A stretch of DNA of 64,000 bases, taken from contig CAJURO010000003.1 in assembly GCA_910588985.1 (NCBI GenBank), positions 10,169 to 74,168 on the forward strand, given 5' to 3'. Of this stretch, positions 1-64,000 are shown piece after piece; within the stretch, counting starts at the first letter, position 1, and every line of letters starts with the position of its first letter. Under the pieces are notes generated by a model. The model searched no databases. It was not told the DNA's origin and saw only the letters and a program-made list of their open reading frames with translations. The DNA is from an uncultured Eggerthellaceae bacterium. GTDB lineage: Bacteria > Actinomycetota > Coriobacteriia > Coriobacteriales > Eggerthellaceae. The translations under genes were made by a program, and so were the position numbers.

Positions 1-957
1 TTTGTGAGGGATGCAAGTGGAAACCTTGTTGGCGAAGCTGTGACAGAGATTCCAGCTGGTCACAGCGGCGAGGTTGCTCTGCATGCAAAGTGGGTGCCTG
101 TGGAGTATGCCATCACATATGTGATGAACGGTGGTTCCTGGGTCGACACTTCTCATACCCCTGCTGGTAGTTATACAGTCGAAGACAAGAATATATCTCT
201 TCCCGATGCGAGCAGCGTTATCCGCGCAGGTTGTAGGTTCAAGGGTTGGTTTGCAGCTCAGGACTTTTCTGGTGAAGCTGTGGTAGCGATCACAGAAGGG
301 TCAACAGGCGATAAGACATTCTACGCAAAGTGGGAGCAGGATCAGGTTTCTCCTCCTGGGTCCGATGATCCTGATTTATCCGATATCGTTCTCATCTCTC
401 TGACGCTTGGTTTTGACATGCAGCAGTCTATTGATTGGGCTGAAACAGATAAAAACCACTTATATGGTCGTATTGAGGTGCCGCGTTCGAAGATGCCCAC
501 GAAGCCAGAAGAATTTAAGCCGACCGTTCCCAACGATGTGGTCATTCACTCTATCTCAAAGCGGGCGCAAATGTCTGTTTTTGCTCATCCGCTAGTTGCT
601 TTTGCTACAGCGCGCGGTAGTTTGCAGCCTGAGCTATGGGATATCGTGTTGGGACATAAAGATGACCCGAGTCTGCAGAAGATATACACGTTAGAGCTAG
701 TCCCGATCGATGAGGAGACCCCTGGTACTGCACCTGATCCGACTCCAGGTTCTGACCCAACTCAAGGCTCTGAGCCCTCGTCTGATCAAACCCCTAAGCC
801 TGCTCAGCCGATTGACGACAACCTAGGGGCAAATCCGAGCCTTGCAAATACTGGTGACAGCGTTGATGATGCTACCTTGGTGCTCGGTTTGCTAGGTATC
901 TCTTTAGGTGTAGCATTGTTGGTCATTGGTCTTATCGTCCGCTCTCGGCGAGCATAA
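1..957 (+). CDS. C-terminal part of a sortase-anchored cell-surface protein (5' end outside the window)
   Basis: The frame is open from base 1. It contains a Listeria-Bacteroides (Flg_new-type) repeat (YAITYVMNGGSW...CRFKGWF...TFYAKW) and a Pro/Thr/Ser/Asp-rich stalk. The C-terminus has a LANTG sorting motif, a hydrophobic helix and a basic tail (RSRRA). Confidence 0.8.
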   Translation, partial: FVRDASGNLVGEAVTEIPAGHSGEVALHAKWVPVEYAITYVMNGGSWVDTSHTPAGSYTVEDKNISLPDASSVIRAGCRFKGWFAAQDFSGEAVVAITEGSTGDKTFYAKWEQDQVSPPGSDDPDLSDIVLISLTLGFDMQQSIDWAETDKNHLYGRIEVPRSKMPTKPEEFKPTVPNDVVIHSISKRAQMSVFAHPLVAFATARGSLQPELWDIVLGHKDDPSLQKIYTLELVPIDEETPGTAPDPTPGSDPTQGSEPSSDQTPKPAQPIDDNLGANPSLANTGDSVDDATLVLGLLGISLGVALLVIGLIVRSRRA

Positions 958-1232
958 AGCGTAAACATGAGGTAGGCAGAGGTGCTATAGGTAAGAAGGT
1001 CTTCAAAGTACATAGAGTATCAAGCAGGCGTTAGCGTAATGGCTTTTTGTACGGATGATCTTGCTGCTCTTGCCATTGGAAGCGCAAAGACGCGTTATAG
1101 CCAGTTTGGAGATGGGGGTGTGCTAGTGCAGGTCAAGATGCGGGTTTTGGCTCAATCGCTCGCTTCGATATGTAAGCTGGTATACTTTGCTCGAAATATA
1201 GGTTCTGCCACTTTCCGAACGGATAGGAAAAC

Positions 1233-2423
1233 ATGGATCAGTCGATAAACAAATCTATCCTTATCGTTGATGACAATGCGTTTAACAGAATGCGCCTTGT
1301 TGATATCCTTGCCAATAAGTACGACACCATTGAAGCTGAGAATGGTGTCGAGGCAATCAAGATCATGGGTGAACGTACTAGAGATATCCTACTTGTTATC
1401 CTGGATATCGTTATGCCCGAGATGGATGGATATGAGGTCTTGGCCAAGATGAACAAAGAGGGATGGATCGACTACATCCCCGTTATCATGGTGAGTGGCG
1501 AAGATGAGACGAACAACATCAAGCGAGCATACGACCTTGGTGCAACAGAATTCATTTCCAAGAGCCTTGATGATGAGATTGTCCATAAGCGTGTCGCAAA
1601 CGCTATCGAATTCTATCGTAAGCAGCGTCATCTCACCAATATGATCTCCAAGCAGTTGTTCGCGCGCGAGCATATCAGCAATCTTATGGTGAATATCCTT
1701 TCTCATATCGTAGAGTTTCGTAACGGTGAGAGTGGATTGCATGTTCTTCATATCGGCACCATCACTGAGATTCTTTTGAATAAGCTGATGGCTATGGAGG
1801 AGAGCCCTTACGAGCTCACGCGTTCTGAGGTTGCTATGATCTCGACCGCAAGCGCGCTTCATGATATCGGCAAAATTTCGATTCCTGAAGAAGTGCTTAA
1901 CAAGCCAGGGCGGCTTACCGACGAGGAGTTCGAGATCATAAAGCAGCATTCCGCCGTGGGTGCAGAGATGCTCGCGGATCTTCCTTTCCACAACGATGAG
2001 AAGCTTGTCACGACTGCTCATGATATTTGCCGTTGGCATCATGAGCGTTGGGATGGCGGGGGATATCCTGACGGGCTTCGGGGTGATGAGATTCCTATAT
2101 CTGCCCAGGTGGTGGCACTCGCCGATGTCTACGATGCCCTTACTTCTGAACGTGTCTATAAGCCTGCTTATTCACATCAGAAGGCAGTCGATATGATTCT
2201 TGGTGGTGAGTGCGGCGCGTTCAATCCTCTCTTGCTCGATTGCCTGCTTGAGGCACGGGACGAGATCAAGGATGCTGTTAACATCCAGTCGCTTACAGGG
2301 GTAAGCGAACGAGAGCTCAATAGCATGGCGGCTGAGATCGATTCCAATGAGTTTCTATCCGACGGCGAGAAGGCGGATATGCTACGTGACATCTGGAATC
2401 TTGCAAACGATATGAGCTACTAA
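1233..2423 (+). CDS. Response regulator with HD-GYP output domain (putative c-di-GMP phosphodiesterase)
   Basis: N-terminal receiver domain (ILIVDDN ... LDIVMPEMDG) is fused to an HD-GYP domain (ALHDIGK ... HHERWDGGGYP). Confidence 0.85.
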   Translation: MDQSINKSILIVDDNAFNRMRLVDILANKYDTIEAENGVEAIKIMGERTRDILLVILDIVMPEMDGYEVLAKMNKEGWIDYIPVIMVSGEDETNNIKRAYDLGATEFISKSLDDEIVHKRVANAIEFYRKQRHLTNMISKQLFAREHISNLMVNILSHIVEFRNGESGLHVLHIGTITEILLNKLMAMEESPYELTRSEVAMISTASALHDIGKISIPEEVLNKPGRLTDEEFEIIKQHSAVGAEMLADLPFHNDEKLVTTAHDICRWHHERWDGGGYPDGLRGDEIPISAQVVALADVYDALTSERVYKPAYSHQKAVDMILGGECGAFNPLLLDCLLEARDEIKDAVNIQSLTGVSERELNSMAAEIDSNEFLSDGEKADMLRDIWNLANDMSY

Positions 2424-2448
2424 AAATCTGAGGGAATGGAGCATTTCA

Positions 2449-2811
2449 ATGGATGATTTGAATGTAAAGCTCGAAAAGCTCTATAAAGAGGGAAATGGTG
2501 ACTACAGCGGCGTTTTGGGGCGCATGCGTACACCTGAGCGTGTTGCTAAGTTCCTCGGATTCTTCGCTCAGGATCCGAGCTATGAAACCCTCCGCGCTTC
2601 TGTCGAGAGCAATGATTGGGACAACGCATTCCGTGCAGCCCATACGCTCAAAGGCGTTGCAAGCGATATGGGGTTTGCTGATCTCTCTACAGCGGCAAGC
2701 AATGTAACGGAGGAGTTTCGTGCGAAGCGATATGAGGAGGGTGTTTTGCTCATGCCGCTTGTCGATGAGTACTACAAGCTTGCTGCCGATGCGATTGCCG
2801 CTAATCTCTAG
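2449..2811 (+). CDS. Stand-alone Hpt (histidine phosphotransfer) domain protein
   Basis: 120-aa ORF with AAHTLKGVASDMGF, which matches the HxxKG phospho-histidine motif of Hpt domains. It lies immediately downstream of the response regulator. Confidence 0.7.
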   Translation: MDDLNVKLEKLYKEGNGDYSGVLGRMRTPERVAKFLGFFAQDPSYETLRASVESNDWDNAFRAAHTLKGVASDMGFADLSTAASNVTEEFRAKRYEEGVLLMPLVDEYYKLAADAIAANL

Positions 2812-2833
2812 GATCACGCTTCTTTCAGCATGA

Positions 2834-2865
2834 AGAGCACCCCGTGTAGGTGTTCTCTTTCTTTC
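2834..2865 (+). terminator. Putative intrinsic terminator after the Hpt gene
   Basis: Stem AGAGCACC/GGTGTTCT (8 bp, one G-U), 7-nt loop, followed by CTTTCTTTC. Confidence 0.45.
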
Positions 2866-2972
2866 GATGCAGAGGGTTCGTTAGAATGCCCTTTCGAACG
2901 CCTGCTCAACGTACCTGTCATCTTCCTTGCTTTGATATCATGTATGCGTACTCATACTGAAAGCGAGCGAAT

Positions 2973-3284
2973 ATGACACAACATCTCACAGAGTCTGATG
3001 TGGCGCTCATTGCGGAATACACGCGTATTGGCATGACACCCGATGAAGTTGCGCGGATGACTGTGGATCTGAATGCGATCATCGATAGCCTCTCTCCCAT
3101 AACCGAATATGACCTTGATGGCGTTGAACCTACGTTCCATCCGATCGGAACGCTTTCGAATGTGATGAGAGAGGACGTCGTCGGGGAGAGCTTCTCTCAG
3201 CAGACAGCACTTGAGAATGCTCCGAAGCAGCAGGATGGCCAATTCCTGATCCCCGCTATTCTTTCCGATGGGGGTGATAGATGA
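2973..3284 (+). CDS. gatC: Asp/Glu-tRNA amidotransferase subunit C
   Basis: 103-aa ORF directly upstream of gatA with an ATGA start/stop overlap. Size and position are typical of GatC. Confidence 0.85.
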   Translation: MTQHLTESDVALIAEYTRIGMTPDEVARMTVDLNAIIDSLSPITEYDLDGVEPTFHPIGTLSNVMREDVVGESFSQQTALENAPKQQDGQFLIPAILSDGGDR

Positions 3285-4783
3285 TGAGCGTTTCTTCCTC
3301 CTTCGCTCATATGGGAATCGCTGAGATCCACGCGGGTCTTGCGAACAAAGAGTTCAGTGCAAAAGAGCTTACGACCAGCGTTCTCTCGAATATAGAAGAG
3401 AACGATAAGGATATCCATTCATTCCTTGAAGTCACTCCTGATCTTGCGATGGCTTCAGCAGAAGTGGTTGATGCGCGCATTGCGAAGGGGGAATTTGAGC
3501 AAGCTGGCATCCTTGCGGGCATTCCTATTGGTTACAAGGACAACATGAACCTTATCGGCACGCATACGACATGCTCGTCGAACATGCTCGAAGGTTATGT
3601 TTCACCTTATACGGCAACATGCGTTCAACGTACGATCGACGCAGGTGCTATTCCTATTGGAAAGCTCAACATGGATGAGTTCGCTTTCGGTTCTTCAACA
3701 GAGACAAGCGCCTTTGGCCCTACGCTCAATCCTTGGGACACCCAGCGTGTTCCTGGCGGCTCGTCAGGAGGGAGCGCTGCAGCGGTTGCGGCGGGGCTCG
3801 TGCCTGTGACGCTTGGGTCTGATACCGGTGGTTCGATACGCCAACCTGCATCATTCTGTGGCGTCATCGGCGTGAAACCAACGTATGGCATGGTCTCGCG
3901 TTATGGCATCGTTGCTTTCGGCAGCTCCCTTGATCAAGTCGGTCCCTTCTCACGAAACGTGCACGATGCTGCTGTCTGCCTCAATGCGATCTCTGGGCAT
4001 GATCCCCTCGATTGCACAAGTCAAGATATCAAGACCGATTTCACTGTTGGACTCGACCGTGGCGTTGAGGGAATGCGCATTGGCTATGTTCCAGCCTTCC
4101 TTGAGGCACAAGGGCTTACACCAGAGGTGAGGCGCAAGATCGAAGAGGTGATAGACAAGCTTCGCGAAGCAGGTGCTGAGCTCGTCGAGATCGAGCTACC
4201 CAATGCGAAGGCTGCGATCAGTGCTTATTATGTCCTTGGACCATGTGAGGCATTCAGCAATCTTGCTCGATTTGATTCAGTTCGCTATGGGTTCTGTGAC
4301 CCAGGACATGCTGATATGGGTGGTCAGTATGAAGCGAGCCGTGCAAAAGGCTTTGGAGATGAAGCGCGACGACGCATCATGCTGGGCTCGTATCTTCTCT
4401 CATCAGGCGTGTATGACACGTATTACTATCCTGCACAGCAAGTGCGCACCCTTATCACCGAAGATTACCTGCGCGCATATGAGAAGGTTGATTGCATCAT
4501 TGCCCCTTGCGCGCCGCGCACAGCCTTCAAGTTCGGCGAGATCGCCGATCCAACGCAAATGTACCTTGCTGATATGTTCACGATCTCCATCAATATCGCT
4601 GGCAATGGTGGTATGAGCGTGCCGATCGGCCTTGGCGATGAAACAGGGCTTCCTATCGGTGCTCAATTGATCTGTCCCGCATTCAAAGATGAAACCATGT
4701 TGCGCGTTGCAGCTGCTCTTGAAAGGATCTACGGTCCAGCAGAGGTTGCACCTGCATTCGCTCTTAACTCTGATAAGGAATAA
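3281..4783 (+). CDS. gatA: Asp/Glu-tRNA amidotransferase subunit A
   Basis: Amidase signature blocks GGSSGGSAAAVA and GSDTGGSIRQPA. 500 aa, located between gatC and gatB. Confidence 0.95.
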   Translation: MMSVSSSFAHMGIAEIHAGLANKEFSAKELTTSVLSNIEENDKDIHSFLEVTPDLAMASAEVVDARIAKGEFEQAGILAGIPIGYKDNMNLIGTHTTCSSNMLEGYVSPYTATCVQRTIDAGAIPIGKLNMDEFAFGSSTETSAFGPTLNPWDTQRVPGGSSGGSAAAVAAGLVPVTLGSDTGGSIRQPASFCGVIGVKPTYGMVSRYGIVAFGSSLDQVGPFSRNVHDAAVCLNAISGHDPLDCTSQDIKTDFTVGLDRGVEGMRIGYVPAFLEAQGLTPEVRRKIEEVIDKLREAGAELVEIELPNAKAAISAYYVLGPCEAFSNLARFDSVRYGFCDPGHADMGGQYEASRAKGFGDEARRRIMLGSYLLSSGVYDTYYYPAQQVRTLITEDYLRAYEKVDCIIAPCAPRTAFKFGEIADPTQMYLADMFTISINIAGNGGMSVPIGLGDETGLPIGAQLICPAFKDETMLRVAAALERIYGPAEVAPAFALNSDKE

Positions 4784-4786
4784 GCC

Positions 4787-6379
4787 ATGCAGACGCTTGA
4801 GAATGTGCTGAGAAAATGGGAGCCCGTCATCGGGCTTGAGATCCATACCGAGCTCACAACGCTTGAAACGAAGATGTTCTGCGGGTGCAAGCTTGAATTC
4901 GGTGCAGAGCCGAATACGAACACCTGCCCTGTCTGCCTTGGGCTTCCTGGTGCTCTTCCTGTTCCAAACAAGGCGGCGATCGAGTCTATCGTGCTTGCTG
5001 GGCTTGCTACGAACTGCGAGATCGAAAAGGATACGATGTTCTATCGTAAGAACTACATGTATCCCGACATGGCCAAGAACTTCCAGACTACCCAAGGGCC
5101 TCTTGCCTTTTGCATGCGAGGGCATCTTGATCTTGAGATCGACGGCAAGGGTGCTGATGAGCGCTATGGCATAGACGATGTCAAGGTCGGCGAGAGCTTC
5201 GAGAACATCACACGTTGTGAGGGCGGCTATGTCGCGCACGTTGGCATCACGCGCATCCACATGGAAGAGGATGCAGGCAAGATGGTCCATATCGGAGGAT
5301 CTGAGGGTCGAATCGCAGGGGCAACGCATTCGCTTGTTGATTACAATCGTGCAGGCACTCCGCTCATGGAGCTTGTTACCGAGCCTGATCTTCGCACACC
5401 CGAGGAAGCGCGCCGATTCATGCAGAAGCTCCGTCAGATCTACCTCACGCTTGGGATCTCGAATTGCTCAATGGAAGAGGGGAGCATGCGCTGCGATGGC
5501 AATATCTCCTTGCGCAGGCGTGGTACGCATGAGCTTGGAACCAAGACTGAGCTCAAGAACCTGAACTCCTTCAAGAGCTTGCACGATGGGCTGATGTATG
5601 AGATCTTGCGCCAAGCTGACGTGCTTGATGAAGGGGGTGTCATCTATCAAGAGACACGGCATTGGGACCCATCCGCGAAGCGCACGATCGTCATGCGTGT
5701 GAAAGAGACAGCGGATGACTATCGTCTTTTCCCTGAGCCTGATCTCGCTCCTTATCATCTGAGCGACGAGTTCATCGAGCGTGTTCGCGCGAAGTTGCCT
5801 GAGCTTCCCGACGAGATGGCAGCGCGCATTAAAGATGCCTATGGGCTTTCTGCCTATGATGCCTCACATCTGGTTGAGCATCGTGCAACTGCTTCGCTCT
5901 TCGATGCTGCAGCGAGCCTCATCCCTGATGATGCATCAGCTTCTCAGCGCGCTTTGGTCGCGAAGCAGCTGGCGAACTTCATCATCAACGACGTCACAGC
6001 ATGGCTCAATGCTGAGCCAGATGTCGATCTTGCCTCATCGCCGCTTACCCCTGAGCGCCTATTCGAGCTTTCGATGCTTCTTGTTGATGAGACGATTTCA
6101 TCAAAGCAGGCAAAGGAAGTGTTCACTGCCATCATCGACGAAGATAAGGATCCTCGTGAGATCGTTGCCGAGCGTGGCATGGAGCAGGTGTCTGATGCTG
6201 GAGCAATCGAGGCGGTCATCGATTCGATCCTTGCGGAGAATCCTGACAAGGTCGATCAATATCGAGGGGGGAAGACGGGGCTTATCGGCTTCTTCGTTGG
6301 CCAATGCATGAAGGCCATGCAAGGGCAGGGCAACCCCAAACTCATCAATGAGATGCTCGAGAAGAAACTTTCCGAATAA
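4787..6379 (+). CDS. gatB: Asp/Glu-tRNA amidotransferase subunit B
   Basis: IGLEIHTEL, KMFCGC and CPVCLGLPGALP blocks, plus a C-terminal YqeY-like tail. 530 aa. Confidence 0.95.
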   Translation: MQTLENVLRKWEPVIGLEIHTELTTLETKMFCGCKLEFGAEPNTNTCPVCLGLPGALPVPNKAAIESIVLAGLATNCEIEKDTMFYRKNYMYPDMAKNFQTTQGPLAFCMRGHLDLEIDGKGADERYGIDDVKVGESFENITRCEGGYVAHVGITRIHMEEDAGKMVHIGGSEGRIAGATHSLVDYNRAGTPLMELVTEPDLRTPEEARRFMQKLRQIYLTLGISNCSMEEGSMRCDGNISLRRRGTHELGTKTELKNLNSFKSLHDGLMYEILRQADVLDEGGVIYQETRHWDPSAKRTIVMRVKETADDYRLFPEPDLAPYHLSDEFIERVRAKLPELPDEMAARIKDAYGLSAYDASHLVEHRATASLFDAAASLIPDDASASQRALVAKQLANFIINDVTAWLNAEPDVDLASSPLTPERLFELSMLLVDETISSKQAKEVFTAIIDEDKDPREIVAERGMEQVSDAGAIEAVIDSILAENPDKVDQYRGGKTGLIGFFVGQCMKAMQGQGNPKLINEMLEKKLSE

Positions 6380-6470
6380 CGGAATCATCCTAAACTTTAT
6401 TACTCTACTGTGCTAAAGTAATTGAGCTTTATCAAATGCCGCGATCGGATACCACTGCTCGCGGCACGAT

Positions 6471-8240
6471 ATGAGGAGTGAATCAAGAGTGTTCCTTGCT
6501 ACACCATCAGGGTTCAGAGATGTTCTGCCAGATGAGGCACAAGAGCGTGAGCAGATCGTTCGGCGCGTTCAAGATCTGTTCGCTGAGAATGGTTTTCTTC
6601 CGATCGAAACGCCTACGCTTGAGGTCATGGATGTTGTCAACATGGGTTCGCGTCTCTCAAAGACGCCTTTCCGCTTCTTCGATGCACAAGGCGATCTCCT
6701 CGCTCTGAGACCAGATGTCACGTCGCAGGTATCGCGCATGGTTGCATCACGCTTGCCGGATACCGATGAATCCTTGCGATTGCGTTATACCCAGCGTGTC
6801 TTTCGCGAATCTGACCAGGACGGTATGGCTTCTTCGCGTGAGATCACGCAAATGGGGGTCGAATGCATCAACGAGGATTCACCAAGCGTTGATGCTGAGC
6901 TTATCGGGCTTATGATAAAGGCGCTCCATGCTGCTGGTGTGTCCACCCTCTTGATCGGCCTTGCCTCTGTTAGCCCCTTACGTCAGCTTCTCGATCGCGC
7001 AGGAGCTGATGAGCAATGGAAGAGCAGCATTCTGGAGGCATACCATACCTCTGATTTCGTCCTTCTTGATGAGCTCTGCAACAACGTTATCCAGGCAAAG
7101 GGAGCTCCAAGTACGATCGCGCCTGCCTATGCAGATGCGATAAAGGCGCTCGCGCGAGTTCGTGGTGGGAAGGAAGCTATCGATAAGGCGCGCGCGATCG
7201 CTGCTCCGCTCGGATGCACTGATGGGCTGGATGCGCTTGCTGAGATCTATGAGCATCTGGAAGGCGAGGGGCTTGCTGAGGCCTTGCTGATAGATTTCTC
7301 TATCATCTCGTCGTTCGATTACTATACAGGTGTTGTCTTCGAGTGCTTTTCCCCACACTTGGGAGCTGCTATTGGAAGCGGTGGGCGCTATGACAACATG
7401 ATCTCCGCTTACGGCACGTCTCGTCCAGCAGCAGGTTTCGCGTTCAGCTTGGAACAAGCCATGGCGGCACGCGCTGCTGAGGAGGATCTTTTCGAGACCA
7501 CGTCGCTCAAGGGCTCTGATGACCTATCCTGCGCATCCTCTGAAAAGAAGGACAAGGAAATAAAGGGGAAACGTCCTTTGAGGATAGCGGTTCCCAAAGG
7601 AGCGCTCAGCAACGATGCGATCACAACGCTCTCTGCTGCAGGGCTTGATGTTGGCTCTCTGGCAAATCCTGGTCGTCAGCTTGTCATAGAGACACCTGAT
7701 GTTCACTACATCATAGTGAGACCTTCCGATGCTCCTGCCTTCGTTGCCTTCGGGGCAGCTGATTGCGGCATATGCGGCAAGGATTCGCTCCTTGAAGCAG
7801 ATGCGTCTGTCGTGGAGCTCGTCGACCTTGGCTTCGGTGCGTGCCGTTTCGTCGTGGCCGAGCCTCATGGCACTGCTGCACGCATCAATGAGCGTTATCG
7901 TAAGCTCGGCTCCATTCGCATTGCTACGAAGTATCCTAATGTGACACGAGCCTACTATGCGCGCACGGGCGTGCAGGTCGACATCGTGAAGCTTCATGGC
8001 AACATTGAGCTTGCTCCTCTCTGTGGCATGGCCGATCGCATCGTCGACATCACCGCTACGGGCAATACGCTTCGCCAGAACGACCTTGTGATCGTTGACG
8101 AGGTGCTCGCCTCTACTGCACGCTTCTTTGCGAATGCCGCGTCCTTGCGTACTGATGAGCGTGTTGTGGAACTTGCCCGTAAGCTTATGGATGTTCGTGA
8201 TGAGCAGGATTTTTTGCCGATCGCAGGCGGGGATTTTTAA
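6471..8240 (+). CDS. hisZ-hisG: Fused HisZ (regulatory, HisRS-like) and short-form HisG ATP phosphoribosyltransferase
   Basis: N-terminal ~340 aa is HisRS-like without an anticodon domain (PSGFRDVLPDE, LRLRYTQRVFR, GGRYD). A Ser/Lys-rich linker follows. The C-terminal ~220 aa is HisG-S-like (LRIAVPKGAL, DCGICGKD, IATKYPN, LHGNIELAPLCGMADRIVDITATGNTLRQN). An alternative GTG start at 6489 has a better-spaced GAGGAG. Confidence 0.85.
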   Translation: MRSESRVFLATPSGFRDVLPDEAQEREQIVRRVQDLFAENGFLPIETPTLEVMDVVNMGSRLSKTPFRFFDAQGDLLALRPDVTSQVSRMVASRLPDTDESLRLRYTQRVFRESDQDGMASSREITQMGVECINEDSPSVDAELIGLMIKALHAAGVSTLLIGLASVSPLRQLLDRAGADEQWKSSILEAYHTSDFVLLDELCNNVIQAKGAPSTIAPAYADAIKALARVRGGKEAIDKARAIAAPLGCTDGLDALAEIYEHLEGEGLAEALLIDFSIISSFDYYTGVVFECFSPHLGAAIGSGGRYDNMISAYGTSRPAAGFAFSLEQAMAARAAEEDLFETTSLKGSDDLSCASSEKKDKEIKGKRPLRIAVPKGALSNDAITTLSAAGLDVGSLANPGRQLVIETPDVHYIIVRPSDAPAFVAFGAADCGICGKDSLLEADASVVELVDLGFGACRFVVAEPHGTAARINERYRKLGSIRIATKYPNVTRAYYARTGVQVDIVKLHGNIELAPLCGMADRIVDITATGNTLRQNDLVIVDEVLASTARFFANAASLRTDERVVELARKLMDVRDEQDFLPIAGGDF

Positions 8241-8265
8241 CTGAGCGCATGAAGAGAAGGGATGC

Positions 8266-9576
8266 TTGACAATGCGCATGATAGAGATGAAACCAAACGA
8301 GCCGTTCCGTAAGGAGCTCTTGAAGCGATCAGGAGCTTTCAATGCTGATGCGCTTTCAAGTGCGCTTAAGATCGTTGAAGATGTGCGCGAGAGGGGCGAC
8401 GCTGCGCTCTTCGAGCTTACTGAGCGCTTCGATGGGGTGAAGCTTGAAAGCTTGCGGGTAACGCAAGACGAGATCGAGGCTGCAATCAACAGGATCGATG
8501 CGGACCTTTATGCGGCGCTCAAGAAGGCAACGCTTCAGATCAAATCCTTTCATGAACGGCAGGTTCAGCAAAGCTGGTTCTTCGCTCGGGAGGATGGAGC
8601 TCTCGTAGGAGCGAAGGTGACGCCGCTCGACTCTGTTGGAGTGTATGCCCCAGGCGGCCGTGCGCTCTACCCGTCAAGCGTTCTCATGAACACGATACCA
8701 GCAAGCGTGGCAGGGGTTAAACGGATCGTTTGCGTTACGCCTCCTACCAAAGATGGCTCGATCGATGATGCGCTTTTGGTCGCGTGCAAGCTAGGAGGTG
8801 CCACAGAGATCTACAAGGTCGGTGGTGCACAAGCCATTGCGGCGCTTGCCTATGGAACCGAATCGATTGGTCCTGTCGATAAGATAACAGGACCAGGCAA
8901 TGCCTTCGTTGCTGCGGCGAAGAAGATCGTCTCTGGCGATGTGGGCATCGATATGATCGCTGGTCCATCTGAGGTATGCGTTGTGGCAGATGAGAGCGCA
9001 GATCCTTCCCTTGTTGCCATCGATCTGATGGCGCAGGCAGAGCATGATCCTTTAGCTGCATGCTACCTGGTTTGCTTCTCCGCAGATCAAGCACACGATA
9101 TCGAGACAGCAATAGCAAAGCATATGAAGGCATCAACACGCGCGGACATTACCCATGAGTCTCTTGAGACACAAGGCCTGATCGTTGTATGCGAAGACAT
9201 GGAGCAAGCAGTCGAAGCTGTGAATGTCATCGCCCCTGAGCATCTTGAGCTCCATGTTTCCGATCCTTTCGATGTGCTCGGACAGATTCGCAATGCTGGC
9301 GCTATCTTCTTGGGCGCCTGGACGCCTGAAGCGGTGGGAGATTACGTGGCGGGTCCCAATCACACGCTTCCAACAGGAGGCACAGCTCGCTATGCGTCTC
9401 CTCTCTCGGTGGATGAGTTCATCAAGAAGAGTTCTATCATCCAGTACAGCAAGGAAGCTCTTTTGAATGATGGCTCAACCGTGATGAGGATCGCAGCTCA
9501 TGAGGGACTGTGGGCGCATGCGCAATCCGTTGCCCTGCGCCTCAAAGACGATCTCTATCAGATGGACGGCAAATAA
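8266..9576 (+). CDS. hisD: Histidinol dehydrogenase
   Basis: HisD blocks (GGAQAIAALAYGT, AQAEHD, GDYVAGPNHTLPT). TTG start as in the ORF track. In-frame ATGs at 8272 and 8278 are alternatives. Confidence 0.93.
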   Translation: MTMRMIEMKPNEPFRKELLKRSGAFNADALSSALKIVEDVRERGDAALFELTERFDGVKLESLRVTQDEIEAAINRIDADLYAALKKATLQIKSFHERQVQQSWFFAREDGALVGAKVTPLDSVGVYAPGGRALYPSSVLMNTIPASVAGVKRIVCVTPPTKDGSIDDALLVACKLGGATEIYKVGGAQAIAALAYGTESIGPVDKITGPGNAFVAAAKKIVSGDVGIDMIAGPSEVCVVADESADPSLVAIDLMAQAEHDPLAACYLVCFSADQAHDIETAIAKHMKASTRADITHESLETQGLIVVCEDMEQAVEAVNVIAPEHLELHVSDPFDVLGQIRNAGAIFLGAWTPEAVGDYVAGPNHTLPTGGTARYASPLSVDEFIKKSSIIQYSKEALLNDGSTVMRIAAHEGLWAHAQSVALRLKDDLYQMDGK

Positions 9577-10664
9577 TGGATCGTGTTAGACAGAGTGCTC
9601 CACAACTTGCTCAGATCATTCCCTATGATCCCAAGTACATCCCTGCCGAGGCATATATGTCGGCAAATGAGAATCCTCATGATGTTGACGAGGATGTTCG
9701 TCGCGCCATCGAGAGGCGCATCAAGAACGTCGAGCTGAATCGTTATCCTGATCCGCTTGCTAATGAGCTTCGTGATGCCATCGCTGAAGCGAATGGGCTC
9801 GATCGTGATTGGGTGCTCATTGGCAATGGGGGAGACGAGCTTCTCTTCGATACCGCTCTTGCGTGGGGTGGCCCTGGTAGGACGTTCTTGAACATGCCTC
9901 CAACATTCTCGGTTTACGAGGCGAATGCCCGCCTGCTCAACACCACGGTCCTCGAAGTGCCGCGCGATCGCGAGAACGAGTACGCTATTGATGAGGAGCG
10001 CGTTCTTGAGCTTATGTCAGGTCCTACATCAGAGGTTGACTTCACCATCATCTCCAATCCGAACAATCCTACAGGTCTCATGACCTCGTTCGAGTTCCTT
10101 GAGAAGCTTCTGGCTTCAACAGATGCGCTCGTCATGGTCGATGAAGCCTATTTTGAGTTCTCGCGCCAAACGATGCGCCCTCATCTTGAGGCTCATAAGA
10201 ATCTTGTGATCCTGCGTACGTTCTCAAAGGCATTCTCTCTTGCTGGTGTGCGCCTTGGCTATATCTTGGCTCATCCTGAGGTGATCGATGAGTACAAGAA
10301 GGTTCGCCAGCCTTATTCTGTCGATGCGGTCAGCCAAGCGATCGGCTCAGTTGTTTACGAGCATCGCAGCACATTCGTGCCTGCTATCGATGAGATCATA
10401 TCCGAGCGCGATCGCATGTATGAAGCGCTTCGGGTCATACCAGGTGTCATGCCCTATAAGAGCCAGTCGAATTGGCTGCTCTTCAAGATGACAGATGCTG
10501 GGCAAGCGTGGGAAGCTCTCTATGAAGCAGGTGTCCTTGTTCGTGATTTCTCGTCTGCTCCTGGGCTTGAAGGTACGTTGCGTGTTTCCGTTGGAACGAA
10601 AGAGCAGAATGATCGCTTTCTTCTTTGTTTGCGAGATTTCGCCCTCAGGAAACAAGAAGACTAG
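9576..10664 (+). CDS. hisC: Histidinol-phosphate aminotransferase
   Basis: Class II aminotransferase with PLP-lysine context FSKAFSLAGVRLGY. Start trimmed to the ATG that overlaps the hisD stop (TAATG). The upstream ORF extension lies inside hisD. Confidence 0.9.
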   Translation: MDRVRQSAPQLAQIIPYDPKYIPAEAYMSANENPHDVDEDVRRAIERRIKNVELNRYPDPLANELRDAIAEANGLDRDWVLIGNGGDELLFDTALAWGGPGRTFLNMPPTFSVYEANARLLNTTVLEVPRDRENEYAIDEERVLELMSGPTSEVDFTIISNPNNPTGLMTSFEFLEKLLASTDALVMVDEAYFEFSRQTMRPHLEAHKNLVILRTFSKAFSLAGVRLGYILAHPEVIDEYKKVRQPYSVDAVSQAIGSVVYEHRSTFVPAIDEIISERDRMYEALRVIPGVMPYKSQSNWLLFKMTDAGQAWEALYEAGVLVRDFSSAPGLEGTLRVSVGTKEQNDRFLLCLRDFALRKQED

Positions 10665-10676
10665 AGGAGGTCATGC

Positions 10677-11270
10677 ATGGAAGAGAGAAGAAGCCATATC
10701 TCACGCAAGACCAAAGAGACTGATATCGTGCTCACGCTTTGCCTCGATGGCGAAGGGAGAGCTGAGATAGATACGGGAATTCCCTTCTTCGACCATATGC
10801 TCACCGCTTTTGCGCGTCATGGACTGATTGACCTTGCGGTGACATGCTCGGGTGATGTCGAAGTCGATGGGCATCATAGCGTTGAAGATGTTGGCATCGT
10901 GCTCGGGTGTGCGCTTGCTGAGGCGCTTGGCGAAAAGCGTGGGATCACTCGGTTCTCCGATGCAACCATCGTCATGGACGAAGCGCTTGTGATGTGCGCA
11001 ATGGATATCTCAGGCAGGGGCGATCTGTATTGGGATATGGATATCCCAATCGGGGCTATCCTCACATTCGACACGCAACTGGCACGTGAATTCTTCGTTG
11101 CTGTTGCGAACAACGCTGGCATCAGCTTGCATCTGAAGCAATTTGCAGGTGAGAACGCGCATCATATCATCGAAGCAGCGTTCAAGTCGTTTGGACGCGC
11201 TTTGCGTGCTGCGATTGCGATCGATCCGCGAAGCGCGAATGAAATCCCGACCACCAAGGGCACCCTGTGA
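10677..11270 (+). CDS. hisB: Imidazoleglycerol-phosphate dehydratase
   Basis: 197 aa with IGPD blocks (DTGIPFFDHML, GHHSVEDVGI, ENAHHIIEAAFK). Confidence 0.93.
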   Translation: MEERRSHISRKTKETDIVLTLCLDGEGRAEIDTGIPFFDHMLTAFARHGLIDLAVTCSGDVEVDGHHSVEDVGIVLGCALAEALGEKRGITRFSDATIVMDEALVMCAMDISGRGDLYWDMDIPIGAILTFDTQLAREFFVAVANNAGISLHLKQFAGENAHHIIEAAFKSFGRALRAAIAIDPRSANEIPTTKGTL

Positions 11271-11920
11271 TAGCGATCGTCGATTACAAGAAGGGCAACA
11301 TCAAGTCTGTCGAGCGCGCGTTCGTGCGAAGTGGAGCTGACGTCGTTGTGACAGATCAGCCGAGCGAGGTCGCGATGTGCGATGCGATCGTGCTGCCAGG
11401 GGTTGGTGCGTTCACAGACGCGATGGAGACGCTCTCATCGTGTGGGCTGGCCGAGCAGATCATGCATGACGTGAAGGCAGGCAAGCCATTTCTTGGCATA
11501 TGCCTCGGACAGCATCTTATGTATGAAGCAGGTGTCGAGCATGCTCACAGCGATATTCCAACACAAGGTCTTGGCATCATTCCTGGCACAGTCGAGGCGC
11601 TTCCTCGGAAAGATGCGCAAGGGGCGAGGTATAAGGTGCCTCACGTTGGCTGGAACACGATAGAACCAATCGGTACAAACGTAGATTTCTCTCGATGCCC
11701 TTTGCTTGAGGGTATCGAACCAGGATCCTTCTTCTACTTCACGCATAGCTACGCTGTCCCTTGTTCTGGAGCTGATATCGCGCATACGAGGCATTCGGTG
11801 CCTTTTCCGAGCGTGGTGGGCGCGGGTTGTGCCTATGGGGTTCAGTTTCATCCCGAGAAGAGCTCGGAGGCGGGGGCTCGGCTCATAGAGAATTTCGTGC
11901 ATATCGTAAGCGAGGTGTGA
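11267..11920 (+). CDS. hisH: Imidazole glycerol phosphate synthase, glutaminase subunit
   Basis: GATase-1 blocks (LPGVGAF, nucleophile in GICLG, FHPEKS). The GTG start overlaps the hisB stop (GTGA). Confidence 0.92.
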   Translation: MIAIVDYKKGNIKSVERAFVRSGADVVVTDQPSEVAMCDAIVLPGVGAFTDAMETLSSCGLAEQIMHDVKAGKPFLGICLGQHLMYEAGVEHAHSDIPTQGLGIIPGTVEALPRKDAQGARYKVPHVGWNTIEPIGTNVDFSRCPLLEGIEPGSFFYFTHSYAVPCSGADIAHTRHSVPFPSVVGAGCAYGVQFHPEKSSEAGARLIENFVHIVSEV

Positions 11921-11921
11921 G

Positions 11922-12722
11922 ATGTATCTTCTTCCTGCGATCGACCTTTTGGGCGGCAAAGCGGTCAGGCTGCTCGGAGGCGATTATGACAAGGTGACGG
12001 TCTACAACGATGATCCTGTCTTGCAAGCTCAGCTCTTTGAGGAGGCTGGGGCAACATGGCTGCATATTGTCGATCTTGATGGAGCGCGATTAGGCGAGTC
12101 GAAGAATTATGAGTGCATCTCGAAGATCGTCCGCTCAACAAGCCTGCATATCGAGGTCGGAGGCGGTATTCGCGATCTTGAGGCTGCGAAGCGCATGCTT
12201 GATACAGGGATCGATCGAGTCATCTTAGGAACTGCGCTTGTGAAGGATCCTGAAGGATCGCAGCGCATGCTCGAAGAGCTCGGGGCGCCTTCTGTTGTTT
12301 GCGGTGTTGACGCACGAGCGGGGGATGTCAAGGTCGAAGGTTGGGTCGAGGGGGCAGAGCTTGATGCTCTTTCGTTGGCAAGGTCTCTTAAGGATGTTGG
12401 ATTCGAGCACCTTGTCTATACGGATATCGCACGTGACGGCATGCAAACAGGCATAGCTAGCGCTGCCTATGTCGAGATGTACCAATCATTTGGAAATCCT
12501 GTGATCGCAAGCGGTGGAATTGCATCGCTTGCCGACATCGAGGAGCTTTCGCGGGTATCACAAGCGATCGAAGGCGTCATCGTGGGACGCGCTCTCTACG
12601 AGCGTAACTTCACGCTTCAAGATGCGGCAGCGCTTTGCGATGGGACGCTCGTTCGAGATGATGATCATCTTCACGAGCTTGAAGCGCCTCTTACCAGAGA
12701 AGATCTTGAAGGGAATGCCTAA
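11922..12722 (+). CDS. hisA: ProFAR isomerase
   Basis: [15 protein letters not shown] start and (beta/alpha)8 HisA/HisF family blocks. It carries a C-terminal tail of about 25 aa. Confidence 0.9.
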
Positions 12723-12723
12723 G

Positions 12724-13488
12724 ATGCTCACGAAGCGTGTCATTCCTTGCCTTGATGTCAAAGATGGCCGTGTCGTCAAAGGCGTTAACTTCGTTGGTCT
12801 CAAGGATGCGGGAGACCCTATCGAGCTTGCCACGCGCTATGACGATGAAGGTGCTGATGAGATCATCTTCCTTGATATCACAGCAACGAGCGATGAACGC
12901 ACAACGACGATTGACCTTGCTTCACGTGCCTCCACTGACCTCAGGCTCCCTTACACCGTTGGTGGTGGATTCCGAAGCGTTGATGATGTTCGTACCATGA
13001 TCGCTGTTGGAGCTGACAAGGTGTCACTGAATTCAGCAGCAGTGAAAGATCCTTCGCTTATCACGGTGTGCGCGCGTGCGTTCGGCACACAGGCGGTCAT
13101 CGTTGCAATAGATGCGAAGCAGGTTGCAGGCAATCCCAATAAATGGGAGGTCTACACGAAGGGTGGTCGCACCAATACGGGGCTTGACGTGGTGGCTTGG
13201 GCACAAGCAGCTGCTCGAGCAGGCGCGGGAGAGATCCTGCTGACAAGCATGGACCGCGATGGGTCACGTGAAGGTTTTGACTGTGCGCTCACACGAGCTG
13301 TCGCGCGAGTGGTGGAGATCCCTGTGATCGCAAGCGGTGGCGTTGGTGCACTCGAGCATTTCTCTGAAGGCATCATCGAAGGCGAGGCCGATGCAGTCCT
13401 TGCGGCTAGCGTCTTTCATTATGGTGAATTCACGATCCGCGAGGTCAAAGAGAGCATGGCTGCACAAGGTATCCCTGTTCGGCTCTAA
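12724..13488 (+). CDS. hisF: Imidazole glycerol phosphate synthase, cyclase subunit
   Basis: [20 protein letters not shown] start and SGGVG block. Start trimmed to the ATG one base after the hisA stop. The ORF-track extension overlaps hisA. Confidence 0.93.
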
Positions 13489-13582
13489 GAGACACTTTGA
13501 ATCGAAAGGCATCTGCTCTACACAACTGCAAGAGGATTGATATCTCATATATTCGATATGAGCAACAAGAAGGGGAGAGTGC

Positions 13583-13903
13583 GTGGATATTGCAAGCTTA
13601 ACCTATAACGAAGCTGGTCTCATACCTTGCATCGTGCAGGATGTCGATACACGCGAGGTCCTCATGATGGCTTGGATGAATGAGGAGGCGCTTCGCCTTA
13701 CCCTTGAGACGAAGCAGATGGTGTTCTGGTCGCGGAGCCGCTCAGAGATATGGCACAAGGGTGCAACGAGCGGTAACGTCCAAGATCTGCAAGAGATTCG
13801 CTATGATTGCGATGCCGATACGCTCCTTGCATTCGTGAAACCCGCAGGTCCTGCCTGCCATACAGGAAGCATAAGCTGTTTCTTCCGCTCGCTTACTTCT
13901 TGA
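13583..13903 (+). CDS. hisI: Phosphoribosyl-AMP cyclohydrolase (monofunctional, no HisE domain)
   Basis: 106 aa with HisI blocks ([35 protein letters not shown]). GTG start preceded by AAGGGGAG. Confidence 0.9.
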
Positions 13904-15221
13904 TGCCGCCTTGCGGAGCCTTCTCTTTTGGATAGCAGAGAAGAGCGCTCAAAAAGGCAACGACCATGCAAACGCTGACGCAGATGCATACGGCTCCAAA
14001 GCCAACCATGCTTCCCAAGAAACCCCAGAGCACTGAGAGAAGGCCGTTTGCCACATCGATGCTCAGCTGGAAAAGGCCATTGGTGGCTCCCCACCGATCC
14101 TTGGGGCTCATCTTGACGGCAACGGCTTGATTGATCGGAATGCCAAGGCCCATGCAGACCCCAAAGGGTACTCCAGCAAAATAGAAGAGCATGCTTGATA
14201 TCTCTCCGTTGGGCATCAAGCTTGTGAAAAAGAGGCACGCAAAAGCGATGACGCCAGCCCCAGCGCTTACTCCCATGATCGCAAGCGCTGGGGCACTGTC
14301 CATGAATTTGCCCGAGATAAGCCTGATGACGATCATGACGATCGCGCATATCGTGTAGTACAACCCAGAGTTTGAAACACCTATTGAACTTCCGAATACA
14401 CCCATGTAGAAGATGTTGAATGAGAACCCTGCGCAAAGGAATGCAACAGGGATAGCGCCATGGAGTGCCTTCGGTTCGAATATCTTCAAGAGCGCGTGCG
14501 CGACCCTTCCGCGACTTTTGCCCTCTTCTGCGATCGTCTCTTTCGTCTCGCCATCGAGCCTGTTATCTTCATCAAAGCGTATGCGATATCCACAGGTAGC
14601 AGGAAGGCTCTCGGGATCTTTCTCGTAGCGAATGAAAAGGCTCAAGGTAAGCGCGATGATGGAGCATGCCATGCATCCAAGGTAGAAATTGCTCGGCGGA
14701 TCAGTGGAAACAAGGAAGATGGCAAGCGCAGGGCCAATGGCCATTGAGATTGCTTGGCCTAACCCATAATACCCAATGCCTTCTCCTAGGCGTGAGAGGG
14801 GAAGCACGTCAGCGGCGGCAGTGGCAAGCGCAGTCGTTGCTGCAGAGAAGCCAGCACCCTGGAGGGCTCGCCAAAGCAGAAACGCGAAGCCCTCATTCGC
14901 AAGAAGGGGGCCAAAGGATCCGCAGAGCATGATAGCTGCGCCAACGCAGATCACGATCTGCCGACCACGCATGTCGGTCAAAGGGCCAGATAAGAGACGC
15001 GCAATAGCAGCAGCTACTGAGAAGCAGAGCGCGCCGATACCTGCAAGCCATACCTCGCCGCCGATGCGCTCAAGATAGACTGATGTTCCCGCATTCGTGC
15101 CTTGCCCTACGAGGAATGTGCAGAGCGTTGTGCAGAGGATGACTATGAAGATAGGGCTGGCAAGCGATTCGCGTTGCCTTCGTGTATCCGAGCCTGTCTC
15201 CTTGATCCGCTCATCCCTCAT
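13893..15221 (-). CDS. MFS transporter
   Basis: 442 aa, hydrophobic throughout. MFS motif-A-like loop [10 protein letters not shown]. The start overlaps the ubiE stop. Confidence 0.8.
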
Positions 15222-15964
15222 GAGCTTGGCTTCGTTCCCATATGTATGGCAGCGATGCCACCGGTAAGGTCAGTCCAAGAGACATCCTCGAATCCCGCAT
15301 CTTCGAACATCTTTGCAAGGCTTTCTTGATTTGGGAAGGCTTTTATGGAATTTGCCAGATACACGAACCCAGACCTGTCATGCGTGATGATACCACCCCA
15401 AAAGGGGATCATGTGTGTGAGATAGAAGCGATAGAGGGCACGCCATATCCTGTTCTTTGGTGTGGAAAACTCCAGGCAGAGAATGGTGCCACCTGGTCTA
15501 AGGACCCGATACATCTCCGCAAGGGCTTGCTCGCGACGAGGCATGTTGCGGATGCCGTAGGCAACAGTGAGAACATCGCACATCTCATCGGGAAGCGCCA
15601 TATCTTGAGCATCGACGACAGCAAACTCGACAGGAACGCCATCGGAAGCCCCTTCATCCATGTGGATGCGCGCTACCTCGAGCATCTCTGGAACAAGGTC
15701 GGTGCAATGGATCCTTGCGGGGTGCTTCTTCTGTGCGATGGCAAAGGAGATGTCTCCCGTGCCGCCCGCCACATCAAGCACGACCGACTCATGTGTCACA
15801 GGAGCCTTTCGCACAAGCGCATCGATCCATGCTCGGTAAGCACCAAAGCTTGAGATGGCATTGAACCGCTCATACTTCTTGGCAATGCTTGCAAAGATGC
15901 TCTTGACCTTCTTGGTAGAAAGCTCGCTCGGAGCTTCTCGTCCGCTTTCTGTATCGATGCTCAC
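15218..15964 (-). CDS. menG: UbiE/MenG-type (demethyl)menaquinone methyltransferase
   Basis: KKYERFNAISSFG...WIDAL followed by the SAM motif LDVAGGTGD and EFSTP, which is a typical UbiE/MenG layout. Confidence 0.8.
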   Translation of the reverse strand: MSIDTESGREAPSELSTKKVKSIFASIAKKYERFNAISSFGAYRAWIDALVRKAPVTHESVVLDVAGGTGDISFAIAQKKHPARIHCTDLVPEMLEVARIHMDEGASDGVPVEFAVVDAQDMALPDEMCDVLTVAYGIRNMPRREQALAEMYRVLRPGGTILCLEFSTPKNRIWRALYRFYLTHMIPFWGGIITHDRSGFVYLANSIKAFPNQESLAKMFEDAGFEDVSWTDLTGGIAAIHMGTKPSS

Positions 15965-16023
15965 GCAGTTCCCTTCATCTAATGTTCACTCTATATGGTA
16001 GCAGCCAGAGATCGCATGATGCG

Positions 16024-16554
16024 TCAACCGAAGATCATCACATAGCCGATATGCGCCAGAATGAGGGCGAAGAGTGCTCCAGCAATAACATCTTTGAGGA
16101 AATGCACGCCAGAGAGCACGCGAATGAGAGCGAGCAAGACAGCAGAGACGAAGAGAACGCACATGAAGACATCGATGGGCAGCGACGTCCAGTTAAGGTG
16201 CTTCGCGAACGCAAGCCAACTTGCCGCTATCATGAACATGCAGAAAGCATGGCGCGAAGGGAACGATCGGCCTGTCTTATCGCATGTCAAGAGAGGGTCG
16301 TAGCTAAGCTTCACGAAGGGGCGCATCTCGTCAACCATGTAACGTAGCACGGTCACAAGGATGAACGAGCACCCTGGGACAACGATGCAGGGAAGAAGAA
16401 AATCCTGTTGCATAAGAGCTGCAAGCACGACAAGGAGGGGGTAGGATACATACCCAAGTGCCGTCAAGGCACGATTGAGCGCTTGGATCAAACGAACAAG
16501 ACCAGCATGATCACGTATGCTGTTAACAAGCGAAGGGTAATCTATGAGGCCCAT
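16024..16554 (-). CDS. PAP2-family lipid phosphatase
   Basis: Membrane protein with PAP2 motifs (RP, FPSRH, SGVHFLKDV). Confidence 0.75.
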   Translation of the reverse strand: MGLIDYPSLVNSIRDHAGLVRLIQALNRALTALGYVSYPLLVVLAALMQQDFLLPCIVVPGCSFILVTVLRYMVDEMRPFVKLSYDPLLTCDKTGRSFPSRHAFCMFMIAASWLAFAKHLNWTSLPIDVFMCVLFVSAVLLALIRVLSGVHFLKDVIAGALFALILAHIGYVMIFG

Positions 16555-16613
16555 CGTCTATCTCCAAGGAGCGCAGAAGCGTGTTCTATCGTCCATACAG
16601 AGGAATGCATGCT

Positions 16614-17834
16614 CTATGAAAGCATGCGCCGAATGCGTGAAACCGCCTCTTTGGTTGCGGGACGCTCGCCAAAGCCAGTCAGACGGATGTAGCCTTCGCC
16701 TGCAGGACCGAACCCTGCGCCCGGCGTAGTGATGACATTCGCCTCCTCAAGCAGCCGATTGAAGAATTCCCAGCTACCAATACCCTCTGGTGTCTTGCAC
16801 CAGACATAAGGGCTGTTGACAGCGCCGAAGACCTGCAGGCCGCATTTCTCAAGGCCATCCTTTATGATGCGCGCATTCTCAAGATAGAAGCGAATCGTCT
16901 CTTCGATCTGGCGCTTGCCCTCCGAGGTGTAGATCGCTGACGCACCCTTCTGGATGATATAAGAGGCTCCGTTGAATTTGGTTGATTGCCTTCGCAGCCA
17001 CATCTCGTTCAGGCTCTGCCCTTGACGAACAAGATCATGCGGGATGACGGTGTAACCACAGCGCATGCCTGTGAAGCCAGCAGTCTTCGAGAAGCTGCGA
17101 AACTCGATCGCACAGCTCTTCGCTCCCTCGATCTCGAAGATAGAATGCGGGATGTCATCTTCGGTGATGAAGCGCTCGTATGCCGCATCGAACATGATGA
17201 CTGCATCATTGTCGTTCGCATAATCAACCCAAGCCCTCAGTTGGTCGCGATCAAGCACGGTGCCTGTTGGGTTGTTGGGTGAGCAAAGATAGATGATATC
17301 CACGTGGATATCGGGAATGGCAGGGAAGAAGCCATTCTCTGCTGTTGTTGGCATATAGTGGATATTCGTCCAGGCCTCAGCGTCGACATCGTACTCGCCC
17401 GCGCGGCCTTCCATGGCATTGCTATCGACATACACTGGATACACAGGATCGCAGACCGCGATCTTGTTGTCCTTTGCGAAGATGTCGCCGATGTTGCCGC
17501 AATCGCTCTTGGCTCCATCAGAGATGAATATCTCATCAAGAGCGATATCGACTCCACGAGCGCGGTAATCATGGTCACGGATCGCTTCGCGCAAGAAGTC
17601 ATAACCCTCGTAGGGACCATATCCTTTGAGCGTCTCGGCTACTCCCTGCTCATCGACTGCCTCATGCATCGCCTCGATAACAGCAGGAACAAGCGGTTGG
17701 GTGACATCGCCGATCCCGAGCTTGATGAGAGAGGCATCTGGGTTTGCCTCTTGATAGGCTGCGGTACGTCGTGCGATCTCGGCGAAAAGATAGCTTCCAG
17801 GGAGCTTTTCAAAGTTCTTGTTGATCTGAGCCAT
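16614..17834 (-). CDS. dapL: LL-diaminopimelate aminotransferase
   Basis: MAQINKNFEKLPGSYLFAEI N-terminus and PLP-lysine context SFSKTAGFTGMRCGY. Start trimmed to this Met; the 42-aa ORF-track extension has no support. Confidence 0.85.
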   Translation of the reverse strand: MAQINKNFEKLPGSYLFAEIARRTAAYQEANPDASLIKLGIGDVTQPLVPAVIEAMHEAVDEQGVAETLKGYGPYEGYDFLREAIRDHDYRARGVDIALDEIFISDGAKSDCGNIGDIFAKDNKIAVCDPVYPVYVDSNAMEGRAGEYDVDAEAWTNIHYMPTTAENGFFPAIPDIHVDIIYLCSPNNPTGTVLDRDQLRAWVDYANDNDAVIMFDAAYERFITEDDIPHSIFEIEGAKSCAIEFRSFSKTAGFTGMRCGYTVIPHDLVRQGQSLNEMWLRRQSTKFNGASYIIQKGASAIYTSEGKRQIEETIRFYLENARIIKDGLEKCGLQVFGAVNSPYVWCKTPEGIGSWEFFNRLLEEANVITTPGAGFGPAGEGYIRLTGFGERPATKEAVSRIRRMLS

Positions 17835-18010
17835 CGTCCTCTTCTTCCTTATTGAGCCGACAAAGCCGTTAAGGCCTGACCTTTGGTGAAATCCTTTTCT
17901 CTGGTTCAGCATAGCAAAAAGAAGGCGAAGAAAAAGACCAATGAATGCTCTGCGGTTCATCTATGACAGGGGCGGGGGCAAGATCAGAGGCGAGGTGGCA
18001 TGTTCGCGTG

Positions 18011-18038
18011 TTTTCAGATCATGGAGAGTGCGTATAAT
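18011..18038 (+). promoter_or_regulatory. Candidate promoter giving a leaderless or near-leaderless radical-SAM transcript
   Basis: TATAAT at 18033..18038 lies only 8 nt before the ATG at 18047. TTTTCA sits 16 nt upstream as a weak -35. No Shine-Dalgarno is visible. Confidence 0.4.
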
Positions 18039-18046
18039 GATGAGCC

Positions 18047-19330
18047 ATGGAAAATGAAGCATTACAGAGAGCGCGTCGCGAGTACGACAACGTGGAAGAG
18101 CGCTATGTCGCCACGCTTGAAGAAAAGGGCCTCATCTTCGCACCACGTTTCTCAGATGAGAAGCGCATAGCAGAGTTGAGAGAGCGCCTCGCTCAGAAAG
18201 GCGTCATCGCGCGGAACGCAGGCGCCTCCCTTTCTTGTGGGTTTCTGTCAAAAGCGTGTGTCGAATGCACGGGGCAAAACGGGTCAGAGACATTCTCGAC
18301 AACCTTCAAGTGCCACCGTGACTGCTACTTTTGCTTTAACAAGAACCAAGCAGACTACGATCGGTTCTTTCGCGAGGGCTGCCCTTGGCAAGAGGGCTTG
18401 GAGCGTTGCGCAGCTGAGAATGAGAGCTTAGCTTGCATTGGGCTCACCGGAGGAGAGCCTCTGCTCGACCTTGAGAATGCGATCGCTCTTCTCAAGCGCG
18501 CGAAAGAGCTCTTTCCCGATGCTCATCTTCGCATGTACACCTCTGGAGATCTCCTTGATGCTCATATTGCTGAGCAATTGCGTGAAGCACATCTTGATGA
18601 GATACGGTTTAGCGTGAAAGATGACGATGATCCTTCCATGAGGGAGCGTGTGCTCAATGCGATGCGCCTTGCAAAGGACTACATCCCAAGCGTCATGGTC
18701 GAGATGCCTGTTGTCCCTGGCAATCTCGAGTACATGAAGGATCTTTTGCGTGATTTCGACGAAATAGGCATTGATGGGATCAACCTGCTCGAGTTCTGCT
18801 TTCCCTTCTGCAATTGGGATGAGTTCGCAGCTCGTGGCCTTCTTCTGAAGAACCCTCCTTTTGAGATCATGTATGACTATGGCTACTCAGGAGGTCTTGC
18901 AGTGGCTGGGTCAGAGGCTGACATCCTTGAGCTTTTCGATTGGGCGCTTGATGAGGGTCTCAGCCTCGGCATCCATTACTGCTCGCTTGAGAACAAGCAT
19001 CGAAGCGAGATCCGTCAAAAGAACGAGCGTGCGCGAACGCTCCATCCCGTGCTCTCTTTCGATGAAGATGACTTCTTCCTCAAATGCTGCAAAGTGTATG
19101 GGGATGATGTCGCCCTCGCGAAGGACGCGCTTGAAGAAGCGGGGTGCACGGACATGCTTGAAAGCCCGGAGGAATGCTCTCTTTCATTTCCGCTCACCTC
19201 GCTCAAGACGGTGTCTGGGCTGAAGCATGACGATGGGACACCGCTCATGCCGCAGATCTGCTCCTTCGTGTATGAAACTGATGAAGAGGGGGCTTACTTC
19301 ATCGATGTTGCCATCAAAGATGCACGGTGA
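18047..19330 (+). CDS. Radical SAM protein of unknown function
   Basis: CX3CX2C motif (FKCHRDCYFCFNKN) with GGEPLL downstream. An additional N-terminal Cys triad is present (SCGFLSKACVEC). 427 aa. Confidence 0.8.
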   Translation: MENEALQRARREYDNVEERYVATLEEKGLIFAPRFSDEKRIAELRERLAQKGVIARNAGASLSCGFLSKACVECTGQNGSETFSTTFKCHRDCYFCFNKNQADYDRFFREGCPWQEGLERCAAENESLACIGLTGGEPLLDLENAIALLKRAKELFPDAHLRMYTSGDLLDAHIAEQLREAHLDEIRFSVKDDDDPSMRERVLNAMRLAKDYIPSVMVEMPVVPGNLEYMKDLLRDFDEIGIDGINLLEFCFPFCNWDEFAARGLLLKNPPFEIMYDYGYSGGLAVAGSEADILELFDWALDEGLSLGIHYCSLENKHRSEIRQKNERARTLHPVLSFDEDDFFLKCCKVYGDDVALAKDALEEAGCTDMLESPEECSLSFPLTSLKTVSGLKHDDGTPLMPQICSFVYETDEEGAYFIDVAIKDAR

Positions 19331-20101
19331 TCATCCAAGCTCGATGGTGTTCGAGAATCGGTACTCTCCGTTCGTGCCGATCACGATGTAGTTCTCAGCT
19401 CCTCCAAATTCTTGATCGCTTGCATCGATGAGATGTACATGAGCGAATACAGAGTGGAGCGCCTCGGTGAACGCGAGCAGCTCACGTGAATCTCCCCTTG
19501 GTTGCTTCACGACAAGGTTCGTCATGTAGAGACCCTTTGGGCGCAGTATGCGACCTATCTGCTCGATGCTCTCTTTTTCGAGGAATGCCTTTGAAACATT
19601 GCATCCTTCAAAAGAGTCATTGATCACCACGTCGTAGCATTGATCAGGAGCTTCTCTTATGACCTGCACGCCATCGGCGACCCAGATATTCATGCGATCT
19701 TGCTCGTTGCGTGCATCAAGATATGCCTCAAGCTTATCAAGGTAGAAGCGCTCTCTTGCGATCTGCACGATGACGGGGTCGATCTCGACCACATCCATGC
19801 GAGCGCTTGAAGAATGTGTGAGGAAATGCTTAGGGTAAGAGAAGCAGCCTCCTCCGATCATAAGCACCTCATCGATCTCAAGGCCATCATCAGCAGCTTC
19901 GTACATGCAATCGAATGCAAGGATGTAGGCAAAGGGAGGAGAGCTCCAATTATCATCAAGGTAGGTGGCGCTTTGATAGGTGCCGTCAAGGCTCAAGACA
20001 CGCACGTAATTACCGAGTGAATCGCAGGTGATGAAACACCGTGCTTCGCCAAACGATGTTTGGAATGTTCGTCTCTCGATGAGGCGCCGAAGCGGGTTCA
20101 T
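19331..20101 (-). CDS. Spermidine-synthase-fold (PABS-like) SAM/dcSAM-dependent transferase
   Basis: VLMIGGGCFSYPKHFL, MDVVEIDPVIVQIARERFYL and YDVVINDSF blocks parallel the SpeE family. Start trimmed to the ATG overlapping the upstream gene's stop (ATGA), preceded by AAGGTG. Confidence 0.7.
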   Translation of the reverse strand: MNPLRRLIERRTFQTSFGEARCFITCDSLGNYVRVLSLDGTYQSATYLDDNWSSPPFAYILAFDCMYEAADDGLEIDEVLMIGGGCFSYPKHFLTHSSSARMDVVEIDPVIVQIARERFYLDKLEAYLDARNEQDRMNIWVADGVQVIREAPDQCYDVVINDSFEGCNVSKAFLEKESIEQIGRILRPKGLYMTNLVVKQPRGDSRELLAFTEALHSVFAHVHLIDASDQEFGGAENYIVIGTNGEYRFSNTIELG

Positions 20102-20877
20102 GGGCGCACCTTGAAGATGAGATAGCGGTTGAGCTTTCCGCTCTTTCCATCGTCTTGATAATCGGCAACAAGATCGCATCCTTGTGCGCAGGCAACTCCG
20201 ATGAGGTCATCAATCTCGAGATCAGCGAAGGAATGGCAGAATCTGAACGCGTTGGTTTCGTCTTGCCAGTCAAGGAGGTAGTCACCCTGGTCAGTATCGA
20301 TGCCGAATCCTAAGAGATCGCTTCCTCGCTGTGTTGCGCGCTCTGCCTTTTTGCGCATTCGCGGGTCAGATGCGAATTGCCAAAACGATACGCTCATGAA
20401 GCCGTCGGGCGCTGTCTTTTCGATCATCTTAAGAAGCAGATGTTCGCGATCAAGAGCGCAGGGTAGGTGATGCATAAGGCCAAAGCAAGCGACAAGCGCA
20501 CAGGCGGGGATCTTCGCGAACGCTTCAGGTGCGTTGCCATCCCTTGTCGCCTCGTGGATATCCATCTCGAGGAAATCGACGAGAACCCCTTCCAGGCTGC
20601 TTGTCTCTGCAAGAGCACGACAGCTATCGATCGCGTAGGCTTTAAGCGGCTTGTCAGTCATATGAGCGAGCTTGCTCGCAAGGAACTTCTCAAAGCGCAT
20701 ATTGCCGCAACCTATGTCGAGAAGGGAGGGGGCATGGCAGAGCGCATCAGAGCATGCTTGCCAGACGCGATCCCATCCATGCCATGCGAACGTGCGCGTT
20801 TGCGAGAAAGCGTCTGTGACACGTGCGTAGAAATTTGCATTGAGGGCGTTGAGCTGCTCTGCGCGATCGCGATCCAT
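20098..20877 (-). CDS. Trm9/ALKBH8-like class I SAM methyltransferase
   Basis: FYARVTDAFSQTRTFAW, LLDIGCGNMRF, ACFGLMHH, GDYLLDW, FRFCHSFADLEIDDL and NRYLIFK follow the Trm9 block order. Start trimmed to the Met preceded by AGGAAGG; the longer ORF-track version runs into the divergent gene. Confidence 0.7.
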   Translation of the reverse strand: MDRDRAEQLNALNANFYARVTDAFSQTRTFAWHGWDRVWQACSDALCHAPSLLDIGCGNMRFEKFLASKLAHMTDKPLKAYAIDSCRALAETSSLEGVLVDFLEMDIHEATRDGNAPEAFAKIPACALVACFGLMHHLPCALDREHLLLKMIEKTAPDGFMSVSFWQFASDPRMRKKAERATQRGSDLLGFGIDTDQGDYLLDWQDETNAFRFCHSFADLEIDDLIGVACAQGCDLVADYQDDGKSGKLNRYLIFKVRP

Positions 20878-20913
20878 TGCACCTTCCTGTTCCAGACACG
20901 AGCATGATGTAAG

Positions 20914-20919
20914 TATAAT
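20914..20919 (+). promoter_or_regulatory. Candidate -10 hexamer for Elp3 (near-leaderless)
   Basis: TATAAT ends 10 nt before the ATG at 20930 with no Shine-Dalgarno. The complementary strand reads TATACT at 20912..20917, a possible overlapping -10 for the divergent operon. Confidence 0.35.
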
Positions 20920-20929
20920 CGTTAGCATT

Positions 20930-22762
20930 ATGGAGACAGTCATCACCCGCATAGTCCAGAAGGCCCGCGAGAATGGGACCTTGTCTGCGAAGACGATCGA
21001 CCGTCTTCTTCGTGAGAGGTGCGCCGAGCTACATGATGCATCTCGTTCGATCTCCAAACGGACATGCATGGCATATTACGTACGCATCCGCGATGAGCAA
21101 ACTGCGTTTTGGAAATCCCTTGCCATAGATGATGCTACCGATCATGCGATCATGCATTCACTCAGGTCTAAGCCACGGCGTACCGCATCTGGAGTAGCTA
21201 CCATCACGGTATTGACAGCGCCGTTCCCTTGTTCGGCTGATTGCTCGTATTGTCCCAGCGACATTCGCATGCCGAAGAGCTATCTTTCCGATGAGCCTGC
21301 TTGCCAACGAGCTGAACGCAACTTCTTCGATCCTTACTTGCAAATGCATGCGCGTTTGAATGCGCTCCACAGCCTTGGGCACGTCGTCGATAAGGTGGAG
21401 ACGATCGTTTTGGGTGGAACGTTCAGCGAATACCCAGAGTCGTACCGCATATGGTTCGTGACCCAGCTCTTTCGCGCCCTGAATGAATTTGGAGCTGACG
21501 AAGGCGCGCGCGAGGTGGAACGCCGACGTTTGCGGTACAGAGATGCGGGGCTAAGCGGTGATCCCGATGAAAACGCTGAGCGCACACGCTTGCTTCAAGA
21601 AGAGCTCGATGCGCATGTGCTCTCCTACAACAAAGCCTTTGCGTGCGCATATCCCGAAGGTCTTGCCTTTGCGATGGCTGACGAGATAGCAGGCACCTCG
21701 TTTGACAGGCTTCGTGCTGCGCAGGATGCTAATGCTGAAGCTGCTCAGCGCATGGTGGGTCTTGTGGTAGAGACTCGACCTGACAGGATCGATGCTTCGC
21801 ACCTCGCTTCTCTGCGCGCGCTTGGATGCACGAAGATCCAAGTCGGAATCCAGAGCCTTGATGATGGCATCTTGGCACAGAACGTTCGTGGTGCACGGGT
21901 TGAGGATACGGTACGCGCTCTTGAGCTTCTCCGTCTTTTCGGATTCAAGTCTCACGTGCACTTCATGATCAACCTGAAAGGCTCTTGCCCTGCGAAGGAC
22001 CTTGAAGGGTATGGCGAGCTTGTTGGGAAGGCACCATTCAAGCCCGATGAGGTAAAGCTTTATCCTTGTGCGCTTGTGAAGAGCGCTCGTCTCATGGAGG
22101 AGCATTCAGCAGGTGCATGGCGCCCTTACTCAAGAGAAGAGCTTATCGATCTTCTCAGCGCATGCGTGCTTATGACGCCGCCTTACACAAGGATATCCCG
22201 AATGATCCGCGACATCTCTTCTTCTGACATCGTCGCAGGCAACAAGTCGACCAACTTGAGGCAAATGGTCGAGGCAAGGATTCGGGAAGAAGGGGAGAAG
22301 CCCTCCGAGATTCGCATGCGTGAGATCGCCAAGCGACAGATGTCCGTAGAGAAGCTTTCGCTTTCGGAGATTGCGTATAGGACGTCGAACACCGAAGAGG
22401 TGTTCCTCCAATGGACAGATGACGAGGGAACCCTGGCAGCCTTCTTGCGATTGTCATTTCCCGATCAAGAGGCGATCGAGCAAGCGCGCACGACGATGGA
22501 TGGGTTCCCTGCTGAGCTAGGATGCGCGATGATCCGCGAGGTGCATGTGTACGGTCGTGTCTCGAAGCTCCATGAGTCGATCGAGGGAACGCAGCATATA
22601 GGCCTTGGGCGCATGCTCATCGAGCGCGCGTGCAAGCTCGCTCACGAAAACGGCTTTACGCGCATTGGCGTCATAAGCGCTGTTGGCACACGCCGCTACT
22701 ACGAACGACTTGGCTTCGAGCGTTTCGGGCTGTACCATTTCAAAGATCTTGAGACTGGTTGA
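20930..22762 (+). CDS. elp3: Elp3-family radical SAM / GNAT acetyltransferase
   Basis: VATITVLTAPFPCSADCSYCPS, LGHVVDKVETIVLGGTFSEYPESYRIWF and GLVVETRPDRID...GCTKIQVGIQSLDD blocks. C-terminal GNAT: QHIGLGRMLIERACKLAHENGFTRIGVISAVGTRRYYERLGF. Start trimmed to METVITRIVQKA. Confidence 0.9.
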   Translation: METVITRIVQKARENGTLSAKTIDRLLRERCAELHDASRSISKRTCMAYYVRIRDEQTAFWKSLAIDDATDHAIMHSLRSKPRRTASGVATITVLTAPFPCSADCSYCPSDIRMPKSYLSDEPACQRAERNFFDPYLQMHARLNALHSLGHVVDKVETIVLGGTFSEYPESYRIWFVTQLFRALNEFGADEGAREVERRRLRYRDAGLSGDPDENAERTRLLQEELDAHVLSYNKAFACAYPEGLAFAMADEIAGTSFDRLRAAQDANAEAAQRMVGLVVETRPDRIDASHLASLRALGCTKIQVGIQSLDDGILAQNVRGARVEDTVRALELLRLFGFKSHVHFMINLKGSCPAKDLEGYGELVGKAPFKPDEVKLYPCALVKSARLMEEHSAGAWRPYSREELIDLLSACVLMTPPYTRISRMIRDISSSDIVAGNKSTNLRQMVEARIREEGEKPSEIRMREIAKRQMSVEKLSLSEIAYRTSNTEEVFLQWTDDEGTLAAFLRLSFPDQEAIEQARTTMDGFPAELGCAMIREVHVYGRVSKLHESIEGTQHIGLGRMLIERACKLAHENGFTRIGVISAVGTRRYYERLGFERFGLYHFKDLETG

Positions 22763-22765
22763 TCC

Positions 22766-23368
22766 TCAGAGTGCTTGGCGGATGGCCGCAAGAAGCTCAT
22801 CGTAGGTCTCGAACGCAGGGATGTCAGGATGATCGCGAGCGATCTGCTCTGTCGTGCGAAAGAAGAATCCTGCCTTCGAATCCTCGATCATGGCGATGTC
22901 GTTGAAAGAATCACCTGCGGCGATCGTCTCGATGCCAGCGGTATGAAGGGCTCGCACGGTGGTGAGCTTCGTGTTTTCGCAGCGCATCTTATAGCCTGTT
23001 ATGGCACCCGTGGCCTCATCGACGACAAGCTCGTTGCAGAAGATCGTAGGAAACCCAAGCTTAGCCATCAGTGGTGCAGCGAACTGCTCGAACGTATCGG
23101 AGATGATGACGACTTGGGTGATGCGACGCAATGCATCAAGGAACTCCTTAGCTCCCTCCATCGGGTCGATCTTGGCGATGCACTCCTGTATTTCAGGAAG
23201 CCCAAGCTTCGCCTCGCGCAAAAGGTCGAGCCGATAGTTCATGAGCTTATCGTAATCGGGTTCATCTCGGGTGGTCTTCTTGAGTCCTTCGATTCCTGAT
23301 TCTTCCGCAAACGCGATCCAGATCTCTGGGACAAGCACGCCTTCCAAATCAAGGCAAACGAGATTCAT
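22766..23368 (-). CDS. thrH: ThrH-like HAD phosphatase (phosphoserine phosphatase / homoserine phosphotransferase family)
   Basis: MNLVCLDLEGVLVPEIWIAFAEESGI...DEPDYDKLMNYRL has HAD motif I (DxE/DG) and a ThrH-like layout. Start trimmed to the Met preceded by GGAGAGGAAG. Confidence 0.7.
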   Translation of the reverse strand: MNLVCLDLEGVLVPEIWIAFAEESGIEGLKKTTRDEPDYDKLMNYRLDLLREAKLGLPEIQECIAKIDPMEGAKEFLDALRRITQVVIISDTFEQFAAPLMAKLGFPTIFCNELVVDEATGAITGYKMRCENTKLTTVRALHTAGIETIAAGDSFNDIAMIEDSKAGFFFRTTEQIARDHPDIPAFETYDELLAAIRQAL

Positions 23369-23538
23369 GCTTCTTCCTCTCCATATGGTTTGTTGGTATA
23401 GGGCTATTCTAGTCAAAGGCGCTCGCTTGCTTGCATTGAATGTTGCGATGCTTGAAAATAGAGCGAACAAAGAGCGGGAACGGTAGAAGATGATGACATG
23501 TTCTACCGCGGAGCTGATGGGATGGAGCTGGTAACACG

Positions 23539-24384
23539 ATGCCTTCCGAAATGCATGAGGATCATTCTGAAGAGCGTGCCCAAACTTCCGGAAAGCGTTC
23601 GTTCGGACAGCGGGGGGTGATAACCTCACGACCTTCTCGTGAAACGATCATGCAATCCTATGTTGCAGAGGATCAAGCACGTGCGCGAAGCGCGCGAATG
23701 AGAAATCAAGAATCATACAAGCATTACCAGGCGATCGCGCAACGTAACCGCGAGCGAGAGGATCGCAAGCGCGAGCTTGAGATGCGGTTGCGCGAAGAGG
23801 AGCATCGGGCTGCAGAGGAGCGCAGACGCATTCGCGATGCGCAGCAAGCTTCTGCACGACCGGGCGCTGCTCGACAAGCTGCAAGGACGTCTTCTTCAGG
23901 CATAGATCGTCGTGTTGTGCAGCCTCTCTCCTCACAGGAAAGCCACGAATACTCCGAACGCTCTCGTGCGAGCTTTGAGCGAGAGCGCGAATCACGTGAT
24001 GCGTTTTCTCCTGAAAGAGCGATGCGAAGCCCAAATCGTGAGATCATCGATGGGCGAGGGAGCATAGACTCACGCGCTTTCAATGAACGGCATGACCTCG
24101 TATCGTATTCGATCGACGAAAGCGATAGGCCTGATCCGATGATCGACACCACGAACCCAAAAGCGAAATGGCATTCGCACTCGGGCAACGAGCCTTCTCA
24201 ACGTACAAGCGTTTTTGTCAAAAGGGGGCTCGGGAGCTCGGTTCCTTCGTTCTCAAGCTCGCTTGCTCATTCTCGTTCCACGCGAAGAGCATCGTTCCTT
24301 GCCAGCTTGCCCGCTTTCGTCAAAGTGGTTGTTCCTCTCATTGTTGTCCTCTTGATCATCCTTATCATCATCGTGTTCTTCTGA
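23539..24384 (+). CDS. Hypothetical Arg/Glu/Ser-rich protein with a C-terminal transmembrane anchor
   Basis: Charged low-complexity region (REREDRKRELEMRLREEEHRAAEERRRIR) and a terminal hydrophobic helix (VVVPLIVVLLIILIIIVFF). No recognisable domain. The start is uncertain; an in-frame Met at 23650 is possible. Confidence 0.5.
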   Translation: MPSEMHEDHSEERAQTSGKRSFGQRGVITSRPSRETIMQSYVAEDQARARSARMRNQESYKHYQAIAQRNREREDRKRELEMRLREEEHRAAEERRRIRDAQQASARPGAARQAARTSSSGIDRRVVQPLSSQESHEYSERSRASFERERESRDAFSPERAMRSPNREIIDGRGSIDSRAFNERHDLVSYSIDESDRPDPMIDTTNPKAKWHSHSGNEPSQRTSVFVKRGLGSSVPSFSSSLAHSRSTRRASFLASLPAFVKVVVPLIVVLLIILIIIVFF

Positions 24385-24400
24385 TAGACAGAGCATCAGT

Positions 24401-24459
24401 AAAATCGGAATAGCGAAGTGAGGGCTGCGTAGCTTCTGAACGTAGCTTTTCCGATTTTT
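24401..24459. terminator. Putative bidirectional terminator between convergent genes
   Basis: Inner stem GCTGCGT/ACGTAGC is flanked by a perfect 10-nt inverted repeat AAAATCGGAA/TTCCGATTTT, with T-runs on both strands. Confidence 0.55.
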
Positions 24460-24504
24460 GCACATCAGATGTATAACCTAAATACGGAATATGCTTTCGA
24501 GTTG

Positions 24505-25281
24505 TTAGCGATGAGTAGGCATTGCGCTTAGGAGCGTTTGATAATTCGCTTTCAGGGTTTGCCTTACCATTTCGAGCTCTTCTGAACGCACCTCTGCAAT
24601 GGCTTGCGTTGTGTTCTCGATTTCTTGGATCCATGTATCGACAGACCAAGGGCTTCCCTCATGTGGAGGGCTATCTGTCTCGGCTAGAAGGTGGTCGGAA
24701 GGCAGAGCGCTCGTGATGAACGCACCGTCTCCTTGCGCTATCATCCGCATGGAAACGGAGAAGAGCGCACCTTTGGAGAGTGCGCGACCGAACTGCTCGC
24801 GTGTTCCAGAGAACCAGTGGAAAACGCATATGTTCGATTCGAACATGCCATATTCATCGAGGATATCGATGACCTCTTCGCATGATTTGACTGCATGGAT
24901 GAAGAGGGGGCGTCCTGGTGCATGCTCACGCGTGCTCTTCATGAGATGCTGGAAGATCTCGACCTGACGAGCGTGCGAGCCCTTTCGTCTGCGAGAGAAA
25001 TCAAGGCCAACCTCTCCGATGAAAGGGGCGGAGCGAACAAGGTCATCAAAATGCGCCACGTCAACCTCTGAGACCCGCGCTTCATCGATCCACCAAGGAT
25101 GAATGCCAAGGCCAACGGTGATGCAAGGGGCATCTGCAAAGCGTTCTTCTGCGCTCACAAAGCTTGAAGGTATGACCGTGGAGCAAAGCGCATGCACGTT
25201 TCGATCCTTCGCCTTCATTGCGATCTCTTGTGCGTTATTGGCGAAATCGATATGGCAATGTGCGTCGTAGTGTTCGCTCAT
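24505..25281 (-). CDS. tatD: TatD-family metal-dependent hydrolase
   Basis: MSEHYDAHCHIDF start, EVGLDFSRR block and later His/Asp ligand blocks. Start chosen for AAGGA spacing; Met at 25287 is an alternative. Confidence 0.8.
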   Translation of the reverse strand: MSEHYDAHCHIDFANNAQEIAMKAKDRNVHALCSTVIPSSFVSAEERFADAPCITVGLGIHPWWIDEARVSEVDVAHFDDLVRSAPFIGEVGLDFSRRRKGSHARQVEIFQHLMKSTREHAPGRPLFIHAVKSCEEVIDILDEYGMFESNICVFHWFSGTREQFGRALSKGALFSVSMRMIAQGDGAFITSALPSDHLLAETDSPPHEGSPWSVDTWIQEIENTTQAIAEVRSEELEMVRQTLKANYQTLLSAMPTHR

Positions 25282-25525
25282 GAGCATGTTCCTTCGTTCG
25301 TCATTGGCTCTTGCCCTGTACGGCCTCATCTTGAGCGTACATTAAAACAAGGGGTAAGAATGATGCGCGCAGATTCTGTGGATGAGGCGTCAGCAAAGCC
25401 AAGAACATCAGTGCTTACGTCACAACTTGTAAACGGAGGGCTTTCCTCTCATTACCGCTTGTTCGATGTTCGCAGGTTCTTAGGTTCTTTTTGGCTAGAT
25501 TGTAATCATCGAAAAGGAGGGAACG

Positions 25526-26068
25526 ATGCAATCATTCATCAAAGCTGTCCAGTCGAACATCATCATCCAGGCGATCCTCTTCATCATCCTTGGTGGGATG
25601 CTCATCCTGATGCCAAGCGTGTCATTGCTCACGATCGTATACCTGATAGGTGCGCTCTTTGCTGTTTGCGGCATTGTTTCGCTTATCGGCTACTTTCGAC
25701 CAGGGTCTGAGAATTACCATCTTGCGAGCGTCTTGAGCACAAGCATCTTCATGCTCGCGCTTGCTCTGATCGTATTCTTGTTCCCTGTTCCCATTGCGAG
25801 CGTCTTTTCTCTTTGCCTTGGCATCATCCTTGTGCTGAGCGGTATTGTCAGCGCTGTACGTGCATTCGAATTGCGAAATACAGGCGGAAGCGCCTGGATA
25901 GTCTCGATGATAGCGAGCATCCTCATTGCTGTCGGCGGGTTCCTTGTCATTTGGAATCCCTTTGACACCACCGTTCTTTTGGTGGTCGTTCTTGGCGCTA
26001 TCATGGTTGCCAATGGGGTCGTGAATCTTGTCATCGAATATCTTTTCCGTCAGATGATCAAGGCGTGA
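25526..26068 (+). CDS. hdeD: HdeD/DUF308-family membrane protein
   Basis: 180 aa with repeated two-helix DUF308-like units (ILFIILGGMLILMP, GIILVLSGIVS, VVLGAIMVANGV). Confidence 0.7.
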   Translation: MQSFIKAVQSNIIIQAILFIILGGMLILMPSVSLLTIVYLIGALFAVCGIVSLIGYFRPGSENYHLASVLSTSIFMLALALIVFLFPVPIASVFSLCLGIILVLSGIVSAVRAFELRNTGGSAWIVSMIASILIAVGGFLVIWNPFDTTVLLVVVLGAIMVANGVVNLVIEYLFRQMIKA

Positions 26069-26135
26069 TCATTGCCCCGACGACCAAAGCATCCGCTTGC
26101 CAAGAAAATGGGCGCGCGGATGAAATCCTCTCTTT

Positions 26136-26164
26136 AAGGCATCTGCTCCCTGTAGGTGCCTTTT
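26136..26164 (+). terminator. Putative intrinsic terminator after hdeD
   Basis: Stem AAGGCATCT/AGGTGCCTT (9 bp, one G-U), 9-nt loop, then TTGC. Confidence 0.45.
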
Positions 26165-26207
26165 GCTAGAATAACGCAACTCAAAAATATGATCTGAAAG
26201 GATTGGC

Positions 26208-26489
26208 ATGCCTGAGATGAACGATGCATTCGAAGAGATCGAGAAGCATCGAGCGCAGATCGATGAGATCGATCGTGAGCTTGTTGCGCTCTTGAACAAA
26301 CGCGCTGGACATTCCCTTGTTATTCGTGGCTTGAAGCCAGAGGCAAAGATGGGTCTGTTCGACGCGAAGAGGGAAGAGGAGATCCTTGTCAAAGTTACGG
26401 GATACAACGAAGGGCCTCTCTATAACGAGAATCTTCGTGAGATCTATTCGACCATCCTTAAAGTCATGAAGGAGACCCCGTCCTTATGA
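26208..26489 (+). CDS. AroQ-type chorismate mutase
   Basis: 93 aa. HRAQIDEIDRELVALLNKRA is typical of AroQ. Its stop overlaps the DAHP synthase start (ATGA). Confidence 0.85.
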   Translation: MPEMNDAFEEIEKHRAQIDEIDRELVALLNKRAGHSLVIRGLKPEAKMGLFDAKREEEILVKVTGYNEGPLYNENLREIYSTILKVMKETPSL

Positions 26490-27286
26490 GCCAGCTTCCC
26501 ATTCCCTCCATACCAGATCTCGGCACAAAAGGTGACACCATCACGATCTTTGCAGGGCCTTGCTCTGTTGAGTCGTCAGAGCAGTTCGACGAAGTAGCTT
26601 CTTGCATCTCCGATCTTGGGCTCACATGGATTCGCGGCGGGGCTTTCAAGCCTCGTACCAACCCGCATTCATTTCAAGGTCTTGGCGAAGAAGCGCTGCG
26701 CATCATGAAGGATGCGGGAGCGAAGTATGGCTTGAAGACGCTGACCGAGGTCATGGATTCTGCCCATTGCGAGCTTGTCCATTCGTATGTTGACGGATTG
26801 CAGGTTGGTGCGCGCAATTTCCAGAATTTCTCGCTCTTGAAAAAGATCGGCGAAGTGACAGCTGATTCTCATAAGCCCGTTCTCTACAAGCGTGGTTTTG
26901 CGGGCACGGTCGCTGAATGGCTTGCTGCCTGTGATTACATTACCGACCAAGGCAATGACAACGTCATCTTATGCGAGCGTGGTATTCGCACCTTCGAGAC
27001 AGCAACTCGCTTTACGCTTGACATCGCGACGGTTCCTGTTGTGCATAAGCAGTCGCTCTTCCCGATCTGCATCGATGTTTCACATCCTGCCGGTCAGCGC
27101 GATCTCGTACCAGCTCTTGCCTATGCTGCTGTTGCGAGTGGCGCAGACTCCATCATGATCGAGGTTCACCCGAATCCTCCTGCTGCGCTCTCAGACGGGC
27201 CACAACAATTGACCCCAGCTCAGTTCGAGATCCTTGTCAGCAACCTTCGCGAGATTGCTGCGGTGTTTGGCAAGAAGATCGTTTAA
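26486..27286 (+). CDS. aroF: 3-deoxy-7-phosphoheptulonate (DAHP) synthase, type I-beta
   Basis: FAGPCSVES, RGGAFKPRTNPHSFQG, ERGIRTFE and DVSHP blocks. Confidence 0.9.
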   Translation: MSQLPIPSIPDLGTKGDTITIFAGPCSVESSEQFDEVASCISDLGLTWIRGGAFKPRTNPHSFQGLGEEALRIMKDAGAKYGLKTLTEVMDSAHCELVHSYVDGLQVGARNFQNFSLLKKIGEVTADSHKPVLYKRGFAGTVAEWLAACDYITDQGNDNVILCERGIRTFETATRFTLDIATVPVVHKQSLFPICIDVSHPAGQRDLVPALAYAAVASGADSIMIEVHPNPPAALSDGPQQLTPAQFEILVSNLREIAAVFGKKIV

Positions 27287-27321
27287 GCACTTCAAGCTGC
27301 GTCTTCTATCGCTCTTCTTAG

Positions 27322-27356
27322 AGCGTGGCATATCACCTCGATATGAATGCCACGCT
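27322..27356. terminator. Putative bidirectional terminator
   Basis: Perfect 10-bp stem AGCGTGGCAT/ATGCCACGCT between convergent genes, followed by TTTAATCTCTT. Confidence 0.55.
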
Positions 27357-27404
27357 TTAATCTCTTGCGATCAGCTCTTTAGACATGCTCTTATCGCGAA
27401 GACC

Positions 27405-28250
27405 CTATGACTTGACGACAAAGGAATAGGACGCTTCGCCATTCTCGAAGCTAACATCAAGGGTGTAAAGATGTCCCGCATTGACATCAAAGGTTAAGCT
27501 TGAGCTTGCCTTGTCGAACACGATGCCATATGCATTGTTGCTGTCAGCGACAAGCCCTTTGCCTTGCACCTCGTCGAGTGGTATGCACATGACGGATGCT
27601 TCATCAATGTCTCGTGAGAAGCTTACCGTTACTTCATTCGTGTCGTTGATGACCATATCTGGCACTCCTTCAAGAACGGTACCATCCTCGGCAAGACATG
27701 AGCCATCGCTTACTTGGGGATCACCCGATCCTGTGATCATGTAGGAGAATGCCTCAAGTGCGACTGTGATAGAGCCAACATCCTCGATAGTGTATTCAAC
27801 CTGAGCAGTAGGCACTTCATCGGGATCGTCTTCTGCGAAGACGCGTGCGATGATGTAGTCATATTGAGAGACAAGGACATCGTCGAAGCCGATCACATCG
27901 ATTCGCGTGATACCAGGATATTGCGCTGGGTAGCTTTCAGCCATGATGCCGTTGCCGACTACGCTTACGATATCCCCAGGGACAAGCTCAGAGACGTCGA
28001 TCTTCTCTCCCTCTTGCGAAAAGAGGCCACCTTCAGGGATATAGGGAAAGTACACTGCCTCAGTTTCTATATCAGCTAAGAGCGCTGCTCCGTCCTTTAC
28101 GTAGAGGACAACGGATTCGTTCGTCACCTCATCATCGTTCTTCTCAGTACTGCATCCGAGGAGGATGAGCAAGAGGACAAACAAGCTGCATAATGCGATC
28201 AAGCTGATCAAGCGCACAGGCAGGGTCTTATTCGCAGTTCTTTCGAGCAT
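27405..28250 (-). CDS. Hypothetical lipoprotein
   Basis: Signal peptide ending in the lipobox LLGCS. Start trimmed to the Met preceded by GAGAGGAG. No recognisable domain. Confidence 0.65.
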   Translation of the reverse strand: MLERTANKTLPVRLISLIALCSLFVLLLILLGCSTEKNDDEVTNESVVLYVKDGAALLADIETEAVYFPYIPEGGLFSQEGEKIDVSELVPGDIVSVVGNGIMAESYPAQYPGITRIDVIGFDDVLVSQYDYIIARVFAEDDPDEVPTAQVEYTIEDVGSITVALEAFSYMITGSGDPQVSDGSCLAEDGTVLEGVPDMVINDTNEVTVSFSRDIDEASVMCIPLDEVQGKGLVADSNNAYGIVFDKASSSLTFDVNAGHLYTLDVSFENGEASYSFVVKS

Positions 28251-28418
28251 GGCACTCCTCTCAACACAAGCAGGTGTGATACCTTGACTCGTTGAATTGT
28301 ATTTCAATGCAGAACAATTACAATTGTTCGAGATTTAGTTGTAACATGCGCGTCGCAGGCGGCTCCTGCATCTCGCTTTCATATTTTGATAGATCTGACC
28401 TGATAGAGGAGAGAATAG

Positions 28419-30770
28419 ATGTCCCTTGATCTTTCCACGCTCAATGATGCTCAAGCAGAGGCTGTTTCGCTCACTGAAGGGCCGCTTCTCGTGCTCGCCG
28501 GCGCCGGAAGCGGCAAAACACGCGTCCTTACGTATCGCATTGCCCATATTCTTGATTCGGACCTTGCCGCGCCCTGGGAGATCCTTGCTATCACCTTCAC
28601 CAATAAGGCTGCAGCAGAGATGCGCGAGAGGCTTGCAGCGCTTGTGGGAGGGCGATCCCGAGGAATGTGGGTCTCGACCTTTCATAGCATGTGCGTGCGC
28701 ATGCTCCGTGCTGATGCGGAGCGACTTGGGTTCACGCAGAGCTTCACCATCTATGATACTGACGATCAAAAGCGCCTCATCAAGACGATCCTTGAAGAGA
28801 TGGATGTCAACCCGAAGATCTACACTCCCAATTCCAGCCTGAATCGGATCTCTCAAGCAAAGAACGAGCTGCTCGTACCAAGCGTGTTCGCTGAGACCGT
28901 GAATGATCCTGTCGGCAAAGTTGCTGCTCGAGCTTATACGCGCTATCAGGAGCGCTTGAAAGCCGCAAATGCCTTCGATTTTGACGACCTTCTGATGTAT
29001 GCATACCTTTTGCTCGCGCATCATGCAGATGTTCTCGAGGCTTATCGAGAGCGTTTTCGCTATATCCTCGTCGATGAATATCAAGACACCAATCATGCTC
29101 AATACGAGATCACGAAGCTTCTTGCTGCAGGGCATCAGAACATCATGGTCGTTGGTGATGATGACCAATCGATCTACTCATGGCGCGGTGCTGATATCAG
29201 GAACATCCTCGAGTTCGAAGAAGATTATCCTCAAGCACAAGTCATCAAGCTCGAGCAGAACTATCGAAGCGTTGGCAATATCCTCGATGCCGCGAATGCG
29301 GTGATTTCCCATAATGTGAACCGCAAGCAGAAGAAGCTCTACACGCAAGGGTCTGCGGGTGAGAAGATCGGCGTTTTCGTAGCATCCGATGAACGTGATG
29401 AGGGGCGATGGATAGCCTCCGAGATCGACAAGCTCAAAGCTGATGGCATTGGCTATCACCAGATCGCTGTTTTCTATCGCACAAATGCGCAATCCCGTGT
29501 GCTTGAGGATATGCTGTTGCGCGCGGGTGTGCCATACAGGATAGTCGGCGGCACGAAGTTCTTCGATCGTGCTGAGATCAGGAATTGCATGGCATACCTT
29601 TCTCTTGTGGTCAATCCTGCCGACGATGTCTCCTTCGAGCGCATCATCAATGTTCCAAGACGTGGCATCGGCAAAACGACGCTTGAAAGGGTGCGCGAGA
29701 TAGCCGCGACTCATCATATGCCCTACGTTGAAGCAGCGGAGCTCTTGCTTGCTGAGAGCGACGTGCGCCCCAACACGAAGAAGGCGATCGCTGATTTCCT
29801 GGCAAAATTGAGGGAAGCACGCACATATGAAGGCGATCTTCGCAAGGTGATCGAGCGCATCATCGAAGACACGGGGATGATCGAGGCGTATCGCGCAGAA
29901 GCAACCCAAGAATCCGAGAGCCGTATCGAGAACATCCAAGAGTTCTTTGGCGTTGTCACTGAGTTCAAGGAGACGCATGACGATGAAGATGCTCCTTTCG
30001 AGGCGCCAACAGCATCTGCAAACCCTCTGCTTGAAGATGCTGAGATTGATCCCGCGCATAGTGAGCCTGTGCGCGTGCTGAGCGGTGATTCGCTCGAAGA
30101 CTTCCTTGAATGGGTACGACTTCGCACCGACCTTGACTCGATGTCCGAGGATGGACGTGCAGTCACGCTCATGACGGTCCATGCTGCAAAGGGCCTTGAA
30201 TTCGACGGCGTATTCGTTGCTGGAATGGAGGAGAGCATCTTCCCGCATATGAACTCGATCAGCGACAGCGCTCTCATCGAAGAGGAGAGGCGGCTTGCTT
30301 ATGTGGCTATCACGCGGGCACGAAAGCGTCTCTATCTTACTTGCGCGCAGACACGGCAGCTCTTCGGTCAAACGAATGCGAATCCGCTCTCTCGCTTCAT
30401 ATCCGAGATCCCGCATGAGCTTAAAACCACGCTTGGTCTTGGATCAGCAGGCTTTTCTGGCAGCGGCTGGGAGAAGCGCGGAAGCAGGCGCGGTATTTCA
30501 GGAAGTGGACGTGAAGCAGGGGAGGGCCGCGTATTCGGCCGTTCAAGCGCACAGGGAGGAGAGCGTCGCAGTCAGCGAGCTCAAGCATCCAGCGGCAAGC
30601 GGGCGGGAGCGCGGACGACGTTCTCTGTGGGCGACACCATAGATCACAAGACGTTTGGAAAGGGAAGCGTCGTCAAAGTCGATGGCGATACGCTCCACGT
30701 TAAGTTCGTCAAGGGTGGTCAGGTTAAGCGCTTGCTCAAGGACTACGCTCCGATCGTGAAGATATCCTAA
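28419..30770 (+). CDS. pcrA: ATP-dependent DNA helicase PcrA/UvrD
   Basis: Walker A AGAGSGKT, DEYQDTN, VHAAKGLEF and YVAITRAR motifs. A Gly/Ser/Arg-rich linker precedes a C-terminal Tudor-like segment (GDTIDHKTFGKGSVV). Confidence 0.93.
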   Translation: MSLDLSTLNDAQAEAVSLTEGPLLVLAGAGSGKTRVLTYRIAHILDSDLAAPWEILAITFTNKAAAEMRERLAALVGGRSRGMWVSTFHSMCVRMLRADAERLGFTQSFTIYDTDDQKRLIKTILEEMDVNPKIYTPNSSLNRISQAKNELLVPSVFAETVNDPVGKVAARAYTRYQERLKAANAFDFDDLLMYAYLLLAHHADVLEAYRERFRYILVDEYQDTNHAQYEITKLLAAGHQNIMVVGDDDQSIYSWRGADIRNILEFEEDYPQAQVIKLEQNYRSVGNILDAANAVISHNVNRKQKKLYTQGSAGEKIGVFVASDERDEGRWIASEIDKLKADGIGYHQIAVFYRTNAQSRVLEDMLLRAGVPYRIVGGTKFFDRAEIRNCMAYLSLVVNPADDVSFERIINVPRRGIGKTTLERVREIAATHHMPYVEAAELLLAESDVRPNTKKAIADFLAKLREARTYEGDLRKVIERIIEDTGMIEAYRAEATQESESRIENIQEFFGVVTEFKETHDDEDAPFEAPTASANPLLEDAEIDPAHSEPVRVLSGDSLEDFLEWVRLRTDLDSMSEDGRAVTLMTVHAAKGLEFDGVFVAGMEESIFPHMNSISDSALIEEERRLAYVAITRARKRLYLTCAQTRQLFGQTNANPLSRFISEIPHELKTTLGLGSAGFSGSGWEKRGSRRGISGSGREAGEGRVFGRSSAQGGERRSQRAQASSGKRAGARTTFSVGDTIDHKTFGKGSVVKVDGDTLHVKFVKGGQVKRLLKDYAPIVKIS

Positions 30771-30803
30771 GAGAAAGGCCCTCATTCGTCGAGGGCCCTT
30801 CTC
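30771..30803. terminator. Putative bidirectional terminator between pcrA and sstT
   Basis: 13-nt arms GAGAAAGGCCCTC/GAGGGCCCTTCTC (one mismatch) with a 7-nt loop. It begins directly after the pcrA stop. The U-tract is weak. Confidence 0.5.
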
Positions 30804-30832
30804 TTGAAGCGTTGCCTCTTTTCGAAGAAGCT

Positions 30833-32182
30833 CTAATCCAGCTCGTCAGAGGAGAATGCGTCGCGTCCGAGATGGTACTCGATGCCATTCTTCTTCATCT
30901 GGCGGTATTCCGCAGTTGCCGTGAAGAGAACGTCTGACGAGGAATTAAGAGCAGTCTCACAGGAATCCTGGATAACGCCGATGATGAAGCCGATCGCAAC
31001 GACCTCCATGGCCACGGTCGTGTCGATCCCAAAGAGCGAACATGCAAGAGGGATGAGCAGAAGCGATCCACCAGCCACGCCGCTTGCACCACAGGCGCTC
31101 AGAGCTGCAAGGACGCAAAGGATAATAGCCGTTATCGGGTCAACGGTAAGGCCAACGGTATGCGCAGCGGCCATGGTCATGACAGTGATGGTCACGGCAG
31201 CACCTGCCATATTGATGGTGGCGCCAAGAGGGATCGAGACGGAGTAGTTGTCTTTGTTGAGACCAAGCTTGCGGCAAAGCTCCATGTTGATGGGAATGTT
31301 CGCTGCTGATGAACGGGTGAAGAAGGCAGTGATACCTGAATCCTTCAAGCATCTGAGAACAAGGGGATAAGGGTTCTGACGCGTGCAGATGAATACGATG
31401 AGCGGGTTGGTAACAAGCGCGATCAAGAGCATGCAGCCAACAAGGAGGATGATGAGCTGCCCATACACGACGAAGATATCAGCTCCGCTCTCGGATACAG
31501 AGGTATAGACCAGTCCCATGATGCCAAAGGGTGCGAGGTTGATAACCCAGCGAACAGCCATGGATACAGCATCAGAGATAGCAGCGAACACATCCTTGAC
31601 ATTTTGAGATGAGCGACGCAATGCAATACCAAGCACGATAGCCCAAGCAAGGATACCGATGAAGTTAGCATTCGCAAGAGCATCGACCGGATTCGCTGCC
31701 ACGTTCATGATGATGGTCGTAAGCACCTCGCCGATACCAGAAGGTGAAGACTGGTCTACCTCCTCTGCGATGCTGAAGGTGAGCTCAATGGGGAAGAGAT
31801 AGCTTCCAATAACAGCAACCAAGGCTGCAACAAGCGTTGATATCACATAGAGAACGATGACCGTTTTCATCGACTTTGCGGCCTTGGCATTCGGAAGCGC
31901 CGAGATGACGATGAAGAACACGAGGATAGGCGCCACAGCGCGCAGGGCAGAAACAAAGAGATTGCCCAACAGCGTGATGAACTCGCTGATGCCAACAGTC
32001 CATTCTGGTCCATCCTGCGGAAAGACGAAGGCAAGGACAAGGCCAATGACAAGGCCGACAACGATGCGAAGGATCAAGCTTGTTTCGCTGTATCGTTGAA
32101 AGATGTTCTTCTTTTTCCCGCTCGCGTTCTCCCCTTCGGGGCTTTTCTGCGGCTCGTTTGCATTCAAGGCTTCTTCGGCCAT
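30833..32182 (-). CDS. sstT: Sodium:dicarboxylate-symporter-family serine/threonine transporter
   Basis: 449-aa polytopic membrane protein with DAACS-type blocks (TRSSAANIP, GATINMAGAA). Confidence 0.8.
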   Translation of the reverse strand: MAEEALNANEPQKSPEGENASGKKKNIFQRYSETSLILRIVVGLVIGLVLAFVFPQDGPEWTVGISEFITLLGNLFVSALRAVAPILVFFIVISALPNAKAAKSMKTVIVLYVISTLVAALVAVIGSYLFPIELTFSIAEEVDQSSPSGIGEVLTTIIMNVAANPVDALANANFIGILAWAIVLGIALRRSSQNVKDVFAAISDAVSMAVRWVINLAPFGIMGLVYTSVSESGADIFVVYGQLIILLVGCMLLIALVTNPLIVFICTRQNPYPLVLRCLKDSGITAFFTRSSAANIPINMELCRKLGLNKDNYSVSIPLGATINMAGAAVTITVMTMAAAHTVGLTVDPITAIILCVLAALSACGASGVAGGSLLLIPLACSLFGIDTTVAMEVVAIGFIIGVIQDSCETALNSSSDVLFTATAEYRQMKKNGIEYHLGRDAFSSDELD

Positions 32183-32336
32183 GTTCGAACCTCCATAGAT
32201 GTGTTGATCGATACATGAGAATCTATACCACTTCGCTCGCTTCGCATTTTTGCAAACAGGTGGTTGAGCCTTCGAGTGCGTTGTGCTTCTCGGTGAAAAC
32301 GCCAGAGAGGCAAGAGAAAGAGCAGAGCAAAAGGAA

Positions 32337-32422
32337 TGGTGCGGGCGAAAGGACTTGAACCTTCACGGGGATCACCCACCAGAACCTAAATCTGGTGCGT
32401 CTGCCAATTCCGCCACGCCCGC
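32337..32422 (-). tRNA. tRNA-Leu (anticodon UAG), CCA-encoded
   Basis: The reverse complement folds as a cloverleaf. Acceptor stem GCGGGCG/CGCCCGC. Anticodon stem CCAGA/TCTGG with loop TTTAGGT (anticodon TAG). Long variable arm, T-loop TTCAAGT, discriminator A, then CCA. Confidence 0.9.
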
Positions 32423-32520
32423 ATATACGCATCGAAGCAAAGAAGATTGCCGTGCCTTAAAGCTGCCATATGATACCATATCGACTGTTTGAAAAGTTGT
32501 ATTCTAACTTGGTATGGAGG

Positions 32521-33858
32521 ATGTACGTGGACGTTTCAGTTCAAACGATGGATGATAACAAGATCAAGGCAGAGGTCACGCTTGACGCAAAGACGGTTGA
32601 CGCCAAGATCGATGCGATATACAAGGATTATGCCAAGCGCTATAACTTCCCAGGCTTTCGTCGTGGGCGTGCGCCACGTCCTGTGATCGATAACGCTGTC
32701 GGCCGTGAGGCGATCCTTGCCACTGCTACCGAGGAACTCATCAACGAAGCGTATCCGCTCGTTGTTGAGCAGGAGAAGCTCTACCCTGTTGCCTCTCCTG
32801 ATTTCGGGGAACCAAGCACTGCCGAATCCGGCAAGCCGCTCTCATTCGAATTCACCCTTGCTGTGAAGCCTGTCTTCGAGCTTTCAAGCTATGATCCCGT
32901 TGAGATCGAGGTGCCGAAGGCTGAACCAACGGAAAAAGAGGTCGATAGCCAGATCGATGCATTGCGCGAGCACTACAAGTCGTATGCAAGCGCAGACGAG
33001 GGCGCTGTCCTCGAGAACACGAACAGCGCTGAGATCAATGTTGTTGCAACGAAGTCCGATGGCGAGGAGATCAAGAGCTTGAGCGGCGACCAGCCATTCT
33101 TCGCGCTTGGCATTGGGCTTTATTCCGAGAGCTTCGATGAGCATGTCAAGGGCATGAAGGTTGGCGAGAAGCGATCCTTCAAGATCGACGTGCCGAAAGA
33201 TGAGCAAGCGGTATACTTTGCGGACCTGACCGGTGAGGAGGTCTCCTTCGAGGTCACGGTCAAGGCTATCCAAGAAGAGAAGCTTCCTGAGCTTACTGAT
33301 GAGTGGGTAAAGGAAACGCTGCAGATGGATAGCGTTGAGGATCTTCGGAAGAATGTCGCAGAGTCCATCGAAAGGCAAGTTGAGCAGTTCTTGCCGCAGA
33401 TCAAGGAGAACGCTTGCGCGCGTGTTCTCGTCGAGCGTTTTGACGACGAGGTTCCAGAGAGCATGGTTGAGCAGGCCGAATCAACGCTCTTGCAGGACTT
33501 CTTCACGCAATTGCAGTCTCAAGGCATGAGCTTTGATACGTACTTGAAATCACGCAGCATCACTTCTGAACAGTTCAAAGAGGATGTAAAGAAGCAAGCC
33601 GCAGACCAAGCTGCTGAAGAGCTCGCCCTTGAAGCGTGGGCGCATCATGCAGGGATCGAAGTCACTGATGAGGATGTCTCAGAAGAGTTTGCAAAAGCTG
33701 GCCTGGAAGATCCGAAGAAGACAGAAGAGGAATGGCGCCGCACTGGTCGTCTCTATATGATCCGCGAGGGCATCCTTCGCGCGAAGGCGATGGAGAACGT
33801 CATCGATACTGCAAAGATCACTGAGGTTGAATTCGATCCCGACCAAGCAAAAGAGTAA
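32521..33858 (+). CDS. tig: Trigger factor
   Basis: FPGFRRGRAPRPV ribosome-binding signature with PPIase and C-terminal domains. Start trimmed from the ORF track. A GTG at 32527 has better spacing from GGAGG. Confidence 0.9.
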   Translation: MYVDVSVQTMDDNKIKAEVTLDAKTVDAKIDAIYKDYAKRYNFPGFRRGRAPRPVIDNAVGREAILATATEELINEAYPLVVEQEKLYPVASPDFGEPSTAESGKPLSFEFTLAVKPVFELSSYDPVEIEVPKAEPTEKEVDSQIDALREHYKSYASADEGAVLENTNSAEINVVATKSDGEEIKSLSGDQPFFALGIGLYSESFDEHVKGMKVGEKRSFKIDVPKDEQAVYFADLTGEEVSFEVTVKAIQEEKLPELTDEWVKETLQMDSVEDLRKNVAESIERQVEQFLPQIKENACARVLVERFDDEVPESMVEQAESTLLQDFFTQLQSQGMSFDTYLKSRSITSEQFKEDVKKQAADQAAEELALEAWAHHAGIEVTDEDVSEEFAKAGLEDPKKTEEEWRRTGRLYMIREGILRAKAMENVIDTAKITEVEFDPDQAKE

Positions 33859-33995
33859 AACGAGCGGATTCATCCTGTGTTCTTTTCGCGATACGCCATG
33901 TCTCGTTTGCCGCGCATGAACATCTGTACCATAATATGAATCGAAACATACACGCTCTAGATTCATGAAGCTAGAGCATCGGAAAGCGAGGAACA

Positions 33996-34604
33996 ATGGG
34001 AATCGAAAGAGCACAGAGCGCATTGATACCGTACGTCATCGAACAATCTCCGCGTGGAGAGCGCAGCTATGACATCTATTCAAGACTCCTTAACGATCGC
34101 ATCATCTTCTTGGGAGAGCAGATCGACGATCATGTTGCGAATTCAGTGGTTGCACAGCTTCTCCATTTGGAAAGCGCTGACCCTGAGAAGGATATCTCGC
34201 TCTACATCAATTCGCCTGGTGGGTCGGTCACAGCAGGTCTTGGCATCTTGGATACGATGAATTTCATCCAGTGCGACGTTTCCACCATCTGCATTGGAGA
34301 ATGCGCATCCATGGCGGCTGTTCTCCTCTCTTCCGGAGCGAAGGGCAAGCGCTATTGCCTGCCCAACTCCATGGTGCTGATCCATCAACCACTTGGTGGT
34401 GCCCAGGGTCAACAGACAGAGATCGCCATCGTTGCTGACTTCATGCTGAAGACCCGCAAACGGTTGAACAAGATCCTTTCAGATAATACAGGTCAATCGA
34501 TCGAGAAGATCCAGCTCGATACTGAACGTGATAACTACATGACTGCCGAGGAAGCTAAGGAATACGGCCTTGTTGATGAGATCATCCTCCATCATGGGAA
34601 ATAA
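33996..34604 (+). CDS. clpP: ATP-dependent Clp protease proteolytic subunit
   Basis: [19 protein letters not shown] start, catalytic Ser context GECASMAA, and LIHQPLGG. Confidence 0.95.
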
Positions 34605-34627
34605 ACGACACGTTTAAGAGCGAATAG

Positions 34628-34661
34628 AAGGAGCCGCCTTATCTGCGCGGCTCCTTTGCTT
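34628..34661 (+). terminator. Putative intrinsic terminator after clpP
   Basis: Stem AAGGAGCCGC/GCGGCTCCTT followed by TGCTTC. A TATAAT hexamer at 34663..34668 follows and could be a clpX promoter. Confidence 0.55.
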
Positions 34662-34713
34662 CTATAATGGAACCTTCTTAGATATGTATGAGACGACGAT
34701 CAGAAGAGAGAGC

Positions 34714-36138
34714 ATGACGAAAGAGAGAAAACAAGACGGTCCAGAGAAGATCGAATGCGCTTTTTGTGGCAAGAGCGCCGATAGAGTCAATTCTCTTATC
34801 TCAGGCCCCAATGGGATCTATATTTGCGACGAGTGCGTAAGCGTTTGCGCCGATGCGCTCATGTCTGAAATGATGCTCTCTATGCAGCAGGGCAATCGCT
34901 CGGACTATCAGCAAATGATGCAGGGCTCCTTTGAGGGGAATACGCTTGAAGCGGGTTCGGGCCAAGCACAAGATGCAACAGCTTCGCATGAAGCGTTCAG
35001 CGCTGAGCACGAATTGCGCGATCTTCCTACTCCTCATGAGATACATGACCATCTTTGCGAGCATGTCGTCGGGCAGGAAAGCGCGAAGCGCGCATTGTCC
35101 GTAGCTGTTTACAACCATTACAAGCGTATTCTCGCTGCAGCCGAAAACGATTCGGAAGACGCTGAAGACTCTGTTGAGATAGACAAATCGAACATCATGT
35201 TGCTCGGCCCGACAGGATCTGGCAAAACATTGCTCGCGCAAACGCTCGCGCGAACGCTCCAGGTTCCGTTCGCTATTGCCGATGCCACCACCCTTACAGA
35301 GGCGGGGTACGTAGGCGAAGATGTGGAGAACATCCTTCTCAAGCTCATCACAGCGGCAGATTTCGACATCGCCAAGGCTGAGATAGGCATCGTCTATATC
35401 GATGAGATCGACAAGATCGCTCGTAAGGCTGAGAACCTTTCCATCACACGTGATGTGTCTGGTGAAGGCGTCCAGCAGGCATTGCTCAAGATCATCGAAG
35501 GATGCGATGCATCGGTACCACCGCAAGGAGGACGCAAGCATCCGGAGCAAGAGCTCCTTCACATCAATACCGACAACATCCTCTTCATTTTGGGTGGGGC
35601 CTTTGTGGGCCTTGCTGATATCGTTGGTGAGCGCGTAGGCAAGAAGGGCCTTGGTTTCGCAAGCGAGCTTCCCGAATCGAAGAAGCAAGCAGAGGCCGAG
35701 CTTTTGGCCCAAGTGCTGCCTGAGGATCTGAACAAGTATGGGATGATCCCTGAATTCGTCGGGCGTATCCCTGTGATCACCTCTCTCGATGAGCTCACTG
35801 AAGATGATCTCGTGCGTATTCTCACTGAACCGAAGAATGCCATTGTCAAGCAGTATCGAAAGATGTTCGAGATCGAGGATGCCCAGCTCGACTTCACGAA
35901 GGAAGCGCTTGCTGCTGTTGCGCATGAAGCGGTGACGCATGGCACAGGCGCGCGCGGCCTTCGCTCGATCTGCGAACGGGTCCTCCTTGACATCATGTTC
36001 GATCTCCCTGAGATGGAAGGGAAGAAGAAGGTCACGATAAGGCCAACTGATATCACAGGAGAAACGTATCCTGAGATCAGCATCGAAAAAGATGCGAAGG
36101 ATGCAAAAGGTTCGAAGGAAGCAAAAGAGGATAAGTAA
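34714..36138 (+). CDS. clpX: ATP-dependent Clp protease ATP-binding subunit ClpX
   Basis: C4 zinc-binding domain (CAFCGK...CDEC), [11 protein letters not shown], Walker A GPTGSGKT and DEIDK. Start trimmed to MTKERKQDG by analogy with the usual ClpX N-terminus. Confidence 0.93.
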
Positions 36139-36140
36139 AC

Positions 36141-38795
36141 ATGGCTGACGAGCAAAGACAAGACCAAACGTACGCAGAACTTGAGAAGCCAATCTTTGAA
36201 GCATGGCGCGAGGGGGGTTACTTCTTGCGCTCGAAAGGGTTTGGCAAGAATGCTGCCGAATCCTATACGATAGTTATCCCTCCGCCCAACGTCACAGGCG
36301 TGCTACATATGGGCCATGCGCTCAATGACACCATTCAGGATGCCTGCATACGTCACGCTCGCATGCAGGGATATCAAACCCGTTGGATCCTTGGCACAGA
36401 TCATGCAGGGATCGCAACGCAGACCAAGGTCGATAAGCATCTTGCAGAACAGGGCATCAATCGTCGTGAAATAGGGCGCGATGCGTTCATCGCAGAATGC
36501 CAGAAGTGGCGCATGCAATACGGTACGACCATCGTAGAGCAGATCAAGGCGATGGGATGTTCTTGCGATTACGAGCATGAGCAATTCACGATGAGCCCCG
36601 AGTTCTCCCTTGCTGTTCGCAAGCTGTTCGTTGACTGGTACCACGATGGGATCATCTATCGAGGTCGTCGCATCGTCAATTGGTGTCCGCACTGCACAAC
36701 GGCTATCGCTGATGATGAGGCAGAGTACGAGGACGAGAAGAGCCATCTTTGGTATTTGAAGTATCCTCTTGAAGAGCCTGTAGGGGATATCGACCATATC
36801 GTTGTTGCTACGACGAGACCTGAGACCATGCTTGGCGATACAGGGGTAGCCGTCAATCCCAAGGACGAACGCTATGCCTCGCTTATCGGCAAGAACGTCA
36901 TCCTGCCGATCGTTGAACGCTCGATCCCGATCTTCGCTGACTTCCACGTTGACGCTGAATATGGAACAGGCGCTGTGAAGGTCACTCCCGCACATGACCC
37001 CAACGATTTCGCCATGGGTGCTCGTGCAGGGCTTGAGCAGGTCAACATCTTCGATGAGACCGCGCATGTGGTTGATGGCTTCGGTGACATGACAGGAATG
37101 AGCCGCGACGAAGCCCGTGAGGCAGTTGTTGCTCGCTTCGATGAGCTTGGCTTGCTCGAGAAGGTCGAGGACATCGATCACTCCGTCATGCATTGCTATC
37201 GTTGCCATAACACGCTTGAGCCATGGCTTTCTGAACAATGGTTCGTTGCGGTCGACAAGCTCAAAGGACCAGCAAGGGAAGCCGTTGAAAGCGGGCAGAT
37301 CACATTCCATCCTGCTCGTTGGGCTCAAGTCTACCTTGACTGGCTCGACAATCTGAAGGATTGGTGCATCTCCCGTCAGCTTTGGTGGGGGCATCGCATC
37401 CCTCTGTTCTCTTGCGATGCGTGCGGATGGCAAGATGCTCTCCTTGAGGACGTGGAGACATGTCCTATTTGCGGAGCTCCTGTGCGACAGGATGAAGACG
37501 TGCTCGATACCTGGTTCTCATCGCAGCTCTGGCCATTCGCAACCCAAGGTTGGGGCGAAGAGGGGATGGATGCGCCTGATCTTCAGAAGTTCTATCCCAC
37601 GCAGCTCCTCTCTACAGCGCGAGACATCATGGGACTCTGGGTTGCGCGTATGGTGATGGCAAGCGAATACTGTACGGGCACGATCCCCTTCAAAGACGTT
37701 ATCATCCATCCAACTGTCATGGGTGCGGATGGAAAGCCGATGAGCAAATCACGTGGCAATGGCGTCGATCCTGTGGCGCTCATGGAGGATTATGGTGCAG
37801 ATGGCATGCGCTTTGGCTTGCTCACTCAGGTCACTGGCACCCAGGCCATACGCTTTGACGTCGGCAAGATCGAGAACGCACGCAACTTTGCGAACAAGAT
37901 CAAGAATGCAGCTCGCTTCATTAACATGAACCTTGATGACTACGTTCCTGGCGCCCCTGAGCCTGCCACTGAAGCAGACCGCTGGATCTTCTCCCGTCTG
38001 GCAAAGCTTGTCTCTGACATCGACCAAGCCTACGCTCATTACGAGTTCTCCGAGATCACGCGCTTGCTTTACGTCTTTTTCTGGAATGAGTTCTGCGATT
38101 GGTACATCGAGTTCTCCAAAAGCCGCCTCTCAGGCCCAGAGCGCATCATTTGCCAGCGCAACCTTGTGTATGTGCTTGAAGTGGCGCTTCGCTTGCTCCA
38201 TCCTATCATGCCCTTCATCACTGAGCGCATCTATGCCGATCTGCCTGTTGGACAAGATGCGCCGCCTCTGCTCATCTGTGCACCATGGCCTTCCGCGCAC
38301 GAGCTTGAACGCTACATCGATGAGCAAGCTGAGACGTCCACCAGCCTTGTGTGCGACATTGTAGGTGCTGTGCGATCCGCACGCGCGCGCTACGGTATCT
38401 CGCCTAAGACCGAACTTGCGGTGGCGATCAAGGCTTCCCCTGAAGCGCTCGATCTCATAGCACCCCAAGAAGGGCTCATTACCGCACTTGCGCGCATCTC
38501 GTCTCTCTCAATCTCGACGACGCAGGAGAAGCCTGCAGAATCATGCGTTGGCTTCGGTAATGGAGTCGAAGTCTATACCATCCTTGCTGGCCTTGTTGAT
38601 TTCGATGCTGAACGAGCGCGCCTAAGCAAAGAGCGTGATAAGCTCGACCGCGATGTCGAGAAGCTTGAGAAGAAGCTCTCCAATCCAGGTTTCTTGAGCA
38701 AGGCGGCACCCGAGATCATAGCGAAAGACGAAGCTAAGCTCGCCGAGCTCACGGATACCCGCAATCGCGTTATCGAGCAGCTTGAATCGATCTAG
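36141..38795 (+). CDS. valS: Valine--tRNA ligase
   Basis: PPPNVTGVLHMGHA (HIGH), KMSKSRGN (KMSKS), an editing domain and a C-terminal coiled coil. Confidence 0.95.
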   Translation: MADEQRQDQTYAELEKPIFEAWREGGYFLRSKGFGKNAAESYTIVIPPPNVTGVLHMGHALNDTIQDACIRHARMQGYQTRWILGTDHAGIATQTKVDKHLAEQGINRREIGRDAFIAECQKWRMQYGTTIVEQIKAMGCSCDYEHEQFTMSPEFSLAVRKLFVDWYHDGIIYRGRRIVNWCPHCTTAIADDEAEYEDEKSHLWYLKYPLEEPVGDIDHIVVATTRPETMLGDTGVAVNPKDERYASLIGKNVILPIVERSIPIFADFHVDAEYGTGAVKVTPAHDPNDFAMGARAGLEQVNIFDETAHVVDGFGDMTGMSRDEAREAVVARFDELGLLEKVEDIDHSVMHCYRCHNTLEPWLSEQWFVAVDKLKGPAREAVESGQITFHPARWAQVYLDWLDNLKDWCISRQLWWGHRIPLFSCDACGWQDALLEDVETCPICGAPVRQDEDVLDTWFSSQLWPFATQGWGEEGMDAPDLQKFYPTQLLSTARDIMGLWVARMVMASEYCTGTIPFKDVIIHPTVMGADGKPMSKSRGNGVDPVALMEDYGADGMRFGLLTQVTGTQAIRFDVGKIENARNFANKIKNAARFINMNLDDYVPGAPEPATEADRWIFSRLAKLVSDIDQAYAHYEFSEITRLLYVFFWNEFCDWYIEFSKSRLSGPERIICQRNLVYVLEVALRLLHPIMPFITERIYADLPVGQDAPPLLICAPWPSAHELERYIDEQAETSTSLVCDIVGAVRSARARYGISPKTELAVAIKASPEALDLIAPQEGLITALARISSLSISTTQEKPAESCVGFGNGVEVYTILAGLVDFDAERARLSKERDKLDRDVEKLEKKLSNPGFLSKAAPEIIAKDEAKLAELTDTRNRVIEQLESI

Positions 38796-38806
38796 GAAAG
38801 CAGAGG

Positions 38807-38848
38807 GCAGCATCCAGGCATCGGTATATGCTTGGATGCTGCTTTGCT
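38807..38848 (+). terminator. Intrinsic terminator after valS
   Basis: 15-bp stem GCAGCATCCAGGCAT/ATGCTTGGATGCTGC (one G-U), 6-nt loop, then TTTGCT. A TATAAT at 38848..38853 follows. Confidence 0.75.
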
Positions 38849-38890
38849 ATAATCAACGGCAGTGTTCAGACCGAGGTAAGGAACGTAAAA

Positions 38891-39406
38891 GTGAGTGAGC
38901 TTATCGGACAACTTTGGACCCCGCAGATGCAGACGGCGTTCACGATCGTCGTCGTCCTTCTCGTCGTCCTTTACATTCTCTGCATCATCTGGGTTGTGAG
39001 GGATGCGTATTTAAGGGGCACGACGTGGTACATCTGGGGCATTGTTGCGCTTGTTCCGATCGTTGGCCTCATCGCTTACCTCCTTATGCGTCCTCCGATG
39101 CTCCGTCTCGATCGAGATGAGCAGGAGCTTGAAGTTGCTCTCAAGCAGCGTCAGCTCATGCAGTACGGCGAATGTGCAACCTGTGGATATCCTGTTGATT
39201 CCTCATTCGTGCTTTGTCCGAATTGCCATACCCAGTTGAAGAATCTCTGCACCCATTGCGAACGTGCGCTCGAGCCAGCTTGGACGGTCTGCCCCTATTG
39301 CGCTACGCCGCTTCATCGCGAAGCTCGTCCGAGCGCGAATCGCGCACCTCGTCGTGCGAAGCGTCCGACATCAGCGAAGCCCACCCAAGCAACTGAGGCG
39401 AAATAA
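38891..39406 (+). CDS. Membrane protein with a PLD-N-like two-helix domain and a double zinc ribbon
   Basis: Two TM helices (IWVVRDAYLRG...IVGLIAYLLMRP) are followed by CATCGY...CPNC...CTHC...CPYC and a basic tail. Start moved to the GTG after the valS terminator; the ORF-track start lies inside the hairpin. Confidence 0.65.
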   Translation: MSELIGQLWTPQMQTAFTIVVVLLVVLYILCIIWVVRDAYLRGTTWYIWGIVALVPIVGLIAYLLMRPPMLRLDRDEQELEVALKQRQLMQYGECATCGYPVDSSFVLCPNCHTQLKNLCTHCERALEPAWTVCPYCATPLHREARPSANRAPRRAKRPTSAKPTQATEAK

Positions 39407-39480
39407 CGTAATCCTTATCCAAGAAGTTCGATCGAAAACTGCAGGCGCTCTGTATGCGCCCGGCTGTGAAAGGAATTCCT

Positions 39481-41400
39481 ATGATCGTATATCTGCCTGA
39501 TGGCTCTCAAAAGGATGTTGACGCGGGAGCTACCGTATATGATGTTGCCTCTTCTATCGGAGAAGGCCTTGCTCGCGCAGCGCTTGCTGGCAAGATAGAT
39601 GGCATCCTGGTCGATCTGAATGCACCTGTCAGCGACGGTGCGCAGGTTGAGATCCTGACGAAGAAATCTCCTGAGGCTCTCGATATCATGCGGCATTCCG
39701 CAGCACACGTTATGGCAGAAGCAGTTCGCTCTCTCTATCCTGGTACGCAGATCGCATTCGGTCCCCAAACGGATGATGGCTTCTTCTACGATTTCGAGCT
39801 TCCTGATGGAGCCACGATCTCCGTCGATGACTTCTCGACTATCGAGAATAAGATGGCGGAGATCATCCATGAAGGGAAGCCCTTCACCCGTAGCGTGGTA
39901 ACCAAGGATGAGGCTAAGCGCGCTTTTGCAGACCAGCGATTCAAGCTCGAGCATATCGATGAGCTCCCTGAAACAGAAGAGATCAGCATCTATACGCATG
40001 GTGACTTCGCCGATCTTTGCGCAGGGCCTCATATGCCAGATGCGAGCGCGATCAAGGCTTTCAAGCTCATGAAGACGGCAGGGGCATACTGGAAAGGCGA
40101 CGCAGAGCGTGAGGTGCTCACCCGTCTCTATGGCACCGCCTTCTTCGACAAGAAGGATCTTTCCGAATACCTCCATAATCTTGAAGAAGCCGAAAAGCGT
40201 GACCATCGTAAGCTTGGACGTGAGCTTGGCATCTACACCATGGATCCGCTTGCAGGTGTTGGCTTGCCCCTTTATCTACCAAAAGGCGCTCGAGTCATTC
40301 GCACGATGCAGGAATGGCTTCGCCGCGATCTCTACGAGCGCGGTTACGAAGAGGTCATCACTCCACATATCTACAATGCAGATGTGTGGAAGATGAGCGG
40401 GCATTACGACTTCTATCACGAGAACATGTACTTCTTCGATATCAATGAGGGAACCGATGAAGAGCCGCGCCTCTCTGAGTATGGCGTTAAGCCCATGAAC
40501 TGTCCTGGTCATGTGATGCTCTATAAGTCCGAGCTTCATTCGTATCGTGACCTTCCTTTGCGTTATTTCGAATTCGGCACTGTTTATCGTCATGAGATGT
40601 CGGGCGTTGTGCACGGCCTGCTTCGAGCGCGGGGGTTCACGCAAGACGATGCTCACATCTTCTGCACTCGCGACCAGGTCGTTGACGAGGTGTGCGCTAT
40701 CCTCGACCTTGTCGAGCACATCATGACCACCTTCGGGTTCGCCTATGAGGCCGAGATCTCGACACGTCCTGAGAAATCCATCGGTTCGGATGACATGTGG
40801 GAGCATGCAACTGAGTCGTTGCGGCGTGCTTGCGAGATCAAGCAGCTCGCTTATGACATCAACGAGGGTGACGGTGCGTTCTACGGTCCAAAGATCGATA
40901 TCAAGGTGAAGGACGCCATTGGGCGCACGTGGCAATGCTCAACCGTGCAGATCGACTTCAATTTCCCCGAACGCTTCGATCTGACCTACCGTGCTGCTGA
41001 CAACACCGAGCAGCGTCCCTGGATGCTCCACCGTGCCATCTTTGGGTCGATCGAGCGTTTCCTCGGCATCCTGATCGAGCATTACGCAGGTGCGCTTCCG
41101 TTATGGTTGGCGCCCGTCCAAGCAGCTATCATCCCGATCGCAGATCGTCATAAGGATGCTGCGTTCGAGTTCGCAGGCGAGCTCACCTCGGTTGGTGGGC
41201 GAGTCGAGGTCTATGACCAAAACGAGCCCATGAAGGTCAAGATCGCCAAAGCTCAGCAGCAGAAGATCCCTTATATGATCATCATGGGGGACAAGGAGGT
41301 CGAAGAGCGCATGGTGAGCGTGCGCGATCGTGCTGAGGGTGACCTTGGCACCTGGGAGAGGACGCGGTTCATCGATACTATCCGCGCAGCAGCTCTCTAG
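39481..41400 (+). CDS. thrS: Threonine--tRNA ligase
   Basis: N-terminal TGS domain (MIVYLPDGSQKDV), editing-site HSAAHVMA, class II core and anticodon-binding domain. Start trimmed to the ATG preceded by AGGA. Confidence 0.95.
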   Translation: MIVYLPDGSQKDVDAGATVYDVASSIGEGLARAALAGKIDGILVDLNAPVSDGAQVEILTKKSPEALDIMRHSAAHVMAEAVRSLYPGTQIAFGPQTDDGFFYDFELPDGATISVDDFSTIENKMAEIIHEGKPFTRSVVTKDEAKRAFADQRFKLEHIDELPETEEISIYTHGDFADLCAGPHMPDASAIKAFKLMKTAGAYWKGDAEREVLTRLYGTAFFDKKDLSEYLHNLEEAEKRDHRKLGRELGIYTMDPLAGVGLPLYLPKGARVIRTMQEWLRRDLYERGYEEVITPHIYNADVWKMSGHYDFYHENMYFFDINEGTDEEPRLSEYGVKPMNCPGHVMLYKSELHSYRDLPLRYFEFGTVYRHEMSGVVHGLLRARGFTQDDAHIFCTRDQVVDEVCAILDLVEHIMTTFGFAYEAEISTRPEKSIGSDDMWEHATESLRRACEIKQLAYDINEGDGAFYGPKIDIKVKDAIGRTWQCSTVQIDFNFPERFDLTYRAADNTEQRPWMLHRAIFGSIERFLGILIEHYAGALPLWLAPVQAAIIPIADRHKDAAFEFAGELTSVGGRVEVYDQNEPMKVKIAKAQQQKIPYMIIMGDKEVEERMVSVRDRAEGDLGTWERTRFIDTIRAAAL

Positions 41401-41436
41401 AGCGATGCGCCGCGCACAAGCGCTTAAAGAGAGTGA

Positions 41437-42795
41437 TCAGTGTGGCCGACGCGCTTGGGCGTCGGCCTTCTTTTTGCGTGCTTGCGCCTTATGCTCTAAT
41501 GCCCGCGCCCGTTCAAGGGCCCGATGCTTCTTCAGCACTGCGATCGTTGAATGCGGATCTTGCTTGATCGATCTGAAGGCATCCCCAAGGTCGGCATCGA
41601 TCGTATGAAGGGTCACTGAGGCAAGCAAAGGCATCAGGAAGACCGTGATCGCCCCTGCAGCAACAAGAAGCGACGAGGTAGCATCGCTCATCGCGCCGAT
41701 GTTCGTCGCGATCGTAGTGACCGCAACGATGAGCGGGAGAGCAGCTGTGCAATAGAGAGCAACATTTGCGCGTGAAGGAGCATCCAAATCTCGGTATTTC
41801 TCATTGAACCTGAGTGAGATGAAGATGGGGAGCGCCCTCACGAACAAGAGAAGGAGGATGAAGAGGACGAGCAAGTGCGGAGCGCTTGCAACCGCATGAG
41901 GGTCTATCTTCATGCCACTCGTAATGAAGAAAAGCGGGATGAAGAATCCATACCCTATGCCATTGAGCTTCTTCTCGAGGCTATCGTTGCCATCAGGCAC
42001 GATGAAGCGCAAGACGAACCCGGCTGCGAACGCGCCAAGCACGATATCAAGATCGAAGAGCGCCGAGATGGTCACAAGCGAGATCAGAAGCACCATCACA
42101 CCGCGAACGCCCATCTGAGCATTTCCTTCAGGGTGACGATGCATGAACAAGACGACCTTGCTGTTCTTCGCCTTCATAACGCTTGGAATGAGCGCAGATG
42201 CAAGGGCTATGGCCAAGAATGCAACAAGGACGACCACCGTAAGCCAGGTTGCGCGGGTGCTCAAGATGAGCGCGATCGCCAAGATCGGCGCGAGCTCGCC
42301 CCACGTGCCATAATCGATGATGGCGTTGCCGATCTGAGTGCCGATGAGACCGCGTTCTTTCAGTATGGGGATGAGCGTTCCAAATGCCGTTGTGGTCAGG
42401 GCGATAGCCACTGAGAGCCATCCGATCTGATTCTCTTTGAATTGTGGCAGGCTTATCACAAAGGCCAATGCGATGGCAAATGAGATACACCAGGTAAGAA
42501 GCCCCTTTCGCCCGCTTTTGCTCACAAGCTCTTTAGGATCGAGCTCGTACCCTGCAAGGAGGAACAAGAAGCCAAGACCAAGGTCAGAGAGAAGGGTGAG
42601 ATAGTCTCCTGCTTGGAGTATGCCAGCGACATGCGGTCCAAAGATCATGCCAACAGCCAGAAGAAGAACAGTTTCAGGCACGATGTTACGGGGGATGAGC
42701 GCAGAGACCATCGGGCAGATGAAAGCACCGAGAGCGATGATCGCAAGCGAGATCAATTCGTATTCCTCCACGATCTCCTCCTCATGCAAAGTCAT
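41437..42795 (-). CDS. Cation:proton antiporter (CPA family)
   Basis: 452-aa polytopic membrane protein with a Na+/H+-exchanger-like helix pattern and a basic C-terminal tail. Confidence 0.75.
   Translation of the reverse strand: MTLHEEEIVEEYELISLAIIALGAFICPMVSALIPRNIVPETVLLLAVGMIFGPHVAGILQAGDYLTLLSDLGLGFLFLLAGYELDPKELVSKSGRKGLLTWCISFAIALAFVISLPQFKENQIGWLSVAIALTTTAFGTLIPILKERGLIGTQIGNAIIDYGTWGELAPILAIALILSTRATWLTVVVLVAFLAIALASALIPSVMKAKNSKVVLFMHRHPEGNAQMGVRGVMVLLISLVTISALFDLDIVLGAFAAGFVLRFIVPDGNDSLEKKLNGIGYGFFIPLFFITSGMKIDPHAVASAPHLLVLFILLLLFVRALPIFISLRFNEKYRDLDAPSRANVALYCTAALPLIVAVTTIATNIGAMSDATSSLLVAAGAITVFLMPLLASVTLHTIDADLGDAFRSIKQDPHSTIAVLKKHRALERARALEHKAQARKKKADAQARRPH
41444..41475 (+). 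terminator. Intrinsic terminator of thrS, embedded in the 3' end of the convergent antiporter gene
   Basis: Perfect 9-bp stem GGCCGACGC/GCGTCGGCC followed by TTCTTTTTG. Confidence 0.7.
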
Positions 42796-42822
42796 GGCAA
42801 TTTGGAAACAGCTTGAAGGTGC

Positions 42823-42853
42823 TTGACAGGTTCTTCCTCCATGCCGATATCAT
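42823..42853 (+). promoter_or_regulatory. Candidate sigma-70-type promoter for trxA
   Basis: TTGACA at 42823..42828 and TATCAT at 42848..42853. The spacing is about 19 nt, slightly long. Confidence 0.3.
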
Positions 42854-42912
42854 ATAGACTAGAAAGATATCAGACGAACAAGCACCAGAGATGTTAAACG
42901 GAGGTAATCAAA

Positions 42913-43221
42913 ATGAGCGAAGTTCTCACATCAGCTAATTTCCAAACCAAGGTTCTTGAGGCAGACAAGCCCGTTCTTGTAGACTTCTTTGCTACTTGGT
43001 GCGGACCTTGCAAGCGTGTTGCTCCCGTTGTAGACGAGATCGCATCAGAGGTAGCTGGCAAAGCCTATGTGTATAAGGTCGACATCGATCAGAGCCCTGA
43101 CATCGCTGCGCAGTATCGAGTGAATTCAGTGCCAACACTGATCTCGTTCGAACATGGTCAGATCAAGAACAAGACCGTTGGCGCGGTTCCTAAGCAGCAG
43201 ATCATGCAGCTTCTCGCATAA
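42913..43221 (+). CDS. trxA: Thioredoxin
   Basis: 102 aa with the WCGPC active site. Confidence 0.95.
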   Translation: MSEVLTSANFQTKVLEADKPVLVDFFATWCGPCKRVAPVVDEIASEVAGKAYVYKVDIDQSPDIAAQYRVNSVPTLISFEHGQIKNKTVGAVPKQQIMQLLA

Positions 43222-43256
43222 GACAGGCAGCGGAGCTTTCTACTGGGTTGTGATAA

Positions 43257-43285
43257 GCCCCTACAGGCAACTGTGGGGGCGTTTT
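43257..43285 (+). terminator. Putative terminator/attenuator between trxA and trxB
   Basis: Stem GCCCCTACAG/CTGTGGGGGC (one G-U), 4-nt loop, then GTTTTAG. Confidence 0.5.
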
Positions 43286-43304
43286 AGATTAAGGAGAGAG
43301 GCGC

Positions 43305-44237
43305 ATGGGATCTGAGCGAATCTATGATGTTGCCATTATCGGCGCGGGCCCAGCGGGGATGACAAGCGCGCTTTATGCTTGTCGAGCAGGGTTTAGCTGC
43401 GTCATGATCGAATCGATCAGCTACGGGGGGCAACTTGCCCAAACAGAGCATCTTGAGAATTACCCTGGGTTCAATCAGTCAACGAGCGGTTTCGAGCTCT
43501 CGGAGATCATGTTCGCGCAAGCAACGAGCTTCGGAGCAGAGATTATCTACGACGAGGTGCAGAGCGTTTGGTTCGAGAATGATGTCAAAACGGTCGTATG
43601 TGCTTACGAGAGCATCCAAGCCCGCTCTGTCATCATAGCTTCAGGCGCACGTCCGGCTACCCTTGGCCTGCCCAACGAAGAAGCGCTCAAAGGGCAGGGG
43701 GTATCATACTGCGCAACATGCGATGGCAACTTCTTCAAAGACGAGGATGTGATCGTCGTCGGAGGGGGAGATACAGCAGCAGCTGATGCCATCTACCTCT
43801 CACGCATTTGCAATACGGTTCGCATGATCGTACGACGTGACGAGCTGCGCGCAACCGCTGTTTATCATCATCGGCTCATGGAGCTTGAGAATGTTGAGAT
43901 CATCTGGAACAGCAATGTCATTCGCCTTCTCGAGGATGATGGAAGGCTTGCTGGGGTGATCATTCGCAATAACAAGACGAACGAAGAAACGACGATTGAC
44001 TCACGAGCTGTTTTCGTTGCGATCGGAACGGTCCCCAATGTAGAATTCCTTGGAAATACGCTCGAGCTTGCTCCAAGTGGCCATGTTCTTGCGGAAGCGG
44101 ATTGCAGAACAAGCGTTGAGGGTGTGTTCGCGGCAGGTGATGTACGCACGAAGCCCCTCTATCAAGTGACAACCGCGGTTGGCGATGGTGCCAATGCTGT
44201 GGAATCCTGCGCAGAATACCTTGCGCGCATGCGTTAA
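43305..44237 (+). CDS. trxB: Thioredoxin-disulfide reductase
   Basis: FAD motif GAGPAG, redox-active CATCDG and NADPH motif GGGDTA. Confidence 0.95.
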   Translation: MGSERIYDVAIIGAGPAGMTSALYACRAGFSCVMIESISYGGQLAQTEHLENYPGFNQSTSGFELSEIMFAQATSFGAEIIYDEVQSVWFENDVKTVVCAYESIQARSVIIASGARPATLGLPNEEALKGQGVSYCATCDGNFFKDEDVIVVGGGDTAAADAIYLSRICNTVRMIVRRDELRATAVYHHRLMELENVEIIWNSNVIRLLEDDGRLAGVIIRNNKTNEETTIDSRAVFVAIGTVPNVEFLGNTLELAPSGHVLAEADCRTSVEGVFAAGDVRTKPLYQVTTAVGDGANAVESCAEYLARMR

Positions 44238-44286
44238 GCATTCACCGCTCTTCGCTGATTTGCTAGAATCTATGCGAATCACACGA

Positions 44287-44315
44287 TGCGCGTCGGAAAC
44301 GGTGCGCAGCTTTTT
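44287..44315 (+). terminator. Putative terminator after trxB
   Basis: Stem TGCGCG/TGCGCA around a 10-nt loop, followed by GCTTTTTG. It lies inside the unsupported 5' extension of the prfA ORF. Confidence 0.45.
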
Positions 44316-44339
44316 GCTATGAACCCGCGAGGAGCACGC

Positions 44340-45413
44340 ATGCAAGATGTCGATATGAAGAATAAGCTCTCTACGTTCCTGGAGGCCTACGCCGACCTTC
44401 AGCGCAAGATGGGGGATCCCGCTGTGCTTTCTGACCAAAAGGGGTACAACAGGCTTGCAAAGGAATATGCAAGCCAAGGCCCGCTTGCAAAGAAAGCCCA
44501 GGAGTACGTAAGCGCGCTGGACGACCTTGAAGCGGCGAAGGAAATGCTCGCCGATGCGGATATGAAAGAATTCGCCCATGAGGAAATATCTTCGATCGAA
44601 GCTCGCTTGCCCCAGCTTGAAGAGGATATCAAGATAATGCTCATCCCTGCTGATCCCGCCGATGAGAAGGACATCATCGTTGAGATAAGGGCGGCAGCAG
44701 GCGGTGACGAAGCTGCCATCTTCGCAGGGGATCTTTTCAAGATGTACGAGCGCTTCGCCTCTTCGCAGAAGTGGAAGATCGAGGTCTTGAACGTCTCATC
44801 CTCTGAAACTGGCGGATACAAGGAGATACAGTTCAAGGTCAAGGGCGATCATGTGTATTCCCTCATGAAGTTCGAGAGTGGGGTTCATCGCGTTCAGCGT
44901 GTCCCTAAAACCGAGAGCCAAGGGCGCATCCATACCTCTACGGCAACAGTAGCCGTGCTTCCTGAAGCCGATGAGGTCGAAGTTGAGATCAACGAGAACG
45001 ATCTTCGCATCGATGTGTTCCGTGCTGGTGGCCCCGGTGGCCAGTGCGTCAACACAACTGATTCGGCCGTGCGCATCACCCATCTGCCAACTGGTCTCGT
45101 TGTGCAATCGCAAGATCAGAAGTCGCAGCTTCAGAATAAGATAGCTGCCATGAGCGTCCTTCGCGCCCGCCTCTATGAGCAGATGCTTGCCGAGCAGCAA
45201 GCGCAAGAAGGCGCTGAGCGTCTTGCCCAGATCGGAACGGGCGATCGCGCTGAGAAGATCCGCACGTATAATGGCCCGCAAGATCGTGTGACCGATCATC
45301 GCATCGGGTTCAACTCGAGCTACAACGGCGTGCTCCTTGGCAGCGATCTGATCAATGTCATCAATGCGCTTCAAGCTGCCGATAGGGCGCGCAAACTTGA
45401 ACAGGCTGTCTGA
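44340..45413 (+). CDS. prfA: Peptide chain release factor 1
   Basis: RVQRVPKTESQGRIHTS (PxT tripeptide) and GGPGGQCVN (GGQ). Start trimmed to the ATG preceded by GGAG; Met at 44355 is an alternative. Confidence 0.93.
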   Translation: MQDVDMKNKLSTFLEAYADLQRKMGDPAVLSDQKGYNRLAKEYASQGPLAKKAQEYVSALDDLEAAKEMLADADMKEFAHEEISSIEARLPQLEEDIKIMLIPADPADEKDIIVEIRAAAGGDEAAIFAGDLFKMYERFASSQKWKIEVLNVSSSETGGYKEIQFKVKGDHVYSLMKFESGVHRVQRVPKTESQGRIHTSTATVAVLPEADEVEVEINENDLRIDVFRAGGPGGQCVNTTDSAVRITHLPTGLVVQSQDQKSQLQNKIAAMSVLRARLYEQMLAEQQAQEGAERLAQIGTGDRAEKIRTYNGPQDRVTDHRIGFNSSYNGVLLGSDLINVINALQAADRARKLEQAV

Positions 45414-45419
45414 TCGAGC

Positions 45420-46292
45420 GTGACTGAGCAAGCGTGGACAGTACGTTCCATCCTCGCGTGGACTCAAGGCTACTTCAACGACAAAGGCATCGAGGATGCC
45501 AGGCTCTCGGCTGAGTGGCTCATCTCGCATGCGCTCGGATCGACGAGGCTTGACCTCTATCTTGACCCTGATCGTCCGCTTGCGCGCCCTGAGCTTGATG
45601 CTCTTCATGGATTCATCGTTCGGCGCGTCTCGGGAGAGCCCCTTCAGTACATCACAAAAACAGCTTCCTTTCGCTATCTCGATCTTGCAATAGAGCCAGG
45701 TGTCCTTATACCTCGACCTGAGACAGAGGTGCTTGTGAGCGAAGTTCTCAAGGAGCTTGATCACGAGGAAGGAGACAAGCTTGTTGCGGATATCTGTTGC
45801 GGCTCGGGATGCATCGCCTGCGCGCTTGCCTCGGAGCGAGCGAATGTCAACGTGATAGCCATCGATATCTCGCCTGAGGCTTGTGCGCTCTCTCTACGCA
45901 ATGTTGATGCATGCGACCTTGCCCATGCGGTAAAGGTCCTCCAGGGAGACCTGAGCTCGCCGATCGAGGAAACCCTCTATGGCTGCTTCGATTGCATTGT
46001 CTCGAATCCCCCCTATGTGCCCAGTGCAGTCATCCGCTCGCTTCCTGAGGAAGTGTCTGCGTTCGAACCGACGCTGGCGCTTGATGGGGGTGAGGATGGC
46101 CTAGATATCTATAGAAGGATCCTTGCCGAGTCGAAGCTCCTTCTGCGCCAGGAAGGCATACTTGCAGTTGAGCTCTATGAGGATTCTCTTCAAGAAGCAG
46201 CAGCACTTGCTGCGAAGAGTGGCTTTGAGTGCATTCGTATCGTAGAGGATCTCGCCTGTCGCCCGCGCATCTTGATAGCGAGGAGAGGATAG
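45420..46292 (+). CDS. prmC: Release-factor glutamine N5-methyltransferase
   Basis: SAM motif DICCGSG and the NPPY catalytic motif. Located directly after prfA. Confidence 0.9.
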   Translation: MTEQAWTVRSILAWTQGYFNDKGIEDARLSAEWLISHALGSTRLDLYLDPDRPLARPELDALHGFIVRRVSGEPLQYITKTASFRYLDLAIEPGVLIPRPETEVLVSEVLKELDHEEGDKLVADICCGSGCIACALASERANVNVIAIDISPEACALSLRNVDACDLAHAVKVLQGDLSSPIEETLYGCFDCIVSNPPYVPSAVIRSLPEEVSAFEPTLALDGGEDGLDIYRRILAESKLLLRQEGILAVELYEDSLQEAAALAAKSGFECIRIVEDLACRPRILIARRG

Positions 46293-47120
46293 ATGGCAGA
46301 AAACGCATTCCTTGAGCATATCGATGAATCAGCACGTGCGCTTGATAAGCTCATCGAGCATCGAGCTCCAAAGGTGGGAATCATCCTTGGCTCTGGCCTT
46401 GGAAGTGTCGCCGATGCATTGCAAGATGCGATCGTTGTTCCTTTTTCGCTCGTACCTCATATGGGCATCTCCACCGCGGAGGGTCATGTGGGCTGCTTTG
46501 TCGTTGGTCATCTTTGCAACACCGAGGTCATCTGCATGCGTGGTCGCTTGCATGGGTATGAGGGATATGCATCGATGGAGGTCGCATGGCCAGTCTGGAT
46601 AATGCATGCGCTTGGCGTTGAGGTGCTCATCGCCACGAACGCGGCGGGCGCGATCAACCCTGCGTTCAACGTTGGTGATTTCTGCGTTATCTCCGATCAC
46701 ATCAATTTCACAGGACGCAATCCCTTGCAGGGGAGAGAGCAGGATGCGCTTGCCACGCGCTTCCCCTCGATGTATGAAGCATATGACTCGGCATTGCGCG
46801 ATGCAGCGCTAAAAGCAGCATCGAGCCTTCATATTCCTGCTCATGAAGGCGTCTACATTGGTGTGCTTGGGCCAAGCCTTGAGACACCTGCCGAGATCGC
46901 TGCTTTCGGGAGATGGGGGGCAGATGTTGTTGCGATGTCGCTTGTCGAAGAGGTCATCGCGGCGCGGCACGTTGGCATGCGTGTCCTAGGCATCTCGCTT
47001 TGCTCTAATATGGCATGCGGAGTTGGCGAAGATTTCTCGGGAGAGAATGTTATAGAGGTTGCCTCATCGCGCGCTGACGATCTTTTGAAGCTCATTTGTG
47101 CGGTTCTTGCTTGCTTGTAA
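46293..47120 (+). CDS. punA: Purine nucleoside phosphorylase (PunA type)
   Basis: ILGSGLG, GRLHGYEGY, ATNAAGAINP and GPSLETPAE blocks. Confidence 0.88.
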   Translation: MAENAFLEHIDESARALDKLIEHRAPKVGIILGSGLGSVADALQDAIVVPFSLVPHMGISTAEGHVGCFVVGHLCNTEVICMRGRLHGYEGYASMEVAWPVWIMHALGVEVLIATNAAGAINPAFNVGDFCVISDHINFTGRNPLQGREQDALATRFPSMYEAYDSALRDAALKAASSLHIPAHEGVYIGVLGPSLETPAEIAAFGRWGADVVAMSLVEEVIAARHVGMRVLGISLCSNMACGVGEDFSGENVIEVASSRADDLLKLICAVLACL

Positions 47121-47176
47121 GGCTGCATTGCATTCAAAAGGAGTATACTTCGCTTCACAAAAGTTCATACTTCAAA

Positions 47177-47429
47177 TGCGTTGACGAGGAAAAGTAAGGA
47201 CGAACCCGTCTTCAAGAGAGCCGTACGGTTGGTGGAAGTCGGTGGCGGGCGGCCTGAAAGGCACCTCTGAGCAGTTTGGCATGAACGTGAAGCTCGAATG
47301 GCTGACTTACCGTCGGGTCGATCTTCACCAGTAGAGCTGAACCGGCGGCACCGTTACCTGTTAGAGAGCGTGTCTCTCGTTTCCGATGTCCTGGCTTTAG
47401 CTCATGTTGACCGGGGCTTTTCTCTTTTT
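47177..47429 (+). promoter_or_regulatory. T-box-like leader RNA with terminator hairpin upstream of ilvD
   Basis: Manual fold. K-turn-like base: TGCGTTGACGAGG pairs with CCTCTGAGCA. AGTA at 47193..47196. AG bulge AGAGAG at 47215..47220. Distal loop GGTTGGTGGAA at 47227..47237. Stem II GTGAAG/CTTCAC (47287/47323) with GAA/AGTAGA flanks. F-box CCGTTA at 47351..47356. Stem III GAGAG/CTCTC. Then GTCCTGG...CCGGGGC followed by TTTTCTCTTTTT. The canonical T-box motif itself is poorly conserved (only UGG recognisable). Confidence 0.55.
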
Positions 47430-47439
47430 AGGAGGAAAA

Positions 47440-49113
47440 ATGGGAATGAGAAGCGACCAGATAACGCGTGGTATTGCACGGGCACCACATCGAAGCCTCC
47501 TCAAGGCGTGCGGCGTCACTAACGAAGAGATGGATCGCCCCTTCATCGCGGTCATCAACTCGAAGAATGACATCATCCCAGGACACACGAATCTTGATAA
47601 GATCGCCGATGCGGTCAAAGCTGGCATCTACCTAGCAGGAGGCGTGCCGTTCGAGATCTCTACGATCGGGGTCTGCGATGGCATTGCTATGAATCACGAA
47701 GGCATGCACTATTCGCTCGTCTCGCGTGAGGTGATCGCTGACTCCGTGGAATGCGCCGTGCAAGGACACGCTTTCGATGGCATCGTATGCATCCCGAACT
47801 GCGACAAGATCGTTCCTGGTATGATCCTCGGCGCTCTTCGCGTGAACATCCCAACGGTATTCATCTCAGGAGGTCCGATGCTCGCAGGGCATGAGCGCGG
47901 TGGATGCGGGCCCACGACGGACTTGAATACTCTCTTCGATGGCGCGGCGCGCGTCCAAGCTGGCACGATGTCTGAGGATGAGTTGAGCTTCTATGAGGAT
48001 ACTGCCTGCCCTACCTGTGGGAGCTGCTCAGGGCTTTTCACGGCGAATTCCATGAATTGCCTCTGTGAGGCGCTTGGCATCGCGCTCCCAGGCAATGGGA
48101 CGATCCCTGCGGTGTATTCCGAGCGCATTCGCCTTGCTAAGCATGCTGGGATGAAGATCATGGAGCTCGTTGAGAAGAACATCACGATTCGCGACATCAT
48201 AAGCGCTGCCGCCATCCATAATGCGATGGAATGTGATATGGCTTTTGGCGGTTCGACGAACACTGTCTTGCATTTGACCGCCATCGCGAAAGCTGCGGGA
48301 CATCCCATCAGCATGGATGATTGGGAAGCCGCTTCTAAGCGTACTCCGCATCTCGTCAAGCTCCAACCCTCAGGCCCTCGCCCTCTCAGCGATCTCTATG
48401 AGGTAGGAGGTGTGCCTGTTGTCATGCATGAGCTTTCTGAGCTTGGCCTTTTGGATATGGATGCCCTTACATGCGTGGGGTCGTTCAAGACGTATCTTGA
48501 GGAGTATTCGCATGAAGCTGATGGTGAGGTATGCCGCCGCCATGATACGCCCTTCAGCGAGAGCGGCGCCTTGCGCGTGCTCCACGGCAATCTGGCACCT
48601 GCGGGTTCGGTGGTGAAGAAGTCGGCCGTCGATCCTTCGATGATGTGCCACACCGGGCCGGCGCGTGTGTTCGAGAGCGAAGAAGAGGCCTGTGATGCTA
48701 TCAATTCAGGCGCCATTCATCCTGGTGATGTCATCGTGATCCGCTACGAAGGGCCAAAGGGTGGTCCTGGCATGCGCGAAATGCTGACGCCTACTTCATC
48801 GATCGTGGGCATGGGGCTCTCAAAGAGCGTTGCCCTTATCACCGATGGTCGTTTCTCCGGGGCCACAAAAGGACCTGCAGTGGGTCATGTGAGCCCAGAG
48901 GCAGCAGCTGGTGGGCCTATTGCGCTTATCCATGAGGGTGATTCGATTACCGTCGATATCACCAATGGCGCGCTCACGCTCAACATCCCTGATGAGGAAT
49001 TCGCTGACCGAGCTCGAACATGGACACCGCCAGCGCAGAAGCACGATCATGGCGTTCTCGCAAAATATGCACGCCTTGTCTCTTCTGCAGACGAAGGAGC
49101 GTATGTATCATGA
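47440..49113 (+). CDS. ilvD: Dihydroxy-acid dehydratase
   Basis: RAPHRSLLKA, IPNCDKIVPGM and TDGRFSGAT blocks. Start trimmed to the ATG 5 nt after AGGAGG. Confidence 0.95.
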   Translation: MGMRSDQITRGIARAPHRSLLKACGVTNEEMDRPFIAVINSKNDIIPGHTNLDKIADAVKAGIYLAGGVPFEISTIGVCDGIAMNHEGMHYSLVSREVIADSVECAVQGHAFDGIVCIPNCDKIVPGMILGALRVNIPTVFISGGPMLAGHERGGCGPTTDLNTLFDGAARVQAGTMSEDELSFYEDTACPTCGSCSGLFTANSMNCLCEALGIALPGNGTIPAVYSERIRLAKHAGMKIMELVEKNITIRDIISAAAIHNAMECDMAFGGSTNTVLHLTAIAKAAGHPISMDDWEAASKRTPHLVKLQPSGPRPLSDLYEVGGVPVVMHELSELGLLDMDALTCVGSFKTYLEEYSHEADGEVCRRHDTPFSESGALRVLHGNLAPAGSVVKKSAVDPSMMCHTGPARVFESEEEACDAINSGAIHPGDVIVIRYEGPKGGPGMREMLTPTSSIVGMGLSKSVALITDGRFSGATKGPAVGHVSPEAAAGGPIALIHEGDSITVDITNGALTLNIPDEEFADRARTWTPPAQKHDHGVLAKYARLVSSADEGAYVS

Positions 49114-51074
49114 CAGAAAAAGAGGAGATGCGTTCCATTTCGGAGAAAAGGAGCGCAGCAAGTGTTGGAGCGCCTCGTGGCGCAGGCTCCAAAACCGCAA
49201 AGCAGGGATGCCGCATGCTTGGTGCCGAAGCCGTCATCGCCTCGCTTGAGGCTGAAGGCGTGGATATGATCTTTGGCTATCCTGGAGGGCAAGCGATCAA
49301 GCTCTATGATGCGCTTTACGATTCAGAGCAGATCACGCATATCCTTGCACGCCATGAGCAAGGCGCTGTGCATATGGCAGATGGGTATGCGCGCGCAACG
49401 GGGAAGCCTGGTGTGGTCTTAGTCACTTCAGGTCCTGGCGCAACGAATACGGTCACGGGCATCGCGACAGCATACATGGACTCGATTCCTCTCGTTGTCA
49501 TCACAGGGCAGGTTCCCCGCGCTGTTATCGGCACTGACTCCTTCCAGGAATCCGACATCGTTGGCATCACGATGCCCGTTGTTAAGCATTCCTTTCTTCT
49601 TCAATCGACCGATGAGCTTACGACGACGTTTCGCGAAGCATTCCACATCGCCTCAACAGGGCGTCCAGGCCCTGTCCTCATTGATGTGCCCTCTGATATC
49701 TCTGGCTCAGAGATGGTGTTCGAATATCCCGACGAAGTGAACATCGCATCCTACAAGCCGACGTACAAGGGCAATGCGAAGCAGATCAGAGCAGCCTGCA
49801 AGCTCATCGAGCGCGCTTCACGCCCGCTCCTCTATGTTGGTGGGGGAGTCATCTCATCAGATGCGAGCGAAGAGGTTATCGAGCTCATGCACTTGATGCA
49901 GATCCCGAGCGTTGTGACGCTTATGGGAAAAGGTGCCATCCCCGCTTCAGATCCGCTTGACCTCGGCCCTGTAGGCATGCATGGAGCGAAGTATTCGAAC
50001 CTTGCGATGACCGAGTCAGATCTGATCATTGCCTGTGGTGCTCGATTCTCTGATCGCGTCACAGGCAAGCTCTCCGAGTTCGCCCCTCATGCCGATGTGA
50101 TCCACATCGACATCGACCCAGCCGAGATCGGCAAGGTCCGTGAGGCGCAAGTTCCCATTGTCGGGGACGTGAAAGGAGTGCTTCGTGGCCTTATCGACCA
50201 GCTCAAGAAGGATAAGGCAGCTCCTCTTACTCACGACTGGATTGCCCAGATCGACGCATGGCGCAAGCGATATCCCATCTATCATCCAAACGTAGGGGAT
50301 AGCGATGCAGAGATCATTCCAGAGCTCTTGCTCAAAGAGCTCTCCTCCTTGATCGACCCAGAGCGCTCCATCGTCGTTACCGAAGTTGGCCAACACCAAA
50401 TGTGGGCGCATCAGTTCATAGAGCGCGAGCATCCGCGCACCTTCCTCTCAAGCGGCGGCCTTGGTACGATGGGATTCGGGTTCCCAGCTGCCGTCGGAGC
50501 GGCCCTTGCGCTTCCTGACAAGCAGGTCATCTGCATCGCAGGCGATGGCTCCTTCCAAATGAACACCCAAGAGATGGCGACTGCCGCCATCAATGGGGCG
50601 AACGTCAAGGTTCTCATCTTGGACAATCGTGCGCTTGGCATGGTCCATCAATGGCAGAAGCTCTTCTATCATGAACGCTATTCTCAGACATTGCTTGAAC
50701 CAGTTCCTGATTTCGTGAAGCTTGCTGATGCCTACGGATGGCACGCTCAACGCATCACACGTCCCGCTGAGGTGACGAAGGCTCTCAACGAGATGCTTGC
50801 ATCTGATGGTCCATATCTTCTCGATGTCGCTATTTCGCCTGAGCAGAACGTCTACCCTATGGTCGCTCCCGGGGCTGCATTGGATAACATCATGGGGGCT
50901 ATCGATGTTGCAGTTGGTGCAGTGCGTACTGACATGCCGACAGGAGAGCCTGCTCTTCCTCAGCGCTCACCTTGTGCAAAGGTGGATGCGCAGTTTGGCG
51001 GTCGGTGGGAGTCCGACCCCGATGACAAAGGTCTTCATGATGGAGAAGAGCTTTCCGACAAGGAGGTGAGATGA
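49110..51074 (+). CDS. ilvB: Acetolactate synthase large subunit
   Basis: ThDP-binding block GGLGTMGFGFPAA...GDGSFQMN. The start overlaps the ilvD stop (ATGA). An alternative start at 49215 (MLGAEAV) would remove a 35-aa N-terminal extension. Confidence 0.9.
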   Translation: MTEKEEMRSISEKRSAASVGAPRGAGSKTAKQGCRMLGAEAVIASLEAEGVDMIFGYPGGQAIKLYDALYDSEQITHILARHEQGAVHMADGYARATGKPGVVLVTSGPGATNTVTGIATAYMDSIPLVVITGQVPRAVIGTDSFQESDIVGITMPVVKHSFLLQSTDELTTTFREAFHIASTGRPGPVLIDVPSDISGSEMVFEYPDEVNIASYKPTYKGNAKQIRAACKLIERASRPLLYVGGGVISSDASEEVIELMHLMQIPSVVTLMGKGAIPASDPLDLGPVGMHGAKYSNLAMTESDLIIACGARFSDRVTGKLSEFAPHADVIHIDIDPAEIGKVREAQVPIVGDVKGVLRGLIDQLKKDKAAPLTHDWIAQIDAWRKRYPIYHPNVGDSDAEIIPELLLKELSSLIDPERSIVVTEVGQHQMWAHQFIEREHPRTFLSSGGLGTMGFGFPAAVGAALALPDKQVICIAGDGSFQMNTQEMATAAINGANVKVLILDNRALGMVHQWQKLFYHERYSQTLLEPVPDFVKLADAYGWHAQRITRPAEVTKALNEMLASDGPYLLDVAISPEQNVYPMVAPGAALDNIMGAIDVAVGAVRTDMPTGEPALPQRSPCAKVDAQFGGRWESDPDDKGLHDGEELSDKEVR

Positions 51075-51556
51075 TGAAGCATGTCCTTTCTGTGCTTGTT
51101 GAGAATCAACCAGGTGTGCTTTCACGTGTCACAGGGCTTATCTCAAGACGCGGATTCAACATCGAATCGCTTTCCGTCGGACCAACTGACGATGCGACGA
51201 TGTCTCGTCTTACTGCGATCGTGAACGCTGATGACATTGCCTATGAGCAGATCACAAAGCAGCTTCATAAGCTGATCAGCGTGCATAAGATCACAGACCT
51301 CACTGATGAAGGGGCGATCGAGCGAGAGTTGGTCCTCTATAAGATCAATGCGCAACCAGAACGGCGTGGCGAGATCATAGAGATCGCCAACATCTTTCGC
51401 GCGAAGATCGTAGATGTTGGCAGATCGTCGCTCACGATTGAAGCTACCGGTGATGGTGAGAAGCTCAAAGGACTTGAAGACCTATTTCGCGCGTACGGCA
51501 TTAAGGAGGTAGTGCGGACTGGTAAAATCGCAATGAGCAGAAATTCCAAAGAATAA
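51071..51556 (+). CDS. ilvN: Acetolactate synthase small (regulatory) subunit
   Basis: ACT domain start HVLSVLVENQPGVLSRVTGL. 161 aa. The start overlaps the ilvB stop. Confidence 0.93.
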   Translation: MMKHVLSVLVENQPGVLSRVTGLISRRGFNIESLSVGPTDDATMSRLTAIVNADDIAYEQITKQLHKLISVHKITDLTDEGAIERELVLYKINAQPERRGEIIEIANIFRAKIVDVGRSSLTIEATGDGEKLKGLEDLFRAYGIKEVVRTGKIAMSRNSKE

Positions 51557-51591
51557 TCAGCTGATAAGAGAAAAGGAAAGGATCTATCCAC

Positions 51592-52584
51592 ATGGCTGTT
51601 ACGATCTATTATGAAGAGGACTGCAATCCAGAGATCATCAAGAACAAGAAGATCGCAGTTATCGGTTATGGAAGCCAAGGGCATGCCCATGCGCTCAACC
51701 TCAAGGATTCTGGATGCGATGTTCGCGTGGGATTGCGGCCTGGCTCGAAATCAGCTGATCTAGCACGTGAAGCCGGACTCAAGGTCATGGACATTCCTGC
51801 AGCTGCTGAAGAAGCTGACCTCATCATGATGCTCGTTCCTGATGAGTTGCAGCCAAGCGTTTACGAAGATTCGATCGCGCCGCATCTGAAACCAGGCGAC
51901 ACGCTCGCCTTCGCGCATGGATTCAACATTCATTATGGCTATATCACGCCTCCCGATGACGTGAATGTCATCATGTGTGCTCCCAAAGGCCCTGGTCACA
52001 TCGTTCGTCGTCAGTACACAGAAGGCTCTGGCGTGCCCGATCTTATCTGCGTGCAACAAGATGCAACGGGAGATGCGTGGGATATCGCGCTTTCGTACGC
52101 ATGGGGTGTTGGCGGCGCACGCAGCGGCATCATCAAGGCGACCTTCAAAGAAGAGACCGAAGAGGACCTCTTCGGTGAGCAGGCTGTTCTGTGCGGCGGC
52201 CTCGTCGAGCTTGTCAAGGCTGGTTTTGAAACGCTTGTCGAGGCAGGCTATCCGCCTGAGCTTGCCTATTTCGAGTGCTATCACGAGATGAAGATGATCG
52301 TTGACCTCATGTATGAATCAGGCATCCACTTCATGAACTATTCGATCTCGAACACTGCTGAGTACGGCGAGTACTATGCAGGGCCAAAGGTCATCAACGA
52401 GCAAAGCCGTGAGGCTATGCGTGAGATTCTTGCCCGCATCCAAGATGGGTCTTTCGCGCGCGAATTCATGGAGGATTGCGACAACGATCATGCTCGGCTC
52501 TTGGCCAGCCGCGAGGCCATCAACGATCATGAGATCGAGAAGACAGGCGAGAAGATCCGTTCGATGTTCACCTGGACGAACTAG
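51592..52584 (+). CDS. ilvC: Ketol-acid reductoisomerase (class I)
   Basis: [17 protein letters not shown] motif. 330 aa. Confidence 0.95.
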
Positions 52585-52639
52585 CGTTTTCGCCATATTG
52601 TCATATCGTTTGCATAGGATTTGGAGATAAAGGAGAGGT

Positions 52640-53722
52640 ATGTCACGCGTTTATAATTTTTCCGCAGGTCCAGCTGTACTTCCAGAGAAGGTTCTGCTTG
52701 AAGCACAAGCTGGGATGCTTGATTACAACGGAACAGGCATGTCGGTCATGGAGATGTCGCACCGCTCGGCTCCCTTCGCCCAGATCATCGAAACGGCGGA
52801 AGCTGATATTCGTGATCTCATGTCCATTCCTGATAACTACCATGTGCTCTTCTTGCAAGGAGGGGCTACGCAGCAATTTGCGGCTATTCCGATGAACCTC
52901 ATGCAGAACAAAGTGGCTGATTACATCGTTTCTGGATCTTGGTCAAAGAAGGCGTTTAAAGAGGCGAAGCTCTATGGTGATGCGCGTTTGGCTGCATCAT
53001 CCGAAGAAGAGAACTTCTCTACCGTTCCGAATGTTGATAGCATCACGTTCTCCAAAGATGCTGACTATGTCTACATCTGCCAAAATGAGACCATCTACGG
53101 CACTCGCTATACGAAGCTTCCCGAGACTGGGAATATCCCGCTTGTCTCCGATGTCTCCTCGATGTTCCTCTCCGAGCCTATGGATGTTTCGAAATATGGC
53201 CTGATCTATGGAGGCGTTCAGAAGAACATAGGTCCTGCGGGTGTTGTGATCGTCATCGTTCGCGAAGACCTCGTTCGCGAAGATGTTCTTCCAACCACAC
53301 CAACGATCATGCGCTATTTGACACAGGTCGATGCGAAGAGCCTTTCCAACACACCGCCATGCTGGGGCATCTATATATGCGGTCTCGTATTCAAATGGCT
53401 GAAAGAGCTCGGTGGCCTTTCGGCGATGAAAGAGATCAATGAGAAGAAAGCGGCGCTCCTCTATGATTTCCTTGATTCCTCGAAGCTTTTCAAGGGAACC
53501 GCCGATCGTCAGTACCGCTCGCTTATGAATGTTCCTTTTGTTACAGGCGATGCAGAGCTTGATGCGAAGTTCATTTCTGAGGCGAAGAATCACAAGATCG
53601 AGTCCATCAAGGGGCACAGAAGCGTAGGCGGCATGCGTGCAAGCATCTACAATGCAATGCCTCTTGAAGGCGTCGAAGCGCTTGTAGCATTCATGCATCA
53701 ATTTGAAAAAGAGAACGCATAG
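52640..53722 (+). CDS. serC: Phosphoserine aminotransferase
   Basis: YNFSAGPAVLP start, class V aminotransferase blocks, and GGMRASIYNAMP near the C-terminus. Confidence 0.93.
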   Translation: MSRVYNFSAGPAVLPEKVLLEAQAGMLDYNGTGMSVMEMSHRSAPFAQIIETAEADIRDLMSIPDNYHVLFLQGGATQQFAAIPMNLMQNKVADYIVSGSWSKKAFKEAKLYGDARLAASSEEENFSTVPNVDSITFSKDADYVYICQNETIYGTRYTKLPETGNIPLVSDVSSMFLSEPMDVSKYGLIYGGVQKNIGPAGVVIVIVREDLVREDVLPTTPTIMRYLTQVDAKSLSNTPPCWGIYICGLVFKWLKELGGLSAMKEINEKKAALLYDFLDSSKLFKGTADRQYRSLMNVPFVTGDAELDAKFISEAKNHKIESIKGHRSVGGMRASIYNAMPLEGVEALVAFMHQFEKENA

Positions 53723-53778
53723 GAGAGCATCAGGCCTGTTTTGATGAAGAGGCAGGTCATCTATATCAAGGGGGTAAG

Positions 53779-55359
53779 ATGAGTAAGAAGGTCCTTATCG
53801 CAGAGGAGATCGCCGAAGAGGGTATCGATTCTTTGCGATCTCGTGGTTACGAGGTCGATGTGATGCTCGACCTTACCCCTGAACAGCTCCGAAGCATCAT
53901 TGCGCCTTATTCCGCACTCATCGTGCGCTCGTCGACGATCGTCGACGAGGTGCTTCTTGATGCAGCCTCGCAACTCAAGATCGTGGGGCGCGCCGGCGTT
54001 ACGCTTGACAACATTGACATACAAGCAGCTAATGACCGCGGCATCATCGTATGCAATGCCCCAACGTCCAATATCATCTCAGCAGCAGAGCACACCATGG
54101 CGCTTCTGCTTGCCTGTGCGCGATTCGTCCCACAGGCTAACGCATCGATGCATGCGGGAAAGTGGGATCGACGTGCTTTCACTGGTGCAGAGTTGTATGG
54201 CAAGACGCTTGCCATCTTCGGCCTTGGTCGTGTTGGCTCGCTTGTTGCTGAGCGTGCTGTCGCGTTCGGTATGGAAGTGATCGCCTATGATCCATATTGC
54301 TCTCCTGAGCGTGCATCGCAGCTTGATGTGACCATCTTCGATAACATCGATGATGTTATCGAGCGTGCAGATTTCATCACCGTTCACCTCCCGCGTACAT
54401 CAGACACGCTTGGGATGTTCGGTCCTCGCGAGTTCGCCAAGATGAAGAATGGCGTCGTGCTCGTGAATGCTGCCCGAGGGGGTATCTTCGATGAGGCCTC
54501 GCTTGCTGACTTTGTTGCGGCGGGCAAGGTCGCATCATGCGGCATTGACATCTTCTCAACCGAACCCTCGACGGCAGGTCCTTTGCATGAGCTTGAGAAC
54601 GCTATTCTCACGCCGCATATCAGCGCTCTTACCCATGAGGCTCAAGTACGTGCAGGCGAGCAAATTGCGGAATATGTTTGGGCGGGCCTCGAAGGCTCCA
54701 TCGTTCCAACCGCAGTGAATTCTTCTTCGTTGCCGCCTGAAGTTCTTGACGAGGTGCGCCCTTATGCTCCTGCATGCAAGATGATGGGGCGCATGGCAGC
54801 TGATATCCTTTCTGCCATCCCCCGCAAGCTCAAGATCTCGCTCGAAGGCAAGCTCTCTGATTCAAGCCCAGATGTGCTCATCGCAAGTGTGATAGATGGC
54901 ATCCTCTCCTATAAGGAGATCGGTACGATCTCGATGGCAAACGCTCTTGAGATGGCGGCTCGTCATGGCATAGAGATTGATGCAAGCTCTACTGATGATG
55001 CCGGTGAATATGCCAGCGTCGTGCGCATCAAAGCTGATGACATCGAGATCGCCTCGACCATGTATGGCAAAGACCAAACTGCACGCATCGTCTCCATACT
55101 TGGCTATAAGATCGACATCTCCCCTGCAAAGCAGTCCCTCATCTTCGAGTACGCCGACGGTCCGGGTCGCATCGGTGTCATCGGCACGATCCTGGGGGAA
55201 GAGGGGATCAACATCACGACGATGCAGATCGGCACTAAGCCAGAAGAGAGAAACGCGCTTGTGTATCTCAACATTGATGGATGCGTGACAGAGAAGGTCT
55301 TAGAACGACTTAAAGAGAGCGTTGCTGACCTTAAAAGCTTGATGTATATCAAGCTTTGA
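53779..55359 (+). CDS. serA: D-3-phosphoglycerate dehydrogenase (long form with ASB and ACT domains)
   Basis: NAD motif GLGRVGS and catalytic blocks (NAARGG, TPHISA). The C-terminal ~200 aa ends in an ACT-like domain. Confidence 0.92.
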
Positions 55360-55400
55360 TCGCATCATTCCTTAACACACAAAGAGACAGGAAAGGAACA

Positions 55401-56921
55401 ATGACACGCAAGATCGATATTTTCGACACAACGCTCCGTGATGGTGAGCAGTCTCCAGGTGCATCAATGAATACCGAGGAGAAGCTCGTGATCGCTCGTG
55501 AGCTCTTGCGTATGAATGTTGACATTATTGAAGCAGGCTTTCCCATTTCAAGCCCAGGGGACTTCGAAAGCGTTCGCAAGATCTCCGAGCTTGCTGGCTA
55601 TGATGCCGTCGTATGCGGGCTCACGCGCGCCATCGAACGCGATATCGTGGTGTGTGCTGATGCATTGAAGTTCGCGAAGCGCCCTCGTATCCATACAGGC
55701 ATCGGAGTCAGCAAAAGCCATATCTATGACAAGCTGCGCATTGATGAGGACACCTGCGTCGAACGAGCAGTCGCTGCGGTGGAGTGCGCAAAGCGCTATG
55801 TTGATGACGTTCAATTCTATGCCGAAGATGCAGGGAGAAGCGACTACGATTTCCTCGTACGAATTATCCAAGCTGTTGTGGACGCGGGTGCAAGCGTCGT
55901 CAACATCCCTGATACGACAGGATACTCTCTACCCGATGAGTTCGGTCGTCGCATCAACTACCTTATCCAACATGTACAAGGCATCGAGAACGTCACTGTC
56001 TCAGTGCATTGCCACAACGACCTTGGCATGGCTACTGCGCTCGCCCTCGCTGGTGTAGCCAATGGTGCGCGGCAAATCGAATGCACGATCAACGGGTTGG
56101 GAGAGCGCGCAGGCAATACCGCCATGGAAGAGGTTGTCATGGCTATCAAGATGCATCAACAGGAGCTTGATGCACATACCGACATCAACACAACGGAGTT
56201 CACCAAAGCTTCGCGTCTTGTTGCATCAACAACGGGCATGATGGTACAGGCCAACAAAGCGATCGTGGGTGCGAATGCATTTGCGCATTCTTCAGGCATT
56301 CATCAGGATGGAGTCCTGAAGAAACGCGATACGTACGAGATCATTGACCCTGCTGAGGTCGGCGCAGGCATGAGCCAGATCGTGCTTACCGCACGAAGCG
56401 GGCATGCCGCCTTGAAGCACCGTCTTGAGGAGCTCGGATATGATTTTGAACCTGAGAAGCTCGACCAGATATATGATGCGTTCCTGTCTCTTGCAGACAA
56501 GAAGAAGGAAGTCTATGACGAGGATCTTGAGAGCCTCGTGAACGAACGTGACCGACTGGTCGATGCGCTCTATTCCCTTGAGAGCGTGCAGGTAAGCTGT
56601 GGCTTTCCCTTGCGTCCAACCGCTACGGTCACCATTAACGTGCCAGGCGATGAGCTCGTCACTGTATGCGAATGGGGTACGGGGCCAATCGATGCTGTCT
56701 ATAAGGCCATCAACAAGATCATCAATGTTGAGAACGATCTTTCTGAGTTCAGCGTGCAGTCTGTTACGCGCGGCATCGATGCGCTCGGTGAGGTTACCGT
56801 GCGTGTCAAGGCAAAGAACGGAGAGATCTTCACGGGCCGTGGAGCAGACGGAGACATCATCGTATCCTCGACGAAGGCGTATCTGAACGCGTTGAATAGG
56901 CTTATCGCCGAAAAGAGATGA
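55401..56921 (+). CDS. leuA: 2-isopropylmalate synthase
   Basis: [25 protein letters not shown] and a C-terminal LeuA-dimer regulatory domain. Start trimmed to MTRKIDIF. Confidence 0.88.
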
Positions 56922-57001
56922 GTCAAGAGAGCTCCTTGAAAACACGCTGTATATTGTGATAACATTCCATACGTGAAACACGACATACTTTCTAATTCAT
57001 G

Positions 57002-57031
57002 AAAGTGGGCTCCTTGCCCGCTTTCTTTTTT
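57002..57031 (+). terminator. Intrinsic terminator ending the ilv-ser-leu transcription unit
   Basis: Stem AAAGTGGGC/GCCCGCTTT (one G-U), 5-nt loop, then CTTTTTTG. Confidence 0.75.
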
Positions 57032-57052
57032 GTCAGAGAGTATGGGGGAGTG

Positions 57053-57538
57053 ATGCAAGAGAAAAGAGGTGAGATGCTCACGCAGAAAGAGACAAGCCTG
57101 CTTACTGCCATTGAGAAGGCAGCTGATTCGCATGGTATGGAGATCATCACAGTCGAAGTGATAGGCGCAAAGCGCGCTCCTATCATTCGCGTCTACATCG
57201 ACACGCCCTCAGGCGTCTCGTTCAATGAGCTTTCCTCTGCTCAAGCATGGATCGGCGAGCTGCTCGACGACATCGATCCATTTCCTGGTGCATACACATT
57301 AGAGGTCTCCTCTCCTGGCATTGATCGGCCACTTCGAACCGCCGAGCATTTCAAACGCTTTAGAGGCGAAGAGGCAAAGGTGAAGACGGTCGAGCCTATC
57401 GGAGGATCGAGCAATTTCCGTGGCGAGATCGTCTCGGTAGATGATGTTCTCGTGCTCAAAACCGAAGAGAGCACAGTAGAGATCGCATTTGACAATATTC
57501 GCAGAGCCAACCTTGTTGGCAAGATCGACCTACACTAG
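57053..57538 (+). CDS. rimP: Ribosome maturation factor RimP
   Basis: RimP-like blocks (IRVYID, LEVSSPGIDRPL) directly upstream of nusA. Start placed after the terminator; Met at 57074 is an alternative. Confidence 0.85.
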   Translation: MQEKRGEMLTQKETSLLTAIEKAADSHGMEIITVEVIGAKRAPIIRVYIDTPSGVSFNELSSAQAWIGELLDDIDPFPGAYTLEVSSPGIDRPLRTAEHFKRFRGEEAKVKTVEPIGGSSNFRGEIVSVDDVLVLKTEESTVEIAFDNIRRANLVGKIDLH

Positions 57539-57549
57539 AAGGGAAAGTC

Positions 57550-58755
57550 ATGGCTGAAGAAGATGTATCTTTGATCGAAGCGTTGCAAGCGCTTGCACAT
57601 GAGCGCAAGATCGACGAATTCTACATCATTGAACGCTTGGAGGAGTCGCTCGCGAAGAGCTATGAGCGCATCCTTGATCTTGAGCATGATGCACGCGTAA
57701 CGATCGATCGCCAAAGTGGAAAGATCTATGTCTATGAGCTCATACCAGTAGGGGAGCCAGATCCTGAAACGGGCGAGTATGCTGAATTCGAAGAACGTGA
57801 TGTGACGCCAGACGGCGTGAGTCGTATCGCAGCTCACAATGCAAAGGGCGTCATCGCCTCTATTGTCCGCGATGCAACACGGCGAAGCATCTACGAGGAA
57901 TTCTCAGATCGAACGGGAGACCTCATTACAGGCACCGTGCTTCAAGGCACGCCTGATTTCACGATCATCAAGATCCGTGAAGGAGTAGAAGCTGAACTGC
58001 CTCATTACGATACGAAGCGGAATCCTGGCGAGCGCAATGAGCGTCCTGCGAATGAGCACTATCGTCATAACCAGCGCCTTAAGGTTCTTATCATTGACGT
58101 GCGCGATCCACAATCAGAGATCACGAAAGCCAAAGGCGAGCAGGCTCGTCCTCCCATCATCGTCTCGCGTACGCATCCCGACCTGATCCGTCGGCTCTTC
58201 GAGATCGAGGTGCCAGAGATCTATGATGGCATCGTCGAGATCAAGTCGATCGCCCGCGAGCCAGGAGCCCGTTCCAAGATCGCCGTTTCCTCTCGTGAGG
58301 CAAACCTAGATCCTGTGGGCGCTTGCGTTGGACCGAAGGGATCACGTGTTCGCATGGTCGTCGAGGAGCTCCGCAACGAGCGTGTTGACGTCATCCAATG
58401 GAGTGACGATCCAGAGGTGTATGTTGCTAATGCGCTTTCGCCAGCACGTGTCTCCAGCGTCTCGATCGACCCCGAGAACCATTATGCGACCGTCGTCGTG
58501 CCCGACGATCAGCTTTCCCTCGCAATTGGCAAGGAAGGGCAGAATGCGCGTCTCGCAGCGCGCCTGACCGGCTGGCACATTGACATCAAGTCCGCAAGCT
58601 TCTCAAGCGAAGCTATCGATACGGACAACATGCTCATAGATGTCGAAGTTGAAGACGATGACCTTTGTGCATATGTGAGCGATGACGGCACGCGGTGCCG
58701 CAACCATGCACGTCCTGGATCGAACTATTGCGGCGTGCACGCAGAGATGGACTAA
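57550..58755 (+). CDS. nusA: Transcription termination/antitermination factor NusA
   Basis: N-terminal domain, S1 domain and two KH domains (GPKGSRV, GKEGQNARLA). A Cys-containing C-terminal tail is present. Confidence 0.95.
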   Translation: MAEEDVSLIEALQALAHERKIDEFYIIERLEESLAKSYERILDLEHDARVTIDRQSGKIYVYELIPVGEPDPETGEYAEFEERDVTPDGVSRIAAHNAKGVIASIVRDATRRSIYEEFSDRTGDLITGTVLQGTPDFTIIKIREGVEAELPHYDTKRNPGERNERPANEHYRHNQRLKVLIIDVRDPQSEITKAKGEQARPPIIVSRTHPDLIRRLFEIEVPEIYDGIVEIKSIAREPGARSKIAVSSREANLDPVGACVGPKGSRVRMVVEELRNERVDVIQWSDDPEVYVANALSPARVSSVSIDPENHYATVVVPDDQLSLAIGKEGQNARLAARLTGWHIDIKSASFSSEAIDTDNMLIDVEVEDDDLCAYVSDDGTRCRNHARPGSNYCGVHAEMD

Positions 58756-58788
58756 GACCGAGCGTAGAGGAGCGCTGAGAGGCATCGA

Positions 58789-59049
58789 ATGAAGAGGATG
58801 AGGACGTGCATAGCGTGCAGGAGGGAAGGAGAGAAAGATGATTTCTTCCGTATTGCTCGCATGTCCGATGGGTCCGTCATCCTTGATGCGAAGGGAAATG
58901 GAGCGGGTCGCGGAGCGTATGTGTGCTCATCTGAATGCTTCGAGAGCGCACGCGCGAAGAACAGGTTCCCTCGCGTGCTTCGGGGGAGCTGCCCTGAAAG
59001 CGCGCTCGATGAGATTTCAGCGAGCATCGTCTTATATGAGCGCTCTTGA
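58789..59049 (+). CDS. ylxR: YlxR/DUF448-family RNA-binding protein
   Basis: RTCIACRREGEKDDFFRI ... GRGAYVC. Conserved position between nusA and infB. Confidence 0.85.
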   Translation: MKRMRTCIACRREGEKDDFFRIARMSDGSVILDAKGNGAGRGAYVCSSECFESARAKNRFPRVLRGSCPESALDEISASIVLYERS

Positions 59050-59076
59050 GTTTTTGGATAGGATGAGGAGTGGTAG

Positions 59077-61794
59077 ATGGCAGGAATGCGCGTACATGAA
59101 CTAGCAAAGGAGTTCGATCTCTCTAGCAAGGATATGCTTGACCGTCTCCGCAAGAACGGGATTGCAGCGAAGTCCCATGCCAGCATCCTCTCTGAAGAAG
59201 ATGTGGCTACGATTCGCCAAGCACTTGAACCCGAGATCCTCAAGCGTTCGAACGACCTTGAGAAAGCTGAACGGGAAGCGATCGAGAAAGAGCAGTCGAA
59301 ACTCGAAGAGGAGCGTGCACGCGAAGAGGCCGATCGACGTGCTGCAGTTGAGAAGGAGCTTGCTGAGCGTGCGGCAGCGCGTGCCGAGCGTGAAGGCGAT
59401 GCAACTGAGCAGACAACGAAGAAGAAGGTCATCGATTCGCATGTCTCATCTGGCATCGAGACGCTTGCAGATCAGATTGAGTCTGAAAAGAAGCGCGTTG
59501 AGCGTGAACGAGCCGAGGCGCGGGCGCGAGAGGCCGCCGAGGCACGAGCTCGCGAAGTTGCCAAGAAGCAAGCGGTCGAAGAGGCTCTTCGCTCCAAGGG
59601 CAAAAAGGGACAAAAGAGCGCTGAGGCCTCGCATCCTGTTGGAACCATCCCAACGAACTCCACCAAGAGCAACTTCAGCTCCCTCCTTTCTCAGATCGAA
59701 TCTGAGAAGCAGCGCATCGAATCACAGAAGGCCTCTAAGCAGCAGACGCGCTCAGAGAAAGGCTCTTCCAAGAAGGGCAAGCGCAACACGGGAAGCCAAT
59801 ACGTGCCTGAGCTTGAGGCTGTCGCCGAGAGCGCAGGAGAGGATCGCTACGCCCAGATGGCGGTGCAGGCCGAACAGCTCCAGCGCGACAAGGTGCTTGC
59901 TGAGGCACGGGCGGCCGTTGCCGCGGCCTCGAGCACCGAGGGAGAGGGAAGGCGAAAGAAGCGTAAGCAGAAGCGCGAGGCGGAGGCACGCGAAAAGGCA
60001 GAGGCACAGGCTATCGAGCGCGGCATAGACCCTGAGCTTGTACTCGATGATTCGGTTACCGAGATCCCGCAAGGCGTTACCGTTGCGAAGTTCTCAGAGC
60101 TTTTGAACGTTGCTCCCAACGAGGTGATCAAGCGCCTCTTCATGCTTGGTCAGGCTCTTACGCTCACACAATCGATGAGCGATGAGCTTGTCGAGCTCGT
60201 TGCGGATGACCTTTCTCGAAAAGTACGCGTCGTTTCCCCTGAAGAGGAATACGTTGTTGTCTACAACGACACCGAGGATGACCTCAAGCCTCGTCCTCCT
60301 GTGGTCACGGTCATGGGCCATGTTGACCACGGAAAGACGTCGCTCCTCGACGCCATTCGCGATACAGGGGTTGTCGAAAACGAGGCTGGCGGCATCACGC
60401 AGCATATCGGCGCTTCTGTCGTCGACATCAACGGCAGGCAGATCACGTTCATCGATACGCCTGGTCATGAGGCTTTCACTGCCATGCGTGCACGCGGTGC
60501 GCAAGTAACGGATGTCATCGTGCTTGTTGTCGCAGCTGATGATGGCGTCATGCCACAAACGATCGAAGCTATCAATCACGCTAAGGCGGCGAACGTTCCC
60601 ATCGTTGTAGCGGTGAACAAGATCGACAAGGACGGAGCGAACCCTGATCGCGTGCGACAGGAGCTCACCGAATATGAGGTTATCCCTGAAGAATGGGGCG
60701 GACAGAACATGTTCGTTGAGGTTTCGGCAAAGAAGCGCCTTCATATCGACGACCTGCTTGAAACCATCATCCTCCAAGCTGATGTTCTTGAGTTGAAGGC
60801 GAATCCCGACGCGCTTGCATCAGGCTTTGTCATTGAGGCGAACCTCGACAAAGGCCGTGGCCCTGTTGCAACCGTCCTCATCCAACGTGGTACGCTCCAT
60901 CCTGGTGATGCTGTTGTCGCTGGTACCTCATATGGGCATGTTCGTGCGCTCATCAACCCGCATGGCGACCATGTGGATGCAGCATATCCCGCTGATCCCG
61001 TTGAGATCTTGGGTCTCAATTCTGTCCCTGTAGCAGGCGACGAGTTCCGTGTCTTCGAGGATGAGCGCGACGCCCGTAAGCTCGCCGAAGAACGAGCATT
61101 GCGTGAGCGTCTTGCCGAACAGCAGCATACTGCGCACATGAGCCTCGACGACCTGTTCAACAGGATCGAGCAGGGCAAGCAAACAGACCTCAACCTCATC
61201 GTCAAGGCCGATGTGCAAGGCTCCATCGAGGCGCTGCAGGATGCATTCAACAAGATGGACCAATCTGAGGTGCGCATCAATATCGTCCACTCTGCTGTGG
61301 GAGGTATTACAGAGACGGATGTTACGCTGGCAGCAGCATCGGATGCCATCATCATTGGCTTCAATGTGCGTCCAACGGGCAAATCTCGTCAGCAAGCTGA
61401 AAAAGAGAAGGTCGATATCCGCCTGTATCGCGTCATCTACCAAGCGATCGAGGACATCAACCAAGCAAGAGTCGGCCTGCTCTCTCCTGATATCGTCGAG
61501 GAGGACACTGGCATCGCAGAGGTTCGTGAGACATTCAAGGTTCCTAAGGTCGGCACGATCGCAGGTTGCTATATCGTCGAAGGCGAGATCCACCGTGACG
61601 ACAAGGTACGTGTTGTCCGTGATGGCACTGTCGTATATGAAGGTGATATCGAGAGCTTGAGACGCTTCAAGGACGATGTCAAATCCGTTTCGCATGGGTA
61701 TGAATGCGGTATCGGCATCAGCGGTTATCAAGATGTAAAGGTTGGCGACACGATCGAGGGCTACACTATCAAGGAAGTGGAACGCACCGAATAG
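59077..61794 (+). CDS. infB: Translation initiation factor IF-2
   Basis: Glu/Arg/Lys/Ala-rich N-terminal region followed by a G domain ([17 protein letters not shown]) and IF-2 C-terminal domains. Confidence 0.96.
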
Positions 61795-61874
61795 ACTGAG
61801 AAGCGGGTCGGGTGTTCGCGGTCATGCAATGCTCGATCCGTTTTGAACAAGTCGCTTAGTGAGGAGTGGCCCTT

Positions 61875-62252
61875 ATGAAAGACGGAAACAGGAAAGTAGA
61901 CGAGCAGGCGCGTGAGGTCATCTCGAATATCCTCCTATTCGATGTATCTGATCCGCGTCTTGAGCTTGTTACCATCACAGGTTGCAAGGTGAGCTTCGAT
62001 CGCGCATACGCTGATGTGTATTACACGGTAGAGCCCGATCGCTACGAGTCAGCCTCTGCTGCGCTTGAAGCTGCTAAAGGCCATATTCGCTCTCAGATGG
62101 CGAAGAAGCTCGATTGGCGAAAGGCCCCAGAGCTTCGTTTCCACCTTGATGAAACCGTCGATGCCGCTGAACGTGTTGGAAGCTATATCAATGCCGAGAA
62201 GGAGCGTCAGAAGATCTCAAACGAAGCCCTTGGGCACGATGAGGAGTTCTGA
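61875..62252 (+). CDS. rbfA: Ribosome-binding factor A
   Basis: RbfA-like KH fold sequence (VTITGCKVSFDRAYADVYY). Start set to the ATG 8 nt after GAGGAG; the ORF track uses a GTG 9 nt upstream. Confidence 0.88.
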   Translation: MKDGNRKVDEQAREVISNILLFDVSDPRLELVTITGCKVSFDRAYADVYYTVEPDRYESASAALEAAKGHIRSQMAKKLDWRKAPELRFHLDETVDAAERVGSYINAEKERQKISNEALGHDEEF

Positions 62253-62260
62253 GAGAAGGC

Positions 62261-63247
62261 ATGGACGTTGTTGCGCCTACGAATACTACGCTCGATCATA
62301 TCGCTCAGGTCGTCTTATCTGCAGATACGATCTGCGTTTGCGGGCATGTCAATCCCGATGGTGACTGCATCGGCTCTGTGCTTGCGCTCGCATCGGCGCT
62401 CAGGTCTCTCAACAAGCACGTATATCCTCTCTGTGTAGAGAACGTCGATCAGAATCGCTCTTTTCAAGACCTTCCTGGTTCCGAGCATCTTATCAAGCCG
62501 AGCGGCCTTTCTCTTGCGCCTGAGCTCTTCATCAGCGTGGATGTCTCGAATGATGAACGTCTTGGAACAGCCGCGGATACCAAAGCATCTGCTTCGCATT
62601 CGATCACCATCGACCATCATGTGGTAGAGGGCGTTGATGCCGATCTTGCCTACATCGTTCCATCAGCTCCATCCACGACAATGCTCATTTGGGACTTGAT
62701 CGAAGCTCTTGGCGTTGAACGAACGAAGGAGATCGCCACCTGCTGCTTTTTCGGCCTCATGACAGATACTGGCGGTTTCAGGCATGCGAACTCATCGAAA
62801 GAAGCCTTTGAATATGCTGCTGCCATGGTCGAGAGAGGAGCGAATGCCCATATGCTCTCTGACGCGTTTTTCCAGCGTCGGAGCTTTGCCTCTGTGAAGC
62901 TTGAAGAGCGTTTGATCGAAAGGATCCACCTTTTTTGCGATGATAGAGCAGCGCTCAGTTTCGTGACACAGGCTGACCTTGATGCATTGGGGGCGACCAA
63001 GGCTGATTGCGAGCCCTTGATCGATGTGCTTCGCTCTCTCGATGGTGTGAAGATATCCTGTATTCTCAAGGCATTTGATGGAGCGGTGCGGGGCAGCTTG
63101 CGCTCCAAAGATGGCATCGACGTCAATGCCATCGCCAGGAAGCTCGGAGGGGGAGGCCATAAGCTTGCCTCTGGCTTTACGCTCGATTGCCCTCTTGAGA
63201 ATGCCATCGTGCAAGTTGAGCGACTTATCGAGGATGCATGCAACTGA
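62261..63247 (+). CDS. nrnA: DHH/DHHA1 phosphoesterase (NrnA-like oligoribonuclease / pAp phosphatase)
   Basis: GHVNPDGDCIGS, TIDHH and GGGGH motifs. Confidence 0.85.
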   Translation: MDVVAPTNTTLDHIAQVVLSADTICVCGHVNPDGDCIGSVLALASALRSLNKHVYPLCVENVDQNRSFQDLPGSEHLIKPSGLSLAPELFISVDVSNDERLGTAADTKASASHSITIDHHVVEGVDADLAYIVPSAPSTTMLIWDLIEALGVERTKEIATCCFFGLMTDTGGFRHANSSKEAFEYAAAMVERGANAHMLSDAFFQRRSFASVKLEERLIERIHLFCDDRAALSFVTQADLDALGATKADCEPLIDVLRSLDGVKISCILKAFDGAVRGSLRSKDGIDVNAIARKLGGGGHKLASGFTLDCPLENAIVQVERLIEDACN

Positions 63248-63248
63248 G

Positions 63249-64000
63249 ATGAAGCGCGGTCAGTCTGGATTATCATGCGTCGTAGGCGTTAACAAGCCAT
63301 GCGGCATGTCGTCGCATGACGTTGTCAACGCATGCCGTCGCATCTTCTCCGAGAAGCGGATCGGTCATGCTGGCACGCTCGATCCGCTTGCGAGTGGTGT
63401 CCTTCCTGTTCTTGTTGGTCCCGCAACACGGCTCGATAGGTACCTCACGGGGCACGACAAGACATATATCGCCCGAGTGGCCTTTGGCTCAGCAACTGCC
63501 ACTGATGATGCAGAAGGTGCCGTTATCAAGCAAGGCCCCCTCATTCCCGAGCTCTACGAAGAGTCGTTCGCTTGTGACATCTTGAAAGGGTTCCTTGGTC
63601 CTCAAAAGCAGATCCCGCCCGCCTATTCAGCCATCAAGGTCAATGGCGTGCGCGCGTATGCTGCAAGTCGCAAAGGCAATGTCATCGACCTTGCACCACG
63701 TGACATCGACATCCTTGCTGCAGAGCTTATCGATATCGAAGATATCCAAGGCGAGCTTGCTTGGTGCATTCAACTCACTGTTTCAAAAGGAACCTATATC
63801 AGGGCGATAGCACGTGACATAGGCAGAGCAGTAGGAGTTCCAGCACATCTTGCAGGTCTTGCACGTACGCGTTGCGGCATGCTCGATCTTGTTGATTGCG
63901 TCTCGCTTGAAGCGCTTACCGAGGTGAGAGAGACTGCTGCACTTGATCCAATAAAGCTTCTTGGATTTCCCATCGGGTTCGTCGCGCCCGCATGCCATTC
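63249..64000 (+). CDS. truB: tRNA pseudouridine-55 synthase (3' end outside the window)
   Basis: My own translation of this frame: MKRGQSGLSCVVGVNKPCGMSSHDVV...GHAGTLDPLASGVLPV...KTYIARV...PPAYSAIKVNG...SKGTYIRAIARD. The frame is open to the window end, so it is absent from the ORF track. Confidence 0.92.
   Translation, partial: MKRGQSGLSCVVGVNKPCGMSSHDVVNACRRIFSEKRIGHAGTLDPLASGVLPVLVGPATRLDRYLTGHDKTYIARVAFGSATATDDAEGAVIKQGPLIPELYEESFACDILKGFLGPQKQIPPAYSAIKVNGVRAYAASRKGNVIDLAPRDIDILAAELIDIEDIQGELAWCIQLTVSKGTYIRAIARDIGRAVGVPAHLAGLARTRCGMLDLVDCVSLEALTEVRETAALDPIKLLGFPIGFVAPACH

Follow-up and report, generated by a model that had tools for sequence, protein, structure and literature searches.

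In metazoan ALKBH8, the methyltransferase is fused to another U34-modifying enzyme, and to our knowledge all characterised Trm9 enzymes need Trm112. The usual bacterial pathway to xm5U34, MnmE/MnmG (with MnmC or MnmL/MnmM), targets the same tRNA position as Elp3 and has the same physiological role in wobble decoding, but consists of unrelated enzymes, with a GTPase and FAD/folate-dependent chemistry leading to cmnm5U or nm5U. Every Elp3 characterised so far modifies tRNA U34 (PMC7663514, PMC13315578). According to a review from 2020, bacterial Elp3 is found in only one clade, Dehalococcoides, and an xcm5U nucleoside has yet to be demonstrated in any bacterium (PMC7663514). In archaea, the Trm9-Trm112 enzyme of Haloferax volcanii makes mcm5U, and Sulfolobus solfataricus has its genes for Elp3 and Trm9 in a cluster (PMC6144793). 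Methylation of a related nucleoside is known from the gamma-proteobacteria, where CmoM (SmtA) converts cmo5U to mcmo5U (PMC4737166).

Here, we analyse a window of 64,000 nt (the whole stretch of DNA studied) from an uncultured Eggerthellaceae bacterium, in which genes for Elp3 and a Trm9-like methyltransferase are divergently arranged. With a probability of roughly two in three, this pair is an archaeal/eukaryotic-type module that modifies the wobble uridine (U34) of tRNA in two steps, here in a member of the class Coriobacteriia. A preliminary description knew of no described bacterial Elp3-Trm9 gene pair, and our literature search found no paper connecting Coriobacteriia or Eggerthella with Elp3. 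In archaea, an Elp3-Trm9 cluster had already been noted (PMC6144793).

Organization of the locus

The pair and its neighbours are arranged as follows:

18047..19330, plus strand: radical-SAM protein, function not assigned, 427 aa (PF04055, PF13353)
19331..20101, minus strand: spermidine-synthase-like (SpeE-fold) gene, 256 aa (PF01564, 52 bits; NF037959, 82.6 bits)
20098..20877, minus strand: Trm9-like class I SAM methyltransferase, 259 aa (family profile, hhalign, residue mapping)
20878..20929: divergent intergenic region, 52 nt (read from the sequence)
20930..22762, plus strand: Elp3, 610 aa (TIGR01211, Pfam and PDB matches)

In the list of open reading frames, the methyltransferase frame ends at 20098 and has an inner ATG at 20877, while the Elp3 frame runs from an ATG at 20930 to a stop codon ending at 22762; an independent gene call on a public contig of 98% identity has the same starts (259 aa and 610 aa). 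The spacing of 52 nt between the two start codons, the opposite strands and the length of the methyltransferase are all as first described. The intergenic region contains a perfect TATAAT at 20914..20919, 10 nt upstream of the Elp3 ATG, and GGAAGG on the minus strand (complement of 20883..20888), 5 nt upstream of the methyltransferase ATG. A consensus scan of 20878..20929 did not find a full -35/-10 pair. The TATAAT suggests a putative promoter element, and its position 10 nt before the ATG suggests a near-leaderless Elp3 mRNA.

Judged from profile and structure matches, the Elp3 encoded by 20930..22762 is full-length, in agreement with the preliminary description. Its score against the NCBIfam ELP3 model TIGR01211 was 415.4 bits (model positions 18-521 of 522), above the curated cut-off of 350 bits, and PF04055, PF16199 and PF00583 each matched above their cut-offs. 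A PDB search retrieved the solved Elp3 structures 6ia8, 5l7j and 8ptx at E = 1e-70 to 1e-75. The domain order is an N-terminal region, radical-SAM, Radical_SAM_C and a C-terminal GNAT/KAT domain, and the Elp3 proteins of Dehalococcoides mccartyi (5L7J) and Methanocaldococcus infernus (6IA8) have the same radical-SAM plus KAT architecture (E of about 1e-74 to 1e-75). The window Elp3 has 610 aa versus 446-518 residues in the chains of these entries; the extra length appears to lie in the N-terminal region and in about 70 aa inside the radical-SAM domain (approximately residues 180-255), as read from PDB matches that fall into two stretches. The following blocks were located in the translation:

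Residues 101-108 (nt 21230..21253, plus strand): radical-SAM Cys triad CSADCSYC
Residues 277-285 (plus strand): GLVVETRPD
Residues 555-563 (nt 22592..22618, plus strand): acetyl-CoA motif QHIGLGRML of the GNAT/KAT domain
Residues 588-596 (plus strand): RRYYERLGF

All peptide blocks quoted previously for the two proteins were found in their translations. The Elp3 half of the module already carries an automatic annotation in public databases.

Relationship of the methyltransferase to Trm9

The methyltransferase contains the following blocks:

Minus strand, from the translation: FSQTR 24-28, LDIGCGN 53-59, MHH 135-137, LLDWQ 201-205, FRFCH 211-215, LNRY 249-252

Pfam yielded only generic methyltransferase matches to this protein, all below threshold, and NCBIfam yielded no match; no model in either collection names the product. 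A phmmer search of the PDB with the single sequence returned nothing, and a Trm9 HMM scored a non-significant 13 bits against it. The proposed affinity to Trm9 was thus not significant for the window protein alone, but it emerged clearly for the family to which it belongs. A profile built from 103 members was searched against 177,635 PDB sequences, and the best match was the Yarrowia lipolytica Trm9 (5cm2_Z, E = 2.8e-9), ahead of the next matches, which were generic methyltransferases (E = 3.5e-4), by five orders of magnitude. No profile search assigned the protein to a small-molecule methyltransferase family. With hhalign, the family aligned to 48 fungal Trm9 sequences with a probability of 99.0% (E = 6.7e-18) over 202 columns, nearly the full length, at an identity of only about 15%. 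The alignment takes in the FSxTRxxW element at the N-terminus and the RxxH and N-x-[YW] elements at the C-terminus, to which the preliminary description had pointed. The family HMM matched 120 of 120 fungal Trm9 sequences, and the yeast blocks quoted in the earlier description agree with the consensus of the 48 real ones. By these profile comparisons, the closest known family is Trm9, of which the methyltransferase is a very diverged and so far unnamed relative.

An AlphaFold2 model of the methyltransferase had a pLDDT of 96.3. Using Foldseek, Trm9 ranked only 35th among generic class I methyltransferases (TM-scores 0.46 and 0.62); a fold search with the model does not separate Trm9 from other enzymes of this class. 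The top Foldseek matches were assorted small-molecule methyltransferases, and these, like the generic Pfam matches, would fit an ordinary small-molecule class I enzyme that resembles Trm9 in fold only and adjoins Elp3 through inherited synteny, without a functional link. However, the alignment extends to Trm9-specific elements beyond the Rossmann core, and a control comparison of the family with SpeE-like proteins, another Rossmann-fold family, gave an hhalign probability of only 1.8%.

Conservation of active-site residues

We mapped mutagenesis data for yeast Trm9 onto the family. Residues R29, D72, H116, W145, W168, R241 and N271 are needed for activity in yeast and Y243 is an eighth essential residue, for which the Ala mutant retains about 10% activity, whereas mutations of K31, R122, E148 and Q149 are neutral (PMC4678810). 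The first seven align with R28, D84, H137, W166, W204, R212 and N250, each of which was invariant in 103 of the 103 family members, while the positions that are neutral in yeast were not conserved, a pattern that argues against similarity in fold only. The HH motif (H136/H137) aligned with the essential Trm9 active site. R29, H115/H116, R241 and N271 are the Trm9 residues proposed to bind the carboxylate of cm5U and the uracil ring, and all their equivalents were invariant.

The position of Y243 is occupied by C214, with Cys in 97 of the 103 members. A family-specific insertion forms a helix around residues 172-189, and there is an N-terminal helix that is not found in crystallised Trm9. These differences might indicate that the methyltransferase acts with Elp3 on tRNA U34 at another step than Trm9, for example by methylating another atom of the Elp3-derived side chain or nucleoside, perhaps with further elaboration by the SpeE-like transferase, so that the end product is not mcm5U. 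The invariance of the putative carboxylate- and uracil-binding residues speaks against such a change.

Linkage and fusion of the two genes

The methyltransferase family is present in at least 589 species-level genomes. Linkage was counted in the best 80 species-level loci, nearly all of which are labelled Coriobacteriia. Of these, 71 had Elp3 no more than 6 kb from the methyltransferase, and in 62 it was directly adjacent, whereas the other 9 had no Elp3 within 6 kb. The pair occurs in four arrangements (divergent, both tandem orders and convergent), and other flanking genes vary between families while the pair is kept. In locus L001, the Elp3 stop codon overlaps the methyltransferase start. 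Elp3-methyltransferase fusions were found in three distinct clusters (886, 841 and 869 aa) with a mutual identity of only 42-43%. The pairing is conserved across the class Coriobacteriia, sometimes as a fusion, and the adjacency noted in the window is thus recurrent. Cultured species with the two genes include Adlercreutzia equolifaciens, Olsenella uli, Lancefieldella parvula and Lancefieldella rimae. In contrast to the report of bacterial Elp3 from Dehalococcoides only (PMC7663514), Elp3 occurs throughout the class Coriobacteriia, with a methyltransferase as its dedicated partner.

That nearly all of the 80 loci come from one bacterial class could reflect inherited synteny. Yet the pair has been retained in four relative arrangements as its surroundings changed, and because of the fusions, which are three independent events, a merely positional association is largely refuted; we regard it as very improbable. 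A motif search of the window and the 80 loci saw no Trm112-like gene, as had been reported for the window.

Neighbouring genes

The ATG of the SpeE-like gene and the stop codon of the methyltransferase overlap in the sequence ATGA. Its product lacks the Asp of the GGGDG motif of spermidine synthases, with GGGCFS in the window and GGGG in relatives. About 9 of the 80 loci have this gene next to the pair, in more than one arrangement. In Collinsella-type loci, it follows Elp3 immediately on the same strand, and there its product has a hydrophobic segment at the N-terminus that resembles a membrane anchor in the alignment. It is a possible accessory gene, with uncertain membership of the module. 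Its co-transcription with the methyltransferase and its position in the Collinsella-type loci would suit a pathway that departs from the Trm9 step, but it is missing from most loci and a membrane-anchor-like segment is ill-suited to a tRNA enzyme. Taken with the active-site residues, we consider a step other than that of Trm9 unlikely.

The radical-SAM gene at 18047..19330 is convergent with the methyltransferase operon, and its product matched only generic radical-SAM proteins in the PDB. In the closest relatives, this gene is repeatedly found beside the pair, and loci L001, L003, L026, L031, L055, L068 and L083 have it next to either the pair or the fusion. The addition of a radical-SAM protein and a SpeE-like transferase to the cluster is reminiscent of small-molecule pathways, some databases still name Elp3 a 'histone acetyltransferase', and xcm5U has never been documented in bacteria (PMC7663514), all of which could point to a metabolite or protein substrate that is carboxymethylated or acetylated and then methylated. 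We find this very unlikely given that the full-length Elp3 exceeds the curated cut-off, that characterised Elp3 proteins all modify tRNA U34 (PMC7663514, PMC13315578), that the residues by which Trm9 recognises uracil and carboxylate are retained in the methyltransferase and that the pair persists while most loci lack the extra genes.

Proposed function and comparison with known systems

The module most likely synthesizes cm5U34 and then methyl-esterifies it to mcm5U34, a prediction from sequence that agrees with the preliminary description and is supported by the family assignments, the catalytic residues, the adjacency and the fusions. In the first step, the radical-SAM and acetyl-CoA-binding GNAT domains of Elp3 would put a carboxymethyl group on C5 of U34, as predicted from family membership, with Elp3 acting as a stand-alone enzyme like its archaeal and Dehalococcoides counterparts. 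In the second, the adjacent methyltransferase would use SAM to methyl-esterify the cm5 carboxylate, as suggested by its remote homology, its conserved active site and the linkage of the two genes. The resulting mcm5U34 may then be thiolated to mcm5s2U.

Fungal Trm9-Trm112 (S. cerevisiae; Y. lipolytica 5CM2) and the ALKBH8 methyltransferase domain resemble the family as class I SAM methyltransferases with nearly full-length profile homology and a common set of elements (FSxTRxxW, the HH motif, two invariant Trp, RxxH and Asn), and both are tied to Elp3-dependent cm5U chemistry. As in ALKBH8, the methyltransferase can be fused to a U34 enzyme, here Elp3. Unlike Trm9, the family is bacterial, was missed by single-sequence searches at about 15% identity, has Cys for Y243, an insertion and an N-terminal helix of its own, and has no nearby Trm112 by motif search. 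The archaeal systems similarly combine a stand-alone prokaryotic Elp3, without Elp1, 2 and 4-6, with a Trm9-type partner in clustered genes, but archaeal Trm9 is Trm112-dependent and recognisably orthologous to the eukaryotic enzyme, whereas the family described here comes from bacteria, has diverged much further and includes some fusions to Elp3. The proposed chemistry is analogous to that of CmoM, which likewise uses SAM to methyl-esterify a carboxymethyl-type side chain of U34, although the CmoM pathway relies on CmoA/CmoB rather than Elp3 and the 56 PDB matches that the family profile gave at E <= 1 included no CmoM chain.

The module would be a non-orthologous replacement of MnmE/MnmG, and probably provides an xm5U34-type modification otherwise absent from Actinobacteria after the loss of these enzymes. 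The class-wide conservation of the pairing and the fusions suggest that these bacteria probably make mcm5U-type tRNA modifications. If so, a type of modification not previously shown in bacteria would be present in gut-type actinobacteria.

Genomic setting of the gene pair

The pair consists of a gene for an Elp3 protein and a gene for a putative methyltransferase, which are transcribed divergently and are followed, on the methyltransferase side, by a SpeE-fold (spermidine-synthase-fold) gene and a radical-SAM gene. The coordinates in the window are:

18047..19330, plus strand: radical-SAM gene, 427 aa, convergent to the methyltransferase gene
19331..20101, minus strand: SpeE-fold gene, overlapping the methyltransferase stop codon in an ATGA sequence, an arrangement for translational coupling
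20098..20877, minus strand: methyltransferase gene, 259 aa
20930..22762, plus strand: Elp3 gene, 610 aa

The ORF list and the sequence contain the pair as it was first described, on opposite strands and with a gap of 52 nt, and all of the peptide blocks cited in the preliminary description were found in the translations. The same boundaries were called independently for both genes on a public contig that is 98% identical. The GC content at 20-22 kb is 0.542, compared with a range of 0.48-0.57 across the window. The upstream flank contains the housekeeping genes gatA/gatB and the his operon, and a gene of the LL-diaminopimelate aminotransferase type, thrH, a TatD-family gene and the DAHP synthase gene, all with housekeeping functions, are located nearby. 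The lack of a GC anomaly and the housekeeping flanks argue against a recent horizontal transfer of the pair, which sits in the core chromosome and not in an island.

The his operon is headed by a 589-aa ORF (6471..8240, plus strand) with matches to both HisZ-like proteins (residues 16-333) and HisG (residues 370-553), followed by hisD, C, B, H, A and F. The product of this ORF would be a fused regulatory and catalytic subunit of ATP phosphoribosyltransferase. The sole tRNA gene of the window (32337..32422, minus strand) encodes a tRNA-Leu with the anticodon UAG, which is a U34 tRNA. The corresponding tRNA-Leu(UAG) of Haloferax belongs to a set of tRNAs with a reported but uncharacterised modification of U34 (PMC6144793).

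The 52-nt gap contains a perfect TATAAT hexamer at 20914..20919, 10 nt 5' of the Elp3 start codon, and a putative GGAAGG Shine-Dalgarno sequence is located 5 nt 5' of the methyltransferase start codon. A scan with the consensus promoter identified no complete sigma-70 promoter in the gap. The hexamer is thus a putative promoter element, and its position suggests that the Elp3 mRNA is leaderless or nearly so. The same AT-rich box could double as the divergent promoter of the methyltransferase gene.

Identification of Elp3

The claim that the 610-aa product is a full-length Elp3 was borne out by the NCBIfam ELP3 model, the profile named for this purpose in the preliminary description. TIGR01211 matched the protein with 415.4 bits, above the curated cut-off of 350, and nearly the whole model was aligned (positions 18-521 of 522, against residues 39-606). 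The Radical_SAM (PF04055, 44.3 bits) and Radical_SAM_C (PF16199, 67.7 bits) domains both scored above the Pfam cut-offs, as did the GNAT domain (PF00583, 25.3 bits for a cut-off of 20.7). The three cysteines of the [4Fe-4S] motif (C-x3-C-x2-C) are present as CSADCSYC at residues 101-108, and the acetyl-CoA-binding Q/RxxGxG motif is present as QHIGLGRML at residues 555-563 in the C-terminal GNAT/KAT domain. The top matches among proteins of known structure were the archaeal, bacterial and eukaryotic Elp3 proteins (E = 1e-70 to 1e-75).

With every feature that is open to sequence testing in place, the protein is on these grounds a member of the Elp3 family, and an activity as tRNA-dependent cm5U34 synthase is predicted from this membership. 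Its homologues in Adlercreutzia, Eggerthella-type organisms and Atopobiaceae have been named Elp3 or "tRNA carboxymethyluridine synthase" automatically, and "histone acetyltransferase" in older records. The identification is thus correct, yet it was already in the annotations and holds no novelty.

A methyltransferase family related to Trm9

The preliminary description had also proposed that the divergent gene encodes a Trm9-like enzyme rather than a generic methyltransferase. Motif I of the class I SAM methyltransferases (xDxGCGxG) is recognisable as LDIGCGN at residues 53-59. Searches with the single sequence yielded only generic matches to Pfam, all below threshold (Methyltransf_23, with 25.1 bits for a cut-off of 27), no match to the NCBIfam models and no Trm9 in a phmmer search against PDB, where the only match was WbdD (E = 0.35). 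A word-indexed homology search retrieved only 2 relatives. On single-sequence evidence, the Trm9 assignment is unsupported.

An AlphaFold2 model built with the family alignment (pLDDT 96.3, pTM 0.93) confirms the predicted fold as that of a class I SAM methyltransferase, and a Foldseek search of PDB with this model yielded 891 class I methyltransferase matches (E <= 0.001). The Trm9 structure from Yarrowia lipolytica (5cm2_Z) was ranked 35th (E = 1.3e-8), with TM-scores of 0.46 when normalised to the query and 0.62 when normalised to the target, and many generic methyltransferases scored similarly. As the fold cannot tell methyltransferase families apart, we gave it no weight in the question of Trm9 membership.

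When 1.84 billion representative sequences were searched exhaustively with an HMM, 911 representatives of the family emerged at E <= 1e-30, and an alignment of 103 members was used to build a family profile. When this profile was compared with all PDB sequences, the first match was the Y. lipolytica Trm9 (5cm2_Z, E = 2.8e-9), followed by assorted methyltransferases at E = 3.5e-4 and worse. Using the aligned portion of 5cm2_Z as the query, we gathered 120 genuine Trm9 sequences from fungi, all of which were matched by the HMM of the methyltransferase family (E values of 5e-13 to 8e-5 at Z = 1e6). In the opposite direction, the Trm9 HMM matched many family members, with scores of up to 49 bits, and did not match the two other proteins with a methyltransferase fold in the window. 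The methyltransferase of the window was itself matched with just 13.3 bits (E = 1.7 at Z = 1e6), so that the proposed relationship to Trm9 held in HMM comparisons for the family profile and failed for the single sequence.

A comparison of the family alignment with an alignment of 48 fungal Trm9 proteins using hhalign gave a probability of 99.0% (E = 6.7e-18) over 202 aligned columns, covering nearly the full length of both families. The features shared outside of the generic Rossmann core include Y..A.xFSxTRxxW at the N-terminus and RxxH and N-x-[YW] at the C-terminus. The control, in which the family was aligned to that of the neighbouring SpeE-like protein, another Rossmann fold, gave a probability of 1.8%. 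At the profile level, the affinity is thus specific to Trm9 and not one to methyltransferases in general. We also considered a CmoM-like identity, with conversion of cmo5U to mcmo5U, which was rejected because there was no CmoM chain among the PDB matches of the family profile and because the gene is linked to Elp3 and not to CmoA/CmoB.

Conservation of the Trm9 active site

Substitution by alanine of R29, D72, H116, W145, W168, R241, Y243 or N271 in the Trm9 of Saccharomyces cerevisiae abolishes or strongly lowers the activity, while substitutions of K31, R122, E148 and Q149 are neutral (Letoquart et al., PMC4678810). According to the model published in that work, the carboxylate is met by R29, R241 and H116 and the uracil by N271 and H115, with the two tryptophans stacking on bases (PMC4678810). 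We transferred these positions to the methyltransferase with a script that follows the hhalign alignment.

Correspondence of yeast Trm9 residues to the methyltransferase (103 family members)
Yeast R29: R28, invariant
Yeast D72: D84, invariant
Yeast H116: H137, invariant
Yeast W145: W166, invariant
Yeast W168: W204, invariant
Yeast R241: R212, invariant
Yeast N271: N250, invariant
Yeast H115: H136, invariant
Yeast Y243: C214, Cys in 97 of 103
Yeast K31, R122, E148 and Q149 (neutral): variable

Seven of the eight essential residues are thus identical in all 103 family members, and the active site appears to be largely kept, with one systematic change. This change, of the essential tyrosine to cysteine, is a real difference from Trm9. 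Retention of essential residues combined with variability at neutral ones is what would be expected if the same 5-carboxymethyl-uridine substrate were bound in the same way, and it is difficult to explain for a methyltransferase that acts on small molecules.

On present evidence, we would expect the methyltransferase to work like a Trm9. We have not filed it as a Trm9 ortholog since the single sequence is unrecognisable as Trm9, to which it is only about 15% identical, one essential residue is systematically different and the enzyme may or may not need Trm112. The protein would rather be a distant relative, and for the family, which had no names in the protein collection, the most fitting description is that of a new sister family of Trm9 spanning the Coriobacteriia.

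Linkage of the methyltransferase to Elp3

Conserved peptides of the methyltransferase family were used to scan GTDB at one genome per species, which identified at least 589 genomes that encode a relative. The best 80 of these were nearly all labelled Coriobacteriia (Atopobiaceae, Eggerthellaceae and Coriobacteriaceae), with a few bins named otherwise; the named carriers include Adlercreutzia equolifaciens, Olsenella uli, Lancefieldella parvula, Lancefieldella rimae and Collinsella. Coriobacteriia-type pairs were also seen in bins labelled Bacteroidaceae (L044), Faecalibacterium prausnitzii (L049) and Oscillibacter (L082), which are probably mis-binned contigs and not signs of a wider distribution.

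We examined the surroundings of the gene in these best 80 loci using tblastn with the proteins of the window. Elp3 was located at most 6 kb from the methyltransferase in 71 of the 80 loci and was directly adjacent (<400 nt) in 62, of which 58 were divergent, 2 were in tandem with Elp3 first and 2 in tandem with the methyltransferase first. The thrH, aminotransferase, 427-aa radical-SAM and SpeE-like genes were missing from most of the 80 loci, which means that the pair has been retained amid changing surroundings. In L001, a relative with 41% identity, the stop codon of Elp3 and the start codon of the methyltransferase overlap.

The two proteins are fused in three protein clusters from metagenome assemblies, P0137 (886 aa), P0275 (841 aa) and P0276 (869 aa), which share only 42-43% identity and carry the methyltransferase domain at the C-terminus. 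P0137 corresponds to positions 319..2979 of locus L083 and is a cluster of two members from separate assembly contigs. The natural fusions, along with an adjacency that is rearranged but retained, provide strong evidence that Elp3 and the methyltransferase would act in a shared pathway. The expectation that the adjacency should recur in other genomes was thereby confirmed.

Comparisons of the window with the loci of its nearest relatives at the species level, from uncultured Eggerthellaceae (L003, L026, L031 and L055), yielded identities of 38-42% for the methyltransferase, about 40% for the SpeE-like protein and 44-53% for Elp3. In the same comparison, the flanking aminotransferase and ThrH were 78-81% and about 70% identical, respectively. 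Judged by these values, the module is evolving faster than its housekeeping neighbours.

Accessory neighbours

The SpeE-like gene was found near the pair in only about 9 of the 80 loci (among them L003, L026, L028 and L052, as well as L042, L049, L069 and L075). Its overlap with the methyltransferase gene in the window, and its location directly downstream of Elp3 instead in the Collinsella-type loci, hint at a link with the pair. In the Collinsella-type loci, the N-terminal hydrophobic segment of its product looks like a membrane anchor. The aspartate of the GGGDG motif of spermidine synthases bears on the use of decarboxylated SAM versus SAM. The SpeE-like proteins have no aspartate in this motif, which reads GGGCFS in the window and GGGG in the relatives, and with this replacement the substrate of the protein may be SAM rather than decarboxylated SAM.

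Among the closest relatives, the 427-aa radical-SAM gene recurs as a convergent neighbour (L001, L003, L026, L031, L055, L068 and L083, with copies of about 40% identity in L037 and L065) and often overlaps the 3' end of the gene for the methyltransferase or the fusion. A profile of its product matched only generic radical-SAM proteins in PDB (NifB, MoaA and BtrN, E >= 7.6e-6).

Discussion

The Elp3 and Trm9-like reading was supported by all of the computational tests that were proposed for it in the preliminary description. The linkage and the fusions argue on genomic grounds that the methyltransferase is functionally coupled to Elp3, which would make its cm5U substrate. By analogy with the archaeal proteins, Elp3 would act alone, using a 5'-deoxyadenosyl radical and activation of acetyl-CoA to place the cm5 group onto C5 of U34. 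The methyltransferase would then hold the carboxylate of cm5U34 through R28, R212 and H137, with N250 and H136 binding the uracil ring, as suggested by the alignment to the Trm9 site, and would pass the methyl group of SAM to the bound nucleoside to yield mcm5U34. The 52-nt divergent region would co-regulate the two genes.

No Trm112-like partner had been visible in the window at first sight, and a regular-expression motif search, for which the window and 82 loci were translated in all six frames, had the same outcome. This is a weak test confined to these sequences, and the gene may lie elsewhere in the genome. Trm112-like UPF0434 proteins do exist in Actinobacteria (bioRxiv 10.64898/2026.07.15.738315).

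Most bacteria use MnmE/MnmG for xm5U34, and a phylogenomic study from 2018 found MnmE and MnmG to be both absent only in Actinobacteria, placing their inferred loss at the base of the phylum (PMC6063277). A review of Elongator from 2020 placed bacterial Elp3 in one clade, Dehalococcoides, and noted that direct evidence for bacterial xcm5U34 is lacking because these, the only recognised hosts, are hard to grow (PMC7663514). A paper from 2026 mentions Elp3 in "numerous bacteria" and gives no detail (PMC13315578). In archaea, Trm9-Trm112 of Haloferax makes mcm5U, and the genes for Elp3 and Trm9 are clustered in Sulfolobus (PMC6144793). The preliminary description knew of no described bacterial Elp3-Trm9 pair; likewise, we found no paper in the library searched that links Elp3 with Coriobacteriia or Eggerthella, and the publications that pair Elp3 with Actinobacteria concerned unrelated work according to their titles and abstracts.

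A far-reaching scenario, to which we give little credence, is that Coriobacteriia have swapped the lost MnmE/MnmG for a self-sufficient system of Elp3 and a Trm9-like enzyme without Trm112, in some lineages as a single fused polypeptide, and that the mcm5/cm5 side chain is elaborated into an undescribed wobble nucleoside where the SpeE-fold transferase is co-transcribed.

The annotation of Elp3 is not novel, nor is the logic of the pathway, already familiar from eukaryotes and archaea. What is novel is the class-wide pairing of Elp3 with the methyltransferase in bacteria, together with its fused forms, and the proposal of a Trm9-like chemistry for a large methyltransferase family that had no name. 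With this assignment, a family of 911 representatives, found in at least 589 species-level genomes, gains a functional hypothesis that is specific and checkable. The Coriobacteriia are common inhabitants of the human gut, mouth and vagina, and since the pair is present in cultured, medically relevant members of the class, the question of xcm5U34 in bacteria becomes testable. The pair also offers a possible answer to how wobble uridines are modified in a branch of the Actinobacteria reported to be without MnmE/MnmG. If the methyltransferase is independent of Trm112, the enzyme and its natural fusions would be a minimal system in which to study or engineer the formation of mcm5U.
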